Shown here: one piece after another, positions 1-49,438 of the stretch
Layout of the letters: each line of letters begins with the position of its first letter
How positions within the stretch are numbered: position 1 is the first letter of the stretch
Source: a virus
Taxonomy: Duplodnaviria; Heunggongvirae; Uroviricota; Caudoviricetes
Direction: 5' to 3' (one strand)
Virus record (IMG/VR): IMGVR_UViG_2861048470_000005
DNA: 49,438 nucleotides
Position numbers and translations under genes: made by a program
The notes under the pieces: generated by a model
What the model saw: only the letters and a program-made list of their open reading frames with translations
Databases searched by the model: none
What the model was told of the DNA's origin: nothing

Positions 1-1131
1 TCAAATGACCAGTTTTTTCCATTCCTTACCGCGTGCGTCGTTGTAAATATCGGTCATTTTTTGATTCGAATGGCCTAGCAAAATTTTGGTATCAACCCCC
101 TGCTCTCTTAACAATCGCTCTGATAAAGATCTCTGCTCATGGAAAGAGGGAGGGGTGCCATTAGCACGCCAGTTGTAATCCACAGAATCCCGGGCTTTTT
201 TAAATGCAACGGTTAATGTTGCTGGCTTAACCATCCCGCCGCGCTTAGCTGTCCCTTTCGCGTGATGGTGGTGCAATAGCCACGGACTAAGAACGCAATC
301 GCGGCAGGATGACACCACATCATCCAGGGTGAGATTTAATTTATCGCAACGCAGAGCCAGAGGGATGGCAATCCGGGTTCCTGTTTTTTGCTGTTCGACA
401 TGAAGATAACCATCCCGGATATCCGAAAATTGCATTTTGCAAATATCTGAAAGGCGCTGGCCTGTCATCAGTGCCAGCAGCATACCGCGCTGTAAAAAGT
501 AACCATCCTTTTCCGCTGCGTTATAAATCATCATCCACTCATCAAAAGTCAGTCGCTGTCTTGATATCCGCACCTGCGGTTTTTTTGCCGATTCTGCAGG
601 GTTAAAGCCTGGCGGGACATCGCCCGTTTGCTGAGCTTCCCGGAAAACATCGATCAGTACCTTCCTGAAAATTTGTCCCATTCTGTTATGTCCTCTGGCC
701 TTGTACTCTTCCAGTACTGATACCACATCTTTTACGGTTATGGCATCTAACGGTCTGGTGCCAAAACGTTCATCAAATACCCTGAGAGGGGCCGCTTTCT
801 GTTTCAGCGTGTTGAGTTTGATCTCGCCGTTTTCATATCTTTCCTGTTGAATTTTTCTGTAATTATTCAGAAAAATGGTAACGGTTGATGAACCGCCGGT
901 ATCACTAATAATTTTCTCCTGCAGACTGAGCATTTGTTCCATTTGCTGCCGGGCAAGACGGCTGTTCGCTTCTGCTGCAATAGTTTCTGCCAGTTTCTGG
1001 TCAATACTGCCGAGACCGTGATTTTTGCCTGTTATGGGATGCCTGTAACGCCAGTAAACTTTGTTATTTCTTTTGTCAAAATACGGAGATAATCCCGGAA
1101 CATTGGTTTTATATTTTCGCGGGCGCGCCAT
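1..1131 (-). CDS. int: Tyrosine-type site-specific integrase (lambda Int family)
   Basis: 376-aa minus-strand ORF at the prophage left edge. C-terminal region (...HEQRSLSERLL...LLGHS...DIYND) resembles the lambda Int catalytic domain as I recall it. Excisionase-like gene lies immediately upstream on the same strand. Confidence 0.9.
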   Translation of the reverse strand: MARPRKYKTNVPGLSPYFDKRNNKVYWRYRHPITGKNHGLGSIDQKLAETIAAEANSRLARQQMEQMLSLQEKIISDTGGSSTVTIFLNNYRKIQQERYENGEIKLNTLKQKAAPLRVFDERFGTRPLDAITVKDVVSVLEEYKARGHNRMGQIFRKVLIDVFREAQQTGDVPPGFNPAESAKKPQVRISRQRLTFDEWMMIYNAAEKDGYFLQRGMLLALMTGQRLSDICKMQFSDIRDGYLHVEQQKTGTRIAIPLALRCDKLNLTLDDVVSSCRDCVLSPWLLHHHHAKGTAKRGGMVKPATLTVAFKKARDSVDYNWRANGTPPSFHEQRSLSERLLREQGVDTKILLGHSNQKMTDIYNDARGKEWKKLVI

Positions 1132-1357
1132 CTTCCAGTATCCTCTTCAAAGCAGGGTGATCTGTGGCGATCACCTCCGGCTTGTTTACCATTCCGACAA
1201 AGCGAGCTTGCGGATCCACTCGCCAGCGTCTTCCAACTTTTTTGGGGAGAGGAAATATCATTCCGGCTTTAGCGTATTTACTTAACGTACTCGGAGTTGG
1301 GACCGGTTCACTGAATTCCTCTTTTGCCCACTCAGTGAGCAGAATAAGTCTTGCCAT
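1109..1357 (-). CDS. xis: Excisionase-like DNA-binding protein
   Basis: 82-aa ORF overlapping the int start by 23 nt. Small basic protein with the lambda-Xis-like pattern (...GMIFPLPKKVGRRWRV...) in the canonical position upstream of int. Confidence 0.6.
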   Translation of the reverse strand: MARLILLTEWAKEEFSEPVPTPSTLSKYAKAGMIFPLPKKVGRRWRVDPQARFVGMVNKPEVIATDHPALKRILEDGAPAKI

Positions 1358-1421
1358 GAGCGTCGTTCGCTAATCATGGTCGCCGCCACTATAGCTGGTG
1401 GGCAACGACCGGGGTTGAACA

Positions 1422-3893
1422 TTAAAAATCAGCCTGATTCGGGATCAGTTTTTGCCAGATAACTGAAACGTATTTTGCCTGGTAACGGGCGTCATCAAGT
1501 GCATTATGGCGCTCACCTTCGAATGGAATAGCCGTTCTGGCATCGAAGTCTATGGCTTTCCCCAGCTCAACGATTGTGCGTACATCGCGATCGTTGTAGT
1601 AACGCCACGGGCAGGGGATCCCCTGCCGTTCGTATGAACGGCGCAAAATCGTGTTGTCGAAGTTGGCTCCATTTCCCCAGACCTGAACAAAAAATTCACC
1701 GGAGTTTTCGTCGATAAATTCCCGCAATTGTAACAGTGCATCATCTAACGGGATTTCATCGGTCATAATGGCAGACTGCGCTTCACGTGATTGCTTCAGC
1801 CACCTTTTAATGACGTCACGATCAATGACTCCGCCAGCAGTTTCCAGATCGATAGTCTTACTAAATTCCGGTCCCATATCTCCGGTTTGCGGATCGAAAA
1901 ATATTGCACCTATTGAGATAATCGGGGCATCAGGATTTTTTCCCATGGTTTCAAGGTCGATCATTAGATGGTCACACGTCCTGCTGGTGGATGTGATAAC
2001 GTGATGACCGTTCATCGTAATTAAGGGATCTGCCGTCTCGCCAGTTTCACTATCGCTGGCGTGATCCTGAGCGCTACCAGCATTCTCCTTGTGTGGATGT
2101 TCAGCGCCTTCCATTTCCTTCGGATCATTTTCCTGAACTTCAACCTGATTCTCTTCATCGAATGTTTCCTGGTATGTTGCGTCACCCATCACCGCGCCAC
2201 AATCAGGGCAGTTGCCGCCACCGCTTTGACCGCAGGCGGTGCAGACTTTTTCCGGTTCCTGTTGCGCTACTGGCTCAGGTTGTTTCGTTTCTGGCTCGTT
2301 TTGTAACGCATTTGGGCTGTTTTGTTCCGCTTTCTGGCCGTTCTGTTCCGTTTCTTGTTGGTTCTGATTCACTGAATCGCGGGTTTCAATCCCCTTCACC
2401 CATTTCGGATCATTCGGGTCGCTAATCCCTGCAACAAATTCACCACGTGATACAGCAAGCAACTTATTGGCGTCAGGCTGGCTGATATTGGCTGCCTGCA
2501 TAATTTTGTTTACTTCGTCAGCGGTAACTTTTACCGGCTCTGGTTGTGCGATCGTGTCAGATGCACCAGTATTTTGTTGTGAACCTGAGTATGTACTGTT
2601 TTTGCGGGCGAAATATTCTTCTTTCGTGATTTCAGTAGCCCCGGCAGCCAGCGCCTTATCCAGACCAGAAAGTTTGTTTGCGCGACCGTATTTTTCGCCA
2701 TCCTTGTCGGTGAAGAGGAAGTAGAACGGCCCTTCACGCTCTACAGATGGTTCGACTTCCACTTTGCATTCGGTTTTTTCGTTGTCCGGAATTGCCGTTT
2801 CCACTGCATCAGTTTCTGGTACTGGCGACGAGAGAGTATCAGTTGCGCTCTGATTTCTTCCTTCATCTTCAAACACGCCCTTTGTAGTCAGGTATTCAGT
2901 AATGTATTTGTTCAGTGCCACAGGGTCTTTGTGAATGTCGATCGGACGTTCACGGACAAGGCCAAAAATAGTCTGGCGGTCGTAGCGAAGGGCATCAGGC
3001 TGTTTGCGCATTGATGCCGAGATACGCTTCCAGTCTTCGCGGTCGTTGTCGATAACTTCATTTTTTGCCCAGCGATGGATGCTGCCGTCAATGTTTCCGG
3101 CATCCACATCACCAGGCCAGAGAGCGTAGGCCAGTTCGTCATCCAGTGTTTTCCATGTCTGCTTGTATTCGCGATGAATGGCAGCAATGACCGGGCTGAT
3201 TTTTCCTGTTGAATTTTCACTGTGCTGTTGATTGGTTCTGGCGCAGGCGAGATCAACAACAGACGTGTATTTTCCGGTTTCCTTGCGTTCACCTTCGCGA
3301 CGTTTTTTCCAGATGCGCATCTCTGCCTGAATTTCGGGCCATTTGGCACCAGGCTTACATTTATGCTTAACCCACCCGATGGCATGCAGCTTAAGCTCCG
3401 GATACATGGCGTTAACTTCTGGCATTTTCATCAACGCTTCAACGATATGTCCGTCGAATGTTGCCATGTCTTCCTGCAACAATTCCTGTGCGCTAATAAC
3501 CATATCAACGGTGATGTTTTCACATGTGTCGAACTTAACCATGACAGCGTTCTGTACTTCAGGGGACAGCTTGTCAAAATTGACGTTCATCGGATCGGAT
3601 TCTGGTTCGACTGGAATAAAGGAAGCGGATTCCTCATCCCAGCGGTTTTCCTGCATATATTCAGCATCCCAGGAATCGAGGGCAGGGCGGGGTATACCGG
3701 GTTTATCCTCGCAGACAAGAAATTTATAAGCGCAGTCCTGAGCAGCCGGATAATGTTCCAGGAATTGCCAGTGAAATTTTGCGCGGGCGCGACGTTCATC
3801 ACCGGCTTCAATGGCAGTGGCTACAGCGACGGCACCTTCTTCCTTTATTGCCTGTTCGTCCGGAATGGCGGCGCAAATAAAGACTTTACTCAT
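1422..3893 (-). CDS. Prophage exonuclease with C-terminal DEDDh (DnaQ-like) 3'-5' exonuclease domain; same family as proteins often annotated exodeoxyribonuclease VIII in enterobacterial prophages
   Basis: 823-aa ORF. C-terminus carries the Exo I motif DLETMG and Exo III motif HNALDDA. Central region has a Cys cluster (CTACG...CPDCG) and an acidic, Q/E-rich low-complexity linker. GAGG ribosome-binding site upstream of the start. Confidence 0.7.
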   Translation of the reverse strand: MSKVFICAAIPDEQAIKEEGAVAVATAIEAGDERRARAKFHWQFLEHYPAAQDCAYKFLVCEDKPGIPRPALDSWDAEYMQENRWDEESASFIPVEPESDPMNVNFDKLSPEVQNAVMVKFDTCENITVDMVISAQELLQEDMATFDGHIVEALMKMPEVNAMYPELKLHAIGWVKHKCKPGAKWPEIQAEMRIWKKRREGERKETGKYTSVVDLACARTNQQHSENSTGKISPVIAAIHREYKQTWKTLDDELAYALWPGDVDAGNIDGSIHRWAKNEVIDNDREDWKRISASMRKQPDALRYDRQTIFGLVRERPIDIHKDPVALNKYITEYLTTKGVFEDEGRNQSATDTLSSPVPETDAVETAIPDNEKTECKVEVEPSVEREGPFYFLFTDKDGEKYGRANKLSGLDKALAAGATEITKEEYFARKNSTYSGSQQNTGASDTIAQPEPVKVTADEVNKIMQAANISQPDANKLLAVSRGEFVAGISDPNDPKWVKGIETRDSVNQNQQETEQNGQKAEQNSPNALQNEPETKQPEPVAQQEPEKVCTACGQSGGGNCPDCGAVMGDATYQETFDEENQVEVQENDPKEMEGAEHPHKENAGSAQDHASDSETGETADPLITMNGHHVITSTSRTCDHLMIDLETMGKNPDAPIISIGAIFFDPQTGDMGPEFSKTIDLETAGGVIDRDVIKRWLKQSREAQSAIMTDEIPLDDALLQLREFIDENSGEFFVQVWGNGANFDNTILRRSYERQGIPCPWRYYNDRDVRTIVELGKAIDFDARTAIPFEGERHNALDDARYQAKYVSVIWQKLIPNQADF

Positions 3894-3988
3894 TTTGTTT
3901 TAACCTCATTACAGATTTCAGGGTGAACGAATCCCTGCCATTGCTGGCATTTTTAATCCGTTGGTATGGCGTTAATATGGCTGGCGGG

Positions 3989-4177
3989 TTATCCAGCCGG
4001 TATTTCGTTATTCAGGTTCAGCGATACTTTTTTTAACGGGAGGCATTCACCGGGGATTTTTTGTTCGTCCCTTACCTGAATGCAGGATGACTTACTGTCA
4101 TAAATTCCGGTAATCACATTTTGTGGCTCACCCGTTATAAGAAAAACGGTCATCACCAGTGCAAATGCTGAAGTCAC
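3989..4177 (-). CDS. Hypothetical small protein with N-terminal hydrophobic segment
   Basis: 62-aa ORF in an AT-rich stretch; N-terminus (MTSAFALVMTVFLITG) looks like a signal peptide or TM helix. No homolog recognised; the strand assignment is uncertain because plus-strand ORFs overlap. Confidence 0.2.
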   Translation of the reverse strand: MTSAFALVMTVFLITGEPQNVITGIYDSKSSCIQVRDEQKIPGECLPLKKVSLNLNNEIPAG

Positions 4178-4467
4178 TGCTGTTCTCCGATAATACCAAG
4201 TTCAAGAAGGGCAATTCTGGAAAGTATGGAATTATCATTGAGAAGATAAGGTTCATATTTTCTCATCTTAATGGCATCTTCCGTAAACTCCCGGTTACTG
4301 AGCAGAACACCAATATCAAAACAACCTTCAGACGTATTAACGTTTGGTAATAACGTTTCCATTATCGCGTCCTCAACAATGAATTTTGTGATGCGGTGCC
4401 TGGTGCCTCCAGGTGACGTTAACCAGTTAACAATTAACGCCGGATACAGAGAATCCACCCATAACAC
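4174..4467 (-). CDS. Hypothetical protein
   Basis: 97-aa ORF abutting the previous one in AT-rich DNA; not recognised. Confidence 0.2.
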   Translation of the reverse strand: MLWVDSLYPALIVNWLTSPGGTRHRITKFIVEDAIMETLLPNVNTSEGCFDIGVLLSNREFTEDAIKMRKYEPYLLNDNSILSRIALLELGIIGEQQ

Positions 4468-4927
4468 TGTTTTTGGTTTTAACTGTTCCGCGTGCGCTCA
4501 GCCGCATTCACCACATCACAAAATTCACTTTAAAAAGGGCGGCAGAGCAGTCACGGAGTAAAACTGATACCGCCAAACGTCACCAGAAAATTGATAACAG
4601 AGGGCGTTGCAGCGGAGTTGTCACTTAAGCGTATGGTCAACCTGACAACCCGGTGTCCTCAACGGAGGAAGGAATAACCCCGCCATACTTACCGCCGCGC
4701 CATTTCGCGGAGTGCCACAACCGGAAGCGCACGGTCGAACTAAATTTAACGACACCGTACAGAGAGACCAATTTCGCCGTGCGCTTTCGCTTTATGCCCT
4801 GACTTTTCAGGGACATATCCTTTCAGTAAACTGTCAGTGCCGGATGTTCACCCGTGTCCGGCGCACGCACTCCACCTGACCCGTGGAGAACTCCTTAATT
4901 ACCAACCTTAGCTTCGTTGGTTAGCTA

Positions 4928-5146
4928 TTAACGCGGGTATGTAACCATTCTGGCAATGCTTAATGCCGCTGCTTTTTCCAGCCTGGTGATATCCTGCTCC
5001 AGAGCGGACAGATTTTCAGCCTGCTTAGTCCTGGCTTCATTGGCCCATTTCAGATCCTGCACTGCATTAATTTTCTGGCGCATCCACTCATAAAGTTCAT
5101 CATCGGTATAGTCTGGCGCGATGATGACGGGTTCTCGTTTCTGCAT
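4928..5146 (-). CDS. Hypothetical early-left protein (Kil-like by size and position only)
   Basis: 72-aa ORF with a predicted helical, charged sequence, in the early-left operon between the repressor and the exonuclease. No homology verified. Confidence 0.35.
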   Translation of the reverse strand: MQKREPVIIAPDYTDDELYEWMRQKINAVQDLKWANEARTKQAENLSALEQDITRLEKAAALSIARMVTYPR

Positions 5147-5175
5147 ACTGATTCCTCGCGGTGCTGTTTCGCTTA

Positions 5176-5304
5176 TCAGCCGTTAGATTTTGCCGAACTG
5201 GAAAGCGCCTGTTTAAACTCACTGAAGCTGAGAGCTTCTTCGTCTTCGGCAAGGCCTTCGAAGTATTCTTCGTAAGCCTTTTCCATGATTGTGTCGAAAT
5301 CCAT
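5176..5304 (-). CDS. Small acidic protein (42 aa), not in the supplied ORF track
   Basis: My own translation of the minus strand: MDFDTIMEKAYEEYFEGLAEDEEALSFSEFKQALSSSAKSNG. The start codon lies 1 nt after the upstream gene's stop (TGA-T-ATG), suggesting operon coupling. Confidence 0.25.
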   Translation of the reverse strand: MDFDTIMEKAYEEYFEGLAEDEEALSFSEFKQALSSSAKSNG

Positions 5305-5305
5305 A

Positions 5306-5542
5306 TCACTCACCTGAGTTTCTTTCCAGCCAGCGACGGGCACCATTTTCGGTTTTAAACGTTTTGCTTTTGGTATACGTCATTGCGGTGAACGTGCCGT
5401 CCTGGTTGGGGAACACGCCACATACCAGAGATTCGCTGTTGCCAAGATCGATAGTATCCATGCTGACCTCATTTCCCCTTAACGCCGGGGTAGCGGAACA
5501 AAAACCTGCTGCATAGTTATTAAAGTTGAACCCTGCCGTCAT
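5306..5542 (-). CDS. Hypothetical early-left protein
   Basis: 78-aa ORF, first gene leftward of the repressor; may start at an internal Met (MDTIDLG...). No homolog recognised. Confidence 0.3.
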   Translation of the reverse strand: MTAGFNFNNYAAGFCSATPALRGNEVSMDTIDLGNSESLVCGVFPNQDGTFTAMTYTKSKTFKTENGARRWLERNSGE

Positions 5543-5642
5543 GTTCTTACGCCTCGGGCTGGCTACTTAACCCCTGACCACTGCCTGGTAACTCGAAGTA
5601 TTGCCCTGCATTCTGTGGGGCGGGGTGGGTGGCAGGTATATA

Positions 5643-5684
5643 ATGTACTTTGCGTTCATTGTTGTAAAGTACTTTTAGTACATT
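5643..5684. promoter_or_regulatory. Candidate left operator/promoter region (OL-like)
   Basis: ATGTACT (5643-5649) and its inverse AGTACAT (5678-5684) flank a perfect palindrome AAAGTACTTT (5665-5674). The same ATGTACT motif recurs in the repressor/cro intergenic region. Confidence 0.3.
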
Positions 5685-5758
5685 CTGTGTGTAAAAAAAT
5701 GAGATGGGATAAAGTGAAGCACAAACCCGGAGGAAGGCGCTACCGGATTTATGCTGGT

Positions 5759-6178
5759 TTAAGAGGCTTTTTGTTTTTTCTTTCGTGCTAACTCTTCGTA
5801 AATTGCATTGTACTTCTGTTTTTTCTCTTCAAGAGTTTTTAAAAGTTCATCTGTCTCACTGTCAGGGAGCTCGTCCAGAAGGTCAATGATGATTTTTTGT
5901 CTTGGATTTAACTCCTGATAGAAACGTACCTGTCCACTTTCTTCTGTATCCTCTCCCAAAAGATAGGTTGGTGTTGTTCCTATTAGTGTTGCTAATTCCC
6001 TTAATTTCTCCCGGCGAGGAATTGTTTCGCCATTAAACCATTTGCTAACCGCTTTTGGTGTTAATTTCATTCGACGGGCAATTTCTGCCTGCCTTCCATG
6101 TTGTTCATAACCAGCGTTTTCACAGGCTAGCGCAAGCCTACTGGCGAACTCTTTACGCGCTTTATCTTCATGAACCAT
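5759..6178 (-). CDS. XRE-family helix-turn-helix prophage repressor (RacR/CI-like)
   Basis: 139-aa ORF with an N-terminal HTH (...QAEIARRMKLTPKAVSKWFNGETIPR...), divergently oriented to a Cro-like gene and flanked on both sides by GTAC-cored repeats. Confidence 0.8.
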   Translation of the reverse strand: MVHEDKARKEFASRLALACENAGYEQHGRQAEIARRMKLTPKAVSKWFNGETIPRREKLRELATLIGTTPTYLLGEDTEESGQVRFYQELNPRQKIIIDLLDELPDSETDELLKTLEEKKQKYNAIYEELARKKKQKAS

Positions 6179-6202
6179 AAGTTCAATGATATTCGCTCTT
6201 GA

Positions 6203-6233
6203 ATGTACTGTCAGTTCTGTTATAGCATGTACT
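6203..6233. promoter_or_regulatory. Candidate right operator/divergent promoter region (OR-like)
   Basis: The 79-bp intergenic region between the divergent repressor and Cro-like genes contains ATGTACT twice (6203-6209 and 6227-6233). Confidence 0.35.
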
Positions 6234-6257
6234 CAAAGTTCACATTGTGAGGGTGAT

Positions 6258-6512
6258 ATGAACCAGAAAACACTTGAAGATGTAATCAAAACTGTTCGCG
6301 TTGCTGTTGTGGCCGACGTTTGTGGTGTCAGCCAAAGAGCAATCTATAAATGGATGGATAACGGAAAATTGCCTCGCACAGAATATACCGGCGAAACAAA
6401 TTACGCTGAAAAAATCGCTCTTGCATCAAACGGATTATTTTCTGCCGATGCAATTTTAACTATTGGCAGGAATAAAACTACTACGAAAAAGCTGATGGGA
6501 GTTGATTCATGA
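6258..6512 (+). CDS. Cro-like / YdaS-family HTH regulator
   Basis: Start chosen at internal Met (MNQKTLEDVIKTV...) preceded by GAGGGTGA. Small HTH protein (VCGVSQRAIYKWMDNGKLP) divergent from the repressor, as in the Rac racR-ydaS-ydaT arrangement. Confidence 0.65.
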   Translation: MNQKTLEDVIKTVRVAVVADVCGVSQRAIYKWMDNGKLPRTEYTGETNYAEKIALASNGLFSADAILTIGRNKTTTKKLMGVDS

Positions 6513-6934
6513 AAATCAAGCATGAACACATCCGCATGGCGATGAATGCCTGGGCGCATCCGGACGGCGAAAAAGTACCGGCTGCGAAAATTACCAAAGC
6601 GTATTTCGAGCTGGGAATGACGTTCCCGGAACTGTATGACGACAGCCATCCGGAAGCCCTGGCCCGTAATACCCAGAAAATTTTCCGTTGGCTGGATAAA
6701 GACACCCCTGATGCTGTTGAAAAAATGCAGGCTCTGTTACCGGCGATCGAAAAGGCGATGCCGCCTTTGCTGGTGGCCCGTATGCGCAGCCACAGTTCTG
6801 AATATTACCGTGAGATCGTCGAACGGAGGGATCGGCTGGTGAAGGATGTCGATGATTTTGTTGCGTCAGCGGTTGTTTTGTATGACCAGATGAATCGCGG
6901 CGGCCCGGCAGGGAATGCTGTGGTGATGCACTAA
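6509..6934 (+). CDS. YdaT-family protein (CII-position regulator, sometimes called a toxin)
   Basis: 141-aa ORF overlapping the upstream stop by ATGA. Size and position match Rac YdaT; family assignment is from recall. Confidence 0.6.
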   Translation: MKIKHEHIRMAMNAWAHPDGEKVPAAKITKAYFELGMTFPELYDDSHPEALARNTQKIFRWLDKDTPDAVEKMQALLPAIEKAMPPLLVARMRSHSSEYYREIVERRDRLVKDVDDFVASAVVLYDQMNRGGPAGNAVVMH

Positions 6935-6941
6935 AAGCACG

Positions 6942-7919
6942 GTGTTCGGGGGTTTTATGAGCAGCAAGCTTCATGGTCTTGTCTGGGAAGGGTGCGCCTT
7001 CACCGGCATGATCTTATCCAGGGTGGCGGTTATGGCCCGTCTTGCAGACTACAGCAATGACGAGGGCGTGTCATGGCCTGCCATTGAAACTATCCGGCGT
7101 CAGATCGGTGCAAGAAGTGAATCCACAGTGAAATCGGCTATTGCAGAACTGGCGAAAGAGGGCTGGCTGACGAAGGAAGAGCGTAAGGTCGGTGGGCGTA
7201 ATGTAAGCAATATCTATCGGCTTAATGTGGAAAAACTCGAAGCAGCTGCGGCGGCGGCGCGTGAGTCATATAAACCGAAAAGAAAAATTAGCCCGGCAAA
7301 AAATGACCCGTTAACAGTTGACCCGTCAAATATTGACCCCTCAACGGTTGACCCGTCAAATTTTGATGGATCAACCGTTGATAAAAAACTGCCGATTAGG
7401 GGGGCGATGATTGACCCCGATCCGTCAGTATTAAAACCTGATCCGTCAGATAAAAGATCTTCTTGTCCGGACGCTTCGCAACCGGACCCGCAGACGGCTG
7501 AACAGGATTTTTTAACCCGACACCCTGACGCGGTTGTGTTCAGTGCGATAAAACGCCAGTGGGGAAGTCAGGAAGATTTGGTGTGCGCACAGTGGATCTG
7601 GGGACGAATCGTGAGTCTTTACGAGCAGGCGGCCAGCTATGATGGCGAGATCACTAGACCGAAAGAACCCAACTGGACAGCATGGGCCAATGACGTTCGC
7701 ACAATGCGGATGCTGGATGGCAGAACTCACAGACAAATTTGTGAAATGTTTGGGCGTCTCCAGCGGGATTCGTTCTGGGTAAAAAACATCATGAGTCCGG
7801 CAAAACTCCGGGAAAAATGGGATGAACTGGTTATCCGCCTGGGGCGTTTGCCTGCGCAGCGTTGCGTGAATCACATTTCTGAACCGGACACTGAAATACC
7901 GCCGGGATTCAGGGGGTGA
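6942..7919 (+). CDS. Replication initiator protein (lambda O-like / YdaU-like)
   Basis: 325-aa ORF with an N-terminal winged-helix region, followed by a DnaC-like gene. Tandem DNA iterons lie inside the linker region (encoding ...TVDPSNIDPSTVDPSNFDGSTVD...), as ori-lambda lies within O. Confidence 0.7.
   Translation: MFGGFMSSKLHGLVWEGCAFTGMILSRVAVMARLADYSNDEGVSWPAIETIRRQIGARSESTVKSAIAELAKEGWLTKEERKVGGRNVSNIYRLNVEKLEAAAAAARESYKPKRKISPAKNDPLTVDPSNIDPSTVDPSNFDGSTVDKKLPIRGAMIDPDPSVLKPDPSDKRSSCPDASQPDPQTAEQDFLTRHPDAVVFSAIKRQWGSQEDLVCAQWIWGRIVSLYEQAASYDGEITRPKEPNWTAWANDVRTMRMLDGRTHRQICEMFGRLQRDSFWVKNIMSPAKLREKWDELVIRLGRLPAQRCVNHISEPDTEIPPGFRG
7303..7392. repeat. Tandem ~15-bp iterons (candidate phage replication origin) inside the initiator gene
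   Basis: Five to six tandem 15-bp units with core TTGACCCGTCAA (aTGACCCGTTAACAG, TTGACCCGTCAAATA, TTGACCCCTCAACGG, TTGACCCGTCAAATT, TTGATGGATCAACCG, TTGATAAAAAACTGC), each with internal dyad symmetry TTGA...TCAA, followed by an A-rich stretch. Confidence 0.55.
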
Positions 7920-7925
7920 CGTGTC

Positions 7926-8672
7926 ATGAAAAACATTGCGGCAGGCGGCGTTCTTGAACGTATCCGAAGACTGGCTCCGCCACATGTAACCGCCCCATTC
8001 AGAACGGTAGCGAAGTGGCACGAGTGGCAACTTGCTGAAGGCCAGAAACGTAGCGAGGAGATCAACCGCCTGAATCGCCAGTTGCGGGTGGAAAAAATTC
8101 TGAATCGCTCAGGCATCCAGCCGTTGCACCGTAAATGCTCGTTTGCGAATTACCAGGTGCAGAACGACGGTCAGCGATACGCGTTGAGCCAGGCGAAATC
8201 TATCGCTGATGAACTGATGACCGGATGCACAAATTTCGCGTTTAGCGGAAAACCTGGTACCGGGAAGAACCACTTAGCAGCAGCTATCGGGAATCGCCTG
8301 CTGAAAGACGGTCAGACAGTGATTGTGGTTACCGTGGCTGATGTTATGAGTGCCCTCCCCGCCAGCTATGACGATGGGCAGTCAGGCGAAAAATTTTTGC
8401 GGGAACTGTGCGAAGTGGATCTGCTGGTTCTTGATGAAATTGGCATTCAGCGCGAGACGAAAAACGAGCAGGTGGTACTGCACCAGATTGTTGATCGCCG
8501 GACAGCGTCGATGCGCAGCGTGGGGATGCTGACAAACCTGAACTATGAGGCCATGAAAACATTGCTCGGCGAGCGGATTATGGATCGCATGACCATGAAC
8601 GGCGGGCTATGGGTGAATTTTAACTGGGAGAGCTGGCGTCCGAATGTCGTCCAGCCAGGAATTGCGAAGTAA
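7926..8672 (+). CDS. DnaC-like replicative helicase loader (IstB-like AAA+ ATPase)
   Basis: 248-aa ORF with Walker [11 protein letters not shown] and Walker B LLVLDEIG, immediately downstream of the initiator gene. Confidence 0.85.
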
Positions 8673-8694
8673 TTTTTACCGGGAGAAAAATTTA

Positions 8695-9456
8695 ATGGAG
8701 ACTGTTTTTGACGCACTGAAAGCAATGGGAAAAGCCACATCCATAGAACTTGCTGCGCGACTTGATATCAGTCGTGAAGAAGTGCTGAACGAACTATGGG
8801 AACTGAAAAAGGCTGGTTTTGTTGATAAAAGCGCGTACACCTGGCGTGTGGCTGATAACAACGTTCAGCAGGAACAGCCAGCGCAGGCAGAACTGCCGGA
8901 AGAAATCACCACAGCAACAGTAGCGAAAATCTCAGAGTGCGATTTAACCGCGACGATTGAACAACGAGGACCACAAACGGCTGATGAGCTGGCTACATTG
9001 TTTGGTACCACATCACGCAAAGTGGCTTCAACGCTGGCAATGGCAATCAGCAAAGGTCGTCTGATTCGCGTAAATCAGGGCGGTAAATTTCGTTACTGCA
9101 TACCGGGCGATAATTTACCAGCAGAGCCGAAAGCAGCATCGGTAGCGGAAACTGATGGTAAGGCCTTTCCTCATACCGCAGGTGTTGCGTTACCAGTACA
9201 GGAGGCTGCAACACAGGAAGATATTAAAACAGAAACTGTGGCGGACATTGTGCAGTCGCTGCCATCGTTTACTGAAACGCGAGCGGATGACCTGGTTTTA
9301 CCATCACTGCATATGGCAAACCGCGAACTGCGTCGGGCGAAAAATCATGTCCAGAAGTGGGAGCGAGTCTGCGCCGCGCTGCGGGAGCTGAACAAGCACC
9401 GGGATATTGTTCGACAGATTACTGATTCTTCCCGCCGTGTTGTATCGGAAAAGTGA
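8695..9456 (+). CDS. Hypothetical prophage protein with predicted winged-helix segments
   Basis: Start moved to the internal Met ([11 protein letters not shown]...) preceded by GGGAGA. Two HTH-like segments (...[29 protein letters not shown]... and ...[20 protein letters not shown]...). Confidence 0.5.
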
Positions 9457-9471
9457 TTGCCGGAGGCGCTT

Positions 9472-9903
9472 ATGGCAAAAGTATTTACACAAGAAGAGCG
9501 GGAAAAAATTAAAGGGCAGGTTGTTGAGCTAGTACGCCGGAGTGGGCGCGAGACGTTACGGCAACTGGAAGCCAAGACAGGTGCGACAAGATATCTGATG
9601 AGCGTTCTCGCCAGAGAGCTGGTTGCCAGTGGCGATGTATACAACTCTGGTTACGGGTTATTCCCGTCTGAACAGGCTCGTAAGGACTGGCAAAATGCCC
9701 GCAAAAAACTATCCAGGGCAAAGGTGAAGAAACCATCTGTGGTTGATCCGGACCTTATCTGGTCATTACCAGACGGAGAAATACGCCGCTACGACAGGCG
9801 TCTGAACATAATCTGTCGCGAGTGCCGGAAGAGCGAAGTTATGCAGCGTGTGCTGGCGTTTTATCAGAATGGTTTTCGAGAGAGGCTTGGAGATCAGGGA
9901 TGA
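9472..9903 (+). CDS. Hypothetical prophage protein
   Basis: Start at MAKVFTQEE... preceded by GGAGG (9463-9467). Possible wHTH (...ETLRQLEAKTGATRYLMSVLARELV...) and a basic C-terminal half. Confidence 0.45.
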   Translation: MAKVFTQEEREKIKGQVVELVRRSGRETLRQLEAKTGATRYLMSVLARELVASGDVYNSGYGLFPSEQARKDWQNARKKLSRAKVKKPSVVDPDLIWSLPDGEIRRYDRRLNIICRECRKSEVMQRVLAFYQNGFRERLGDQG

Positions 9904-10096
9904 ATAGAACGATGAAGGATGGAAGCTACATATTCTCGGTACTAAGATTTATTTTTCTGACACAAAATGACCATTTGGCGTTACATAATCCCAAAAAAAC
10001 GTATCAAAAATCTCAAAATGCGTTACGATTAGAGAGTATTTTGATTCTGCGTGCTCATTTTTTGATTGCTGTGGCTTTTTGTTGTGGGAGTGTTGA

Positions 10097-11251
10097 ATGG
10101 ATTATTTATCAGAAGTGTTAAAAATCATTGAAGGTGCAACAAAGGCAAATGCTTCGATGGCTAGTAATTATGCTGGGTTGCTGGCAGATAAGCTCGAACA
10201 AAAAGGGGAGGTCAAGCAAGCCAGAATGATAAGAGAAAGGTTGCTTAGAGCTCCCCAGGCGTTGGCAGGAGCTCAAAGGGCTGGAGGTGGGATATCTCTG
10301 GGCTCATTACCGGTAGATATTGATAGTCGACTCAACACTGTTGATGTCAGTTATCCTAAATTAGACAGTTCAGAGATTTTTCTGCCTGCAGCAATCAGTA
10401 CCCGTGTTGAAGAGTTTATCACTAATGTTCAACGTTATGATGAGTTTGTTAAAGCTGATGCAGCATTGCCGAGTCGTATGCTCGTGTATGGAAAGCCAGG
10501 AACAGGTAAGACTATGTTATCTAAGTACATCGCTACCCGCTTAGATTTTCCACTTCTTACAGTGCGTTGCGATACTTTGATTAGTAGTTTATTGGGACAA
10601 ACCAGCAAAAATCTTAGACAGGTTTTCGATTATGTAATGCAGAGGCCATCAGTGCTTTTTTTAGACGAATTTGATGCTTTAGCTGGAGCAAGAGGTAATG
10701 AGAGAGATATAGGTGAGCTTCAGCGAGTTGTCATTTCACTATTGCAGAATATGGATGCGGCATCAGAGGATACGGTAATTATTGCCTCAACTAACCATGA
10801 GCAACTTCTGGATCCTGCAATCTGGAGGCGATTTAGCTTCAGAATTCCAATGCCTCTGCCTGACATACATCAGAGAGAGTTAATTTGGAAAAATCGTTTA
10901 AAGAATATGATATGTAGCGATCTAGATTTAAGTGATTTATCAAGAAAATCGGAGGGATTATCCGGAGCAATAATTGAACAGGTGAGCTTGGATGCACGTA
11001 GGGATGCAGTTATTGAAGGTGCAAGTGTGATAAATCACCATAAATTGTATAGGCGTTTGTATCTTGCGCAATCGCTTATGGAAGGTGTAAATTTAAGCAC
11101 TTACGAAGATGAAATTCGTTGGTTACGTTCTAAAGATAAAAAATTATTTTCTATCAGAGTTCTTGCTAATTTGTACAAACTTACATCAAGAGTAATTTCA
11201 AACATTCTGAAGGAGTCAGGAGCATATGAGCAGAAGGGGTACACAGTTTAG
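10097..11251 (+). CDS. AAA+ ATPase (classical AAA family), first gene of a two-gene cargo operon; candidate IetA-like defence ATPase
   Basis: 384-aa ORF with Walker A GKPGTGKT, Walker B VLFLDEFDAL, sensor-1 IIASTNHEQ and arginine-finger region WRRFSFR. The DNA is visibly more AT-rich than flanking phage genes. GGGAG lies upstream of the ATG. Confidence 0.85.
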   Translation: MDYLSEVLKIIEGATKANASMASNYAGLLADKLEQKGEVKQARMIRERLLRAPQALAGAQRAGGGISLGSLPVDIDSRLNTVDVSYPKLDSSEIFLPAAISTRVEEFITNVQRYDEFVKADAALPSRMLVYGKPGTGKTMLSKYIATRLDFPLLTVRCDTLISSLLGQTSKNLRQVFDYVMQRPSVLFLDEFDALAGARGNERDIGELQRVVISLLQNMDAASEDTVIIASTNHEQLLDPAIWRRFSFRIPMPLPDIHQRELIWKNRLKNMICSDLDLSDLSRKSEGLSGAIIEQVSLDARRDAVIEGASVINHHKLYRRLYLAQSLMEGVNLSTYEDEIRWLRSKDKKLFSIRVLANLYKLTSRVISNILKESGAYEQKGYTV

Positions 11252-13490
11252 TAACGCAAAAGTTACAAACCCAATGTTAAGAATCCCTTTTTCCAGTAGT
11301 GACTTGGGTGCAATAGTAAACGCTGGCGGTGGGGCAAAGGTATTGGTTGATGTAACAGCCGAATATAGACAAGGGCTAGTAAGAAATTTAACAACCAGTA
11401 AACATTATTTAGAATCCAAACTTTCAGAGTACCCTGGAAGCTTGGGTACTTTGGTTTTCAAATTAAGAGACCAGGGAATAGCCAAAACGCATAGGCCGAA
11501 CAAAATTGCTCAAGAGGCTGGATTGCAAAATGCCGGTCATGCCAAAATAGATGAAATGTTGGTTGCTGCTCATGCCGGCTGTTTTGACGTATTAGAGTCA
11601 GTCATTTTACATCGGAATATTAAAGCGATTTTGGCTAATCTAAGCGCGATTGAGCGCATTGAACCTTGGGATGAGAATAGGAAGGTTCCAGGAGGCACTG
11701 ATGGTTTGTTTGAATCATCAAACATCCTTGTACGACTATTTGAGTACACAGGTGAAGATGCAACTTACAACAACTATGAAAACGTTATTTCTATATTAGA
11801 ACAACACGGAGTTAAATATGATGAGATTAGACCAAAATGTGGTCTTCCCTTATTAAGGATAATGGATTTATCCCCAAATGATAGATATATATTAGACATT
11901 CTCATTGATTACCCGGGTATAAGAACGTTAATTCCAGAACCAAAATATTCAGCATTCCCGGTTAGTGTAAGTGATTCTGTTGGCATTGAAACAAATAGCT
12001 TTCCCGTACCATCAGAAGAATTACCCATTGTTGCTGTATTTGACACTGGGGTAAGCCCCATCGCGGCAACAATTACTCCTTGGGTAGTGAGTAGGGAAAC
12101 ATACGTAATTCCTCCTGATACGAGTTATGAACATGGGACTATGGTGTCTTCATTGATATCAGGCGCTCATTTTTTAAATGACAATCATCCATGGATTCCT
12201 GATACAAAATCTAAAATCCATGATGTTTGTGCTTTAGATGGAAATGGATCTTATATATCAGATTTAATTCTGAGGCTAGCAGATGCTGTAAATAAAAGAC
12301 CAGATATAAAAGTCTGGAATTTGTCTTTGGGAGGCGGACCATGTAATGAGCAGATGTTTAGTGATTTTGCGATGGAGTTAGATCGGCTCAGCGATAAATT
12401 TGGTATTTTGTTTGTAGTTGCTGCAGGTAATTATGTAGATGAACCTATACGTACATGGCCAAATCCTGATCCGCTTGGAGGTGCTGATTTAATTTCCTCT
12501 CCTGGAGAGTCAGTCCGAGCACTAACAGTTGGTTCAGTTTCTCATATGGAAGCTAATGATGCTTTAAGTGAAATTGGAACACCGACACCATATACTCGTC
12601 GTGGCCCTGGGCCTGTATTTACTCCAAAGCCAGATATAATCCATGCTGGCGGTGGGGTTCATAGACCTTGGAATGTAGGAGCAAGCAGTTTAAAGGTCGT
12701 AGGGCCAGATAATAGGCTTTGCTCTAATTTTGGTACTAGTTTTGCTGCTCCAATTGTGGCAAGTTTAGCTGCGCATACATGGCAGAGAATAGCCACTAAT
12801 GCAGACTTTAATGTTTCACCATCATTGATTAAAGCATTATTAATTCATTCCGCTCAATTATCTTCTCCTGATTACTCGCCAAGTGAAAGACGCTATTTGG
12901 GAGCGGGAATTCCTAATGAGGTTATTGAGACCTTATATGATAGTGATGATAGGTTTACTCTGATTTTCCAAACATTCTTGGTTCCTGGGGTGAGGTGGAG
13001 AAAGGAAAACTATCCCATACCATCGGCACTTATTCAAAATGGAAAATTTAAAGGTGAGATTGTAATTACTGCTGCATATGCACCACCACTGAACTCTAAT
13101 GCCGGCAGTGAATATGTTCGCGCAAACGTAGAGCTAAGTTTTGGCTTAATTGAGAATAATACTATAAAAGGAAAAGTACCTATGGAAGGAGAAAACGGTC
13201 AATCTGGATATGAGAGAGCTCAAATTGAGCATGGTGGAAAGTGGTCACCAGTAAAAATTCATCGCAAGGCATTTAATAAAGGAATTACTTCGGGTAACTG
13301 GGCTCTTCAAGCTAAAACAACGTTGAGAGCGAATGAACCGGCCTTAATGGAGCCTTTACCTGTAACTATTGTAGTAACTTTAAAATCATTAGATGGAAAC
13401 ACACAAGTTTATGCTGATGGCGTAAGAGCTTTAAATGCTAATAACTGGGCTCACTATCCATTGCCTGCTCGTGTGCCAGTTTCCGTATAA
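11226..13490 (+). CDS. S8 family subtilisin-like serine peptidase with N- and C-terminal extensions; candidate IetS-like defence protease
   Basis: 754-aa ORF. Catalytic residues in S8 order: Asp (VAVFDTGVS), His (YEHGTMVSSLISG), oxyanion Asn (VVAAGNY), Ser (GTSFAAPIVASLAAH). Tandem AGGAG ribosome-binding sites at 11212-11221 and a 26-nt overlap with the ATPase stop suggest translational coupling. Confidence 0.85.
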   Translation: MSRRGTQFSNAKVTNPMLRIPFSSSDLGAIVNAGGGAKVLVDVTAEYRQGLVRNLTTSKHYLESKLSEYPGSLGTLVFKLRDQGIAKTHRPNKIAQEAGLQNAGHAKIDEMLVAAHAGCFDVLESVILHRNIKAILANLSAIERIEPWDENRKVPGGTDGLFESSNILVRLFEYTGEDATYNNYENVISILEQHGVKYDEIRPKCGLPLLRIMDLSPNDRYILDILIDYPGIRTLIPEPKYSAFPVSVSDSVGIETNSFPVPSEELPIVAVFDTGVSPIAATITPWVVSRETYVIPPDTSYEHGTMVSSLISGAHFLNDNHPWIPDTKSKIHDVCALDGNGSYISDLILRLADAVNKRPDIKVWNLSLGGGPCNEQMFSDFAMELDRLSDKFGILFVVAAGNYVDEPIRTWPNPDPLGGADLISSPGESVRALTVGSVSHMEANDALSEIGTPTPYTRRGPGPVFTPKPDIIHAGGGVHRPWNVGASSLKVVGPDNRLCSNFGTSFAAPIVASLAAHTWQRIATNADFNVSPSLIKALLIHSAQLSSPDYSPSERRYLGAGIPNEVIETLYDSDDRFTLIFQTFLVPGVRWRKENYPIPSALIQNGKFKGEIVITAAYAPPLNSNAGSEYVRANVELSFGLIENNTIKGKVPMEGENGQSGYERAQIEHGGKWSPVKIHRKAFNKGITSGNWALQAKTTLRANEPALMEPLPVTIVVTLKSLDGNTQVYADGVRALNANNWAHYPLPARVPVSV

Positions 13491-13504
13491 CAACTATATA
13501 AATC

Positions 13505-13535
13505 AAACCCGCTGTAGCGGGTTTGATTTATTTGT
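13505..13535 (+). terminator. Rho-independent terminator after the ATPase/peptidase operon
   Basis: Hairpin AAACCCGCT-GTAG-AGCGGGTTT followed by GATTTATTT, 15 nt after the peptidase stop. Confidence 0.5.
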
Positions 13536-13898
13536 GGGTGTGTTTTATAAAAATACCGCCCATACACAACAAAATACAAAAAGTATTACAGATAAAAAAG
13601 GAGCGTAATGTGCAGATTTGTTGTTTTCCATATTTACTCACCTTAATATGATTAATCCCGATAAGATTGTTATTTCAGCGGTTTTCAAATGAAATATTAT
13701 GCTAATTTGGCAGATTTGCATAACATTAAAATTTAATTTATCTAACCGCTTTTAATAATAAGCGTTGTATTTTTATCCCAGCAATCTGTTGTTTGGTTTT
13801 TATTCCATTAAGGTGGGGCTTTACACTGGAGCCAGTTTATTTATACTTCATACGTCAGCCTGAACAACTGGCACCTGCTGCGCCAGCAGAGAAAACAG

Positions 13899-14177
13899 AT
13901 GGCGCACGATACCAAATTTTACAATTCGGATAACTCTGCCGCCCCTGCCAGCAGGCACGGGCGGCGTTCTCATGCATTCAAATCTGACTGGTATCAGCAC
14001 GACCCCTGCACCGAAGAACAGGCTGAATGGCTCATTCAGTGTTACCGCGGGCGCGGATGCGAGGTTAAAAAAGCCCTTAGCCTCGACTACCGTCACTGGA
14101 TAATCTCCGTCAGGCTCCCTTACTCAGAACGGCCAGCGCGTCCGTCCCGCACATTCCAGCAACGGATCTGGAGGTAA
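13899..14177 (+). CDS. Hypothetical protein (uncertain)
   Basis: 92-aa ORF after a ~360-bp AT-rich intergenic region; unrecognised and overlapped by an antisense ORF. Could be coding, or part of the upstream region of the next gene. Confidence 0.25.
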   Translation: MAHDTKFYNSDNSAAPASRHGRRSHAFKSDWYQHDPCTEEQAEWLIQCYRGRGCEVKKALSLDYRHWIISVRLPYSERPARPSRTFQQRIWR

Positions 14178-14178
14178 T

Positions 14179-15237
14179 GTGCGGGTATTACTTCGATCTG
14201 TTCTGGTACCGGAACTCGGTCTGGTTATCGTTAAGCCAGGCCGTGAATCAATGTCAGCATTCCATAACGGCAGAATACTGGTGGAGCCGGAACCAAAAAG
14301 CATGCGTAATCTGCCGTCCGGGGTCGTTCCTGCCGCTCGCCAGCCGCTGGTGGAAGACAAAACATTGCTGCCGTTTTTCAGCGACGAACGAGTGATTCGT
14401 GCTGCTGGTGGCGCTGGCGCATTGTCTGACTGGTTACTGCGCCATGTTAAATCCTGCCAGTGGCCACACGGCGATTATCACCACAGTGAAACCGTCATTC
14501 ACCGTTATGGTACCGGCGCAATGGTGTTGTGCTGGCACTGCGACAACCAGTTGCGTGACCAGACCTCAGAATCACTTGAGCAACTTGCTCACCAAAACTT
14601 GTCAGCATGGATGATTGACGTCATCCGTCACGCAATCAGCGGTACGCAGGAGAGGGAGTTATCGCTGGCCGAATTATCCTGGTGGGCGGTCTGCAATCAG
14701 GTGGCTGATGCGCTTCCGGAGTCTGTATCGTGTCGTTCACTGGGATTACCGGTGGAAAAAATCCGCTCCGTATACCGTGAGAGTGACATCGTACCGGGAG
14801 AACAGACTGCCACCAGCATACTGAAGCAGCGCACAAAAAATATTGCGCTGCCACTTCACGCCCACCAGCAACAGCCCCCACTCCAGGAAAAGACGTTAGT
14901 AAGCATCGCCGTTGATCCGGAGTCTCCGGCTCAGTATCTCCAGCGCCAGAAACCACAACGGGAAGAGATGCCTGTATACACGCGCTGGGTAAAAACGCAG
15001 AAATGCATGACGTGCGGTAATCAGGCAGATGATCCGCATCACATCATTGGTCATGGCCTGGGAGGTATGGGAACAAAGGCTGATGATTTGTTTGTTATTC
15101 CGCTGTGCCGTAAATGTCATAACGAACTGCACGCCGGGGTAAAAGATTTTGAAGAAAAATACGGCAGCCAGCTGTTGTTGCTGATTCGTTTTTTAATGCA
15201 CGCGAGAAATTCGGGTGTCCTGAAGTGGAAAGCATGA
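14179..15237 (+). CDS. DUF968-like nin-region protein with C-terminal Cys/His HNH-like cluster (YdfU-like)
   Basis: 352-aa ORF with a C-terminal CMTCGN...HHIIGHG...CRKCHNELH motif; located immediately upstream of rusA, as in cryptic E. coli prophages (recall). Confidence 0.55.
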   Translation: MRVLLRSVLVPELGLVIVKPGRESMSAFHNGRILVEPEPKSMRNLPSGVVPAARQPLVEDKTLLPFFSDERVIRAAGGAGALSDWLLRHVKSCQWPHGDYHHSETVIHRYGTGAMVLCWHCDNQLRDQTSESLEQLAHQNLSAWMIDVIRHAISGTQERELSLAELSWWAVCNQVADALPESVSCRSLGLPVEKIRSVYRESDIVPGEQTATSILKQRTKNIALPLHAHQQQPPLQEKTLVSIAVDPESPAQYLQRQKPQREEMPVYTRWVKTQKCMTCGNQADDPHHIIGHGLGGMGTKADDLFVIPLCRKCHNELHAGVKDFEEKYGSQLLLLIRFLMHARNSGVLKWKA

Positions 15238-15618
15238 ATGACCGAACGCATAGAATTTGTTTTGCCTTACCCGCCAACGGTGAACACCTACTGGCGACGT
15301 CGTGGCAGCACATATTTTGTATCAAAAGCCGGTGAGCGTTATCGCCGTGATGTGGCGCTTATTGTTCGCCAGCAGCGGCTGAAATTAAGCCTGTCCGGAA
15401 GGCTGGCGATAAAGGTGATTGCAGAGCCACCGGATAAGCGTCGTCGCGACCTGGACAATATCCTGAAAGCACCGCTGGATGCGCTGACGCATGCGGGAGT
15501 GTTAATGGACGATGAGCAGTTTGATGAAATCAATATCGTTCGTGGTCAGCCAGTATCTGGTGGACGTATGGGGGTGAAGATTTACCCCATAATGCATGAA
15601 GAGCAGGTCAAAAAATGA
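15238..15618 (+). CDS. rusA: Holliday junction resolvase RusA
   Basis: 126-aa ORF with the RusA family hallmark region (...DLDNILKAPLDALTHAGVLMDDEQ...); nin-region position upstream of Q. Confidence 0.85.
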   Translation: MTERIEFVLPYPPTVNTYWRRRGSTYFVSKAGERYRRDVALIVRQQRLKLSLSGRLAIKVIAEPPDKRRRDLDNILKAPLDALTHAGVLMDDEQFDEINIVRGQPVSGGRMGVKIYPIMHEEQVKK

Positions 15619-16436
15619 AACTGGAAGATTTACCGAAATACTACTCCCCAAAATCCCCTGGCCTGACCGATGCATCGGCCTCAACGTCAAAAGATGCGCT
15701 GAGTATCACTGATGTGATGGCCGCGCAGGGCATGACACAGAATCGGGCTGAGATGGGTTTTTCTGCGTTCCTGGGGAAAATGGGCATCAGTATGAATGAC
15801 AGGGCGCGGGCAACAGAATTACTGGCAGATTATGCACTCAGTCGGTGCGATCGTGTGGCGGCGTTGAGAAAACTTCCGGCAGAAATAAAACCGGTAGTGA
15901 TGCGCATTATGGCTTCGTACGCTTTTGAGGATTATGCCCGCAGCGCAGCGAGTAAAAAGCAGTGCCCTTGTTGCTATGGGGAAAAATTTATTGAAAGCGT
16001 AGTTTTTACAAACAAGGTCCAGTATCCGGATGGTAAGCCGCCGGTATGGGCAAAGTGTACGAAAGGTGTGTATTCGTCTTACTGGGAAGAATGGAAAAAA
16101 GTCAGGGAGGTGGTAAAAGTTGCCTGTCCGGAGTGTGGCGGAAAGGGTGAGGTTTCCACCGCCTGTAAGGATTGCCGTGGGCGTGGTGTCGCCATTCATC
16201 GTGAAGAGTCGGTAAAACGTGGTATGCCTGTTATCAGAGACTGCCAGCGTTGTGGTGGTCGTGGCTATGAAAGACTACCATCAACGGAGGCATTTAATGC
16301 TATATGCGAGGTGACAAACCAGATAACACGCGCGTCATGGGAAAAAACAGTTAAGAAATTCTATGATGCGCTGGTGACCCGGTTTGATGTTGAAGAAGCA
16401 TGGGCTGAGCGGCAGTTAAAAAAGGTAACTAGGTAA
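15615..16436 (+). CDS. Late-gene antitermination protein Q-like (zinc-binding)
   Basis: 273-aa ORF with multiple CxxC pairs (CPCCYG, CPECGG, CKDCRG, CQRCGG). Sits directly upstream of a short promoter-terminator unit and the lysis genes. Confidence 0.65.
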   Translation: MKLEDLPKYYSPKSPGLTDASASTSKDALSITDVMAAQGMTQNRAEMGFSAFLGKMGISMNDRARATELLADYALSRCDRVAALRKLPAEIKPVVMRIMASYAFEDYARSAASKKQCPCCYGEKFIESVVFTNKVQYPDGKPPVWAKCTKGVYSSYWEEWKKVREVVKVACPECGGKGEVSTACKDCRGRGVAIHREESVKRGMPVIRDCQRCGGRGYERLPSTEAFNAICEVTNQITRASWEKTVKKFYDALVTRFDVEEAWAERQLKKVTR

Positions 16437-16441
16437 CAAGG

Positions 16442-16469
16442 TTGATTTTTCCGGAATCTGTGGTAAATT
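16442..16469 (+). promoter_or_regulatory. Candidate late promoter pR' (extended -10)
   Basis: TTGATT (16442-16447), 16-bp spacer, TG-n-TAAATT (16461-16469), immediately downstream of Q. Confidence 0.35.
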
Positions 16470-16516
16470 CGTCATAATAATGGGCTTTTTATGCCTGACG
16501 TTAGAAGAGTTTCTAC

Positions 16517-16541
16517 AACCCGCCGCCGAGCGGGTTTTTTA
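16517..16541 (+). terminator. Candidate tR' terminator (Q-antiterminated)
   Basis: GC-rich hairpin ACCCGC-cgccga-GCGGGT followed by TTTTTTATT, about 50-60 nt downstream of the putative pR'. Confidence 0.5.
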
Positions 16542-16579
16542 TTGCGGAATTAATTACGGACCGTTATTATTCTGCTCCC

Positions 16580-16655
16580 GGCCCTTTAGCTCAGTGGTGA
16601 GAGCGAGCGACTCATAATCGCCAGGTCGCTGGTTCAAATCCAGCAAGGGCCACCA
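16580..16655 (+). tRNA. tRNA with anticodon CAU (Met, or Ile2 if lysidinylated), encoded CCA
   Basis: 76-nt sequence folds by hand into a cloverleaf: acceptor GGCCCTT/AAGGGCC, anticodon loop cuCAUaa, T-loop GGTTCAAATCC, 3' CCA. Confidence 0.8.
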
Positions 16656-16755
16656 TCACAAACCGCCATTAGCTTATCAGGAAGAGCAGACGACACGATA
16701 ACAGGGTTGTTGGTGCGGGGGCGGGTCCCCGATGGCGGTCCATTATCGGTATTCA

Positions 16756-16829
16756 GCGTTGTTAGCTCAGCCGGACAGAGCAATTGCCTTCTAAGCAATC
16801 GGTCACTGGTTCGAATCCAGTACAGCGCG
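16756..16829 (+). tRNA. tRNA-Arg (anticodon UCU)
   Basis: 74-nt cloverleaf: acceptor GCGTTGT/ACAGCGC (one G-U pair), anticodon stem ATTGC/GCAAT with loop ctTCTaa, T-loop GGTTCGAATCC; no encoded CCA. Confidence 0.8.
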
Positions 16830-16942
16830 CTATATTCATTCTTCCAGATTCCTTCCGGCAGAGCCTTATACTGAAATATACCTGGCTCAGGATATTGTTG
16901 AAAATATTTTATGTTTGTCAAAAATAAAAGTTCTGTTAAGTA

Positions 16943-17296
16943 TTGATTGAGTGTTTGTTATACGGTCTAATGGTTTTTTCAGCATTAAATATTTATCATT
17001 CATATGGTGTGGGTAGAGTGAATATTGATGAGGCGTCGGGGTGTTTCATCCTTAGGCAGCGTATTGATATAGTCAATGCAGGACGAGCAAAGGCCTTCAG
17101 CCGTTTGACAGTTTTGTTCTGTACTCCTGATCGTCTTTCGGGAAGAGACGTTATTATTCTGAATAGTGATGCTATACAGAGGGTTTGCGATGAGTTCATG
17201 GTTGCTAATTCAGAATTATTTGCTCTTGTTCAGGAGTACAACAGAATAGCCAGGACCTGTGGTATGGATGAACTTCGGATTACTCATCTGGGGTAG
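16943..17296 (+). CDS. Hypothetical cargo protein downstream of the tRNAs
   Basis: 117-aa ORF with no recognised motif, in the slot occupied by stx in Stx phages. Confidence 0.3.
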   Translation: MIECLLYGLMVFSALNIYHSYGVGRVNIDEASGCFILRQRIDIVNAGRAKAFSRLTVLFCTPDRLSGRDVIILNSDAIQRVCDEFMVANSELFALVQEYNRIARTCGMDELRITHLG

Positions 17297-17687
17297 ATAC
17301 ATATCTGGATTATCACTTGTTACGGTAAAAAGTGATTGCTTACTGTTTTTGTGAGTGGCATTGCAGCAGCCGGATAATGTCAGTGCTGGCTGACGGTGTG
17401 CTGGTGGCGGGTGTGGTGGTTGTTGCTTTCCCGTTGCTGAAAAAGAAAACGCCAGACTGTTAGCCGGGTATCAGTTAGCGGGAGAAATTTTTAAATACTT
17501 CACAATTCAGGCGGTTGACTGTTGTCTGGTTTGCGGGGAGTTTGTTAAAAGAAACTGGCATGGTGAATCCCCCTGTGCGGAGGGGCAATCAGCGAGTAGG
17601 TATATGGGATAATCGCGGATTCAGGTGCTGGTACTGAATTCACCGGGAGGCACCCGGCACCATGCAATGGCACATAGCGCCACTCTC

Positions 17688-17716
17688 CAGCCCCTCTCCG
17701 GAGGGGCTGTTTATAT
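17688..17716 (+). terminator. Candidate rho-independent terminator
   Basis: Hairpin CAGCCCCTCTCC-GG-AGGGGCTG followed by TTTATATTGATTTTG. Confidence 0.4.
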
Positions 17717-17743
17717 TGATTTTGTCAGATGTGAGTAAACTCC

Positions 17744-26830: not shown

Positions 26831-28419
26831 AACGAACGCCTGTCCTGATTGATGTGAACGGCGTTCCGCTTCGTGAGAGTCTCAGCTACAACGGGGGCGG
26901 TGCAGGATTTGGCGGGCAAATGGCTGAGTGGTTGCCACCGGCGCAGAGTGCCGATGCGGCCCTGCTACCCGCGTTGCGTCTGGGGAATGCCCGGGCAGAT
27001 GATCTGGTGCGCAATAACGGAATAGCGGCTAATGCGGTGGCTCTGCATAAGGATCACATTGTCGGGCATATGTTTCTGATCAGCTACCGTCCGAACTGGC
27101 GCTGGCTGGGGATGCGGGAGACCGCAGCAAAAAGCTTTGTCGATGAGGTGGAGGCGGCCTGGTCGGAATACGCCGAAGGGATGTTTGGCGAGATCGACGT
27201 GGAAGGAAAACGCACGTTCACGGAATTTATCCGTGAAGGTGTGGGCGTTCATGCGTTTAACGGCGAAATCTTTGTGCAGCCGGTCTGGGATACGGAAACC
27301 ACGCAGTTATTCCGTACGCGTTTTAAAGCCGTGAGTCCGAAACGGGTGGACACGCCTGGACACGGTATGGGGAACCGTTTTCTGCGGGCCGGTGTGGAGG
27401 TCGATCGATATGGCCGTGCCGTCGCGTACCATATTTGTGAGGACGATTTTCCGTTCTCTGGTAGTGGACGATGGGAACGGATCCCGCGTGAACTTCCCAC
27501 CGGGCGTCCGGCCATGCTGCATATTTTCGAGCCGGTGGAGGACGGGCAGACCCGTGGGGCTAATCAGTTTTACAGCGTCATGGAACGGCTGAAGATGCTC
27601 GATTCCCTGCAGGCAACACAGCTTCAGTCGGCCATAGTGAAGGCGATGTATGCAGCGACGATTGAAAGTGAACTTGATACCGAAAAGGCCTTTGAATATA
27701 TCGCCGGTGCGCCGCAGGGGCAGAAGGATAATCCGCTTATTAATATTCTGGATAAGTTCTCCACCTGGTATGACACGAATAGCGTGACGCTGGGCGGTGT
27801 CAAAATTCCGCACCTTTTCCCCGGTGATGATCTGAAACTTCAGACCGCGCAGGATTCAGACAATGGATTTTCGGCGCTTGAACAGGCGCTGCTGCGGTAT
27901 ATCGCCGCCGGTCTTGGCGTTTCCTACGAACAGTTGTCCCGTGATTACTCGAAGGTCAGTTATTCAAGTGCCCGCGCATCCGCCAATGAGTCGTGGCGCT
28001 ATTTTATGGGGCGGCGAAAATTTATTGCGTCCCGGCTGGCCACGCAGATGTTTTCCTGCTGGCTGGAAGAGGCACTTCTTCGGGGGATTATTCGTCCGCC
28101 ACGGGCACGTTTTGATTTTTATCAGGCGCGATCAGCCTGGTCACGGGCTGAGTGGATTGGAGCCGGAAGAATGGCCATTGACGGGCTCAAGGAGGTTCAG
28201 GAATCAGTGATGCGCATTGAGGCCGGACTGAGCACGTATGAGAAAGAGCTGGCGCTGATGGGCGAGGATTATCAGGACATTTTCCGCCAGCAGGTCAGGG
28301 AATCTGCAGAGCGGGAAAAAGCCGGACTCTCACGTCCGGTGTGGATAGCGCAGGCGTATCAGCAGCAGATAGCGGAGAGTCGCAGGCCGGAAGAGGAGAC
28401 AACACCACGTGAGACGTAA
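26827..28419 (+). CDS. Portal protein B
   Basis: 530-aa ORF in the lambda B position, of comparable length to lambda B (533 aa as recalled). Confidence 0.85.
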   Translation: MKRTPVLIDVNGVPLRESLSYNGGGAGFGGQMAEWLPPAQSADAALLPALRLGNARADDLVRNNGIAANAVALHKDHIVGHMFLISYRPNWRWLGMRETAAKSFVDEVEAAWSEYAEGMFGEIDVEGKRTFTEFIREGVGVHAFNGEIFVQPVWDTETTQLFRTRFKAVSPKRVDTPGHGMGNRFLRAGVEVDRYGRAVAYHICEDDFPFSGSGRWERIPRELPTGRPAMLHIFEPVEDGQTRGANQFYSVMERLKMLDSLQATQLQSAIVKAMYAATIESELDTEKAFEYIAGAPQGQKDNPLINILDKFSTWYDTNSVTLGGVKIPHLFPGDDLKLQTAQDSDNGFSALEQALLRYIAAGLGVSYEQLSRDYSKVSYSSARASANESWRYFMGRRKFIASRLATQMFSCWLEEALLRGIIRPPRARFDFYQARSAWSRAEWIGAGRMAIDGLKEVQESVMRIEAGLSTYEKELALMGEDYQDIFRQQVRESAEREKAGLSRPVWIAQAYQQQIAESRRPEEETTPRET

Positions 28420-29914
28420 TCTTTCACACATTATTGCCGCAGCATTCAATGAACCGCTGCTTCTGGAGCCCGCCTATGCGCGGGTTTTCTTTTGCGCGCT
28501 CGGGCGCGAGATGGGGGCAGCAAGTCTTTCGGTACCACAACAGCAGGTACAGCTTGATGCTCCCGGAATGCTGGCTGAAACGGACGAGTACATGGCCGGA
28601 GGTAAACGACCGGCCCGTGTTTACCGGGTGGTGAACGGTATTGCGGTACTGCCGGTGAGCGGCACGCTGGTGCACCGGCTGGGGGGGATGCGGCCATTTT
28701 CCGGAATGACTGGCTATGACGGCATTGTCGCCTGTCTTCAGCAGGCAATGGCAGATAGCCAGGTGCGGGGCATACTGCTGGACATTGACAGTCCGGGCGG
28801 GCAGGCCGCCGGCGCGTTTGACTGCGCTGACATGATTTACCGCCTCCGGCAGCAGAAGCCGGTCTGGGCACTGTGTAATGACACGGCCTGTTCTGCGGCC
28901 ATGCTGCTGGCGTCGGCCTGCTCCCGACGGCTGGTTACCCAGACATCCCGTATCGGTTCCATTGGCGTGATGATGAGCCATGTCAGCTATGCCGGTCATC
29001 TGGCGCAGGCCGGTGTGGATATCACGCTGATTTACTCAGGGGCGCACAAGGTGGATGGCAATCAGTTTGAAGCGTTGCCGGCAGAGGTTCGCCAGGACAT
29101 GCAGCAGCGGATTGATGCGGCGCGCCGGATGTTTGCCGAAAAAGTGGCGATGTTTACCGGTCTGTCTGTTGATGCAGTCACGGGAACAGAGGCCGCTGTT
29201 TTTGAAGGTCAGTCCGGCATTGAGGCCGGGCTGGCGGATGAATTAATCAATGCGTCGGATGCCATCAGTGTGATGGCCACGGCGCTGAACAGTAATGTCA
29301 GAGGAGGCACTATGCCGCAATTAACTGCAACGGAAGCCGCCGTGCAGGAGAACCAGCGAGTGATGGGGATCCTGACATGCCAGGAAGCGAAAGGACGTGA
29401 ACAGCTTGCCACGATGCTGGCAGGGCAACAGGGCATGAGCGTTGAACAGGCCCGGGCGATTCTGGCCGCGGCGGCACCGCAGCAGCCGGTGGCATCCGCG
29501 CAGAGTGAAGCCGATCGCATTATGGCGTGTGAAGAAGCGAACGGTCGTGAACAACTGGCGGCAACGCTGGCGGCGATGCCGGAGATGACGGTGGAAAAAG
29601 CCCGCCCGATCCTGGCGGCTGCACCACTGGCGGATGCCGGGCCCTCGCTTCGTGATCAGATCATGGCCCTGGATGAGGCAAAAGGGGCAGAAGCGCAGGC
29701 TGAAAAACTGGCGGCCTGCCCGGGAATGACCGTGGAGAACGCCCGGGCTGTGCTGGCTGCGGGATCAGGTAAGGCCGAACCGGTCTCTGCATCCACAACC
29801 GCCCTGTTTGAACATTTCATGGCGAATCATTCACCGGCAGCGGTGCGGGGTGGCGTGTCACAGACGTCAGCAGACGGTGATGCGGACGTGAAAATGCTCA
29901 TGGCCATGCCATGA
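28409..29914 (+). CDS. Head maturation protease C (S49/ClpP-like) with C-terminal scaffold (Nu3-like) region containing three tandem repeats
   Basis: 501-aa ORF in the lambda C position; C-terminal region has three ~40-aa repeats (QEAKGREQLATMLAGQQGMSVEQARAILAAA / EEANGREQLAATLAAMPEMTVEKARPILAAA / DEAKGAEAQAEKLAACPGMTVENARAVLAAG). Confidence 0.8.
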   Translation: MRRNLSHIIAAAFNEPLLLEPAYARVFFCALGREMGAASLSVPQQQVQLDAPGMLAETDEYMAGGKRPARVYRVVNGIAVLPVSGTLVHRLGGMRPFSGMTGYDGIVACLQQAMADSQVRGILLDIDSPGGQAAGAFDCADMIYRLRQQKPVWALCNDTACSAAMLLASACSRRLVTQTSRIGSIGVMMSHVSYAGHLAQAGVDITLIYSGAHKVDGNQFEALPAEVRQDMQQRIDAARRMFAEKVAMFTGLSVDAVTGTEAAVFEGQSGIEAGLADELINASDAISVMATALNSNVRGGTMPQLTATEAAVQENQRVMGILTCQEAKGREQLATMLAGQQGMSVEQARAILAAAAPQQPVASAQSEADRIMACEEANGREQLAATLAAMPEMTVEKARPILAAAPLADAGPSLRDQIMALDEAKGAEAQAEKLAACPGMTVENARAVLAAGSGKAEPVSASTTALFEHFMANHSPAAVRGGVSQTSADGDADVKMLMAMP

Positions 29915-29950
29915 AGTCAGTGCTGACCATCAATATGAGGTTTTAACAAA

Positions 29951-30298
29951 ATGGTGACGAAAACCATCACTGAACAGCGTGCGGAAGTACGTATTTTTGC
30001 CGGTAATGATCCGGCTCATACCGCCACAGGCAGCAGCGGGATTTCTTCTGCAACACCGGCTCTGACGCCCCTGATGCTGGATGAAGCCACCGGGAAACTG
30101 GTGGTCTGGGATGGACAGAAAGCCGGTAGTGCGGTTGGCATACTGGTACTGCCGCTTGAAGGCACAGAGACGGTGCTGACCTATTACAAGTCGGGGACCT
30201 TTGCGACGGAGGCAATCCGCTGGCCTGACAGTGTGGATGAACACAAAAAGGCAAATGCCTTTGCCGGCACAGCCCTGAGTCACGCGGCTCTGCCGTAA
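29951..30298 (+). CDS. Head decoration protein D
   Basis: 115-aa ORF resembling lambda gpD (...DPAHTATG...TPLMLD...KLVVWDG...VGIL...TYYKSGTF...AFAGTA...). Confidence 0.85.
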   Translation: MVTKTITEQRAEVRIFAGNDPAHTATGSSGISSATPALTPLMLDEATGKLVVWDGQKAGSAVGILVLPLEGTETVLTYYKSGTFATEAIRWPDSVDEHKKANAFAGTALSHAALP

Positions 30299-30355
30299 CA
30301 CGTTATCAGGCCACCATGGTGACCTGACTGATTTCTGAATGAAAGGAACTGATTT

Positions 30356-31384
30356 ATGGGATTGTTTACGACCCGCCAGTTACTCGGTTATACCGAACAA
30401 AAAGTGAAATTCCGTGCGCTGTTTCTGGAGCTGTTTTTCCGCCGTACGGTGAATTTCCACACCGAAGAGGTGATGCTGGACAAAATTACCGGAAAAACGC
30501 CGGTGGCGGCCTATGTCTCCCCGATCGTTGAAGGAAAAGTGCTTCGCCATCGCGGTGGTGAAACCCGCGTGTTACGTCCGGGCTACGTCAAGCCGAAACA
30601 CGAATTTAATTACCAGCAGGCGGTTGAGCGCCTTCCTGGTGAAGATCCGGCTCAGCTGAACGACCCGGCCTACCGTCGTCTGCGTATCATTACCGATAAC
30701 CTCAAACAGGAAGAGCACGCCATTGTCCAGGTGGAAGAAATGCAGGCGGTGAATGCCGTGCTGTATGGCAAATACACCATGGAAGGGGATCAGTTTGATA
30801 CTGTCGAGGTGGATTTCGGGCGCTCTGAAGGAAATAACATTGAGCAGGCTGACGGTAAAAAATGGTCTGAGCAGGACCGTGATACGTTTGATCCGACGCA
30901 TGATATTGACCTCTACTGCGATCAGGCCAGCGGCCTTGTGAATATCGCCATTATGGACGGTACGGTCTGGCGTCTGCTGAATGGCTTTAAGCTGTTCCGC
31001 GAAAAACTGGATACCCGTCGCGGCTCAAATTCACAACTCGAAACGGCAGTGAAAGATCTGGGCGCAGTGGTGTCCTTCAAGGGGTATTACGGCGATCTGG
31101 CCATTGTGGTGGCGAAAACGTCTTATGTGGCAGAGGACGGTACCGAAAAACGTTATCTGCCGGAGGGCATGCTGGTGTTGGGGAATACGGCGGCAGAGGG
31201 GATTCGTTGCTATGGTGCCATTAAGGATGCACAGGCGTTGTCTGAAGGAGTGGTGGCTTCTTCCCGTTACCCGAAACACTGGCTGACCGTGGGCGATCCG
31301 TCCTGTGAATTCACCATGACGCAGTCCGCTCCGCTGATGGTGCTGCCGGATCCGGATGAGTTTGTGGTGGTACAGGTGAAATAA
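30356..31384 (+). CDS. Major capsid protein E
   Basis: 342-aa ORF closely resembling lambda gpE (...YVSPIVEGKVLRHRGG...PGYVKPKHE...AQVEEMQAV...KYTM...LDTRRGSNS.LETAVKDLG...SAPLMVLPDPDEFV...). Confidence 0.9.
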   Translation: MGLFTTRQLLGYTEQKVKFRALFLELFFRRTVNFHTEEVMLDKITGKTPVAAYVSPIVEGKVLRHRGGETRVLRPGYVKPKHEFNYQQAVERLPGEDPAQLNDPAYRRLRIITDNLKQEEHAIVQVEEMQAVNAVLYGKYTMEGDQFDTVEVDFGRSEGNNIEQADGKKWSEQDRDTFDPTHDIDLYCDQASGLVNIAIMDGTVWRLLNGFKLFREKLDTRRGSNSQLETAVKDLGAVVSFKGYYGDLAIVVAKTSYVAEDGTEKRYLPEGMLVLGNTAAEGIRCYGAIKDAQALSEGVVASSRYPKHWLTVGDPSCEFTMTQSAPLMVLPDPDEFVVVQVK

Positions 31385-31391
31385 TCCGTGA

Positions 31392-31421
31392 GCGGGGGCG
31401 AAATGCCCCCGTGTCTTTTTT
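31392..31421 (+). terminator. Candidate intrinsic terminator/attenuator after the major capsid gene
   Basis: Hairpin GCGGGGGC-gaaat-GCCCCCG followed by TGTCTTTTTT, 8 nt after the E stop and upstream of the FI ribosome-binding site. Confidence 0.4.
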
Positions 31422-31435
31422 CACAGGAGGCTGAG

Positions 31436-31819
31436 ATGGCAACAAAAGAAGAAAATCTGAATCGTCTTCGTCAACTGGCTGACCTGCTGGGGCGCGAGGC
31501 GGATATGTCGGGGAGTGCTGCGGATATTGCTCAACGTGTGTCTGAGTGGGAAGAGGAGCTTGCTGTTTCCCCGGAGGGCATTATGCACTCTGATGAGAGC
31601 GGGGCTGATCAAAATCACACAGACGATGGTGAGCAGTTGAACAACACGGATGCTCCGGATGATGTTAAAGCCGTCCGGGTACGGAAGTGCCTGCAAGTAA
31701 TGGGGTATTGCCCGGAGACAGGTCGTCCCGTTGAGCTGGCGTTACGGGGTATGCGTGTTCTGGTGCCATCATCACTGGCAACGGCCATGATACAGCACGG
31801 AACGGCTGAATATGCGTGA
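31436..31819 (+). CDS. DNA packaging protein FI
   Basis: Start at MATKEENLNRLRQLADLL... preceded by CAGGAGG; lambda FI position between E and FII. Confidence 0.7.
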   Translation: MATKEENLNRLRQLADLLGREADMSGSAADIAQRVSEWEEELAVSPEGIMHSDESGADQNHTDDGEQLNNTDAPDDVKAVRVRKCLQVMGYCPETGRPVELALRGMRVLVPSSLATAMIQHGTAEYA

Positions 31820-32165
31820 TTTTCAGAATGCCTTTGATGCTGCCCTCGCCGGGGTAGACAGTACGATCGTTGAAGTGATGGGGCTCTGTGCGCAGTTCAC
31901 CTCGGGGGCACAGTGTGGCAGCGAAGTTCAGGGGGTTTTTGATGATCCGGAGTCGCTGGGGTTTGCCGGTGGCGGGGTCCGTATTGAAGGAAGCAGCCCG
32001 TCATTATTTGTGCGGACGGATACGGTTCGTGCCGTGCGGCGTGGTGACACGCTGACCATTAATGGTGAGATATTCTGGGTGGATCGTGTTTCTCCGGATG
32101 ACGGGGGCAGCTGTTATCTCTGGCTCAACCGTGGTCAACCACCCGCAGTTAACCGGCGACGATAA
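31812..32165 (+). CDS. Head-tail connector protein FII
   Basis: 117-aa ORF closely resembling lambda FII (...GVFDDPE...GVRIEGSSPSLFVRTD.VR..RRGDTLTI....FWVDRVSPDDGGSC.LWL.RG.PPAVNRRR). Confidence 0.85.
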   Translation: MRDFQNAFDAALAGVDSTIVEVMGLCAQFTSGAQCGSEVQGVFDDPESLGFAGGGVRIEGSSPSLFVRTDTVRAVRRGDTLTINGEIFWVDRVSPDDGGSCYLWLNRGQPPAVNRRR

Positions 32166-32180
32166 ACGCAGGGTGAAATT

Positions 32181-32714
32181 ATGGCGATAAAAGGGCTTGA
32201 TCAGGCGATTGACAATCTGAGCCGGGTTCGTAAAAACGCCATTCCGGCGGCTTCAGCAATGGCCATTAACCGCGTGGCCACAACGGCGATTAATCAGTCT
32301 TCATCACAGGTTGCCCGGGAGACAAAGATTCGCCGGAAACTGGTTAAGGAACGGTCCAGACTGAAACGGGCGACGGTCAGAAATCCGAATGCCAGAATTA
32401 TCGTTAACCGCGGTGATCTCCCTGTGATTAAGCTGGGGATCAGGATGCTGGGGCGTCGCCCGAACAGCATACTTAAAGCCGGTCAGCATCGGTATCAGCG
32501 GGCATTTATTCAGCGATTAAAAAATGGTCGCTGGCATGTCATGCAGCGTGTGGCCGGGAAAAACCGTTACCCCATTGATGTGGTGAAAATCCCGATGGCG
32601 GCCCCACTGAAACAGGCATTTGATGAGAATGTTGACCGTATCCGGCGTGAACGCCTGCCTAAAGAACTGGCATACGCGCTGAAACAACAACTGAGGATTG
32701 CAATAAAACGATGA
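32181..32714 (+). CDS. Tail completion protein Z
   Basis: 177-aa ORF resembling lambda gpZ (MAIKGL.QA..NLSR...ARETK.RRKLVKER.RLKRATV.NP.ARI.VNRGDLPVIKLG...). Confidence 0.85.
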   Translation: MAIKGLDQAIDNLSRVRKNAIPAASAMAINRVATTAINQSSSQVARETKIRRKLVKERSRLKRATVRNPNARIIVNRGDLPVIKLGIRMLGRRPNSILKAGQHRYQRAFIQRLKNGRWHVMQRVAGKNRYPIDVVKIPMAAPLKQAFDENVDRIRRERLPKELAYALKQQLRIAIKR

Positions 32715-33106
32715 AACACACTGACATTCGTGCCGCAGTGCTGGATGCACTCGAGCAGCATGAACACGGGGCGACGCTGTTTGATGGTCGCCCCGTTGTT
32801 TTTGACGAAGAGGATTTTCCTGCGATCGCGGTTTATCTGACGGATGCAGAGTATACCGGTGAAGAGCTGGATGCAGATACCTGGCGGGCCACGCTGCATA
32901 TTGAGGTGTTTTTACCGGCACAGGTACCGGATTCAGAGCTTGATCAGTGGATGGAAAGCCGGATTTACCCGGCGATGACCGCGATCCCGGCACTGGCAGG
33001 ACTGATTACCACGATGGTTACGCAGGGCTATGAGTATCGTCGTGATGACGATATGGCGTTATGGAGTTCTGCAGATCTGACTTATTCCATTACATACGAG
33101 ATGTGA
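32711..33106 (+). CDS. Tail terminator protein U
   Basis: 131-aa ORF closely resembling lambda gpU ([47 protein letters not shown]...[25 protein letters not shown]...). Confidence 0.9.
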
Positions 33107-33113
33107 GGACGAT

Positions 33114-33866
33114 ATGGCAACACCAAATCCCCTTGAGCCGGTAAAAGGTGCCGGTACCACTCTGTGGGTTTACAACGGCAAGGGTGATGCTTATGCAAAC
33201 CCGTTGTCAGACGATGACTGGCAGCGACTGGCTAAGGTGAAGGATCTGACGCCGGGCGAGATGACGGCAGAATCCTACGATGATAACTACCTGGATGATG
33301 AAGACGCGGACTGGACCGCGACCGGGCAGGGGCAGAAATCTGCAGGTGATACCAGTTTTACGCTGGCCTGGAAACCGGGAGAGGAAGGCCAGAAAGGGCT
33401 TATAGGCTGGTTTGAAAGCGGCGATGTCCGGGCCTATAAAATCCGTTTTCCGAATGGCACGGTGGATGTGTTTCGTGGCTGGGTCAGCAGTATCGGTAAG
33501 GCCGTGACGGCGAAAGAAGTGATCACCCGCACGGTGAAAGTCACTAACGTGGGTAAACCTTCTGTAGCGGAAGAACGCAGCAAAATTACGCCGGTCAGTG
33601 CGATTAAGGTGACGCCGACATCCGGTACGGTGGCAAAAGGGAAAACAACCACCCTGACGGTTTCTTTTGAGCCGGAAAGTGCAACCGACAAGACGTTCAG
33701 AGCGGTTTCCGCCGATCCGTCGAAAGCCACCATTAGTGTGAAAGATATGACAATTACGGTAAACGGCGTGGCGACAGGTAAGGTGCAGATCCCTGTGGTG
33801 AGCGGAAATGGTCAGTTCGCCGCAGTGGCTGAAGTCACCGTTACTGAAGCGGGCGCTGCAGGGTAA
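33114..33866 (+). CDS. Major tail protein V (with C-terminal Ig-like domain)
   Basis: 250-aa ORF closely resembling lambda gpV (...[73 protein letters not shown]...[40 protein letters not shown]...). Confidence 0.9.
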
Positions 33867-33879
33867 ACGGAGGTAATAC

Positions 33880-34311
33880 ATGTTTCTGAAAACAGAACAA
33901 TTTGAATATAACGGTGTGTCTGTCACGCTTTCCGAATTGTCTGCGCTGCAGCGTATCGAGCATCTTGCCCTCCTGAAACGGCGTGCAGAACAGGCAGAAT
34001 CCTGCGGCAACCTGCAGGTAAGCGTGGAAGATCTCGTCAGAACCGGCGCGTTTCTGGTGGCGATGTCCCTGTGGCATAACCATCCACAGAAAACGCAGTC
34101 ACCGTCAATGAATGAGGCCGTGATGAAGATAGAGCAGGAAGTGCTCACCACCTGGCCTGCCGATGCCATTGCCCGGGCGGAAGACGTGGTGTTGTGCCTG
34201 TCCGGGATGATCGAAGCTGTTCGTCCGGATACTGATATTACTGAAGTGGCGAAAAATAACACGCTGACTGATGATGATTTTTCTGCGGGAAAGTCTTCGA
34301 CGGCGAGCTGA
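33880..34311 (+). CDS. Tail assembly chaperone G
   Basis: 143-aa ORF in the lambda G position, ending just after a GGGAAAG slippery heptamer. Confidence 0.8.
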   Translation: MFLKTEQFEYNGVSVTLSELSALQRIEHLALLKRRAEQAESCGNLQVSVEDLVRTGAFLVAMSLWHNHPQKTQSPSMNEAVMKIEQEVLTTWPADAIARAEDVVLCLSGMIEAVRPDTDITEVAKNNTLTDDDFSAGKSSTAS

Positions 34312-34751
34312 ACTTTGCCCTCAGACTGGCGCGTGAGATGGGGAGACCCGACTGGCGCGCCATGCTTGCCGGGATGACATCCACCGAATATGCCGACTGG
34401 CACCGTTTTTACCGCACGCATTATTTTCAGGATACCCAGCTGGATATGCATTTTTCCGGGCTGACGTACGCTGTACTCAGCCTGTTTTTTTGCGATCCGG
34501 ATATGCATCCCTCTGATTTCAGTCTGCTTGTCCCCCGGCATGAGGAAGAGCAGGTGGAGAGGCCGGATGAGGACAAAATGCTGATGCAGAAAGCGGCAGG
34601 ACTTGCCGGAGGCGTCCGGTTCGGTGGGGACGGAGGGCGCGATATTTTATCGTCTGCGGATGTGGCGGATGTCATGGTGGATGATGCCGCATTAATGATG
34701 GCTTCAGCGGGGATTCCGGGAGGTGTGAGATATGTCCCAGCCGGTTGGTGA
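33880..34751 (+). CDS. Tail assembly chaperone G-T fusion (programmed -1 ribosomal frameshift product)
   Basis: Slippery heptamer G_GGA_AAG at 34287-34293 in the G frame. The -1 frame continues open through the T-like ORF (34338..34751, MGRPDWRAMLAGMTSTEYADW...), as in lambda G/GT. Confidence 0.7.
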
Positions 34752-37305
34752 TCTTGTTATTGACCTGAGTCTGGATGCTGTCCGTTTCGATGAGCAGATG
34801 AGCCGGGTAAGGCGTCATTTTTCAGGTCTGGATACCGACGCCAGAAAAACCGCCAGTGCTGTTGAACAGGGCCTGAGCCGCCAGGCGCTGGCTGCACAAA
34901 AAGCCGGGATTTCCGTCGGGCAGTATAAAGCGGCCATGCGAACCCTGCCCGCACAGTTTACGGATATCGCCACGCAGCTTGCCGGTGGTCAGAATCCCTG
35001 GTTGATCCTGCTGCAACAGGGCGGTCAGGTGAAGGACTCCTTCGGCGGGATGATCCCCATGTTCAGGGGGCTTGCCGGTGCGATCACCCTGCCGATGGTC
35101 GGGGTCACCTCGCTGGCGGTGGCGACAGGTGCGCTGGCGTACGCCTGGTACCAGGGCGACGCCACGCTTTCAGAATTTAATAAAACGCTGGTCCTTTCCG
35201 GCAATCAGGCCGGACTGACTGCCGATCGTATGCTGACGCTCTCAAGAGCCGGGCAGGCAGCAGGGCTGACGTTTAACCAGGCGAGAGAGTCACTGGCAGC
35301 CCTGGTGAATGCCGGTGTGCGTGGTGGTGAACAGTTTGATGCCATCAACCAGAGTGTCGCGCGTTTTGCGTCTGCATCCGGTGTGGAGGTGGATAAAGTC
35401 GCTGAAGCCTTCGGGAAGCTGACCACTGACCCGACGTCGGGACTGATGGCGATGGCGCGCCAGTTCCGTAACGTGACGGCAGAGCAGATTGCGTATGTTG
35501 CACAGCTGCAGCGTTCCGGAGACGAGGCCGGGGCATTGCAGGCGGCGAACGATATCGCCACGAAAGGCTTTGATGAGCAGACCCGTCGCCTGAAAGAAAA
35601 CATGGGAACACTGGAGACCTGGGCGGATAAAACAGGGAAGGCATTCAAATCGATGTGGGATGCCATTCTGGATATCGGTCGTCCGGAATCCTCAGCGGAT
35701 ATGCTCGCCAGTGCGCAGAAGGCATTTGATGAGGCGGATAAAAAATGGCAGTGGTACCAGAGCCGGAGCCAGCGCCGGGGAAAGACCTCCTCTTTTCGTG
35801 CGAACCTTCAGGGGGCATGGGATGACCGGGAAAATGCCCGTCTGGGTCTGGCAGCGGCCACGCTGCAGTCGGATATGGAAAAAGCCGGTGAACTGGCGGC
35901 AAGGGACAGGGCTGAGCGTGAGTCGTCACAGCTGAAGTATACCGGAGAGGCGCAGAAGGCGTATGAGCGCCTGCAGACGCCGCTGGATAAATATACCGCC
36001 CGTCAGAAAGAGCTGAATAAGGCCCTGAAAGACGGAAAAATCCTGCAGGCGGATTACAACACGCTGATGGCGTCGGCAAAAAAGGATTATGAATCGACGC
36101 TGAAAAAGCCGTCAGGTGTGAAGGTGTCTGCCGGTGAGCGCCAGGAAGACCGGGCGCATGCAGCCCTGCTGGCGCTTGAAACCGAGCTCAGGACGCTGGA
36201 AAAACACAGCGGTGTGAATGAGAAAATCAGCCAGCAGCGCCGGGATTTATGGGAAGCGGAAAGTCAGTATGTGGTCCTGAAAGAGGCCGCCACGAAACGG
36301 CAGTTATCTGAGCAGGAAAAATCCCTGCTGGCTCATGAGAAAGAGACGCTGGAGTACAAACGCCAGCTGGCTGAGCTGGGAGACAAGATTGAACACCAGA
36401 AGCGGCTGAATGAGCTGGCACAGCAGGCGGCGCGGTTTGAACAGCAGCAAAGCGCGAAGCAGGCGGCAATCAGCGCAAAAGCCCGCGGCCTCACCGACCG
36501 TCAGGCGCAGCGGGAGTCGGAAGAGCAGCGCCTTCGTGAGGTGTACGGTGATAATCCGGCTGCGCTGGCGAAGGCCACATCGGCACTGAAGAACACCTGG
36601 TCTGCGGAGGAGCAGCTTCGTGGAAGCTGGATGGCCGGGATGAAGTCCGGCTGGGGAGAGTGGGCGGAAAGTGCGACGGACAGTTTTTCGCAGGTTAAAA
36701 GTGTGGCCACGCAGACCTTTGACGGTATTGCACAGAATATGGCAGCGATGCTGACCGGCAGCGAACAGAACTGGCGTGGTTTCACCCGTTCTGTGCTGTC
36801 CATGCTGACAGAGATTTTTCTGAAGCAGGCGATGGTGGGGATAGTCGGGAGTATCGGCAGCGCCATTGGCGGGGCTGTTGGTGGCGGCGCATCCGCGTCA
36901 GGCGGTACAGCCATTCAGGCTGCGGCGGCGAACTTCCATTTCGCGACCGGGGGATTTACGGGGACGGGGGGTAAATATGAACCTGCGGGGATTGTTCATC
37001 GCGGGGAGTTTGTCTTCACGAAGGAGGCGACCAGCCGGATTGGTGTCGGCAATCTGTACCGCCTGATGCGGGGCTATGCGGAAGGTGGTTATGTCGGCGG
37101 TGCCGGAAGTCCGGCGCAGATGCGGCGGGCGGAAGGCATTAATTTTAATCAGAACAATCACGTGGTGATTCAGAACGACGGCCCCAACGGGCGGGCAGGG
37201 CCGCAGCTGATGAAAGCGGTGTATGAGATGGCCCGCAAGGGGGCACAGGATGAACTCCGGCTGCAGTTGCGTGATGGCGGTATGTTATCAGGGAGCGGTG
37301 GATGA
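34732..37305 (+). CDS. Tail tape measure protein H
   Basis: 857-aa ORF (lambda H is 853 aa as recalled), a long helical protein between G-T and M. Confidence 0.9.
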   Translation: MSQPVGDLVIDLSLDAVRFDEQMSRVRRHFSGLDTDARKTASAVEQGLSRQALAAQKAGISVGQYKAAMRTLPAQFTDIATQLAGGQNPWLILLQQGGQVKDSFGGMIPMFRGLAGAITLPMVGVTSLAVATGALAYAWYQGDATLSEFNKTLVLSGNQAGLTADRMLTLSRAGQAAGLTFNQARESLAALVNAGVRGGEQFDAINQSVARFASASGVEVDKVAEAFGKLTTDPTSGLMAMARQFRNVTAEQIAYVAQLQRSGDEAGALQAANDIATKGFDEQTRRLKENMGTLETWADKTGKAFKSMWDAILDIGRPESSADMLASAQKAFDEADKKWQWYQSRSQRRGKTSSFRANLQGAWDDRENARLGLAAATLQSDMEKAGELAARDRAERESSQLKYTGEAQKAYERLQTPLDKYTARQKELNKALKDGKILQADYNTLMASAKKDYESTLKKPSGVKVSAGERQEDRAHAALLALETELRTLEKHSGVNEKISQQRRDLWEAESQYVVLKEAATKRQLSEQEKSLLAHEKETLEYKRQLAELGDKIEHQKRLNELAQQAARFEQQQSAKQAAISAKARGLTDRQAQRESEEQRLREVYGDNPAALAKATSALKNTWSAEEQLRGSWMAGMKSGWGEWAESATDSFSQVKSVATQTFDGIAQNMAAMLTGSEQNWRGFTRSVLSMLTEIFLKQAMVGIVGSIGSAIGGAVGGGASASGGTAIQAAAANFHFATGGFTGTGGKYEPAGIVHRGEFVFTKEATSRIGVGNLYRLMRGYAEGGYVGGAGSPAQMRRAEGINFNQNNHVVIQNDGPNGRAGPQLMKAVYEMARKGAQDELRLQLRDGGMLSGSGG

Positions 37306-37631
37306 AAACCTTTCGCTGGAAAGTGAAGCCGGATATGGAGGTGAACTCGCAGCCATCGGTGCGTGAAGTGCGTTTTGGTGACGGGTACTCACAGCGTATG
37401 GCGGCAGGGCTGAATGCTGACCTGAAAACATACAGGGTGACGCTTTCCGTGACCCGGGAGGAGGCCCGGCATCTGGAAGCGTTCCTGGCAGAGCACGGTG
37501 GCTGGAAGGCATTTTTGTGGAAGCCACCCTATGCATACCGGCAGATAAAGGTGACCTGTGCCGGGTGGTCTGCGCGGGTCGGGATGTTGCGCGTTGAGTT
37601 CAGCGCGGAGTTTAAGCAGGTGGTGAACTGA
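37302..37631 (+). CDS. Minor tail protein M
   Basis: 109-aa ORF nearly identical in pattern to lambda gpM (MKTFRWKVKP.M.V...PSVR.VRFGDGYSQR...). Confidence 0.85.
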   Translation: MKTFRWKVKPDMEVNSQPSVREVRFGDGYSQRMAAGLNADLKTYRVTLSVTREEARHLEAFLAEHGGWKAFLWKPPYAYRQIKVTCAGWSARVGMLRVEFSAEFKQVVN

Positions 37632-38329
37632 TGCAGGATATTCGCGAAGAAAGTCTGAACGAGTCGGTTAAGTCAGAGCAGTCACCGCGGGTGGTACTCT
37701 GGGAAATCGACCTGACGGTACAGGGTGGTGAGCGGTATTTTTTCTGTAATGAGCTGAATGAAAAAGGGGAGCCGGTCACCTGGCAGGGGCGTAAGTATGA
37801 GGCGTACCCGATTGATGGCAGCGGCTTTGAAATGAACGGGAAAGGCAGCAGTGCCAGACCGTCGCTGACGGTGTCCAATCTGTTCGGCCTTGTCACCGGG
37901 ATGGCGGAAGACCTGCAGAGTCTGGTGGGGGCCACGGTGGTCCGCCGCCGGGTGTATGCCCGTTTTCTGGATGCGGTGAATTTTGTGGCGGGCAATCCGG
38001 AAGCGGACCCGGAGCAGGAGCTGAGCGACCGCTGGGTGGTGGAGCAGATGTCGCAGCTGACAGCCATGACGGCCTCGTTTGTGCTGGCCACACCGACCGA
38101 GACGGACGGAGCGCAGTTTCCCGGTCGTATCATGCTGGCGAACACCTGTATGTGGACCTACCGCTCTGATGAGTGTGGTTACACGGGCGGGGCTGTGGCG
38201 GATGAGTTCGATAAACCCACCACGGATATCCGTAAGGACAGATGCAGCAAGTGCATGCGCGGGTGTGAACTGCGCAGGAATGTCGGCAATTTTGGCGGTT
38301 TCCTTTCCATTAATAAACTTTCGCAGTAA
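37631..38329 (+). CDS. Minor tail protein L
   Basis: 232-aa ORF in the lambda L position with a C-terminal Cys cluster (CSKCMRGC). Confidence 0.85.
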   Translation: MQDIREESLNESVKSEQSPRVVLWEIDLTVQGGERYFFCNELNEKGEPVTWQGRKYEAYPIDGSGFEMNGKGSSARPSLTVSNLFGLVTGMAEDLQSLVGATVVRRRVYARFLDAVNFVAGNPEADPEQELSDRWVVEQMSQLTAMTASFVLATPTETDGAQFPGRIMLANTCMWTYRSDECGYTGGAVADEFDKPTTDIRKDRCSKCMRGCELRRNVGNFGGFLSINKLSQ

Positions 38330-38339
38330 ATCCCGGTTT

Positions 38340-39083
38340 ATGACACAGACTGAATCAGCGATTCTGGCGCATGCCCGGCGGTGTGCGCCTGCGGAGTCGT
38401 GCGGCTTCGTGATAAGCACGCCGGAGGGGGAGCGGTATATCCCTTGTGTGAATATTTCCGCAGAGCCGGAGGCGTATTTTCGTATCGCACCGGAAGACTG
38501 GCTGCGGGCAGAGATACAGGGGGAGATTGTGGCACTGGTCCACAGTCATCCCGGTGAGCTGCCCTGGCTGAGCGAGGCTGACCGGCGGCTGCAGATAAAA
38601 AGCGCACTGCCCTGGTGGCTGGTCTGCCGGGGGGAAATTCATAAATTCTGCTGTGTGCCACATCTGACAGGACGGCGCTTTGAGCACGGGGTGACGGACT
38701 GTTACACGCTGTTCCGGGATGCATACCATCTGGCGGGAATTGATATGCCGGATTTTCATCGCGAGGATGACTGGTGGCGCAACGGCCAGAACCTGTACCT
38801 GGACAATATGGCAGTCACCGGCTTTTACCGGGTGCCCCTGTCCTCTGCACAGCCGGGCGATATCCTGCTGTGCTGCTTCGGCGCATCGGTGGCTAATCAT
38901 GCCGCCATTTACTGCGGCAACGGTGAACTGCTTCACCATATTCCTGAACAACTGAGTAAACGGGAGAGGTATTCCGAAAAATGGCAACGACGAACGCATT
39001 CTGTCTGGCGTCACCGCCACTGGCACACATCTGCCTTCACGGGGATTTACAACGATTTGGCCGCCGCCTCAGCCTGTATGTGA
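38340..39083 (+). CDS. Tail assembly protein K (MPN/JAB plus NlpC/P60-like domains)
   Basis: Start at ATG 38340 (MTQTESAILAHARRC...). JAMM-like motif (...EIVALVHSHPGE...) and a Cys/His peptidase-like C-terminal region; overlaps gene I as in lambda. Confidence 0.8.
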   Translation: MTQTESAILAHARRCAPAESCGFVISTPEGERYIPCVNISAEPEAYFRIAPEDWLRAEIQGEIVALVHSHPGELPWLSEADRRLQIKSALPWWLVCRGEIHKFCCVPHLTGRRFEHGVTDCYTLFRDAYHLAGIDMPDFHREDDWWRNGQNLYLDNMAVTGFYRVPLSSAQPGDILLCCFGASVANHAAIYCGNGELLHHIPEQLSKRERYSEKWQRRTHSVWRHRHWHTSAFTGIYNDLAAASACM

Positions 39084-39661
39084 ACACGGCAGCGGAAGCC
39101 ATTCGCGCCCTGTCGATGCAGATGCCGGGCTTTCGCCTTCAGATGAACGAAGGCTGGTACCAGATACGTATTGCCGGTGAAGACACGGCACCGGAGGTGG
39201 TGTACGCCCGCCTTCACGAACAGCTGGGTGAGGGAACGGTCATCCACATTGTGCCGCGACTGGCCGGGGCCGGAAAGGGTGGACTGCAGATTGTGTTGGG
39301 GGCGGCAGCCATCGTGGGCTCTTTCTTCACTGCCGGGGCATCAATGGCGTTATGGGGTTCAGCCCTGGCAGCCGGTGGTTTTTCTGCCACCACGATGCTG
39401 TTTTCACTTGGAGCCAGCATGATTCTGGGCGGTGTGGCCCAGATGCTGGCCCCGAAGGCAAAAACACCGGATTACCGCGCAACGGATAACGGCAGACAGA
39501 ACACGTACTTTTCCTCGCTGGATAACATGATTGCCCAGGGGAACTCGATGCCGGTGCCTTACGGGGAAATGCTGGTTGGCTCCCGCCGTATATCCCAGGA
39601 CATCAGCACCCGTGATGAAGGCGGGGGCGGAAAGGTCGTGGTTATCGGGCGACAGGGATAA
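38981..39661 (+). CDS. Tail assembly protein I
   Basis: 226-aa ORF in the lambda I position with a Gly/Ala-rich hydrophobic region. Confidence 0.8.
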   Translation: MATTNAFCLASPPLAHICLHGDLQRFGRRLSLYVNTAAEAIRALSMQMPGFRLQMNEGWYQIRIAGEDTAPEVVYARLHEQLGEGTVIHIVPRLAGAGKGGLQIVLGAAAIVGSFFTAGASMALWGSALAAGGFSATTMLFSLGASMILGGVAQMLAPKAKTPDYRATDNGRQNTYFSSLDNMIAQGNSMPVPYGEMLVGSRRISQDISTRDEGGGGKVVVIGRQG

Positions 39662-39901
39662 AACATAAAAAAATCCCGCAGTGATCGCGGAGCTGCGGGG
39701 ACAGACAAATGAAGATCAATGTGAAGGAGTTGTTTTTGTTACTCGGGCAAAAAAACACTAACGCAGTGAAATTATACGCGCCACAGTCAGTGTGTGAAAA
39801 TGTGAAGATATTCAGAAATTTTATTCCGTCATGACGCAGGCACCCGGTGAGGTGCCTGTTGTTTTTGTGAGTGAACAATTATCACGGTAAGAGGTGATGT
39901 A

Positions 39902-42900
39902 ATGGGCAAAGGTGGCGGCAAGGCGCACACACCGCGTGAGGCGAAAGACAATCTCAAATCCACGCAGATGATGAGCGTGATTGATGCGATTGGTGAGGGA
40001 CCGATAGATGGCCCGGTGAAAGGCCTGCAGAGTATTCTGGTGAACAAAACCCCGCTGACGGACACGGACGGTAATCCCGTGATACACGGTGTGACCGCGG
40101 TCTGGCGTGCCGGGGAGCAGGAGCAGACACCACCGGAAGGCTTTGAGTCCTCCGGCTCTGAAACTGTACTGGGTGTCGAAGTGACCAGGGCAAAACCGGT
40201 AACACGCACCATTACGTCAGCGAACATTGACCGCCTGCGGGTGACCTTCGGGGTGCAGTCACTGGTGGAGACCACGTCAAAGGGTGACCGTAATCCGTCC
40301 TCTGTCCGTCTGCTGATTCAGTTACAGCGTAACGGTAACTGGGTGACAGAAAAGGATGTCACCATTAACGGCAAGACCACCTCACAGTTCCTGGCCTCGG
40401 TGATTCTGGATAATCTGCCTCCCCGCCCCTTTAACATCCGGATGGTCAGGGAGACGGCGGACAGCACCACGGACCAGCTGCAGAACAGAACGCTGTGGTC
40501 GTCATACACCGAAATCATCGATGTGAAACAGTGCTACCCGAACACGGCCATTGTGGGGATGCAGGTGGATGCGGAGCAGTTTGGTGGTCAGCAGATGACG
40601 GTGAACTACCATATCCGCGGTCGCATCATCCAGGTGCCGTCAAACTATGACCCGGAAAAACGCACGTACAGTGGTATCTGGGACGGCAGTCTGAAACCGG
40701 CATACAGCAACAATCCGGCCTGGTGTCTGTGGGACATGCTGACTCACCCGCGCTACGGCATGGGAAAACGTCTGGGGGCGGCGGATGTGGACAAGTGGGC
40801 GCTGTATGCCATCGGGCAGTACTGCGACCAGATGGTGCCGGATGGCTTCGGGGGCACCGAGCCGCGGATGACCTTCAATGCGTACCTGGCACAACAGCGT
40901 AAGGCGTGGGATGTTCTCAGTGATTTCTGCTCGGCGATGCGCTGTATGCCGGTATGGAACGGCCAGATGCTGACGTTTGTTCAGGACCGCCTGTCGGATG
41001 TGGTGTGGCCGTACACCAACAGCGATGTGGTGGTGGATGATAACGGCGTGGGGTTCCGCTACAGCTTCAGTGCCCTGAAGGACCGGCACACGGCGGTGGA
41101 GGTGAATTACACCGACCCGCAGAACGGCTGGCAGACCTCCACGGAGCTGGTGGAAGACCCGGAAGCCATACTGCGCTACGGGCGCAATCTGCTGAAGATG
41201 GACGCGTTCGGCTGTACCAGCCGCGGTCAGGCCCACCGTGCCGGACTGTGGGTGATAAAGACCGAACTGCTGGAAACGCAGACGGTGGATTTCACGCTCG
41301 GGTCTCAGGGGCTGCGGCACACACCCGGTGACATTATTGAAATCTGTGATAATGACTATGCCGGGACCCTGACCGGCGGACGTGTCCTGTCCATTGATGC
41401 TGCCACCCGCACCCTGACGCTGGACCGTGAGGTTACCCTGCCGGAGACCGGTGCCGCCACGGTGAACCTGATTAACGGCAGCGGTAAGCCGGTGAGTGTG
41501 GACATCACCGAACACCCCGCGCCGGACCGGATACAGGTCAGTACCCTGCCTGATGGTGTGGAGACATACGGGGTGTGGGGACTCTCCCTGCCGTCACTGC
41601 GCCGTCGCCTGTTCCGCTGTGTCTCCATCCGGGAAAACACGGACGGCACCTTTGCCATCACGGCGGTGCAGCACGTACCGGAAAAAGAAGCCATCGTGGA
41701 TAACGGTGCCCGCTTTGAGCCGCAGTCAGGTTCCCTGAACAGCGTCATCCCACCGGCAGTGCAGCACCTGACGGTGGAGGTGAGCGCAGCTGACGGCCAG
41801 TATCTGGCGCAGGCGAAATGGGACACGCCGCGGGTGGTGAAGGGTGTGCGCTTCAGTCTGCGCCTGACCAGTGGTAAGGGAACGGATGCCAGACTGGTGA
41901 CCACCGCCATCACCGCAGACACGGAGCACCGTTTCAGCGGCCTGCCGCTCGGGGAATACACCCTGACGGTGCGGGCGATAAACAGCTATGGCCAGCAGGG
42001 TGAACCTGCCACCACCACCTTCCGGATTGCCGCACCGGCAGCACCGTCGCGGATTGAGCTGACGCCGGGCTATTTTCAGATAACCGCCACGCCGCATCTT
42101 GCCGTTTATGACCCGACGGTACAGTTTGAGTTCTGGTTCTCGGAAAAGCGGATTGCGGATATCAGGCAGGTTGAAACCGCAGCCCGCTATCTTGGCTCGG
42201 CGCTGTACTGGATAGCTGCCAGTATCAATATCAAACCGGGCCATGATTATTATTTTTATATCCGCAGTGTGAATACTGTTGGCAAATCGGCATTTGTGGA
42301 GGCTGTTGGCCAGCCGAGTGATGATGCATCCGGCTATCTGGATTTTTTCAAAGGAGAGATAGGGAAAACCCATCTGGCTCAGGAGTTGTGGACGCAGATT
42401 GATAACGGTCAGCTTGCGCCTGACCTGGCTGAAATCAGGACGTCCATTACGGATGTCAGCAATGAAATCACGCAGACCGTCAATAAAAAACTGGAAGACC
42501 AGAGTGCAGCGATCCAGCAGATACAGAAGGTTCAGGTTGATACAAATAATAATCTGAACAGCATGTGGGCTGTGAAGCTGCAGCAGATGCAGGACGGACG
42601 CCTTTATATTGCGGGTATCGGTGCCGGTATTGAGAACACCCCCGACGGCATGCAGAGTCAGGTGCTGCTGGCGGCAGACAGGATTGCGATGATTAATCCT
42701 GCAAATGGCAACACAAAACCGATGTTTGTTGGTCAGGGTGATCAGATATTCATGAACGACGTGTTCCTGAAATACCTGACGGCTCCCACCATTACCAGCG
42801 GCGGTAATCCTCCGGCATTTTCCCTGACACCGGACGGGCGGCTGACGGCGAAAAATGCCGATATCAGCGGTAACGTGAATGCGAACTCCGGGACGCTCAA

Positions 42901-43375
42901 CAACGTCACGATTAACGAGAACTGTCGGGTTCTGGGAAAATTGTCCGCCAACCAGATTGAAGGCGATCTCGTTAAAACAGTGGGCAAAGCTTTCCCCCGG
43001 GACTCCCGTGCACCGGAACGGTGGCCATCAGGGACCATCACCGTCAGGGTTTATGACGATCAGCCGTTTGACCGGCAGATTGTTATTCCGGCGGTGGCAT
43101 TCAGCGGCGCTAAACATGAGCGGGAGAATAACGATATTTATTCGTCATGCCGCCTGATAGTACGGAAAAACGGTGCTGAAATTTATAACCGTACCGCGCT
43201 GGATAATACGCTGATTTACAGTGGTGTTATTGATATGCCAGCTGGTCGCGGCCACATGACGCTGGAGTTTTCGGTGTCAGCATGGCTGGTGAATAACTGG
43301 TATCCCACAGCAAGTATCAGCGATTTGCTGGTTGTGGTGATGAAGAAAGCCACCGCAGGCATCAGTATCAGCTGA
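39902..43375 (+). CDS. Central tail fibre / host specificity protein J
   Basis: 1157-aa ORF in the lambda J position (lambda J is 1132 aa as recalled). Confidence 0.9.
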
Positions 43376-43393
43376 ATTTTATAACCCATATAC

Positions 43394-43420
43394 GGGCGCC
43401 AGAAATGGCGCCTTTTTTAT
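43394..43420 (+). terminator. Rho-independent terminator after J
   Basis: Hairpin GGGCGCC-agaaat-GGCGCC followed by TTTTTTATT. Confidence 0.5.
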
Positions 43421-43442
43421 TGCAGAAAAGCGAGAGGTAATT

Positions 43443-44042
43443 ATGCGTAAAGTTTGTGCAGCCATTTTGTCCGCAGCCATCTGTCTGGCCGTATCCGGTG
43501 CGCCTGCATGGGCGTCTGAGCAGCAGGCCACACTGAGCGCAGGGTATCTTCATGCCCGTACGAACGCTCCCGGCAGCGATAATCTGAACGGGATTAACGT
43601 GAAATACCGTTATGAGTTTACGGACACGCTGGGGCTGATTACGTCATTCAGTTATGCCAACGCTGGAGATGAGCAAAAAACGCATTACAGCGATACCCGC
43701 TGGCATGAAGATTCCGTTCGTAACCGCTGGTTCAGCGTAATGGCGGGGCCGTCTGTGCGCGTGAATGAATGGTTCAGCGCGTATGCGATGGCGGGTGTGG
43801 CTTACAGCCGTGTGTCGACTTTCTCCGGGGATTATCTCCGCGTAACTGACAACAAGGGGAAAACGCACGACGTGCTGACCGGAAGTGATGACGGTCGCCA
43901 CAGCAACACGTCTCTGGCGTGGGGGGCTGGCGTGCAGTTTAACCCGACCGAATCCGTGGCCGTTGATGTCGCTTATGAAGGCTCCGGCAGTGGCAACTGG
44001 CGCACTGACGGTTTCATCGTGGGTGTTGGTTATAAGTTCTGA
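43443..44042 (+). CDS. lom: Lom outer-membrane protein (Ail/Lom family beta-barrel)
   Basis: 199-aa ORF with a signal peptide (MRKVCAAILSAAICLAVSGAPAWA) and a C-terminal ...GVGYKF beta-barrel signature, in the lambda lom position. Confidence 0.85.
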   Translation: MRKVCAAILSAAICLAVSGAPAWASEQQATLSAGYLHARTNAPGSDNLNGINVKYRYEFTDTLGLITSFSYANAGDEQKTHYSDTRWHEDSVRNRWFSVMAGPSVRVNEWFSAYAMAGVAYSRVSTFSGDYLRVTDNKGKTHDVLTGSDDGRHSNTSLAWGAGVQFNPTESVAVDVAYEGSGSGNWRTDGFIVGVGYKF

Positions 44043-44068
44043 TTAGCCAGGTAACACAGTGTTATGAC

Positions 44069-44097
44069 AGCCCGCCGGTTCAGGCGGGCTTTTTTGT
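44069..44097 (+). terminator. Rho-independent terminator after lom
   Basis: Hairpin AGCCCGCC-ggttca-GGCGGGCT followed by TTTTTTGTGG. Confidence 0.5.
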
Positions 44098-44106
44098 GGG
44101 GTGAAT

Positions 44107-47100
44107 ATGGCAGTAAAGATTTCAGGTGTACTGAAAGACGGTGCAGGTAAACCGGTACAGAACTGTACAATCCAGCTGAAAGCAAAACGTAACAGCACCA
44201 CGGTGGTGGCGAACACGGTGGCCTCAGAAAATCCGGATGAAGCCGGGCGTTACAGCATGGACGTTGAGTACGGTCAGTACAGCGTTATTCTGTTGGTGGA
44301 AGGCTTCCCGCCATCGCATGCCGGGACCATCACCGTGTATGAAGACTCACAACCGGGTACGCTGAATGATTTTCTCGGTGCCATGACGGAGGATGATGTC
44401 CGTCCGGAGGCACTGCGCCGCTTTGAACTGATGGTGGAAGAGGTGGCGCGTAACGCGTCCGCGGTGGCACAGAACACGGCAGCCGCGAAGAAGTCAGCCA
44501 GCGATGCCGGCACATCAGCCCGTGAGGCGGCAACCCATGCGACTGATGCTACAGGCTCAGCACGTGCAGCCAGCACATCAGCCGGGCAGGCCGCGACGTC
44601 GGCTCAGTCAGCGTCTTCCAGCGCAGGAACGGCATCAACAAAGGCTACTGAAGCATCAAAAAGTGCTGCCGCTGCAGAGTCCTCAAAAAGCGCGGCGGCT
44701 ACCAGTGCTGGTGCGGCGAAAACGTCAGAAACGAATGCTGCAGCGTCACAAAAATCTGCAGCCACTTCTGCATCCACCGCGACCACGAAAGCGTCAGAAG
44801 CTGCCACCTCAGCCCGGGATGCGGCGGCCTCAAAAGAGGCAGCGAAATCATCAGAAACGAACGCATCATCAAGCGCCAGTAGTGCCGCTTCCTCGGCAAC
44901 GGCGGCAGGCAATTCCGCGAAGGCGGCAAAAACGTCTGAGACAAACGCCAGGTCTTCTGAAACGGCAGCGGGACAGAGCGCCTCGGCTGCGGCAGGCTCA
45001 AAAACAGCGGCTGCGTCGTCTGCCAGTGCCGCGTCAACAAGTGCCGGGCAGGCCTCAGCCAGTGCCACCGCCGCCGGAAAATCGGCAGAAAGTGCCGCAT
45101 CGTCTGCTTCAACAGCCACAACGAAGGCTGGCGAAGCCACTGAACAGGCCAGCGCAGCAGCGAGGTCTGCTTCCGCAGCGAAGACATCCGAGACGAACGC
45201 GAAAGCGTCGGAAACCAGCGCAGAATCCTCAAAAACGGCTGCCGCATCGTCCGCCAGTTCGGCGGCGTCATCGGCATCATCGGCGTCTGCTTCAAAAGAT
45301 GAGGCGACCAGACAAGCGTCCGCAGCGAAGGGCAGCGCCACGACAGCATCCACGAAGGCGACAGAGGCAGCTGGCAGTGCGACGGCGGCAGCACAGAGCA
45401 AAAGTACGGCGGAATCCGCGGCAACGCGCGCCGAGACAGCGGCAAAACGGGCAGAGGATATTGCATCCGCCGTGGCGCTTGAGGATGCAAGTACGACGAA
45501 AAAGGGGATAGTACAGCTCAGCAGTGCGACCAACAGTACGTCTGAAACGCTGGCGGCAACGCCAAAGGCAGTAAAATCAGCCTATGACAATGCAGAGAAA
45601 CGTCTGCAGAAAGACCAGAACGGCGCTGATATACCCGATAAGGGACGCTTCCTGAACAACATTAACGCGGTCAGTAAAACAGACTTTGCTGATAAGCGTG
45701 GTATGCGTTATGTGCGGGTTAACGCTCCTGCAGGTGCAACATCTGGAAAATATTACCCTGTTGTTGTTATGCGTTCTGCTGGCTCAGTAAGCGAACTGGC
45801 ATCAAGGGTCATTATCACCACGGCAACGCGAACCGCAGGCGATCCGATGAATAACTGCGAGTTTAACGGATTTGTTATGCCTGGTGGCTGGACTGACAGG
45901 GGGCGTTATGCTTATGGAATGTTCTGGCAATATCAAAACAATGAACGAGCCATCCACTCAATAATGATGAGTAATAAGGGCGATGATTTGCGCTCTGTGT
46001 TCTATGTTGATGGCGCTGCTTTCCCTGTTTTTGCGTTTATCGAAGATGGCCTGTCAATATCCGCACCTGGTGCTGATCTCGTTGTTAATGATACGACCTA
46101 TAAGTTTGGGGCAACAAATCCGGCGACTGAATGTATCGCGGCGGACGTTATCCTTGATTTTAAGAGTGGGCGTGGTTTTTATGAGTCTCATTCGTTAATC
46201 GTTAACGATAACTTGTCGTGCAAAAAACTTTTTGCCACAGACGAAATTGTAGCGCGTGGTGGTAATCAGATTCGAATGATAGGTGGGAAGTATGGGGCAT
46301 TATGGCGTAATGATGGCGCTAAAACTTACCTGCTGCTTACCAATCAAGGTGATGTTTATGGTGGCTGGAATACATTAAGACCGTTTGCTATTGATAACGC
46401 AACCGGCGAACTGGTTATTGGAACCAAACTGTCCGCAAGTCTGAACGGTAATGCATTAACAGCAACAAAGCTGCAAACGCCAAGACGGGTTTCTGGTGTT
46501 GAGTTTGATGGTTCCAAAGATATTACTTTAACCGCCGCGCATGTGGCTGCTTTTGCCAGAAGGGCAACGGATACATATGCCGATGCGGATGGTGGCGTTC
46601 CCTGGAATGCCGAATCAGGCGCTTATAATGTCACCCGCTCTGGCGACAGCTATATTCTGGTTAACTTCTATACCGGAGTCGGAAGTTGCCGGACCTTGCA
46701 GATGAAGGCACATTACAGAAATGGAGGTCTGTTCTACCGTTCCTCAAGAGATGGCTATGGTTTTGAGGAAGACTGGGCAGAAGTTTATACCTCGAAAAAT
46801 CTTCCACCAGAAAGCTACCCAGTTGGCGCACCAATCCCGTGGCCATCAGATACCGTTCCGTCTGGTTATGCCCTGATGCAGGGGCAGACTTTTAACAAAT
46901 CTGCCTACCCGAAACTTGCAGCCGCTTATCCGTCAGGCGTGATCCCTGATATGCGTGGCTGGACGATTAAGGGCAAACCCGCCAGTGGCCGGGCCGTATT
47001 GTCTCAGGAACAGGACGGCATTAAATCGCACACCCACAGCGCCAGCGCATCCAGTACGGATTTGGGGACGAAAACCACATCGTCGTTTGATTACGGCACT

Positions 47101-47520
47101 AAATCCACGAATAACACCGGGGCGCATACGCACAGTCTGAGTGGCTCTACGGGGTCTGCCGGTGTTCATACTCATGGTAATGGTATTCGTTGGCCAGGAG
47201 GCGGCGGTTCTGCGTTAGCATTTTATGATGGCGGTGGGTTCACTTATGTCCAGAATTCACAGTATCAAGTAAGCCCGGAGACTTCTTCCTATAGATCGTA
47301 TTATCAACGTATTCAGACACAGTCAGCAGGTGCTCATACCCACTCGCTGTCTGGTACTGCAGCAAGTTCTGGCGCACATGCACATACTGTAGGTATTGGT
47401 GCGCATACGCACTCCGTTGCGATTGGTTCACATGGACACACCATCACCGTTAACGCTGCGGGTAACGCGGAAAACACCGTCAAAAACATCGCATTTAACT
47501 ATATTGTGAGGCTTGCATAA
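44107..47520 (+). CDS. stf: Side tail fibre protein Stf (mosaic; Ala/Ser-rich repetitive shaft, His-rich C-terminal region)
   Basis: Starts [26 protein letters not shown]... and ends ...[31 protein letters not shown], both matching lambda Stf as recalled. Has a long A/S/T-rich low-complexity shaft and GAHxHS repeats near the C-terminus. Confidence 0.85.
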
Positions 47521-48104
47521 TGGCATTCAGAATGAGTGAACAAGCACGGACCATAAAAATTTATAATCTGCTGGCCGGAACTAATGAATTTATTGGTGAA
47601 GGTGACGCATATATTCCGCCTCATACAGGTCTGCCAGCAAACAGTACCGATATTGCACCACCAGATATTCCTGCTGGCTTTGTGGCTGTTTTCAACAGTG
47701 ATGAGGCATCGTGGCATCTCGTTGAAGACCATCGGGGTAAAACGGTTTATGACGTAGCGTCAGGGGACGAGTTATTTATTTCTGAACTCGGTCCGTTACC
47801 GGAAAATGTTACCTGGTTATCGCCGGAAGGGGAGTTTCAGAAGTGGAACGGCACAGCCTGGGTGAAGGATACGGAAGCAGAAAAACTGTTCCGGATCCGG
47901 GAGGCGGAAGAAACAAAAAACAACCTGATGCAGGTAGCCAGTGAGCATATTGCGCCGCTTCAGGATGCTGCAGATCTGGAAATTGCAACGGAGGAAGAAA
48001 CCTCATTGCTGGAAGCCTGGAAAAAGTATCGGGTGTTGCTGAACCGTGTTGATACATCAACTGCACCTGATATTGAGTGGCCTACGAACCCTGTCAGGGA
48101 GTAA
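47520..48104 (+). CDS. tfa: Tail fibre assembly protein Tfa
   Basis: 194-aa ORF overlapping the stf stop (TAATG) with the conserved C-terminus ...[26 protein letters not shown]. Confidence 0.85.
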
Positions 48105-48118
48105 TCATTGGGATTATG

Positions 48119-48151
48119 CCGCAGCACGTCTTAAGCAAGAACGTGCTGCGG
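48119..48151. terminator. Perfect 11-bp inverted repeat (bidirectional terminator candidate) between convergent tfa and methyltransferase genes
   Basis: CCGCAGCACGT-cttaagcaaga-ACGTGCTGCGG, 15 nt after the tfa stop and 8 nt before the minus-strand methyltransferase stop. Confidence 0.5.
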
Positions 48152-48158
48152 TTGGATG

Positions 48159-48827
48159 CTATTTTTTCCCTGAAGCGGAAAACATTACTACAGTACCTTG
48201 AACCTTGGTTTTAACATTCTCGAAATGCTCTGAGAGTATATGTGTTAAGCCTTCTTCGGAATCTTTTGTGTTTGAAAAGATGCCTTTCTGATTGTAAATG
48301 CGCATCAGTTTTTGACCGAAGCTATTGTGCACAACTCCATCGCCAAGAATTGTGGCTCCGTATAGAGTTCCATCGTCAGTTAAGGCCTGCGCCGCATTGC
48401 GTATTACACAGCTTTTTGTAGATATATTTCCAGGCAGGCAGTGAAGAAGGTAAAACATGGAAATGGAATCAAATTGACCATGTAACGCCGCGGGATAAGG
48501 TTCAAAAACATCATGGCTAATTTTATGTTTAATTTTTGATTCCCCAGCCCTTGTAGATGCCGCGTTCAGGCTAACTTCGTTCAAATCCATTAAAGATATC
48601 AGACTACTCTCAGGTACGTGAGTAAGGTAAAACCCAGTTCCAACACCAATATCCAGATGGTTGTTACCTAAATGTTCCAGAAAGTGTGGAAGAAGGTGTT
48701 CCTTTGTAGGACATCCCCATGCAAGCCGATTTGATACTCCCAAAACCCACCAGTCATAAAGCTTTAGGGTAAGTGGTGTGTAAATTTTAGCCCCATCATC
48801 TGTGTTTTTTTTCATTGATTTCACCAT
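48159..48827 (-). CDS. Class I SAM-dependent methyltransferase (moron)
   Basis: 222-aa minus-strand ORF with SAM-binding motif I (LDIGVGTGFY), in AT-rich DNA, oriented against the surrounding late genes. Confidence 0.7.
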   Translation of the reverse strand: MVKSMKKNTDDGAKIYTPLTLKLYDWWVLGVSNRLAWGCPTKEHLLPHFLEHLGNNHLDIGVGTGFYLTHVPESSLISLMDLNEVSLNAASTRAGESKIKHKISHDVFEPYPAALHGQFDSISMFYLLHCLPGNISTKSCVIRNAAQALTDDGTLYGATILGDGVVHNSFGQKLMRIYNQKGIFSNTKDSEEGLTHILSEHFENVKTKVQGTVVMFSASGKK

Positions 48828-48883
48828 GTTATAGTTTTATTTGTGAATTAAATCAATTATGGCGATGAATTACAAGGGGTTAA

Positions 48884-49153
48884 ATGCTGCCGCAGCATAG
48901 CGATATTGAAATAGCCTGGTATGCTTCGATACAGCAGGAGCCGAATGGCTGGAAGACCGTCACCACACAGTTCTACATCCAGGAATTCAGTGAGTATATT
49001 GCGCCACTGCAGGATGCTGTAGATCTGGAAATCGCAACGGAGGAAGAAAGATCGTTGCTGGAGGCATGGAATAAATATCGGGTATTGTTGAATCGTGTTG
49101 ATACATCAACTGCACCTGATATTGAGTGGCCTGCAAATCCTGTCAGGGAGTAA
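48884..49153 (+). pseudogene. Second tail fibre assembly gene remnant (Tfa C-terminal homolog)
   Basis: 89-aa ORF whose C-terminal ~55 aa (...[51 protein letters not shown]) duplicates the C-terminus of the tfa at 47520..48104; its N-terminus is unrelated and short. Confidence 0.5.
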
Positions 49154-49267
49154 TCATTGGGATTATGCCGCAGACACGTCGTATGCAGGAACGTGCTGCG
49201 GTTAGTTTGTGAGCTTTCGATAGTGGTTGTTATTTTTGCCCTTATTTGTTCCGGAGGCCATGGTTCA

Positions 49268-49438
49268 ATGGTCCGTCTGCCCCCTGTGGTGATGTCAGCA
49301 AAATCAGCCACTGCGCGAACCACAATAGCCCGGGAAGATGCTGAAGATCACCAGGTAAAGCTATCAGCGCAGAAACTGGAAGAACTGCTCGCATCAATGG
49401 TTAAGGATGAGGTTGATCGCAATGATGGGATTTATTGA
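49268..49438 (+). CDS. Hypothetical small protein
   Basis: 56-aa ORF (MVRLPPVVMSAKSATARTTIAREDAEDHQVKLSAQKLEELLASMVKDEVDRNDGIY) preceded by GGAGG at 49253-49257; its stop codon is the last three bases of the window. Confidence 0.3.
   Translation: MVRLPPVVMSAKSATARTTIAREDAEDHQVKLSAQKLEELLASMVKDEVDRNDGIY

What the first reader, a model, noticed from the sequence alone, without database searches (positions are those of the whole stretch)
5643..6934. Rac-type immunity region with GTAC-cored operator repeats on both sides of the repressor
The repressor (5759..6178, minus) is divergent from a Cro-like gene and a YdaT-like gene, the organisation I recall for Rac racR-ydaS-ydaT rather than lambda cI-cro-cII. 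The motif ATGTACT occurs twice in the 79-bp divergent intergenic region (6203-6209 and 6227-6233) and again, with its inverse AGTACAT and a perfect palindrome AAAGTACTTT, downstream of the repressor gene (5643-5684). These look like OR-like and OL-like operator sets. Because the prophage is packaging-defective, this switch may mainly control the cargo and early genes.
Basis: partly seen in the sequence, partly recalled or inferred. Interest (0 to 1): 0.45.

Follow-up and report, generated by a model that had tools for sequence, protein, structure and literature searches.

The report
HK022-type prophage operators, short repressor
The repeated GTAC motifs are real operator sites of an ordinary lambda-like prophage on/off switch. 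They match the long-known operators of phage HK022, not those of Rac, and the only unusual feature is a short repressor that lacks the self-cleaving domain.

Summary
ATGTACT and its inverse occur at the stated positions, and the motif is enriched (8 copies against 3.4 expected).

The 7-mer is part of a 15-bp palindrome, TGWAC-N5-GTWCA. There are five copies: OL1 at 5644-5658, OL2 at 5668-5682, OR3 at 6171-5185 on the repressor ATG (6171-6185), OR2 at 6204-6218 and OR1 at 6228-6242.

These sites align without gaps to the annotated oR1-3, oL, pR and pL of phage HK022. They share its 24/33-bp spacing. The same layout recurs in Klebsiella, Citrobacter and Salmonella phages.

- **Repressor:** the DNA-binding domain is 47% identical to HK022 CI. 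It has no S24 autopeptidase; instead it carries a DicA-like helical tail. It matches RacR only across the helix-turn-helix.
- **Cro:** 60% identical to HK022 Cro.
- **Third gene:** 139/140 identical to CP-933P YdaT (PDB 8BT1), a CII equivalent. Its footprinted site TTGATT-N6-AATCAA lies at 6502-6519.

So this is a mosaic lambdoid immunity cassette of about 0.86 kb with HK022 specificity, placed between Qin-like dicB and CP-933P-like ydaT modules. "Rac-type" fits only the YdaT gene and the short-repressor class. The identical repressor serves the plaque-forming phage Tritos. The induction mechanism is not known; I infer an antirepressor. This is a new member of a known kind, of low to moderate interest.

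The parts
5640..5668 (-). PL-like leftward promoter: -35 TTTACA at 5668-5663, 17-bp spacer, -10 CATTAT at 5645-5640. It drives ydfA-ydfB-ydfC-dicF-dicB and the genes beyond.
   Evidence: Found by the promoter scan. It aligns to the annotated HK022 pL, TTTACA-17-CATCAT.
5644..5658 (.). OL1 operator TGTACTTTGCGTTCA, overlapping the PL -10 hexamer.
   Evidence: Perfect match to TGWAC-N5-GTWCA. Aligns to an annotated HK022 oL site, TGAACTTTAAGTACA.
5668..5682 (.). OL2 operator AGTACTTTTAGTACA, 24 bp centre-to-centre from OL1 and abutting the PL -35 hexamer.
   Evidence: One mismatch to the consensus. Aligns to HK022 oL TGTACTATTGGTACT.
5759..6178 (-). Immunity repressor, 139 aa. It has an HK022-CI-like helix-turn-helix N-terminal domain (about residues 1-76) and a short DicA-like helical C-terminal domain. 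It has no S24 peptidase domain.
   Evidence: Pfam finds HTH_3 only. It is 47% identical to HK022 CI over residues 4-102, E 6e-32. It is 29% identical to DicA over 112 residues including the tail, E 5e-15. The class split is shown in alignment A5, and the AlphaFold model is all-helical with pLDDT 83.
6171..6185 (.). OR3 operator, centred on the repressor start codon. On the minus strand it reads TGAACTTATGGTTCA.
   Evidence: Perfect consensus match. It is 15/15 identical to the annotated HK022 oR3 and sits at the same place over the cI ATG.
6186..6214 (-). PRM-like leftward promoter (inferred): -35 CTGACA at 6214-6209 and -10 TATCAT at 6191-6186. It would start transcription at or next to the ATG, giving a leaderless repressor mRNA.
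   Evidence: Found by the promoter scan at 10/12 matches. A TATNNT hexamer 7 nt upstream of the ATG is conserved in six relatives, and there is no Shine-Dalgarno sequence. Leaderless precedents are lambda cI and paaR2 (PMC8630535).
6199..6226 (+). PR-like rightward promoter: -35 TTGAAT at 6199-6204 and -10 TATAGC at 6221-6226. It drives cro-ydaT and the replication genes.
   Evidence: Placed by position-for-position alignment to the annotated HK022 pR -35 and -10. It falls below the threshold of the consensus scan.
6204..6218 (.). OR2 operator TGTACTGTCAGTTCT, lying between the PR -35 and -10 hexamers and covering the PRM-like -35.
   Evidence: One mismatch to the consensus. Aligns to HK022 oR2. 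It is 24 bp from OR1 and 33 bp from OR3.
6228..6242 (.). OR1 operator TGTACTCAAAGTTCA, just downstream of the PR -10 hexamer over the expected start site.
   Evidence: Perfect consensus match. Aligns to HK022 oR1.
6258..6512 (+). Cro, 84 aa.
   Evidence: 60% identical to HK022 Cro over 73 residues, E 1e-33. Best PHROG hit is phrog_35.
6502..6519 (.). YdaT operator OM, TTGATTCATGAAAATCAA, spanning the cro stop codon and the ydaT start codon. It is part of the PRE-type establishment module.
   Evidence: The only match in the window. The sequence was footprinted for CP-933P YdaT (PMC9986795). It lies in a segment 99.6% identical to O157:H7 prophages.
6509..6934 (+). YdaT, the functional equivalent of CII, 141 aa.
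   Evidence: 139/140 identical to PDB 8BT1, CP-933P YdaT. Pfam YdaT_toxin E 2.8e-10. phrog_163, CII-like activator, E 3e-48. 31% identical to Rac YdaT.
4174..5461 (-). Start of the PL operon: ydfA (DUF1391) 5306-5461, ydfB 5176-5304, ydfC 4928-5146, dicF sRNA 4537-4588, dicB 4174-4362.
   Evidence: Gene names come from the RefSeq annotation of the 100%-identical region in strain TW10722. DUF1391 is confirmed by Pfam and DicF by Rfam at 76.7 bits.

Best explanation
This is the immunity cassette of a lambdoid prophage integrated next to ompW. It spans about 5640-6500 and has HK022 operator specificity.

**Repression (inferred from homology).** The 139-aa repressor binds 15-bp palindromes of the form TGWAC-N5-GTWCA.
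- A pair 24 bp apart (OL1, OL2) covers the leftward promoter PL. This silences ydfABC-dicF-dicB, the exonuclease, xis and int.
- A pair 24 bp apart (OR1, OR2) covers the rightward promoter PR. This silences cro, ydaT and the replication genes.
- A third site (OR3), 33 bp further on, sits on the repressor's own start codon and is placed for negative autoregulation.

**Repressor expression (inferred).** The repressor mRNA is probably leaderless.

**Lytic and establishment arms (inferred from homologues).** Cro, 60% identical to HK022 Cro, is expected to compete for the same sites and lock in the lytic state. YdaT is virtually identical to the characterised CP-933P protein. It binds TTGATT-N6-AATCAA at the cro/ydaT junction and plays the CII role, driving establishment transcription of the repressor.

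**Induction (inferred).** The repressor lacks the LexA-like S24 domain and has a DicA/Gifsy-type helical tail. RecA-stimulated self-cleavage is therefore not expected. Derepression would come from an antirepressor, not yet identified, or from stochastic switching.

**What is shown and what is inferred.** Shown here: the sites, their homology, their geometry and the domain make-up. Inferred: binding itself, promoter start sites, autoregulation and the induction route.
For: **Operators, promoters and geometry**
- The five sites are clustered and enriched.
- OR aligns without gaps to HK022 and HK75 OR: the three operators, pR -35 and -10, and the cI and cro start codons all fall in register, and OR3 is 15/15 identical.
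- OL and pL align likewise.
- The same triplet with 24/33 spacing, plus the OL pair, is found in Klebsiella phage 2b LV-2017, Citrobacter phage Omnitron, Salmonella phages S9-5 and SI8, and a Salmonella short-repressor prophage. In each, none of 200 shuffles reached the observed count.

**Proteins**
- The repressor N-terminal domain is 47% identical to HK022 CI. The recognition helix TPKAVSKWFNGE is invariant across short and long relatives.
- Cro is 60% identical to HK022 Cro.
- No S24 domain is present, the tail is DicA-like, and the model is helical.
- YdaT is 139/140 identical to 8BT1, and its operator occurs once, at 6502-6519.

**Literature**
- HK022 CI binds OL and OR cooperatively and loops the DNA between them (PMC8053113).
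- YdaT acts as CII and activates PRE; paaR2 is leaderless (PMC8630535, PMC9986795).
- DicA and Gifsy repressors are not cleaved and are inactivated by antirepressors (PMC3121763, PMC10448788).

**The identical repressor in phage Tritos**
- It is expressed in the LF82 lysogen.
- Tritos forms plaques and is not listed among the ciprofloxacin-induced prophages (PMC9928086).
- CRISPRi knock-down of the LF82 prophage repressors is detrimental (bioRxiv 10.64898/2026.01.05.697630).

**Mosaic boundaries**
- Prophages with unrelated immunity genes share only 5560 to about 5632 and about 6492-7000 with this window.
Against: - No binding, transcription-start or induction data exist for this particular protein.
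- The PR -10 hexamer (TATAGC) is poor and missed the scan threshold.
- The PRM-like -35 lies inside OR2, centred near -33. Lambda-style activation by OR2-bound repressor therefore does not fit, and how the repressor level is maintained is unclear.
- HK022's extra sites OL3 and OFR have no counterpart here.
- No Rem-like antirepressor and no intergenic LexA box were found in the window. The antirepressor step has no candidate better than a positional guess.
- The similarity to DicA is below NCBI's curated cut-off (56.8 bits against 101).
- Foldseek found no significant match for the tail.
Confidence: 0.85

Rival explanations
1. A Rac-type racR-ydaS-ydaT module. In this reading a RacR-family repressor holds down two toxic genes, so the locus acts like a toxin-antitoxin system and the GTAC repeats are RacR-type operators.
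For: - Gene order and orientation match Rac.
- The third gene belongs to Pfam YdaT_toxin and is 31% identical to Rac YdaT.
- The Cro-like protein and YdaS share the broad cluster phrog_35.
- RacR is also a short repressor without a cleavage domain (PMC3121763).
Against: - The repressor matches RacR only over 33 residues (E 1e-4).
- Cro against YdaS gives E 0.075.
- Rac uses GCCTAAT repeats and has no TGWAC-N5-GTWCA site.
- Much closer relatives exist in HK022.
- CP-933P YdaT, 99% identical to the protein here, is a non-toxic DNA-binding activator (PMC8630535, PMC9986795).
Confidence: 0.04
2. The switch has no dedicated inducer. With a non-cleavable repressor and no cognate antirepressor in the element, it flips only stochastically or under general stress, as a bistable repressor/Cro circuit. 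In this IS-disrupted copy it mainly gates dicB/dicF and the early genes.
For: - No Rem homologue and no LexA box were found.
- Qin dicBp and CP-933P show spontaneous, RecA-independent bistable switching (PMC10448788, PMC8630535).
- Tritos is released spontaneously at low level and was not reported as induced by ciprofloxacin (PMC9928086).
- The terminase gene here is split by IS66.
Against: - DicA and the Gifsy repressors, which share this tail type, do have antirepressors. These are sometimes encoded elsewhere in the prophage or on another prophage (PMC3121763, PMC10448788). Absence from this window therefore proves little.
- Antirepressors are small and diverse and are easily missed by homology searches.
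Confidence: 0.3
3. The repressor is an SOS-cleavable CI like that of HK022, and the prophage is induced directly by RecA.
For: The N-terminal domain, the operators and Cro are all HK022-type, and HK022 CI carries an S24 domain.
Against: - The protein has 139 residues and no Peptidase_S24 match.
- The alignment shows that the long S24 relatives diverge from it after about residue 76.
- The model shows only helices.
- Tritos was not reported as ciprofloxacin-induced (PMC9928086).
Confidence: 0.03
4. The repeats are chance, or serve another role such as a transcription terminator hairpin downstream of the repressor gene.
For: The scan flagged 5645-5672 as terminator-like on the + strand.
Against: - That hairpin is simply OL1 paired with OL2. 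It is on the wrong strand for the repressor gene, and the minus strand has no T-run after it.
- Enrichment, clustering and cross-genus conservation of sequence and spacing rule out chance.
Confidence: 0.01

Closest known systems
Coliphage HK022 immunity region (cI, cro, OR1-3, OL, pR, pL; GenBank X16093) and its relative HK75
   Same: - The operator consensus TGWAC-N5-GTWCA is the same, and OR3 is identical.
- The centre spacing is the same: 24 and 33 bp at OR, 24 bp at OL.
- OR3 lies over the repressor start codon in both.
- pR and pL hexamers are in register.
- The repressor DNA-binding domain is 47% identical, with a nearly identical recognition helix.
- Cro is 60% identical.

   Different: - HK022 CI has 235 residues and a LexA-like S24 domain. 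The protein here has 139 residues and a DicA-like helical tail.
- No OL3 or OFR site is present here.
- The gene downstream of cro is YdaT, not HK022 cII.
- The PL leader is Rac/Qin-like rather than carrying putL and nun.

Qin prophage dicA-dicC locus and dicBp (DicA, a Gifsy-type short repressor)
   Same: - Both have a short non-cleavable repressor with a homologous helical tail.
- In both, operators flank the repressor gene.
- In both, the downstream promoter drives ydfA-ydfB-ydfC-dicF-dicB.
(PMC10448788)
   Different: - The DNA-binding domain and the operators differ: Qin uses TTAGT/CTAAC-type sites.
- DicC is unrelated to the Cro here.
- The protein scores below the NCBIfam DicA cut-off.
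- No Rem antirepressor is present.
CP-933P (Sp12) PaaR2-YdaS-YdaT switch of E. coli O157:H7
   Same: - YdaT is 139/140 identical, with the same OM operator at the cro/ydaT junction.
- Both have a short repressor and a PL-type second promoter downstream of it.
- PaaR2 is made from a leaderless mRNA, and a leaderless mRNA is likely here.
(PMC8630535, PMC9986795)
   Different: - DNA similarity to the O157:H7 prophages begins only at about 6492.
- CP-933P uses PaaR2 and YdaS with GTTTAGTAA-type repeats, and carries the paaA2-parE2 toxin-antitoxin pair behind the repressor. Neither is present here.
Rac prophage racR-ydaS-ydaT
   Same: - Gene order is the same.
- Both have a YdaT homologue, 31% identical.
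- Both have operator repeats on both sides of a short repressor.
- The PL leader at 5560-5632 is 95.9% identical to Rac.

   Different: - RacR and YdaS are not detectable homologues of the repressor and Cro here, beyond the helix-turn-helix and the broad PHROG cluster.
- The operator motif is different.

Membership tests
HK022-type lambdoid immunity region | Operators are 15-bp palindromes TGWAC-N5-GTWCA | tested here: met
   Five sites match with 0-1 mismatch. HK022 oR1/oR3 read TGAACTTATGGTTCA, oR2 GGAACTGATAGTACA, and the oL sites TGTACTATTGGTACT and TGAACTTTAAGTACA.
HK022-type lambdoid immunity region | Geometry: OR1-OR2 24 bp, OR2-OR3 33 bp, OR3 over the repressor ATG, and an OL pair 24 bp apart on pL | tested here: met
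   The centres lie at 6235, 6211 and 6178, and at 5651 and 5675. The alignments to HK022 are gap-free across OR, and across the OL operator pair and pL.
HK022-type lambdoid immunity region | Repressor DNA-binding domain and Cro are homologous to those of HK022 | tested here: met
   47% identity with E 6e-32, and 60% identity with E 1e-33.
HK022-type lambdoid immunity region | Repressor carries a LexA-like S24 self-cleavage and oligomerisation domain | tested here: not met
   139 residues, no Peptidase_S24 hit, and divergence from the S24-bearing relatives after about residue 76.
HK022-type lambdoid immunity region | Additional OL3 and OFR operators | tested here: not met
   No site scoring at least 8/10 between 6243 and 7100. 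No aligned OL3.
HK022-type lambdoid immunity region | Repressor and Cro physically bind these operators | not testable with these tools
   This needs EMSA or footprinting. It is known for HK022 CI from the literature cited in PMC8053113.
Rac racR-ydaS-ydaT module | Repressor is a RacR homologue | tested here: not met
   Only a 33-residue helix-turn-helix match, E 1e-4.
Rac racR-ydaS-ydaT module | Second gene is a YdaS family member | tested here: inconclusive
   BLASTP E 0.075 and no Pfam YdaS hit, but both fall in the remote-homology cluster phrog_35.
Rac racR-ydaS-ydaT module | Third gene is a YdaT family member | tested here: met
   Pfam YdaT_toxin at 40.9 bits against a cut-off of 21. 31% full-length identity to Rac YdaT.
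Rac racR-ydaS-ydaT module | RacR-type operator repeats (GCCTAAT) | tested here: not met
   Rac has five GCCTAAT copies around racR and no TGWAC-N5-GTWCA site. By direct reading, no GCCTAAT is present in window 5400-7200, which covers OL and OR; the rest of the window was not scanned for it.
DicA/Gifsy-type short non-cleavable repressors | About 135-150 residues, an N-terminal helix-turn-helix, no cleavage domain, and a helical tail homologous to that of DicA | tested here: met
   29% identity over 112 residues including the tail, E 5e-15. The DicA tail and this protein both hit phrog_5736. The model is helical.
DicA/Gifsy-type short non-cleavable repressors | Member of the DicA subfamily by NCBIfam's curated threshold | tested here: not met
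   NF007257 scores 56.8 bits against a cut-off of 101.
DicA/Gifsy-type short non-cleavable repressors | Inactivated by a cognate antirepressor (Rem, GfoA or similar) | tested here: inconclusive
   No Rem homologue by tblastn and no LexA box in an intergenic region. Antirepressors can be unrelated in sequence or encoded in trans.
CP-933P YdaT/PRE establishment module | YdaT orthologue together with its TTGATT-N6-AATCAA operator at the cro/ydaT junction | tested here: met
   139/140 identity to 8BT1. One exact site, at 6502-6519.

The most novel reading that the evidence does not exclude
One HK022 operator set, with identical site geometry, is served in nature by two unrelated C-terminal modules: the RecA-cleavable S24 domain in HK022 and the Klebsiella, Citrobacter and Salmonella phages, and a short DicA/Gifsy-type helical tail here, in Tritos and in some Salmonella prophages.

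If the short repressor truly recognises HK022 operators, this common E. coli cassette (about 400 of 5,426 complete genomes) would give SOS-proof immunity against superinfecting HK022-immunity phages. It would also respond to a still unidentified antirepressor. In that case even a packaging-dead prophage would be kept as a defence and as a gate on dicB/dicF.
Probability: 0.4. Interest if true: 0.45.

Novelty: new member of a known kind. Interest (0 to 1): 0.25.

Why it matters
- **Annotation.** The result gives a concrete, testable operator and promoter map for an immunity cassette carried by roughly 7% of complete E. coli genomes and by the active phage Tritos of the Crohn's-associated strain LF82.
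- **Cross-immunity.** It predicts cross-immunity with HK022-type phages.
- **Induction.** It flags that DNA-damaging antibiotics should not induce the prophage directly.
- **Evolution.** It is a clean natural example of a repressor swapping its induction module while keeping its operators.

None of this overturns current understanding of lambdoid switches.

Tried and rejected
- **Rem antirepressor.** tblastn of K-12 Rem against the window found nothing below E 0.48. The 92-aa ORF in the rem-equivalent position has no similarity to Rem.
- **LexA boxes.** The two exact CTGT-N8-ACAG sites lie inside IS66 and the tape-measure gene. The looser matches lie inside ydfB/ydfC coding sequence.
- **HK022-style extra operators.** No OFR downstream of cro and no OL3.
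- **PRE-type promoter.** The consensus scan found none in 6400-6700. This is as expected for an activator-dependent promoter, so it is not informative.
- **Foldseek of the repressor model against the PDB.** Only generic XRE helix-turn-helix hits, none at E <= 0.001. The tail was not identified.
- **PDB sequence search for the repressor.** Only the P22 C2 N-terminal domain, at E 0.006.
- **Within-E. coli variation.** Copies of the region that are 95% identical overall encode identical repressor and Cro proteins; the differences lie in ydaT. They say nothing about operator constraint.
- **Carlson & Little 1993 (PMC206910).** Not held. The HK022 binding data are therefore cited second-hand through PMC8053113 and the GenBank feature table.
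- **K-12 loci in the Python sandbox.** Loci fetched by accession were not available there. I used the comparison tools directly instead.
Full report
**1. The observation**

The sequence is as described. ATGTACT lies at 5643-5649, 6203-6209 and 6227-6233 on the + strand, and at 5677-5683 on the - strand. AAAGTACTTT lies at 5666-5675. The repressor ORF (5759-6178, -) diverges from a Cro-like ORF (6258-6512, +) across a 79-bp spacer. A third ORF (6509-6934, +) follows.

The 7-mer occurs 8 times in the window against 3.44 expected, and no shuffle out of 100 reached 8. Repeat finding showed that the unit is longer: ATGTAC-N5-GTTC recurs at 5643, 6203 and 6227, with 24-bp phasing. A palindromic version, TGWAC-N5-GTWCA, picks out five sites with at most one mismatch:

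- 5644-5658
- 5668-5682
- 6171-6185
- 6204-6218
- 6228-6242

All three perfect matches in the 49.4-kb window are among these five. Five of twelve hits falling in 606 bp gives a binomial P of 2e-7.

**2. Where the window comes from**

The region is 100% identical to a prophage next to ompW in E. coli TW10722. About 407-409 of 5,426 complete E. coli genomes carry at least 80% of it.

RefSeq annotation of that copy gives the following order:
- Leftward: int, xis, an exonuclease, a DUF1482 protein, dicB, ydfC, ydfB, and a DUF1391 (ydfA-like) gene. The dicF sRNA, which the RefSeq record does not annotate, lies between dicB and ydfC and was placed by Rfam at 76.7 bits.
- Then the repressor.
- Rightward: an HTH regulator, a 'toxin YdaT family protein', replication genes, DUF1627, DUF977, and iteA/iteS.

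**3. What the operators are**

A tblastn search of the repressor against phage genomes found identical or 99% identical copies in the phages Tritos and vB_EcoS-673R7. It also found partial matches to the CI repressors of HK022 and HK75 and of Klebsiella, Citrobacter and Salmonella phages.

The HK022 GenBank record (X16093) annotates three oR sites, two oL sites, pR and pL. Its operator sequences are:
- oR1 and oR3: TGAACTTATGGTTCA
- oR2: GGAACTGATAGTACA
- oL sites: TGTACTATTGGTACT and TGAACTTTAAGTACA

This is the same consensus as in the window.

A gap-free alignment of the window's OR (reverse strand) with HK022 and HK75 puts all of the following in register: the three operators, the pR -35 and -10 hexamers, and the cro and cI start codons. 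OR3 is 15/15 identical. OL1, OL2 and pL align in the same way: TTTACA-17-CATTAT here against TTTACA-17-CATCAT in HK022. The promoter scan also found this PL independently.

Centre-to-centre spacing is 24 and 33 bp at OR and 24 bp at OL in both phages.

The same arrangement is present in Klebsiella phage 2b LV-2017, Citrobacter phage Omnitron, Salmonella phages S9-5 and SI8, and a Salmonella prophage encoding a 65%-identical short repressor. In every case the count exceeded all 200 shuffles. In the six-way alignment the half-sites are conserved while the spacers drift. This is a phylogenetic footprint.

HK022 CI is reported to bind adjacent operators cooperatively and to loop the DNA between OL and OR (PMC8053113, citing Carlson & Little 1993).

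**4. The proteins**

*Repressor.*
- Pfam finds only HTH_3 and HTH_31.
- Residues 4-102 are 47% identical to HK022 CI (E 6e-32). The recognition helix TPKAVSKWFNGE is invariant across short and long relatives.
- After about residue 76 the family splits. Long forms carry Peptidase_S24. Short forms, including this one, carry about 55 residues that resemble the DicA tail (29% identity over 112 residues, E 5e-15).
- The DicA tail and this protein both hit phrog_5736. The NCBIfam DicA model aligns end to end but scores below its cut-off (56.8 against 101 bits).
- RacR matches only 33 residues of the helix-turn-helix.
- An AlphaFold model (pLDDT 83) shows a five-helix N-terminal domain, a weaker linker, and three C-terminal helices ending in a long one at residues 106-138. 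Foldseek gave only generic XRE matches.

*Cro.* It is 60% identical to HK022 Cro (E 1e-33). It gives E 0.075 against YdaS and no alignment with DicC. It does share the broad cluster phrog_35 with YdaS.

*Third protein.*
- It is 139/140 identical to the crystallised CP-933P YdaT (8BT1).
- It is 31% identical to Rac YdaT.
- It hits phrog_163, 'CII-like activator', at E 3e-48.
- CP-933P YdaT activates a PRE-type promoter and footprints on TTGATT-N6-AATCAA at the ydaS/ydaT junction (PMC8630535, PMC9986795). That exact sequence occurs once in the window, at 6502-6519, across the cro stop and the ydaT start. It is also present in Tritos.

**5. Mosaic structure**

Prophages with unrelated immunity genes share only window 5560 to about 5632 and about 6492-7000 with this element. 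Their immunity genes include LexA-family repressors with Cro/CI proteins, and the O157:H7 type. K-12 Rac shares 5560-5632 at 95.9% identity.

The immunity cassette proper is therefore about 5640-6490: OL, repressor, OR and cro. It has been exchanged as a unit between conserved flanks, which is the classical lambdoid pattern.

Rac and Qin show the same 'operators on both sides of the repressor' layout, each with its own motif. Rac uses GCCTAAT repeats. Qin uses TTAGT/CTAAC-type sites.

**6. Mechanism**

*Shown.*
- OL1 and OL2 overlap the -10 and -35 hexamers of PL.
- OR2 lies between the PR hexamers and overlaps the -35.
- OR1 abuts the PR -10 and covers the expected start site.
- OR3 covers the repressor ATG.

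*Inferred.*
- Repressor dimers bind cooperatively as 24-bp pairs and shut PL and PR.
- OR3 gives negative autoregulation.
- Cro competes for the same sites.
- YdaT drives establishment transcription.

*The repressor's own promoter.* A leftward promoter (CTGACA-17-TATCAT, 10/12 matches) ends 7 nt before the ATG, and there is no Shine-Dalgarno sequence. A TATNNT hexamer is conserved at that position in all six relatives. The repressor mRNA is therefore probably leaderless, as for lambda cI and paaR2 (PMC8630535).

One point does not fit the lambda model. The -35-like hexamer lies inside OR2, centred near -33, so OR2-bound repressor should hinder this promoter rather than activate it. I leave this open.

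*Induction.* The protein lacks the S24 domain and shares its tail with DicA. I therefore expect no RecA-dependent cleavage. DicA and the Gifsy repressors are inactivated by antirepressors (PMC3121763, PMC10448788).

No Rem homologue or intergenic LexA box is present here, so the inducer is unknown.

In LF82, Tritos carries the identical repressor and the same five operators. The published data on it are consistent with a working repressor that does not respond to SOS:
- The repressor gene is expressed in the lysogen.
- Virions appear spontaneously at low level.
- Tritos is not among the prophages reported as induced by ciprofloxacin (PMC9928086).
- Silencing the LF82 prophage repressors is detrimental (bioRxiv 10.64898/2026.01.05.697630).

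**7. The packaging claim**

In this window the large terminase gene is split by an IS66-family element:
- ATPase domain in ORF 21963-22964
- IS66 genes up to 25579
- nuclease domain in ORF 25780-26640

The TW10722 copy is intact. The same cassette operates in intact phages, however, so it is not specialised for cargo control.

**8. Verdict**

The operators are real and the OR/OL reading is right. The family assignment should be changed from 'Rac-type' to 'HK022-specificity cassette with a DicA-type short repressor and a CP-933P-type YdaT module'.

Each component belongs to a described family. I found no paper describing this combination or its operators.

It is a new member of a known kind. 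Its modest interest lies in the natural swap of the induction module on a fixed operator set, and in the predicted cross-immunity with HK022-type phages.

Noticed in passing
window 21963-26640: An IS66-family element (transposase genes up to 25579) splits the lambda-type large terminase gene gpA into its ATPase and nuclease halves. The otherwise near-identical prophage in strain TW10722 has an intact gene.
   Followed up: partly
window 10097-13490: The iteA/iteS anti-phage pair (an ATPase and an S8 peptidase, as named in RefSeq) sits between the replication genes and the nin/Q region. In related ompW-integrated prophages a rem gene lies at about the same distance from the left end.
   Followed up: no
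window 5560-5632: The first ~75 nt of the predicted PL transcript, which is C-rich on the transcribed strand, are 95.9% identical to K-12 Rac. Prophages with unrelated immunity cassettes also share them. The conservation suggests a function, such as an antitermination or regulatory RNA site. The Rfam search of this region returned only two matches, DicF and a sub-threshold STnc100 match (next item), and neither lies in this leader.
   Followed up: partly
window 4330-4588 (-): The DicF sRNA lies at 4537-4588 (76.7 bits). Immediately downstream, at 4330-4539, is a sub-threshold match to the STnc100 sRNA family (38.7 bits against a gathering score of 47).
   Followed up: no
window 13899-14177 (+): A 92-aa ORF of unknown function (phrog_1212) overlaps the start of the DUF968/ydfU gene. 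This is the slot that the antirepressor rem occupies in Qin. The ORF is also present in Tritos (TRITO_42). It has no similarity to Rem, so it is only a positional candidate for an antirepressor.
   Followed up: partly
window 6171-6214: OR3 is centred on the repressor ATG, so the first codons (MVH or MVQ in all relatives) are also operator bases. The -35-like hexamer of the repressor promoter lies inside OR2, which does not fit lambda-style positive autoregulation.
   Followed up: partly
L014 3553-4351 (Salmonella enterica GCA_028156025.1): In a Salmonella prophage with a 65%-identical short repressor, a HigB toxin gene and a helix-turn-helix gene (a presumed toxin-antitoxin pair) are inserted between the repressor gene and the OL pair. 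This mirrors rexAB in lambda and paaA2-parE2 in CP-933P.
   Followed up: no
L013 36334-38090 (phage Tritos): Tritos carries the identical repressor. It has an ImmA/IrrE-type metallopeptidase gene with an XRE domain in its nin region, and this gene is absent from the window. Whether it acts on the repressor was not examined.
   Followed up: no

Follow-up and report, generated by a model that had tools for sequence, protein, structure and literature searches.

A candidate replication origin of palindromic 15-bp-period repeats inside the linker of its own HTH_36-type, O-like initiator gene in a lambdoid prophage module

Phage lambda has its origin, ori-lambda, inside the gene for its initiator, O, and the lambda record annotates four iterons at nucleotides 349 to 433 of that gene. 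Bacillus phage SPP1 likewise has oriL inside its initiator gene, gene 38, and in the iteron-bearing theta replicons of plasmids (RepA/RepE/pi) a winged-helix initiator reads ~19- to 22-bp iterons beside a melting region. A further system with repeats in an initiator gene is the ydaU-ydaV module of the Rac prophage in Escherichia coli K-12, which we take to hold the Rac origin, oriJ. Repeat number differs among lambda and its relatives; lambda has four iterons and the Shiga-toxin (Stx) phages 933W and P27 have six (PMC7466680). For the Eru-type replication regions of Stx phages, nothing is known on replication according to PMC8951638, which reports a YdaT-like gene beside cI in Eru8 and Eru11 and catalogues these modules without mention of iterons or an origin. 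Our literature search found no published description of iterons or an origin for the HTH_36 family of initiators, and no experiment tying the repeats of this family to initiator binding or replication.

Here, we analyzed one such module within a 49,438-bp stretch of phage DNA (the window, meaning the whole stretch). The segment from ~7288 to 7488 is quite likely the replication origin of a lambdoid (Rac/Eru-type) E. coli prophage, placed inside the part of the gene that encodes its own initiator's linker. Such an origin would follow the layout of phage lambda, although both the DNA-binding domain and the repeats differ from those of lambda. Initiator binding, unwinding, helicase loading, and origin activity are predictions from sequence; the computational tests that were able to contradict the iteron and origin reading all favored it. 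Features of the locus are collected in Table 1.

Table 1. Positions of the initiator gene, its domains, the repeat units, and neighboring elements, numbered from the first letter of the window
Feature	Coordinates	Strand	Details
Divergent cI-like repressor gene	5759-6178	minus	
Replication initiator gene, O-like, two domains, 320 aa	6957..7919	+	ATG at 6957; PHROG 391
N-terminal winged-helix DNA-binding domain, about aa 1-101	6957..7260	+	Pfam HTH_36
Unit 0	7288..7299		TTAGCCCGGCAA; degenerate, 3 mismatches, in 15-bp register; repeat family D1 reaches 7283
Unit 1	7303..7314		ATGACCCGTTAA; 2 mismatches
Unit 2	7318..7329		TTGACCCGTCAA; consensus
Unit 3	7333..7344		TTGACCCCTCAA
41-bp near-perfect palindrome	7341..7381		Inverted repeat I1; 20-nt arms, 90% complementary
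Unit 4	7348..7359		TTGACCCGTCAA; consensus
Unit 5	7363..7374		TTGATGGATCAA; site inverted (minus-strand match); GATC at 7369
Unit 6	7378..7389		TTGATAAAAAAC; left half-site only, merges into A-run
Isolated left half-site plus spacer	7411..7418		TTGACCCC; abuts GATC element
C-terminal domain, lambda O-homologous	7413..7835	+	BLASTP
Conserved GATC-bearing element	7419..7465		GATCCGTCAG at 7419 and 7440; AGATCT at 7455
GTCCGGAC palindrome (7465-7472) and second CCGGAC (7482-7487)	7465..7487		Repeat families D6 and D8
DnaT-like C-terminal tail	7842..7916	+	GRLPAQRCVNHISEPDTEIPPGFRG
DnaC-like helicase loader gene	7926..8672	+	Directly downstream of initiator; DnaC/IstB-like ATPase

The initiator matched PHROG 391, "replication initiation O-like," from end to end (E = 1.9e-113; residues 1 to 320 against profile positions 1 to 298 of 298). 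An in-frame GTG at 6942 would lengthen the protein by 5 aa; the RefSeq copies begin MSSKL. Pfam found HTH_36 (PF13730) together with a weak DnaD_N match, and no Phage_rep_O. Both the HTH_36 match and an AlphaFold model (pLDDT 76) describe the N-terminal ~100 residues as a winged helix, the presumed reader of the iterons, and a fold search with this domain returned generic winged-helix matches only, with no specific initiator family among them. BLASTP aligned initiator residues 153 to 293 with residues 145 to 270 of lambda O (141 aa, 36% identity, E = 1e-25), with an alignment that begins in each protein just where the repeat-encoded part ends, and did not align their N-terminal parts. The gene is an O-like initiator, as it was called in an earlier sequence-only reading; its C-terminal domain is homologous to that of lambda O, and its N-terminal domain belongs to another family. 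A PDB sequence search matched the end of the protein to the DnaT chains 2ru8, 6aep, and 9zbt (E = 0.002 to 0.005), and the same tail aligned with positions 160 to 179 of the 179-position NCBIfam profile NF002770. This likeness is confined to the last ~24 residues, with no full-length DnaT homology, and is the reason that relatives are annotated as "primosomal protein I." Rac YdaU ends in the same C-terminal IPPGFRG tail, which lambda O lacks. Neither the preprimosome paper nor a motif search gave a binding partner for the tail.

The initiator is the fourth gene of an early-right operon type made up of a cI-like gene, a cro/YdaS-like helix-turn-helix gene, a YdaT-family gene, and the initiator. 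The product of the DnaC-like gene matched Pfam IstB_IS21 (3.7e-19) and the NCBIfam models PRK12377 (1.3e-150) and DnaC (1.7e-91), and the next genes encode DUF1627 and DUF977 proteins. This loader is an accessory part of the module, missing from some otherwise identical copies; translation of one locus (L001) gave an essentially identical initiator with the same C-terminal domain and no DnaC-like neighbor. A promoter and terminator scan of positions 6100 to 8000 found none inside the initiator gene, and early-right transcription runs through the repeat site. Of 5426 complete E. coli genomes, 1520 carried the module, O157:H7 and O103 strains among them, and in 1366 the N-terminal half plus repeats reached an identity of 99% or more. 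Among 50,697 deposited phage genomes, the subtype found in the window (TTGA-SSSS-TCAA units) had no match above 60% protein identity. A 16-kb circular E. coli "plasmid" that carries the module (NZ_CP148542.1) was considered as evidence of autonomous replication, possibly as a lambda-dv analogue, and was rejected. Homopolymer frameshifts interrupt both its YdaT-like gene and its initiator gene, a pattern that indicates a poor long-read assembly, and no replicon type is assigned to it.

Tandem Repeats Finder located an array with a 15-bp (also 30-bp) period at 7283 to 7381. With up to 2 mismatches, TTGACCCGTCAA matched the plus strand at 7303, 7318, 7333, and 7348 and the minus strand at 7363. 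These were the sole matches in the window and all fell within 72 nt at an exact 15-bp spacing, compared with a chance expectation of 4.45 scattered matches. In total, five good 12-bp palindromic units and two degenerate ones occupy 7288 to 7389 with a 15-bp period, which corresponds to nucleotides 332 to 433 of the 963-nt initiator gene, between its two domains. In the design of the unit, TTGA and TCAA arms flank a 4-bp G/C spacer (TTGA-SSSS-TCAA), and the units lie in the reading frame, encoding the peptide (V/I)-D-P-S-(N/T). Five to six tandem repeats of ~15 bp, each internally palindromic and encoding a VDPS linker in mid-gene, had been proposed in the sequence-only reading, and this description agrees with the sequence and the motif scan, in which seven registers are visible. 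An A-rich stretch had also been proposed to follow the repeats. An A-run does exist (GATAAAAAAC, 7380 to 7389), but it forms the end of the last degenerate unit, and A+T stays at or below 68% in every 40-nt stretch around the array, whereas ori-lambda reaches 80%. In the role of an AT-rich region, the run at 7382 to 7392 gives way to the conserved and moderately AT-rich GATC-bearing element, which is the better unwinding candidate.

The orientation of the site flips between units 4 and 5, which gives rise to the 41-bp palindrome, a potential hairpin or cruciform former; the peptide of unit 5 is DGS, not DPS, in translation. Folded as single-stranded DNA, positions 7290 to 7400 reached -19.6 kcal/mol (z = -4.35), and none of 200 shuffles (0/200) was equally stable. 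Half-sites alternate along the array at 7 to 8 bp from center to center. At this spacing, a symmetric winged-helix dimer would be unusually cramped, a point that counts against the origin reading. In clade-A relatives, the half-site equivalent to the isolated one downstream of the array is paired with an upstream GGGGTCAA.

Relatives of the N-terminal domain were collected at 80 loci from ~70 Enterobacterales species, 76 of which were long enough for analysis. All 76 encode a repetitive linker with a 15-bp period, and 75 of the 76 contain at least one strict TGA-N4-TCA unit (mode, 3 to 5). The linkers, 21.7 kb in total, contained 290 TGA-N4-TCA sites, against 170 in the 488 kb around them (38-fold enrichment); 289 of the 290 linker sites were in one frame, and 15 bp was their commonest spacing. 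We define the trait of this PHROG 391/HTH_36 family as the combination of 15-bp-period TGA-N4-TCA units with a GATCC(G/A)TCA pair, both of which are found in the window.

The GATC-bearing element was present in 73 of the 76 homologues, with the consensus GGGGATCCGTCAGTAAATTCAAAACAAGATCCATCAGATAAAAAA, and its two GATCCGTCAG copies in the window are 21 bp apart. Its first Asp codon is GAT, not GAC, in 72 of 73 cases, a choice that preserves the GATC, and codon entropy in the element is ~0 for GAT, TCA, GTA, and AAA. Nowhere else in the window are GATC sites as dense as between 7369 and 7459, where there are four, including the one in unit 5. Codon conservation extends to ~7488, with TGT in 57 of 57 and GAC in 63 of 64 sequences within the segment that follows the element. 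The residues of lambda O that correspond to the AT-rich tract of lambda (aa 145 to 158) align with initiator residues 153 to 166, encoded at ~7413 to 7466. The element at 7419 to 7465 is thus a candidate for an unwinding or regulatory part of the origin, in a position equivalent to that of the lambda AT-rich tract. Its A+T content is 66%, other parts of the initiator gene are equally AT-rich, and the maximum near the array is 68%, so the unwinding element would be weaker than that of lambda or of a different kind. Likeness to oriC 13-mers, DnaA boxes, and IHF sites within 7419 to 7465 was judged by eye, found unconvincing, and dropped.

Comparison across initiators that differ in their N-terminal domain indicates that the repeats change together with the type of that domain. 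The O protein of mEp460 has a C-terminal domain of the window type from residue ~175 on and an unrelated N-terminal domain with no Pfam match, and five different repeats with a 23- to 24-bp period lie at the same domain junction. Rac YdaU, with a DUF1376 N-terminal domain, has irregularly spaced ATGTTCAAACA-type repeats at its junction. The comparison with Rac ydaU suggested in the sequence-only reading would bring out a different N-terminal domain family, not a close relative. Repeats were found at the domain junction in every N-domain class examined.

A similar correspondence was seen between the two main subtypes within HTH_36. Members with a recognition helix starting A(K/R)S(K/E)xTV and an RKxGGR wing—the window, L004-L011, and L068—have TTGA-SSSS-TCAA units; in members that combine A-GxSTVRT with an RRxGNRN wing, the units are of the form (T)CTGA-N4-TCA(A/G)A. 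The clade-B unit is TCTGACGCATCAAAA, and two intermediates, L012 and L048, have mixed units. The HTH_36 regions Eru5, Eru6, Eru8, Eru11, and Eru13 of Stx phages, along with SfII, SfIV, and phiP27, belong to the same initiator family; in tblastn, these relatives were 44 to 52% identical to the window initiator over the N-terminal domain and linker, and they carry TCTGA-N4-TCAAA units. Repeat subtype therefore appears to track recognition-helix and wing subtype, as coevolution of iterons and initiator predicts, in a covariation that amounts to only one or two independent evolutionary events.

In one rival account, a flexible DPS linker of low complexity in the protein is all that the repeats are needed for, and the regularity of the DNA stems from recent slippage or duplication. 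The units are in frame, the linker is rich in Pro, Ser, and Asp and probably disordered, and unit number ranges from 3 to 6 among close relatives, a slippage-like pattern. Codon usage, however, argues strongly against this explanation. Normalized synonymous-codon entropy was 0.23 in the linker, compared with 0.83 in the N-terminal domain and 0.75 where the C-terminal domain begins (35 conserved linker columns and 70 winged-helix domain columns; Mann-Whitney P = 1e-14, which is indicative only, since the sequences are related but enter the codon statistics as if independent). TCA accounted for 51% of the Ser codons in the linker versus 16% elsewhere in the same genes, and several linker codons were fixed or nearly so (TCA, 66/66; AAA, 49/49; GAT, 76/76; GTA, 67/69). 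Synonymous sites in the flanking domains are saturated over these ~70 species, so recent transfer does not explain the frozen codons of the linker. The residue encoded by the spacer is free to vary radically (P, A, T, G, R, V, E, and H), while those encoded by the arms are fixed. Units are flipped from TTGACCCCTCAA (DPS) to TTGAGGGGTCAA (EGS) in copies from Erwinia, Morganella, and Edwardsiella (L004, L007, L009, and L011); as with the DGS of unit 5, the peptide changes radically and the DNA site is preserved. These patterns indicate that selection maintains the repeats as DNA and not as peptide, which makes the linker-only explanation extremely improbable. The homologue set is a clean natural case of an array of DNA sites dictating the sequence of a protein linker.

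Conserved DNA of this kind might also be read by a host factor, such as SeqA/Dam at GATC or a nucleoid protein, or might mark the recombination joint between N- and C-terminal modules. The retention of GATC in all but one of the homologues that have the element, its clustering, and the phage matches to the initiator gene that start exactly at 7419 or 7452, which indicate module boundaries there, speak for such a role. It may fit 7419 to 7465 but not the 15-bp array, whose sequence follows the N-domain subtype and which is wholly replaced when the N-terminal domain is replaced. A host factor or a joint is, in addition, compatible with the origin model and not an alternative to it, and as a rival account we judge it quite improbable. 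It is also improbable that the repeats bind the initiator only for autoregulation, copy-number control by handcuffing, or a transcription roadblock, with the origin elsewhere in the prophage. In plasmids and in V. cholerae chromosome II, iterons take part in control in addition to their function at the origin, and the A/T-rich element next to the array is weak. Against a purely regulatory role stand the location of the array, identical to that of ori-lambda and within a gene whose C-terminal domain is homologous to that of lambda O, the recurrence of junction repeats across N-domain classes, and the finding of no second motif cluster in the 49-kb window.

In the origin reading that we favor, the winged helix of the initiator would bind the palindromic 12-bp array, with ~5 good and 2 weak sites, and the bound initiators would build an O-some-like nucleoprotein complex. 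This complex might destabilize the adjacent GATC-bearing element (7419 to 7465), possibly under the influence of Dam/SeqA. The lambda-O-like C-terminal domain and the DnaT-like tail would then bring in host DnaB with the help of the phage DnaC-like loader or, where the loader gene is missing as in L001, with that of host DnaC. A bolder version, which we consider doubtful as a whole, joins the array and the GATC element into a bipartite origin of ~200 bp that would differ from ori-lambda in filament assembly, Dam/SeqA-controlled melting, and recruitment by the DnaT-like tail. The half-sites alternating every 7 to 8 bp would support a continuous initiator filament instead of discrete dimers, melting would take place in the GATC element, and conservation of that element would reflect Dam/SeqA control of firing. 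The tail might directly recruit host proteins of replication restart or helicase loading (DnaB-DnaC or PriA/PriB partners), and this would account for the dispensability of the phage DnaC-like gene in many copies.

Among the replication regions of Stx phages, the module falls within the "non-lambdoid" Eru type. The arrangement itself is classical lambdoid, and the initiator comes from an annotated "O-like" family with relatives in SfII, SfIV, phiP27, and the Eru regions. The outcome is an origin predicted with good support in a prophage module that is very common, and one at which a specialist would not be surprised. As a target, the candidate origin may be useful for studying prophage replication after induction, which sets toxin gene dosage, and replicon incompatibility between co-resident prophages, as well as for building lambda-dv-like vectors.

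Compared with plasmid iterons and the SPP1 origin, the window array has a shorter period (15 bp), palindromic units, and half-sites that alternate every 7 to 8 bp. The Rac module of E. coli K-12 shares its gene order with the window (repressor, cro-like gene, YdaT, initiator, and the DnaC-like YdaV), and the two initiators have in common the IPPGFRG tail and the presence of junction repeats, but differ in N-terminal domain and in the sequence and regularity of those repeats. The closest correspondence in layout is with ori-lambda. The sequence-only reading had described the same arrangement as ori-lambda with a distinct iteron sequence, and both parts are supported. Tandem, individually palindromic repeats lie between the N- and C-terminal domains inside the initiator gene at matching gene coordinates (nucleotides 332 to 433 in the window gene and 349 to 433 in lambda O), the C-terminal domains are homologous, and downstream of the repeats there is a conserved, moderately A-rich element. 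In the window family, as in lambda and the Stx phages, relatives differ in repeat number. The N-terminal domain of lambda O is Phage_rep_O (PF04492, 5.7e-36), in contrast to HTH_36 in the window initiator. The lambda units are imperfect inverted repeats of 18 to 19 bp (ATCCCTCAAAACGAGGGA) with a 20- to 24-bp period, whereas those of the window are 12 bp long with a 15-bp period. The flanking element of the window has 66% A+T, against 80% in lambda, and contains conserved GATC sites, a DnaC-like loader or none takes the place of lambda P, and the initiator of the window ends in a DnaT-like tail.

The DnaC-like loader is an optional component of the replication module (the O-like initiator and its repeats). 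In E. coli FDAARGOS_401 (L001 8978-9019), a DUF977 gene directly follows an essentially identical initiator gene, with no loader between them, and the O-like genes of the phages mEp460 and 720R4 and of Klebsiella phage 1 LV-2017 likewise have no adjoining loader. Within the initiator gene lies the densest GATC cluster of the window, with four sites in 91 nt (7369-7459). Two of the four are kept across ~70 species, with the Asp codon there being GAT, not GAC. This combination of clustering and codon conservation suggests that Dam and SeqA may be involved.

Features of the window prophage and comparison loci (coordinates are internal to each locus)
Feature	Locus	Position	Context
Tandem repeat TTGTTCCGCTTTCTGGCTCGTT, 21-22-bp unit, 3.6 copies, 72% matches	Window	2280-2355	Early-left region of prophage
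YdaT-family gene (PF06254, annotated "toxin")	Window	6509-6934	Directly upstream of initiator
Initiator C-terminal tail GRLPAQRCVNHISEPDTEIPPGFRG	Window	7842-7916	Near-identical to DnaT C-terminal tail (24 residues)
DnaC-like loader gene	Window	7926-8672	Optional module part
Five repeats, 23-24-bp period, core CATCGGGTCAAAATG	L085 (phage mEp460_ev081)	2332-2461	Domain junction of O-like gene
Four copies of ATGTTCAAACA, direct or inverted	L003 (E. coli K-12 Rac prophage)	4472-4588	Within ydaU

Repeats were also recovered in initiators with other N-terminal domains. The mEp460 O-like protein has an N-terminal domain without a Pfam match, and together with its repeats it probably represents another uncharacterised iteron/initiator pair. 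The ATGTTCAAACA copies in ydaU, which sit where the DUF1376 domain meets the shared C-terminal region, may be the iterons from which the Rac origin is built.

The YdaT-family gene stands in the cII position of the window prophage, a placement that agrees with the Eru8/Eru11 gene arrangement reported in Stx phages. In the otherwise similar FDAARGOS_401 prophage, a RelE/RelB toxin-antitoxin pair adjoins the repressor gene (L001 6202-6683); this pair is absent from the corresponding place in the window.

The window-type replication module is also included in NZ_CP148542.1 (15,977 bp), a circular E. coli "plasmid" that consists of the prophage segment alone, from cI to the lysis genes. Its YdaT-like and initiator genes are disrupted by homopolymer frameshifts. 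The record could be a lambda-dv-like replicon or an assembly artefact.

Neither a paper on the preprimosome nor a motif search named a binding partner for the DnaT-like tail of the initiator. Relatives of the initiator are annotated "primosomal protein I" because of this tail, which is almost identical to the one on DnaT, a primosomal protein of the host. The same C-terminal ending is shared by Rac YdaU and mEp460 O, whereas lambda O, unlike the window initiator, has no DnaT-like tail.

What the first reader, a model, noticed from the sequence alone, without database searches (positions are those of the whole stretch)
9904..13535. AT-rich two-gene cargo operon: AAA+ ATPase translationally coupled to an S8 subtilase (IetA/IetS-like candidate anti-phage system)
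Between the replication genes and the nin region, a slot where lambdoid phages commonly carry morons, sits a visibly lower-GC operon (10097..11251 and 11226..13490). The first gene is a classical AAA ATPase with intact Walker A (GKPGTGKT), Walker B (FLDEFDA), sensor-1 and arginine-finger region. The second is a 754-aa protein with a complete S8 catalytic set (Asp in VFDTGV, His in HGTMVSS, Asn in AAGNY, Ser in GTSFAAP), plus ~260-aa N-terminal and ~200-aa C-terminal extensions of unknown function. The genes overlap by 26 nt, with a strong tandem AGGAG ribosome-binding site inside the ATPase 3' end, and the operon ends in a clean intrinsic terminator (13505-13535). This gene pair matches the ATPase-plus-serine-protease architecture I recall being reported as the Iet (ietAS) defence system; its mechanism, trigger and protease substrate are, to my knowledge, unknown. 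Carriage on a prophage that is itself packaging-defective (IS in terminase) fits a domesticated host-protective role.
Basis: partly seen in the sequence, partly recalled or inferred. Interest (0 to 1): 0.85.

Follow-up and report, generated by a model that had tools for sequence, protein, structure and literature searches.

The report
Known IetAS anti-phage operon in prophage
This is a standard copy of the already catalogued IetAS (IteA/IteS) ATPase-plus-protease toxin-antitoxin and anti-phage system, carried as cargo in an E. coli lambdoid prophage; the find is ordinary, but the DNA upstream of it holds a family-wide array of 21-bp-phased repeats, not mentioned in the papers I could search, that suggests the operon regulates itself.

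Summary
Two overlapping genes (10097-11251, 11226-13490) encode an intact classical AAA+ ATPase and an intact S8 subtilase, in a low-GC cassette that ends in a hairpin terminator.

Both proteins pass NCBIfam's equivalog cut-offs for IteA and IteS and match PADLOC IetA and IetS full-length. The window is 100% identical to E. coli 602354, where RefSeq already names the genes iteA/iteS. The same 3.6 kb occurs at 99% identity or more in 78 of 5,426 complete E. coli genomes and in one deposited phage.

IetAS is known as a toxin-antitoxin pair (protease toxin, ATPase antitoxin) and as an abortive-infection defence. Its molecular mechanism was still called unknown in 2026. The finding is therefore real but already known.

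The "domesticated, packaging-defective prophage" argument fails, because the IS/terminase junction is private to this strain.

Additional results:
- The mobile module spans about 9868-13883.
- IetS models as a propeptide-like domain, an S8 core and a C-terminal beta domain.
- IetA ends in a confident three-helix tail.
- The leader (9937-10083) is an array of CGTWWC-type units phased at exactly 21 nt. The array recurs across phyla, which suggests autoregulation.

The parts
9868..13883 (+). Whole mobile cassette (about 4.0 kb, low GC): leader, iteA, iteS, terminator and a non-conserved AT-rich 3' tail
   Evidence: Homology to a hokD-carrying relative (L007) stops at 9867 and resumes at 13840. 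Carriers with a different nin-region backbone (L002, L004-L006) diverge at 13881-13883. GC is 0.395 over 9904-13990. The 3' tail after the terminator is not conserved between genera.
9937..10083 (+). Leader array: seven 21-nt-phased units headed CGGTAC, TGACAC, CGTTAC, CGTATC, CGTTAC, TGATTC and TGATTG. Candidate operator array overlapping the promoter.
   Evidence: Register printed. Cores at 9979, 10000 and 10021 are exactly 21 nt apart, and 0 of 200,000 shuffles give a phased triple. The GWWACG core occurs 1.76 times per leader against 0.20 in control regions, and spacing peaks at 20-22 and 41-42 nt across 74 loci. The block 10000-10030 is nearly invariant in four genera.
10001..10029 (+). 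Candidate promoter: -35 GTATCA (10001-10006), 17-nt spacer, -10 TACGAT (10024-10029)
   Evidence: Weak match to consensus. The layout and the 17-nt spacing are conserved in Klebsiella, Morganella, Leclercia, Citrobacter and many Betaproteobacteria, where it reads GGTACA-17-TACGAT. No transcription start site data.
10097..11251 (+). iteA/ietA: 384-aa classical-clade AAA+ ATPase (the antitoxin). N-terminal three-helix bundle (aa 4-62), AAA+ core and lid (aa 98-329), C-terminal three-helix tail (aa 336-372).
11211..11222 (+). Tandem AGGAG Shine-Dalgarno for iteS, inside the 3' end of iteA (26-nt gene overlap, 11226-11251)
   Evidence: Gene calls for seven orthologous loci also show overlaps, of 20-41 nt. 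The pRi1724 pair abuts instead.
11226..13490 (+). iteS/ietS: 754-aa cytoplasmic S8 subtilase (the toxin/effector). N-terminal about 262 aa with two beta-alpha-beta-beta-alpha-beta units, S8 core (aa 268-545), C-terminal beta domain (aa about 570-754).
13498..13545 (+). Intrinsic-terminator hairpin (15-bp stem, core AAACCCGC/GCGGGTTT) followed by a T-rich tail
   Evidence: The hairpin core is shared with the Leclercia orthologue.

Best explanation
The locus is a genuine two-gene IetAS (NCBI spelling IteA/IteS) system. It is a toxin-antitoxin-type abortive-infection anti-phage module, carried as a horizontally mobile low-GC cassette in the early-right region of a lambdoid prophage integrated at ompW in E. 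coli 602354.

Shown here:
- Family membership, intact active sites, translational coupling of the two genes, and the cassette boundaries and mobility.
- Obligate pairing of the two genes across phyla.
- No signal peptide on the protease, so it should act in the cytoplasm.

Taken from the literature on homologues:
- IetS is the toxin and its protease activity is needed for defence.
- IetA is the antitoxin and cannot be inactivated without killing the cell.
- A Bacillus homologue acts by abortive infection and is triggered by a single phage protein.

Inferred working model:
1. IetA forms a ring-shaped classical AAA+ remodeller, closest to the FtsH ATPase module and to p97 D2. It uses ATP to keep IetS inactive.
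2. IetS is built like an unprocessed pro-subtilase: a propeptide-like domain, the S8 core and a C-terminal beta domain.
3. A phage product that diverts or blocks IetA releases the protease.
4. Cleavage of unknown host or phage proteins then stops growth before phage release.
5. Expression is probably self-limited. IetA's C-terminal three-helix tail is proposed to bind the 21-nt-phased repeat array that covers the weak promoter, as antitoxins do in type II toxin-antitoxin operons.
For: Identity:
- NCBIfam equivalogs above cut-off and full-length PADLOC IetA and IetS hits.
- RefSeq annotates iteA/iteS at the 100%-identical locus.

Active sites.

Obligate pairing: 73 of 76 IetA loci from different species have IetS downstream on the same strand. 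The other three are cut by a contig end or are fragments.

Mobility and cargo status:
- Boundaries and alternative cargo in the same slot.
- The same slot is used in Klebsiella and Leclercia prophages. In Morganella the pair lies between icd and int, and in Providencia between holin and lysozyme.

Literature:
- Toxin-antitoxin behaviour and the unclonable ietA mutant: PMC13069673, PMC8562856, PMC5006074.
- Abortive infection and the yosG trigger: 10.1101/2022.08.27.505566.
- An E. coli (ECOR52) ietAS cloned and tested, with prophage location noted: 10.1101/2022.08.21.504612.

Structure:
- IetS model has pLDDT 84.8 and pTM 0.87.

Autoregulation:
- Phased array. It is also present in the pRi1724 and Enterococcus leaders.
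- Tail helices at aa 336-372 have pLDDT above 90.
- The pRi1724 IetA tail reads GGADTARILGVSRQA.
- sgiAT is nearly silent from its own promoter.
Against: - No experiment exists on this allele, and I could not show that it equals the ECOR52 or Gao 2020 alleles.
- ietAS alone gave only limited protection in E. coli.
- The primary papers (Gao 2020, Yamamoto 2009) are not held, so I read them only through citing papers.
- The HTH reading of the tail has no significant sequence support: best PDB profile hit E = 0.006 to a mitoribosomal protein, and the P1 ParA HTH region only at E = 1.5.
- IetA's pore loop 1 is Leu-Leu-Gly, not aromatic-hydrophobic-Gly, so processive unfolding is not assured.
- No strong promoter was found. 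Expression in the lysogen is therefore unproven and could depend on read-through from the phage early-right promoter.
Confidence: 0.85

Rival explanations
1. The pair is mainly an addiction (post-segregational killing) module that stabilises the prophage or island that carries it. On this view phage defence is weak or incidental for this allele.
For: The founding function of IetAS was plasmid stabilisation on pTiC58. SgiAT stabilises SGI1. Mycoplasma homologues are chromosomal toxin-antitoxin pairs. The E. coli ECOR52 ietAS alone gave limited anti-phage activity. The cassette always rides on mobile elements.
Against: The two roles are not exclusive. A Bacillus homologue protects by abortive infection with a defined phage trigger. 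An ietHAS variant protects against T7 and needs the protease activity. sgiAT gave no post-segregational killing from its own promoter.
Confidence: 0.2
2. The 21-nt-phased repeats are not an operator for IetA. They might be promoter or UP-like elements, sites for a host nucleoid protein or phage regulator, or a 5'-UTR RNA feature.
For: No binding data exist. The tail has no significant HTH sequence match. The leader is AT-rich. Two of the heads coincide with the candidate -35 and -10 hexamers.
Against: The same core and 21-nt phase recur in Alpha-, Beta- and Gammaproteobacteria, Enterococcus and Actinobacteria. Host factors differ between these groups, which argues for a binder encoded by the cassette itself. 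Copies occur in both orientations, and 11 of 25 arrays have stops in all six frames, so the array is not coding. Rfam finds nothing.
Confidence: 0.3
3. The pair serves the phage's own lytic cycle, for example host takeover or morphogenetic proteolysis, and is expressed only from the early-right operon after induction.
For: It lies inside the early-right transcription unit with no terminator upstream, and no strong promoter of its own is detectable.
Against: Most related prophages lack it and carry other cargo in the same slot. It has foreign GC and codon composition. The prophage already encodes its own head-maturation S49 peptidase. The same pair occurs outside lambdoid early regions and on plasmids.
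Confidence: 0.04
4. A secreted subtilase with a dedicated chaperone or export ATPase.
For: The subtilase fold with a propeptide-like domain and a C-terminal beta domain resembles secreted enzymes such as Tk-SP and KP-43.
Against: The N-terminus (MSRRGTQFSNAKVTNPMLRIPFSSSD...) has no signal peptide or hydrophobic stretch. Both proteins are equivalog-level IteA/IteS matches. Homologues are toxic inside cells.
Confidence: 0.01

Closest known systems
IetAS / IteA-IteS anti-phage system (Gao et al. 2020; PADLOC PDLC02196 and PDLC02197; NCBIfam NF042959 and NF042956)
   Same: Full-length profile matches above the curated cut-offs, the same gene order, overlapping genes and intact catalytic residues. 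RefSeq gives this exact locus those names.
   Different: Nothing structural. This allele has not been tested experimentally, as far as I could establish.
IetA/IetS toxin-antitoxin pair of Agrobacterium pTiC58 (Yamamoto et al. 2009). Compared here through the related pRi1724 pair.
   Same: ATPase followed by protease, of similar sizes (374 and 752 aa). The AAA+ core is 39% identical and the S8 plus C-terminal domain 28% identical. The leader also carries TTTAC(G/A) repeats in 21-nt phase.
   Different: A distant branch. The N-terminal about 260 aa of IetS and the IetA tail do not align by BLASTP. The genes abut and do not overlap. The pair is plasmid-borne, with a stabilisation role.
SgiAT of Salmonella Genomic Island 1, and TA132/133 of Mycoplasma mycoides
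   Same: An AAA ATPase antitoxin with a subtilisin-like toxin, shown to be toxic and neutralisable in E. coli or Mycoplasma.
   Different: Different carriers (an integrative mobilisable island, or the chromosome). A defence role was not tested in those studies.
ietHAS (Liu-DS4), a helicase-containing IetAS variant (NAR 2026, PMC13069673)
   Same: Shares the IetA and IetS modules and the requirement for protease activity.
   Different: It needs an extra SNF2-family helicase, IetH. No helicase gene flanks the pair here.
Unprocessed pro-subtilases with C-terminal beta domains (ProN-Tk-SP 3afg, pro-subtilisin E 3whi, CspB 4i0w, KP-43 1wmd)
   Same: Best structural matches to the IetS model. Their aligned lengths exceed a mature S8 domain.
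   Different: Those are secreted or spore enzymes. IetS is cytoplasmic, carries an additional N-terminal domain, and gives no I9 propeptide hit by sequence.
Classical-clade AAA+ remodellers (FtsH ATPase module, p97/Cdc48 D2, VAT, Vps4, ATAD1/Msp1)
   Different: IetA has a single AAA+ module. Its pore loop 1 is Leu-Leu-Gly rather than aromatic. Its N-terminal helical bundle and C-terminal three-helix tail have no Pfam match.

Membership tests
IetAS (IteA/IteS) defence / toxin-antitoxin system | An IetA-type AAA+ ATPase that matches the family profile above the curated threshold | tested here: met
   NCBIfam NF042959 equivalog scores 526.6 bits against a cut-off of 510, covering 1-367 of 367. 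PADLOC PDLC02196 gives 8.9e-143, covering 1-371 of 374.
IetAS (IteA/IteS) defence / toxin-antitoxin system | An IetS-type S8 peptidase that matches the family profile over its full length, extensions included | tested here: met
   NCBIfam NF042956 equivalog scores 1039.4 bits against a cut-off of 900, covering 1-747 of 747. PADLOC PDLC02197 gives 8.5e-300, covering 3-748 of 749.
IetAS (IteA/IteS) defence / toxin-antitoxin system | The two genes are adjacent and co-oriented, ATPase first, forming one operon | tested here: met
   26-nt overlap, an internal Shine-Dalgarno and a single terminator after iteS. The pairing is conserved in 73 of 76 loci from different species.
IetAS (IteA/IteS) defence / toxin-antitoxin system | Catalytically competent ATPase (Walker A and B, sensor 1, Arg fingers) and protease (Asp-His-Asn-Ser) | tested here: met
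   All residues are present and invariant in the family alignments.
IetAS (IteA/IteS) defence / toxin-antitoxin system | Homology to the founding Ti/Ri-plasmid IetA/IetS pair | tested here: met
   Against the pRi1724 pair, IetA is 39% identical (E 7e-62) and IetS 28% identical (E 3e-30). pTiC58 itself was not retrieved.
IetAS (IteA/IteS) defence / toxin-antitoxin system | IetS is toxic and IetA neutralises it | not testable with these tools
   Known only from the literature on homologues.
IetAS (IteA/IteS) defence / toxin-antitoxin system | Protects against phage when expressed | not testable with these tools
   Reported for homologues. Whether this allele equals a tested one could not be established.
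ietHAS (helicase-containing variant) | An SNF2-family helicase gene in the same operon | tested here: not met
   The neighbours are a DUF977 gene upstream and a small hypothetical gene plus DUF968 downstream. There is no helicase.
Type II toxin-antitoxin operon with an autorepressing antitoxin | Repeated operator sites overlapping the promoter | tested here: met
   A 21-nt-phased CGTWWC array lies over the candidate -35 and -10 hexamers and is conserved across phyla. Protein binding has not been shown.
Type II toxin-antitoxin operon with an autorepressing antitoxin | A DNA-binding domain in the antitoxin | tested here: inconclusive
   A confident three-helix tail (aa 336-372, pLDDT above 90) and an HTH-like sequence pattern. 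Against this, there is no Pfam hit and no significant PDB profile hit.
Secreted pro-subtilisin (I9 propeptide plus S8) | Signal peptide and an Inhibitor_I9 propeptide | tested here: not met
   The N-terminus has no hydrophobic stretch, and the N-terminal 262 aa give no Pfam hit at E up to 10. Resemblance to pro-forms at the fold level is only suggestive.
CBASS-associated TRIP13/HORMA regulators | A TRIP13-type ATPase next to HORMA and CD-NTase genes | tested here: not met
   The TRIP13 profile scores only 2.4e-16, against 8.9e-143 for IetA. There are no HORMA or cyclase genes nearby.

The most novel reading that the evidence does not exclude
IetA may be a DNA-binding AAA+ ring. On this reading its C-terminal three-helix tails read a family-wide array of up to seven sites phased at 21 bp, which blankets the operon's promoter. 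The same ring restrains a zymogen-like cytoplasmic subtilase. One ATPase would then couple operon dosage to toxin control, so that titration of IetA by a phage product would both derepress the operon and unleash the protease. No paper in the searchable library describes the array, the tail or this logic.
Probability: 0.35. Interest if true: 0.55.

Novelty: already known. Interest (0 to 1): 0.3.

Why it matters
As a find, it matters little. The locus is already named iteA/iteS in RefSeq, it is detected by PADLOC and NCBIfam, and it is present almost unchanged in 78 of 5,426 complete E. coli genomes (about 1.4%).

Its value is as a clean, compact, natural example of a defence system whose mechanism, trigger in E. 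coli and protease substrates are still unknown.

The side results give concrete handles for that open problem:
- Defined cassette boundaries for cloning with native control (9868-13883).
- A conserved, phased repeat array and a candidate DNA-binding tail, which can be tested for autoregulation.
- A domain map of IetS (propeptide-like domain, S8 core, beta domain) and of IetA (helical bundle, AAA+ module with a Leu-Leu-Gly pore loop, tail) to guide mutagenesis and structural work.

Tried and rejected
- Pfam on the four isolated extension segments (IetA 1-97 and 326-384; IetS 1-262 and 559-754) at E up to 10 gave no hits.
- A profile of the IetA tail against PDB sequences gave nothing significant, so the HTH reading stays an inference.
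- phmmer of IetS against PDB found only weak S8-core hits. No IetS-like structure has been solved.
- Rfam on 9700-14300 gave only a sub-threshold chance hit.
- Consensus promoter scans gave nothing convincing in the leader.
- The AT-rich 3' tail (13536-13883) is not conserved between genera, so I do not treat it as a functional part.
- The primary papers (Gao 2020; Yamamoto 2009) are not held under three identifiers.
- I could not establish whether this allele equals the tested ECOR52 allele.
- Model coordinates are not exposed, so I could not check whether the propeptide-like domain or the linker occludes the active site.
- I first read the Ti/Ri-plasmid pair as a 'compact' variant because the alignments were partial. 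I rejected this once the gene sizes (374 and 752 aa) were seen.
- The idea that the 21-nt period reflects a coding heptad repeat was rejected. Eleven of 25 arrays have stops in all six frames, and the open frames in the others are inconsistent.
- The 'kinase (fragment)' ORF annotated over the leader in ON470595 is therefore likely spurious.

Full report
OBSERVATION.

Every quoted motif is present at the stated place.
- The genes overlap by 26 nt.
- Two AGGAG boxes lie at 11211-11215 and 11218-11222, just before the iteS ATG.
- GC falls to 0.38-0.41 across the pair, against 0.50-0.55 on either side.
- GC3 is 0.32 and 0.27, against 0.44-0.61 in the neighbouring phage genes.
- A 15-bp hairpin at 13498-13531 folds at -27.6 kcal/mol (z = -5.5). 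Its GC-rich core is shared with an orthologous cassette in Leclercia, where a clean U-tract follows it.

The one caveat is that no consensus sigma-70 promoter lies between 9904 and 10097.

WHAT IT IS.

Pfam finds AAA (2.6e-30) and Peptidase_S8 (1.2e-25).

More specific libraries settle the identity.
- PADLOC matches IetA (8.9e-143) and IetS (8.5e-300) end to end.
- NCBIfam's equivalog models IteA_antiphage and IteS_antiphage both score above their curated cut-offs: 526.6 against 510, and 1039.4 against 900.

The window is 100% identical to the chromosome of E. coli strain 602354, a human stool isolate from Bangladesh. RefSeq already labels the genes there as iteA (WP_000385105.1) and iteS (WP_129547548.1).

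The 3.6-kb region occurs at 99% identity or more, as a single chromosomal copy, in 78 of 5,426 complete E. coli genomes. It also occurs in one deposited phage, vB_EcoS-683R6. That record calls IetA 'cell division protein FtsH' and annotates a probably spurious 'kinase (fragment)' ORF over the leader.

The catalytic residues are invariant in family alignments that span 50-100% identity.
- IetS: D273, H303, N402 and S505.
- IetA: K138/T139, D190/E191, N233 and R244/R245. They align to the corresponding p97 positions.

CONTEXT AND MOBILITY.

The host element is a lambdoid prophage integrated at ompW. It runs from the integrase at the start of the window to a duplicated ompW fragment just beyond the window's end.

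Comparison with relatives defines the mobile module as about 9868-13883.
- Homology to a hokD-carrying relative stops at 9867 and resumes at 13840.
- Carriers with a different nin-region backbone diverge at 13881-13883.

In other prophages the same DUF977-to-DUF968 slot holds hokD, queH, paa or a hydrolase. This supports the 'moron slot' idea. Only 7 genomes share this exact backbone, whereas 78 carry the cassette.

Orthologous pairs (59-76% identity) turn up in several places:
- The equivalent slot of Klebsiella and Leclercia prophages.
- Between icd and a prophage integrase in Morganella.
- Between holin and endolysin in a Providencia prophage.

Across one genome per species, 73 of 76 IetA loci have IetS immediately downstream on the same strand. 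The remaining three are cut by a contig end or are fragments.

The IS66-family insertion that splits the large terminase gene is real. Its junction is found in only this one genome out of 5,426. It is therefore a private, recent event and says nothing general about 'domestication'.

WHAT IS KNOWN.

The two primary papers are not in the held library. I rely on papers that cite them.
- IetAS was first described as a plasmid-stabilising toxin-antitoxin pair on pTiC58, with the protease as toxin and the ATPase as antitoxin. Gao et al. 2020 then reported it as an anti-phage system (PMC13069673).
- Homologous pairs behave as toxin-antitoxin systems in SGI1 (sgiAT; PMC5006074) and in mycoplasmas (PMC8562856).
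- A Bacillus cereus IetAS acts by abortive infection and becomes toxic when the SPbeta gene yosG is expressed (10.1101/2022.08.27.505566).
- An E. coli (ECOR52) ietAS was weak alone but synergised with Zorya II against T3. The authors noted its prophage location (10.1101/2022.08.21.504612).
[quoted passage not shown] It reported that protease activity is required and that an ietA mutant could not be constructed.
- I found no later mechanism paper. No IetS-like structure is in the PDB.

ANATOMY AND LIKELY MECHANISM.

IetS has no signal peptide, so it should act in the cytoplasm. An AlphaFold model built on 57 homologues is confident (pLDDT 84.8, pTM 0.87).
- The N-terminal 262 residues contain two beta-alpha-beta-beta-alpha-beta units. 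From general knowledge, this is the fold class of subtilase propeptides.
- The S8 core spans 268-545.
- Residues about 570-754 are mostly beta.

The IetA model (pLDDT 78.2) shows four parts:
- An N-terminal three-helix bundle.
- A lid.
- A confident three-helix tail (aa 336-372).

IetA's pore loop 1 is an invariant Leu-Leu-Gly. The canonical motif is aromatic-hydrophobic-Gly.

Combining these features with the published genetics, the most likely scheme is the following.
1. An IetA ring uses ATP to hold a zymogen-like IetS in check.
2. A phage product diverts or blocks IetA.
3. The freed protease cleaves unknown targets and aborts the infection.

Steps 1 to 3 are inferred. Only the toxin-antitoxin and abortive-infection phenotypes of homologues have been shown.

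AN UNEXPECTED SIDE RESULT: THE LEADER.

The sequences flanking orthologous cassettes from four genera cannot be aligned, with one exception. A block at 10000-10030 (CGTATCAAAAAT-N9-GCGTTACGAT) is almost invariant.

I then examined 74-78 leaders drawn from different species.
- CGTTACGA occurs in 20 leaders and in none of the control regions.
- The degenerate core GWWACG occurs 1.76 times per 200-nt leader, against 0.20 in control regions and 0.34 in shuffles.
- The core is concentrated at -100 to -50 from the start codon.
- Spacing between successive copies peaks sharply at 20-22 nt (29 cases) and at 41-42 nt (10 cases).

In this window, cores lie at 9979, 10000 and 10021, exactly 21 nt apart. 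Printed in that register, the leader from 9937 to 10083 reads as seven units headed CGGTAC, TGACAC, CGTTAC, CGTATC, CGTTAC, TGATTC and TGATTG.
- No phased triple arose in 200,000 shuffles.
- Phased pairs occur in 25 of 78 leaders and in 0 of 78 controls.

The same phase appears in an Enterococcus leader (GTAACG, GTAACG, GAATCG, GTAAC). It also appears in the pRi1724 leader (TTTACA, TTTACG, TTTACG at 2908, 2950, 2971).

Two heads coincide with a weak but positionally conserved promoter: GTATCA, 17 nt, TACGAT in E. coli, and GGTACA, 17 nt, TACGAT in Betaproteobacteria.

The array is not a conserved coding region, and Rfam finds nothing there.

Host factors differ across these phyla, so the binder is probably encoded by the cassette. 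The obvious candidate is IetA's tail. Its consensus is FSLRxLAxLYxLSTRxITNILKE, and its pRi1724 counterpart reads GGADTARILGVSRQA. Both look like a helix-turn-helix. Sequence searches do not confirm this.

Autorepression would fit the report that sgiAT is nearly silent from its own promoter. I found no mention of the array or of autoregulation in the held literature.

COMPARISON AND MEMBERSHIP.

All sequence-testable defining features of IetAS are met:
- Both family profiles are matched.
- Gene order is the same and the genes are translationally coupled.
- The catalytic residues are intact.
- The pair is homologous to the Ti/Ri-plasmid branch, at 39% and 28% identity.

The phenotypic features, toxicity with rescue and phage protection, cannot be tested here.

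It is not the helicase-containing ietHAS variant, because there is no helicase gene. It is not a secreted pro-subtilisin. It is not a TRIP13/HORMA module.

VERDICT.

The finding is real and correctly interpreted, but it is already known and already annotated. Interest is modest, at 0.3.

The residual value lies in three things: the defined cassette, the domain maps, and the phased leader array with its candidate DNA-binding tail. These make the open question of how IetAS is controlled directly testable.

Noticed in passing
window 9937-10083; also L008, L010, L012, L018, L051-L062, L087, L094: The iteA leader is an array of CGTWWC/GWWACG-type units phased at exactly 21 nt. It overlaps a weak, positionally conserved promoter. 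The array recurs in Alpha-, Beta- and Gammaproteobacteria, Enterococcus and Actinobacteria, and the papers I could search do not mention it.
   Followed up: yes
window 22005-26640 (IS genes about 22964-25579): An IS66-family element (ISCro1-like; tnpA, tnpB and transposase) splits the large terminase gene. The junction is found in only 1 of 5,426 complete E. coli genomes, so it is a private, recent event.
   Followed up: yes
window 9900-10121 (equals L002 7997-8218): The phage record ON470595 annotates a 'kinase (fragment)' ORF across the leader array and calls IetA 'cell division protein FtsH'. Both look like annotation artefacts. RefSeq does not call this ORF, and the leader is not conserved as coding sequence.
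   Followed up: partly
L011 4842-5761 (Morganella metagenome contig): iteA is split into two ORFs (136 and 159 aa) upstream of an intact iteS. This is odd if IetA is an essential antitoxin. It may be an assembly error or a tolerated or compensated state.
   Followed up: no
L016 1496-5896 (Providencia): An orthologous IetAS pair (59% identity) sits between the holin and endolysin genes of a prophage lysis cassette. This is a different cargo slot from the one in E. coli.
   Followed up: no
window 16580-16655 and 16756-16830: Two prophage tRNA genes lie downstream of the Q-like antiterminator. ARAGORN reads the first as tRNA-Met (CAT), while RefSeq labels it tRNA-Ile, presumably the lysidine-modified type. 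The second is tRNA-Arg (TCT), which reads the AGA codon (rare in E. coli, from general knowledge).
   Followed up: no
window 48159-48827 (- strand): A class I SAM-dependent methyltransferase gene lies on the opposite strand in a low-GC stretch (about 0.42) just after the tail-fibre assembly gene, near the right prophage end. It is another likely cargo gene.
   Followed up: no
window 17744-18079 (- strand) and 43443-44042 (+ strand): Further host-directed cargo in the same prophage: the anti-adapter IraM, in a GC dip of 0.41, and an Ail/Lom-family outer-membrane protein.
   Followed up: no
IetA residues 163-170 (window about 10583-10606): Pore loop 1 of IetA is an invariant Ser-Leu-Leu-Gly-Gln-Thr. 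It aligns to p97 D1 KLAG and D2 MWFG, so the canonical aromatic residue is missing across the whole family.
   Followed up: partly

Follow-up and report, generated by a model that had tools for sequence, protein, structure and literature searches.

The DNA directly 3′ of the Q antiterminator gene in this lambda-like Escherichia coli prophage holds a candidate pR′/tR′ unit and a tRNA cassette; the locus very likely serves a lambdoid (Qin-like) prophage of enterotoxigenic E. coli (ETEC) as its control point for late genes, fused to a mobile tRNA cassette. This reading is built on directly observed sequence features, homologies, co-inheritance with Q, tRNA identities and codon bias, and we infer the role of the unit in late control by analogy with lambda and P22. 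All features described here lie on the plus strand, and positions refer to the window, by which we mean the whole stretch of 49,438 nucleotides that was analysed. Direct reading of the sequence, a terminator scan and ARAGORN agree with the places that an initial annotation of this DNA had given for the promoter, the terminator and the two tRNAs. ETEC-2265 was rejected as a guide to the annotation of the entire window, since its genome is collinear with it only over about 14000–22900; that of TW10722 matches 1–22919. The locus is widespread, most of the stretch from 15600 to 18600 being found in 851 of 5,426 complete E. coli genomes. What it represents is well-formed yet ordinary phage biology, in which a textbook mechanism is extended to another family member.

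The Q gene (15615–16436) encodes a protein of 273 amino acids that matches the lambda-Q family (Pfam PF03589, E 2e-54), aligns end to end with lambda Q at 31% identity (BLASTP, E 3e-39) and carries the RefSeq product name "antitermination protein." As in lambda and P22, the gene lies immediately upstream of the late promoter; its stop codon, TAA, occupies 16434–16436, and there are 6 nt from there to the −35 hexamer. Despite membership in the same family, the window Q is only 29–31% identical to the lambda and P22 proteins, and it bears an extra Cys-rich insert.

Sequence reading, comparison with lambda and P22, and conservation all point to 16442–16469 as a candidate late promoter, pR′. Its −35 hexamer is TTGATT (16442–16447), its spacer is 16 nt long (16448–16463), and its extended −10 element, TGgTAAATT, has the TG at 16461–16462 and the hexamer TAAATT at 16464–16469, which is the arrangement directly after Q that the initial annotation had described. 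The spacer contains a candidate Q-binding element, TTTCCGGAATCTGTGG, with the palindrome TTCCGGAA. Six nucleotides past the −10 hexamer lies AATAAT-GGG (16476–16484), a −10-like sequence that, by its likeness to lambda and P22, is a candidate sigma-70-dependent pause element, and A16476 is the predicted +1. The order in the window, TTGATT-16-TGgTAAATT-cgtcat-AATAAT-GGG, may be set beside that of lambda, TTGACT-17-TAAATT-tgactc-AACGAT-GGG, which is the same in P22, where the sequence record annotates promoter, start site and terminator, with a leader of 59 nt. The −10 hexamer is identical in all three, as is the distance from it to an AANNAT hexamer and GG(G) at the start of the transcript. In contrast, the window spacer, which would hold the Q-binding element, is unrelated in sequence to that of lambda or P22 and is 16 rather than 17 nt long; the window promoter has the extended −10 TG; and its pause hexamer, AATAAT, is closer to the −10 consensus than the AACGAT of lambda. 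Together with the lambda-Q homologue, this lambda/P22-type arrangement of promoter, pause hexamer and GGG supports the earlier proposal of a late promoter linked to Q whose leader is short and terminated.

A pattern derived from lambda only, TAAATT-N6-AACGATGGG, has a single match at two or fewer mismatches in the 49-kb window, exactly at pR′; 0.08 matches were expected, and 8 of 100 shuffled sequences gave one. A generic promoter scan of the window did not list pR′, because its hexamers match the consensus at 8 of 12 positions and the cut-off of the scan was 9 of 12. Lambda pR′ itself reaches only 9 of 12 on these positions.

Conservation was assessed in 80 IMG/VR loci that carry this Q at 94–100% amino acid identity. 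All 80 have the 106 bp that follow Q, and in 14 of them homology breaks at 16540–16542. Among the 52 distinct related loci, the pR′ block is the least variable part of the stretch from Q to argO, with a diversity from −35 to −10 of 0.0053 against 0.0080 for the Q coding sequence. Farther afield, the spacer (TYCCSGAA...CTGGGG) is shared with PHB10, Eho49 and a Klebsiella phage, whose Q proteins are 54, 49 and 41% identical to that of the window, respectively, and differs in Stx2k, lambda and P22, where Q identity is 39% or less. Conservation of the spacer thus follows the relatedness of Q, which is consistent with its holding the candidate Q-binding element. The pause hexamer is AACGAT in most of the related loci, and its variants keep the form AANNAT, with A at position 2 and T at position 6, except for GATGAT in one locus; positions 2 and 6 are the weightiest for recognition by sigma. 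Few sites in these otherwise almost identical prophages vary as much as the two middle positions of the hexamer.

The intrinsic terminator tR′ (16517–16541), identified by the terminator scan and by folding, has a 7-bp stem (AACCCGC/GCGGGTT, 16517–16536) with five G-C pairs, a 6-nt loop and a T6 run that reaches 16541. The initial annotation had called it a strong intrinsic terminator; its form is indeed canonical, but its predicted strength is moderate, with a hairpin energy of −11.2 kcal/mol versus −18.7 in P22 and −26.4 in lambda. Counted from the predicted +1, transcription up to the terminator would give a short leader RNA of about 63–66 nt (16476–16541) in the absence of Q. Such a leader is similar in length to that of P22 (59 nt) and far shorter than that of lambda (194 nt). 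A terminator lies within about 60–200 nt in every lambda-Q-family comparator, and P22, PHB10, ES18, Eho49 and the Klebsiella phage have non-homologous terminators at the equivalent place. Because terminator-like hairpins are common in this stretch (6 seen versus 2.6 expected in the terminator scan) and the fold of the whole leader is not unusual (z = −1.5), it is position and comparison, and not motifs alone, that make the case for a pR′/tR′ unit. The tR′ stem is kept in the relatives with only one compensatory change, and covariation there is not significant, the one compensatory pair being equalled in 135 of 500 shuffles; covariation at two small leader hairpins is likewise not significant among the relatives. 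These tests of terminator and leader hairpins gave null results because the relatives are too alike. Two further candidates in this stretch were rejected: an Rfam Trp_leader match at 16437–16543 (25.7 bits, below the gathering score of 41; E 0.014), which is a terminator look-alike, and a 45-residue ORF starting in the leader (16480–16617), which we take to be spurious, having no ribosome-binding site and crossing the terminator into the tRNA.

The region beyond the tRNAs bears on whether this unit has been read correctly. The first gene there (16970–17296), at the position that stx occupies in Stx phages, encodes a 108-residue protein that matches phrog_2873 over its full length (E 3.5e-70); it contains 9 ATA/AGA/AGG codons and is not annotated in RefSeq. 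It is followed at 17529–17718 by a structured RNA of the STnc100 family (Rfam RF02076, 132.4 bits), which by terminator scan and folding ends in a strong terminator at 17688–17709 (−20.3 kcal/mol). One could therefore suppose that the hairpin at 16517–16541 merely ends the early rightward (Q) transcript, that the upstream hexamers arose by chance, and that the STnc100 unit is the real late promoter and leader. Its length of about 190 nt is near the size of lambda 6S RNA and its terminator is the strongest of the region, while the promoter at 16442–16469 falls below the threshold of the generic scan and terminator-like hairpins are frequent in this stretch. Yet 16464–16484 is the one place in the window with the lambda-type combination of −10, 6 nt, AANNAT and GGG, every relative has kept this combination along with Q, and no acceptable −10 precedes 17529. 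Moreover, STnc100 is absent or duplicated in related loci irrespective of Q type. Its place in Stx2 phages is 75 nt beyond stx2B (PMC12370729), far past the mapped pR′ and tR′ (PMC12370729; PMC7547250). We consequently rejected STnc100 as the true late leader, since it sits downstream of stx2B, lacks the lambda-type motif and varies independently of Q, and we regard this alternative as very improbable. The STnc100 terminator is nevertheless a further barrier for Q-modified polymerase before the lysis genes, and to speak of tR′ as the first barrier gives an incomplete picture because this stronger terminator stands 1 kb downstream.

With pR′/tR′ as the late control unit, the following mechanism can be proposed. 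Host sigma-70 RNA polymerase would start constitutively at pR′ (16442–16469), at about A16476, and sigma region 2 would then re-bind the −10-like AATAAT-GGG at the very start of the transcribed sequence, causing the polymerase to pause. Without Q, the polymerase would escape and stop at tR′ (16517–16541), leaving the leader RNA of about 63–66 nt. After induction, Q would bind the spacer element and load onto the paused polymerase, which would become resistant to terminators. The modified polymerase could then pass tR′, the tRNA cassette, the 108-residue gene and the STnc100 terminator to reach the genes for lysis and morphogenesis.

It is less clear whether the terminated leader would have a function of its own. 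StxS, an sRNA of Stx phages, derives from the pR′ transcript terminated at tR′ and is processed from a 258-nt precursor to 74 nt (PMC7547250). Both RNAs are short, both are expected to be produced constitutively in the lysogen by a late promoter under antitermination control, and both end at an intrinsic terminator with a U-tail. StxS, however, belongs to a different Q type and is unrelated in sequence to the window leader. That the leader could be a trans-acting, Hfq-binding sRNA of the lysogen, by analogy with StxS, we consider unlikely. Two findings give room to such a reading: leader and terminator together share 77% identity with those of the Stx2k phage, whose Q protein is only 39% identical to that of the window, and the variability in the middle of the pause hexamer would fit selection tuning the amount of leader or the ease of Q engagement.

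Both tRNA genes that had been proposed to follow the terminator were called by ARAGORN, Rfam and RefSeq, the last placing tRNA-Ile and tRNA-Arg at the same positions in the identical ETEC genomes. The first (16580–16655), with anticodon CAU, has a canonical fold by ARAGORN and an Rfam score of 72.5 bits (RF00005, gathering score 29), and is of the ileZ type. It is identical to the ileZ of Stx2a phage at 76 of 76 positions, even though identity in the DNA around it is only about 88%. ARAGORN labels this gene tRNA-Met, from the anticodon alone, and several phage records annotate it likewise, so that it might be taken as an extra elongator tRNA-Met rather than tRNA-Ile2. The gene, however, matches K-12 ileX at 68 of 76 positions, compared with only 54 of 78 for metT/metU and 49 of 78 for the initiator gene metZ; it shares the anticodon loop of ileX; and RefSeq, AP012540 and AJ298298 all give tRNA-Ile or ileZ. 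These comparisons make a tRNA-Met extremely improbable. By its sequence, the CAU tRNA is tRNA-Ile2, which would read AUA after a predicted lysidine modification; its acceptor-stem pairs C4-G69 and C5-G68 match what we take to be the determinants for TilS.

The second intact gene (16756–16830) encodes a tRNA-Arg of the argO type, with a UCU anticodon and a canonical fold in ARAGORN and an Rfam score of 68 bits (gathering score 29), and differs from the Stx-phage copy at 2 of 77 positions. Its acceptor stem contains a G-U pair at 4:69, and its 3′ end reads GCGCG-CTA, without the encoded CCA that the Stx2a and P27 copies have; among the related loci that keep this end, 52 of 64 have CCA and 11 of 64 have CTA. 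The activity of argO may be reduced because of the absence of an encoded CCA and the G-U pair in the acceptor stem, although the host CCA-adding enzyme could repair the 3′ end. Between the two genes, alignment to the argN of Stx2a phage reveals a degenerate remnant of a tRNA-Arg(UCG) gene (16663–16742), in which the acceptor and D arms are kept, the anticodon arm is replaced and the T loop is damaged. ARAGORN found no tRNA in this 100-nt gap even with introns allowed and a threshold of 80%, and the remnant has no Rfam match at E values up to 1. Its diversity of 0.068 is about 10-fold that of ileZ and argO (0.006).

The cassette (16542–16830) is the Stx-phage ileZ-argN-argO cassette in a two-tRNA form, in which argN has decayed. 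It matches 289 phage records, mostly Stx2 phages, and is annotated as ileZ/argN/argO or ileZ/argO; in phiP27 and Stx2 phages alike it is found upstream of the stx genes, in agreement with the initial annotation, by which lambdoid phages including Stx phages carry this pair at this position. As in the Stx-phage cassette (933W/Sakai) and in phiP27, it follows Q, pR′ and tR′ and precedes the first late cargo gene. It differs from the Stx-phage arrangement in not having three intact tRNAs, in the missing terminator after argO, in the argO copy that does not encode CCA, and in the 108-residue gene (phrog_2873) that stands downstream instead of stx. The argN position is degenerate in exactly the same way in phiP27 (ileZ-argO). 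In other phages a methylase gene, or a remnant of one, precedes the cassette; in the window this is deleted and the cassette adjoins tR′, the loss of the DNA-methylase gene having joined the cassette to the T-run of the terminator. Within the set of papers searched, nothing relevant on ileZ/argN/argO turned up, and what is said of the first description of these tRNAs follows the GenBank annotations.

The cassette appears to have kept a promoter of its own, of the stable-RNA type. Conservation points to TTGCGG-17 nt-TATTAT at 16542–16570 as the candidate, followed by a G+C-rich discriminator (ctgctccc) that ends 9 nt before the tRNA. The promoter is common to Stx2a phage and phiP27, with the same TTGNNN-17-TATTAT pattern and G+C-rich discriminator, and no cassette variant among the loci departs from TATTAT or from the 17-nt spacing. 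A start site matching it has been published for the Stx2 phage of Sakai (PMC7547250). Because this promoter is conserved, the tRNAs are probably made without Q; on the sequence evidence they are very probably under their own candidate promoter, independent of Q read-through, so that tRNA-Ile2 and tRNA-Arg(UCU) would be made both in the lysogen and during lytic growth.

Codon usage gives an indication of what such tRNAs might serve. Tallied per 1000 codons, ATA, AGA and AGG occur at 3.3, 1.3 and 0.3 in the flanking host genes, at 11.5, 13.0 and 8.9 in the early, nin and lysis genes of the prophage, and at 19.3, 23.7 and 13.2 in iteA and iteS; the enrichment in early, accessory and lysis genes is 3- to 30-fold. 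These codons are scarce in the head and tail genes and absent from the gene for the major capsid protein. The tRNAs are thus not needed for bulk synthesis of late proteins. Since tRNA-Ile2 would read AUA, and tRNA-Arg(UCU) AGA and, less well, AGG, the prophage tRNAs would add to a limited host supply when the AT-rich accessory, early and lysis genes are translated. The suggestion that they supply rare-codon decoding for cargo genes therefore fits the codon counts, which do not prove it, and needs widening, as the largest demand comes from the upstream defence genes and not only from downstream cargo.

A different view would accept pR′/tR′ as real and regard the tRNAs as passive hitch-hikers or decaying remnants, acquired by recombination with an Stx-like phage and heading for loss. 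The decay of argN, the 3′ end and G-U pair of argO, and the scarcity of ATA, AGA and AGG in head and tail genes could all be read in this way. Likewise, 4 of the 80 loci have ileZ alone and 5 have no tRNA, and an IS66 element lies inside the terminase gene of the prophage, because of which the late module in this strain may be free of selection. Against this stand the diversity of ileZ and argO, 10-fold below that of the remnant and not above that of the Q coding sequence; the perfect identity of ileZ to the Stx2a copy amid diverged flanks; the conserved cassette promoter; the presence of exactly the ileZ and argO pair in 55 of the 80 loci; and the strong enrichment of the cognate codons in the accessory genes of the prophage. 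On this balance we consider loss-bound passengers quite unlikely, and favor a retained cassette whose tRNAs may benefit translation of prophage genes.

In general, the findings on pR′/tR′ and on the tRNAs leave current understanding unchanged. Their interest lies in the position of the elements. The pR′/tR′ unit would set the timing of the late genes of the prophage, including those for lysis, the virion and any cargo behind pR′, and in relatives the same slot holds the Shiga toxin genes. With promoter, pause element and terminator known for a widespread Q type, it becomes easier to predict whether cargo placed there would be silent in the lysogen. Further, if the cassette has its own promoter, the prophage alters the capacity of its host to decode AUA, AGA and AGG at all times, and this constant supply of tRNA could aid AT-rich acquired genes, such as those of the IteAS defence system in the same prophage.

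Every element that the initial annotation placed after Q, a 273-aa antiterminator (15615-16436, + strand), was located where it had been put. On the + strand, the Q stop codon (16434-16436) is followed by a -35 hexamer, TTGATT (16442-16447), a 16-nt spacer and an extended -10 (TG at 16461-16462, TAAATT at 16464-16469), which make up the candidate late promoter pR'; a terminator scan gave the candidate tR', a hairpin (AACCCGC-cgccga-GCGGGTT, 16517-16536) followed by TTTTTT to 16541. The hairpin at 16517-16541 therefore stands, but not its description as strong, since its energy of -11.2 kcal/mol is moderate. The candidate pR' matches 8 of 12 hexamer positions and goes unlisted by a generic promoter scan, terminator-like hairpins are fairly frequent in the stretch (6 seen versus 2.6 expected), and the fold of the whole leader is unremarkable against expectation (z = -1.5). 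By themselves, the promoter and terminator motifs do not make a compelling case, so the argument must rest on context and comparison.

The closest parallel lies in late control of phages lambda and P22. Q is a genuine lambda-Q homologue (Pfam PF03589, E 2e-54); it aligns end to end with lambda Q at 31% identity and contains an additional Cys-rich insert. Lambda pR' reads TTGACT-17 nt-TAAATT-tgactc-AACGAT-GGG, and the window's reads TTGATT-16 nt-(TGg)TAAATT-cgtcat-AATAAT-GGG. In lambda, the -10-like hexamer downstream of the promoter holds sigma-70 and pauses polymerase, which allows Q to load. P22, for which BK000583 gives a promoter, start nucleotide, qut-like site and terminator, shares the lambda arrangement and has a 59-nt leader. 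In both phages the first A of the -10-like hexamer is the transcript start; by analogy, the window's transcript is predicted to begin at A16476 and the terminated leader RNA to be ~63-66 nt. A search pattern derived solely from lambda (TAAATT-N6-AACGATGGG, at most 2 mismatches) found a single match in the 49-kb window, at 16464-16484, where 0.08 were expected.

Inheritance of the unit was followed in 80 viral contigs that encode this Q at 94-100% identity. The same 106 bp lie downstream of Q in all 80, and homology to the window ends at 16540-16542 in 14 loci, past which either the DNA is unrelated or 1.5 kb carrying a gene for a DPPY-motif DNA methylase separates tR' from the tRNA cassette. 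Thus, 16437-16542 is a Q-associated module bounded by the end of the terminator. Over the whole stretch from Q to argO, the -35 to -10 block has the lowest diversity (0.0053 versus 0.0080 for the Q coding sequence; 52 distinct sequences). The pause-like hexamer is AACGAT, as in lambda, in most of the loci; the forms AATGAT, AATAAT, AACTAT, AAAGAT and AACAAT all preserve the A (position 2) and the T (position 6) that matter most to sigma, and GATGAT occurs in one locus only. Three columns, 16478-16479 (hexamer positions 3 and 4) and 16486 (two bases past GGG), are tri-allelic and among the most variable from Q to argO in the 52 distinct near-identical loci, next to the least variable block; this might reflect pause or leader tuning, or a mutational hot spot. 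Covariation in the terminator amounts to one compensatory pair, which is not significant.

Taken together, the lambda-Q homologue, the lambda/P22-type sequence and co-inheritance bear out the layout that had been proposed, a Q-linked late promoter with a short terminated leader, and we judge both the observation and its interpretation to be sound. On this sequence evidence, the unit is a lambda/P22-style late control unit from another branch of the lambda-Q family, with pausing, termination and Q-dependence predicted. The pR' and tR' of this Q type are apparently unannotated in the database records compared.

More distant lambda-Q relatives were compared as well. A spacer resembling TTTCCGGAATCTGTGG is found in PHB10 (Q 54% identical), Erwinia phage Eho49 (49%) and a Klebsiella phage (41%), and unrelated spacers in an Stx2k phage (39%), lambda and P22 (29%). 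This pattern, although only suggestive, is what co-evolution of a Q-binding element with its Q would produce. All of these relatives have an intrinsic terminator at the equivalent place, mostly non-homologous to the window's tR'. The leader and terminator (16476-16541) are 77% identical to about 2315-2380 of the Stx2k phage phiSTEC1575-Stx2k, despite differing promoter spacers and a Q only 39% identical; leader and terminator thus seem exchangeable separately from Q and its candidate binding site.

A second terminated RNA in the late operon was considered as the true late leader. This 190-nt STnc100-family RNA (17529-17718, + strand; Rfam, 132 bits) ends in a strong terminator (-20.3 kcal/mol). 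We rejected it: it has no lambda-type motif and no plausible -10, and in related loci its presence varies independently of Q. In Stx2 phages, STnc100 lies 75 nt after stx2B (PMC12370729), far past the mapped pR' and tR' (PMC7547250). STnc100 is simply one more terminator for Q-modified polymerase to pass. RefSeq calls a pseudogene that overlaps it on the other strand (17548-17673).

Past tR', the tRNA cassette (16542-16830) holds the two tRNA genes reported initially. ARAGORN called only these two in the whole window (CAT, 16580-16655; Arg-TCT, 16756-16830), Rfam scored them at 72.5 and 68 bits, and RefSeq has tRNA-Ile and tRNA-Arg at these positions. The CAU tRNA matches Stx2a ileZ at 76/76 positions, K-12 ileX at 68/76, elongator tRNA-Met at 54/78 and the initiator at 49/78; being close to ileZ and ileX and far from tRNA-Met, it is identified as tRNA-Ile2, predicted to read AUA once lysidine-modified. 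The Arg tRNA differs from argO twice, once giving a G-U pair at 4:69 and once giving CTA for the encoded CCA (16828-16830), the latter common to 11 of 64 related loci. Stx phages do carry tRNA genes of this type here: GenBank annotates ileZ-argN-argO in Stx2 phages and ileZ-argO in phiP27. Identity to the window is about 88% over 16540-16847 for the DNA that precedes stx2 in many Stx2 phages, and 93% over 16540-16830 for the corresponding region of phiP27. In the window, a deletion has joined the late control unit to the Stx-phage cassette in its two-tRNA form. Units of this kind are familiar, and RefSeq already lists both tRNAs.

The 100-nt gap between the two genes is not mere spacer but aligns to argN. 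In this degenerate remnant (16663-16742, + strand) the acceptor and D arms are kept, the anticodon arm is replaced and the T loop damaged, and neither ARAGORN nor Rfam calls a tRNA in the gap at any setting. It is ten times as diverse as the neighboring tRNAs (0.068 versus 0.006), which marks it as a pseudogene between two constrained genes. The remnant in phiP27 has the same replaced anticodon arm and a different T arm. After Q, the 80 loci carry ileZ and argO (55), the intact trio ileZ, argN(TCG) and argO (12), ileZ only (4), none (5) or other sets, e.g. Lys, Thr and Gly tRNAs (4), and in a Klebsiella phage whose Q is related, the slot is taken by four different tRNAs. The site directly past tR' serves as a general acceptor site for tRNA genes. 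In the related loci L013, L038 and L083 and phages vB_EcoS-733R4, 640R1, 716R1 and 813R8, homology ends at 16797, in mid-argO, beyond which lies a diverged second STnc100 copy; this endpoint is a recombination break within the tRNA-Arg gene.

The window is a Qin-like lambdoid prophage of enterotoxigenic E. coli (ETEC), integrated beside ompW. Window positions 1-22919 are essentially identical to strain TW10722 (99.97% ungapped), several ETEC chromosomes are 100% identical over 15600-18600, and most of that interval occurs in 851 of 5,426 complete E. coli genomes. Gene order runs int-xis-exo-dicB/DicF (DicF, 4537-4588, - strand; Rfam, 76.7 bits), repressor/cro, replication genes, iteA-iteS (an anti-phage ATPase and S8 peptidase in the nin region, 10097-13490, + strand, 40% G+C) and DUF968-rusA-Q; after the cassette come an S21-type holin, YdfR, lysozyme and Rz, terminase, and head and tail genes. 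Rfam also places IS009 at 47863-48061 (+ strand, 225 bits). An IS66-family element (tnpA, tnpB, transposase; 22964-25579, + strand; NCBIfam E 5e-38 to 2e-143) sits inside the large terminase gene, where TW10722 identity ends; with terminase interrupted, the prophage has probably lost DNA packaging. At 18340-18686 (+ strand) lie a DUF1737 fragment and a 53-aa ORF that matches long phage proteins at their C-terminal ends (phrog_143, positions 582-632 of 634). The two look like what an internal deletion has left of either end of one gene, possibly a nanS-p-type esterase.

The tRNAs may not depend on Q for their transcription. Directly after the tR' T-run lies a candidate promoter (+ strand; TTGCGG, 16542-16547; 17 nt; TATTAT, 16565-16570), and then G+C-rich DNA that stops 9 nt short of the tRNA. 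The arrangement resembles the promoters of stable RNA genes, with a discriminator of the stringent-control type. No cassette version departs from TATTAT or from the 17-nt spacing, even with different flanks, and we therefore think it rather likely that the tRNAs are produced independently of Q, lysogens included; Q read-through would add to their output during lytic growth. Unlike Stx phages, the window has no terminator past argO, so the next gene may receive some Q-independent transcription. That gene, a 108-aa ORF (16970-17296, + strand) in the place of stx in Stx phages, matches phrog_2873 at full length (E 3.5e-70) and has no annotation in RefSeq or phage mEp460_ev081; an AT-rich promoter-like stretch (16898-16925) lies upstream of it.

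Codon counts, per 1000 codons, are in keeping with the suggestion that the tRNAs supply rare-codon decoding. ATA, AGA and AGG stand at 3.3, 1.3 and 0.3 in flanking chromosomal genes, 11.5, 13.0 and 8.9 in prophage early, nin and lysis genes, 19.3, 23.7 and 13.2 in iteA/iteS, and 6.1, 3.2 and 4.2 in head and tail genes. The iteA/iteS pair is the prophage's largest single sink (64 such codons in 1138), with AGA and AGG making up 63% of its arginine codons. The 108-aa gene has 9 (counted in the 117-codon ORF 16943-17296), the iraM-like gene 6 ATA codons and the major capsid gene none of the three. This distribution, although only a correlation, fits a decoding role for the tRNAs that serves AT-rich accessory genes and not the bulk of virion protein. 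The iraM-like gene (17744-18079, - strand; 34% G+C; NF007393, 162 bits), an insertion on the opposite strand that separates STnc100 from the lysis genes, encodes an IraM-family anti-adaptor and could give the prophage a route to RpoS stabilization.
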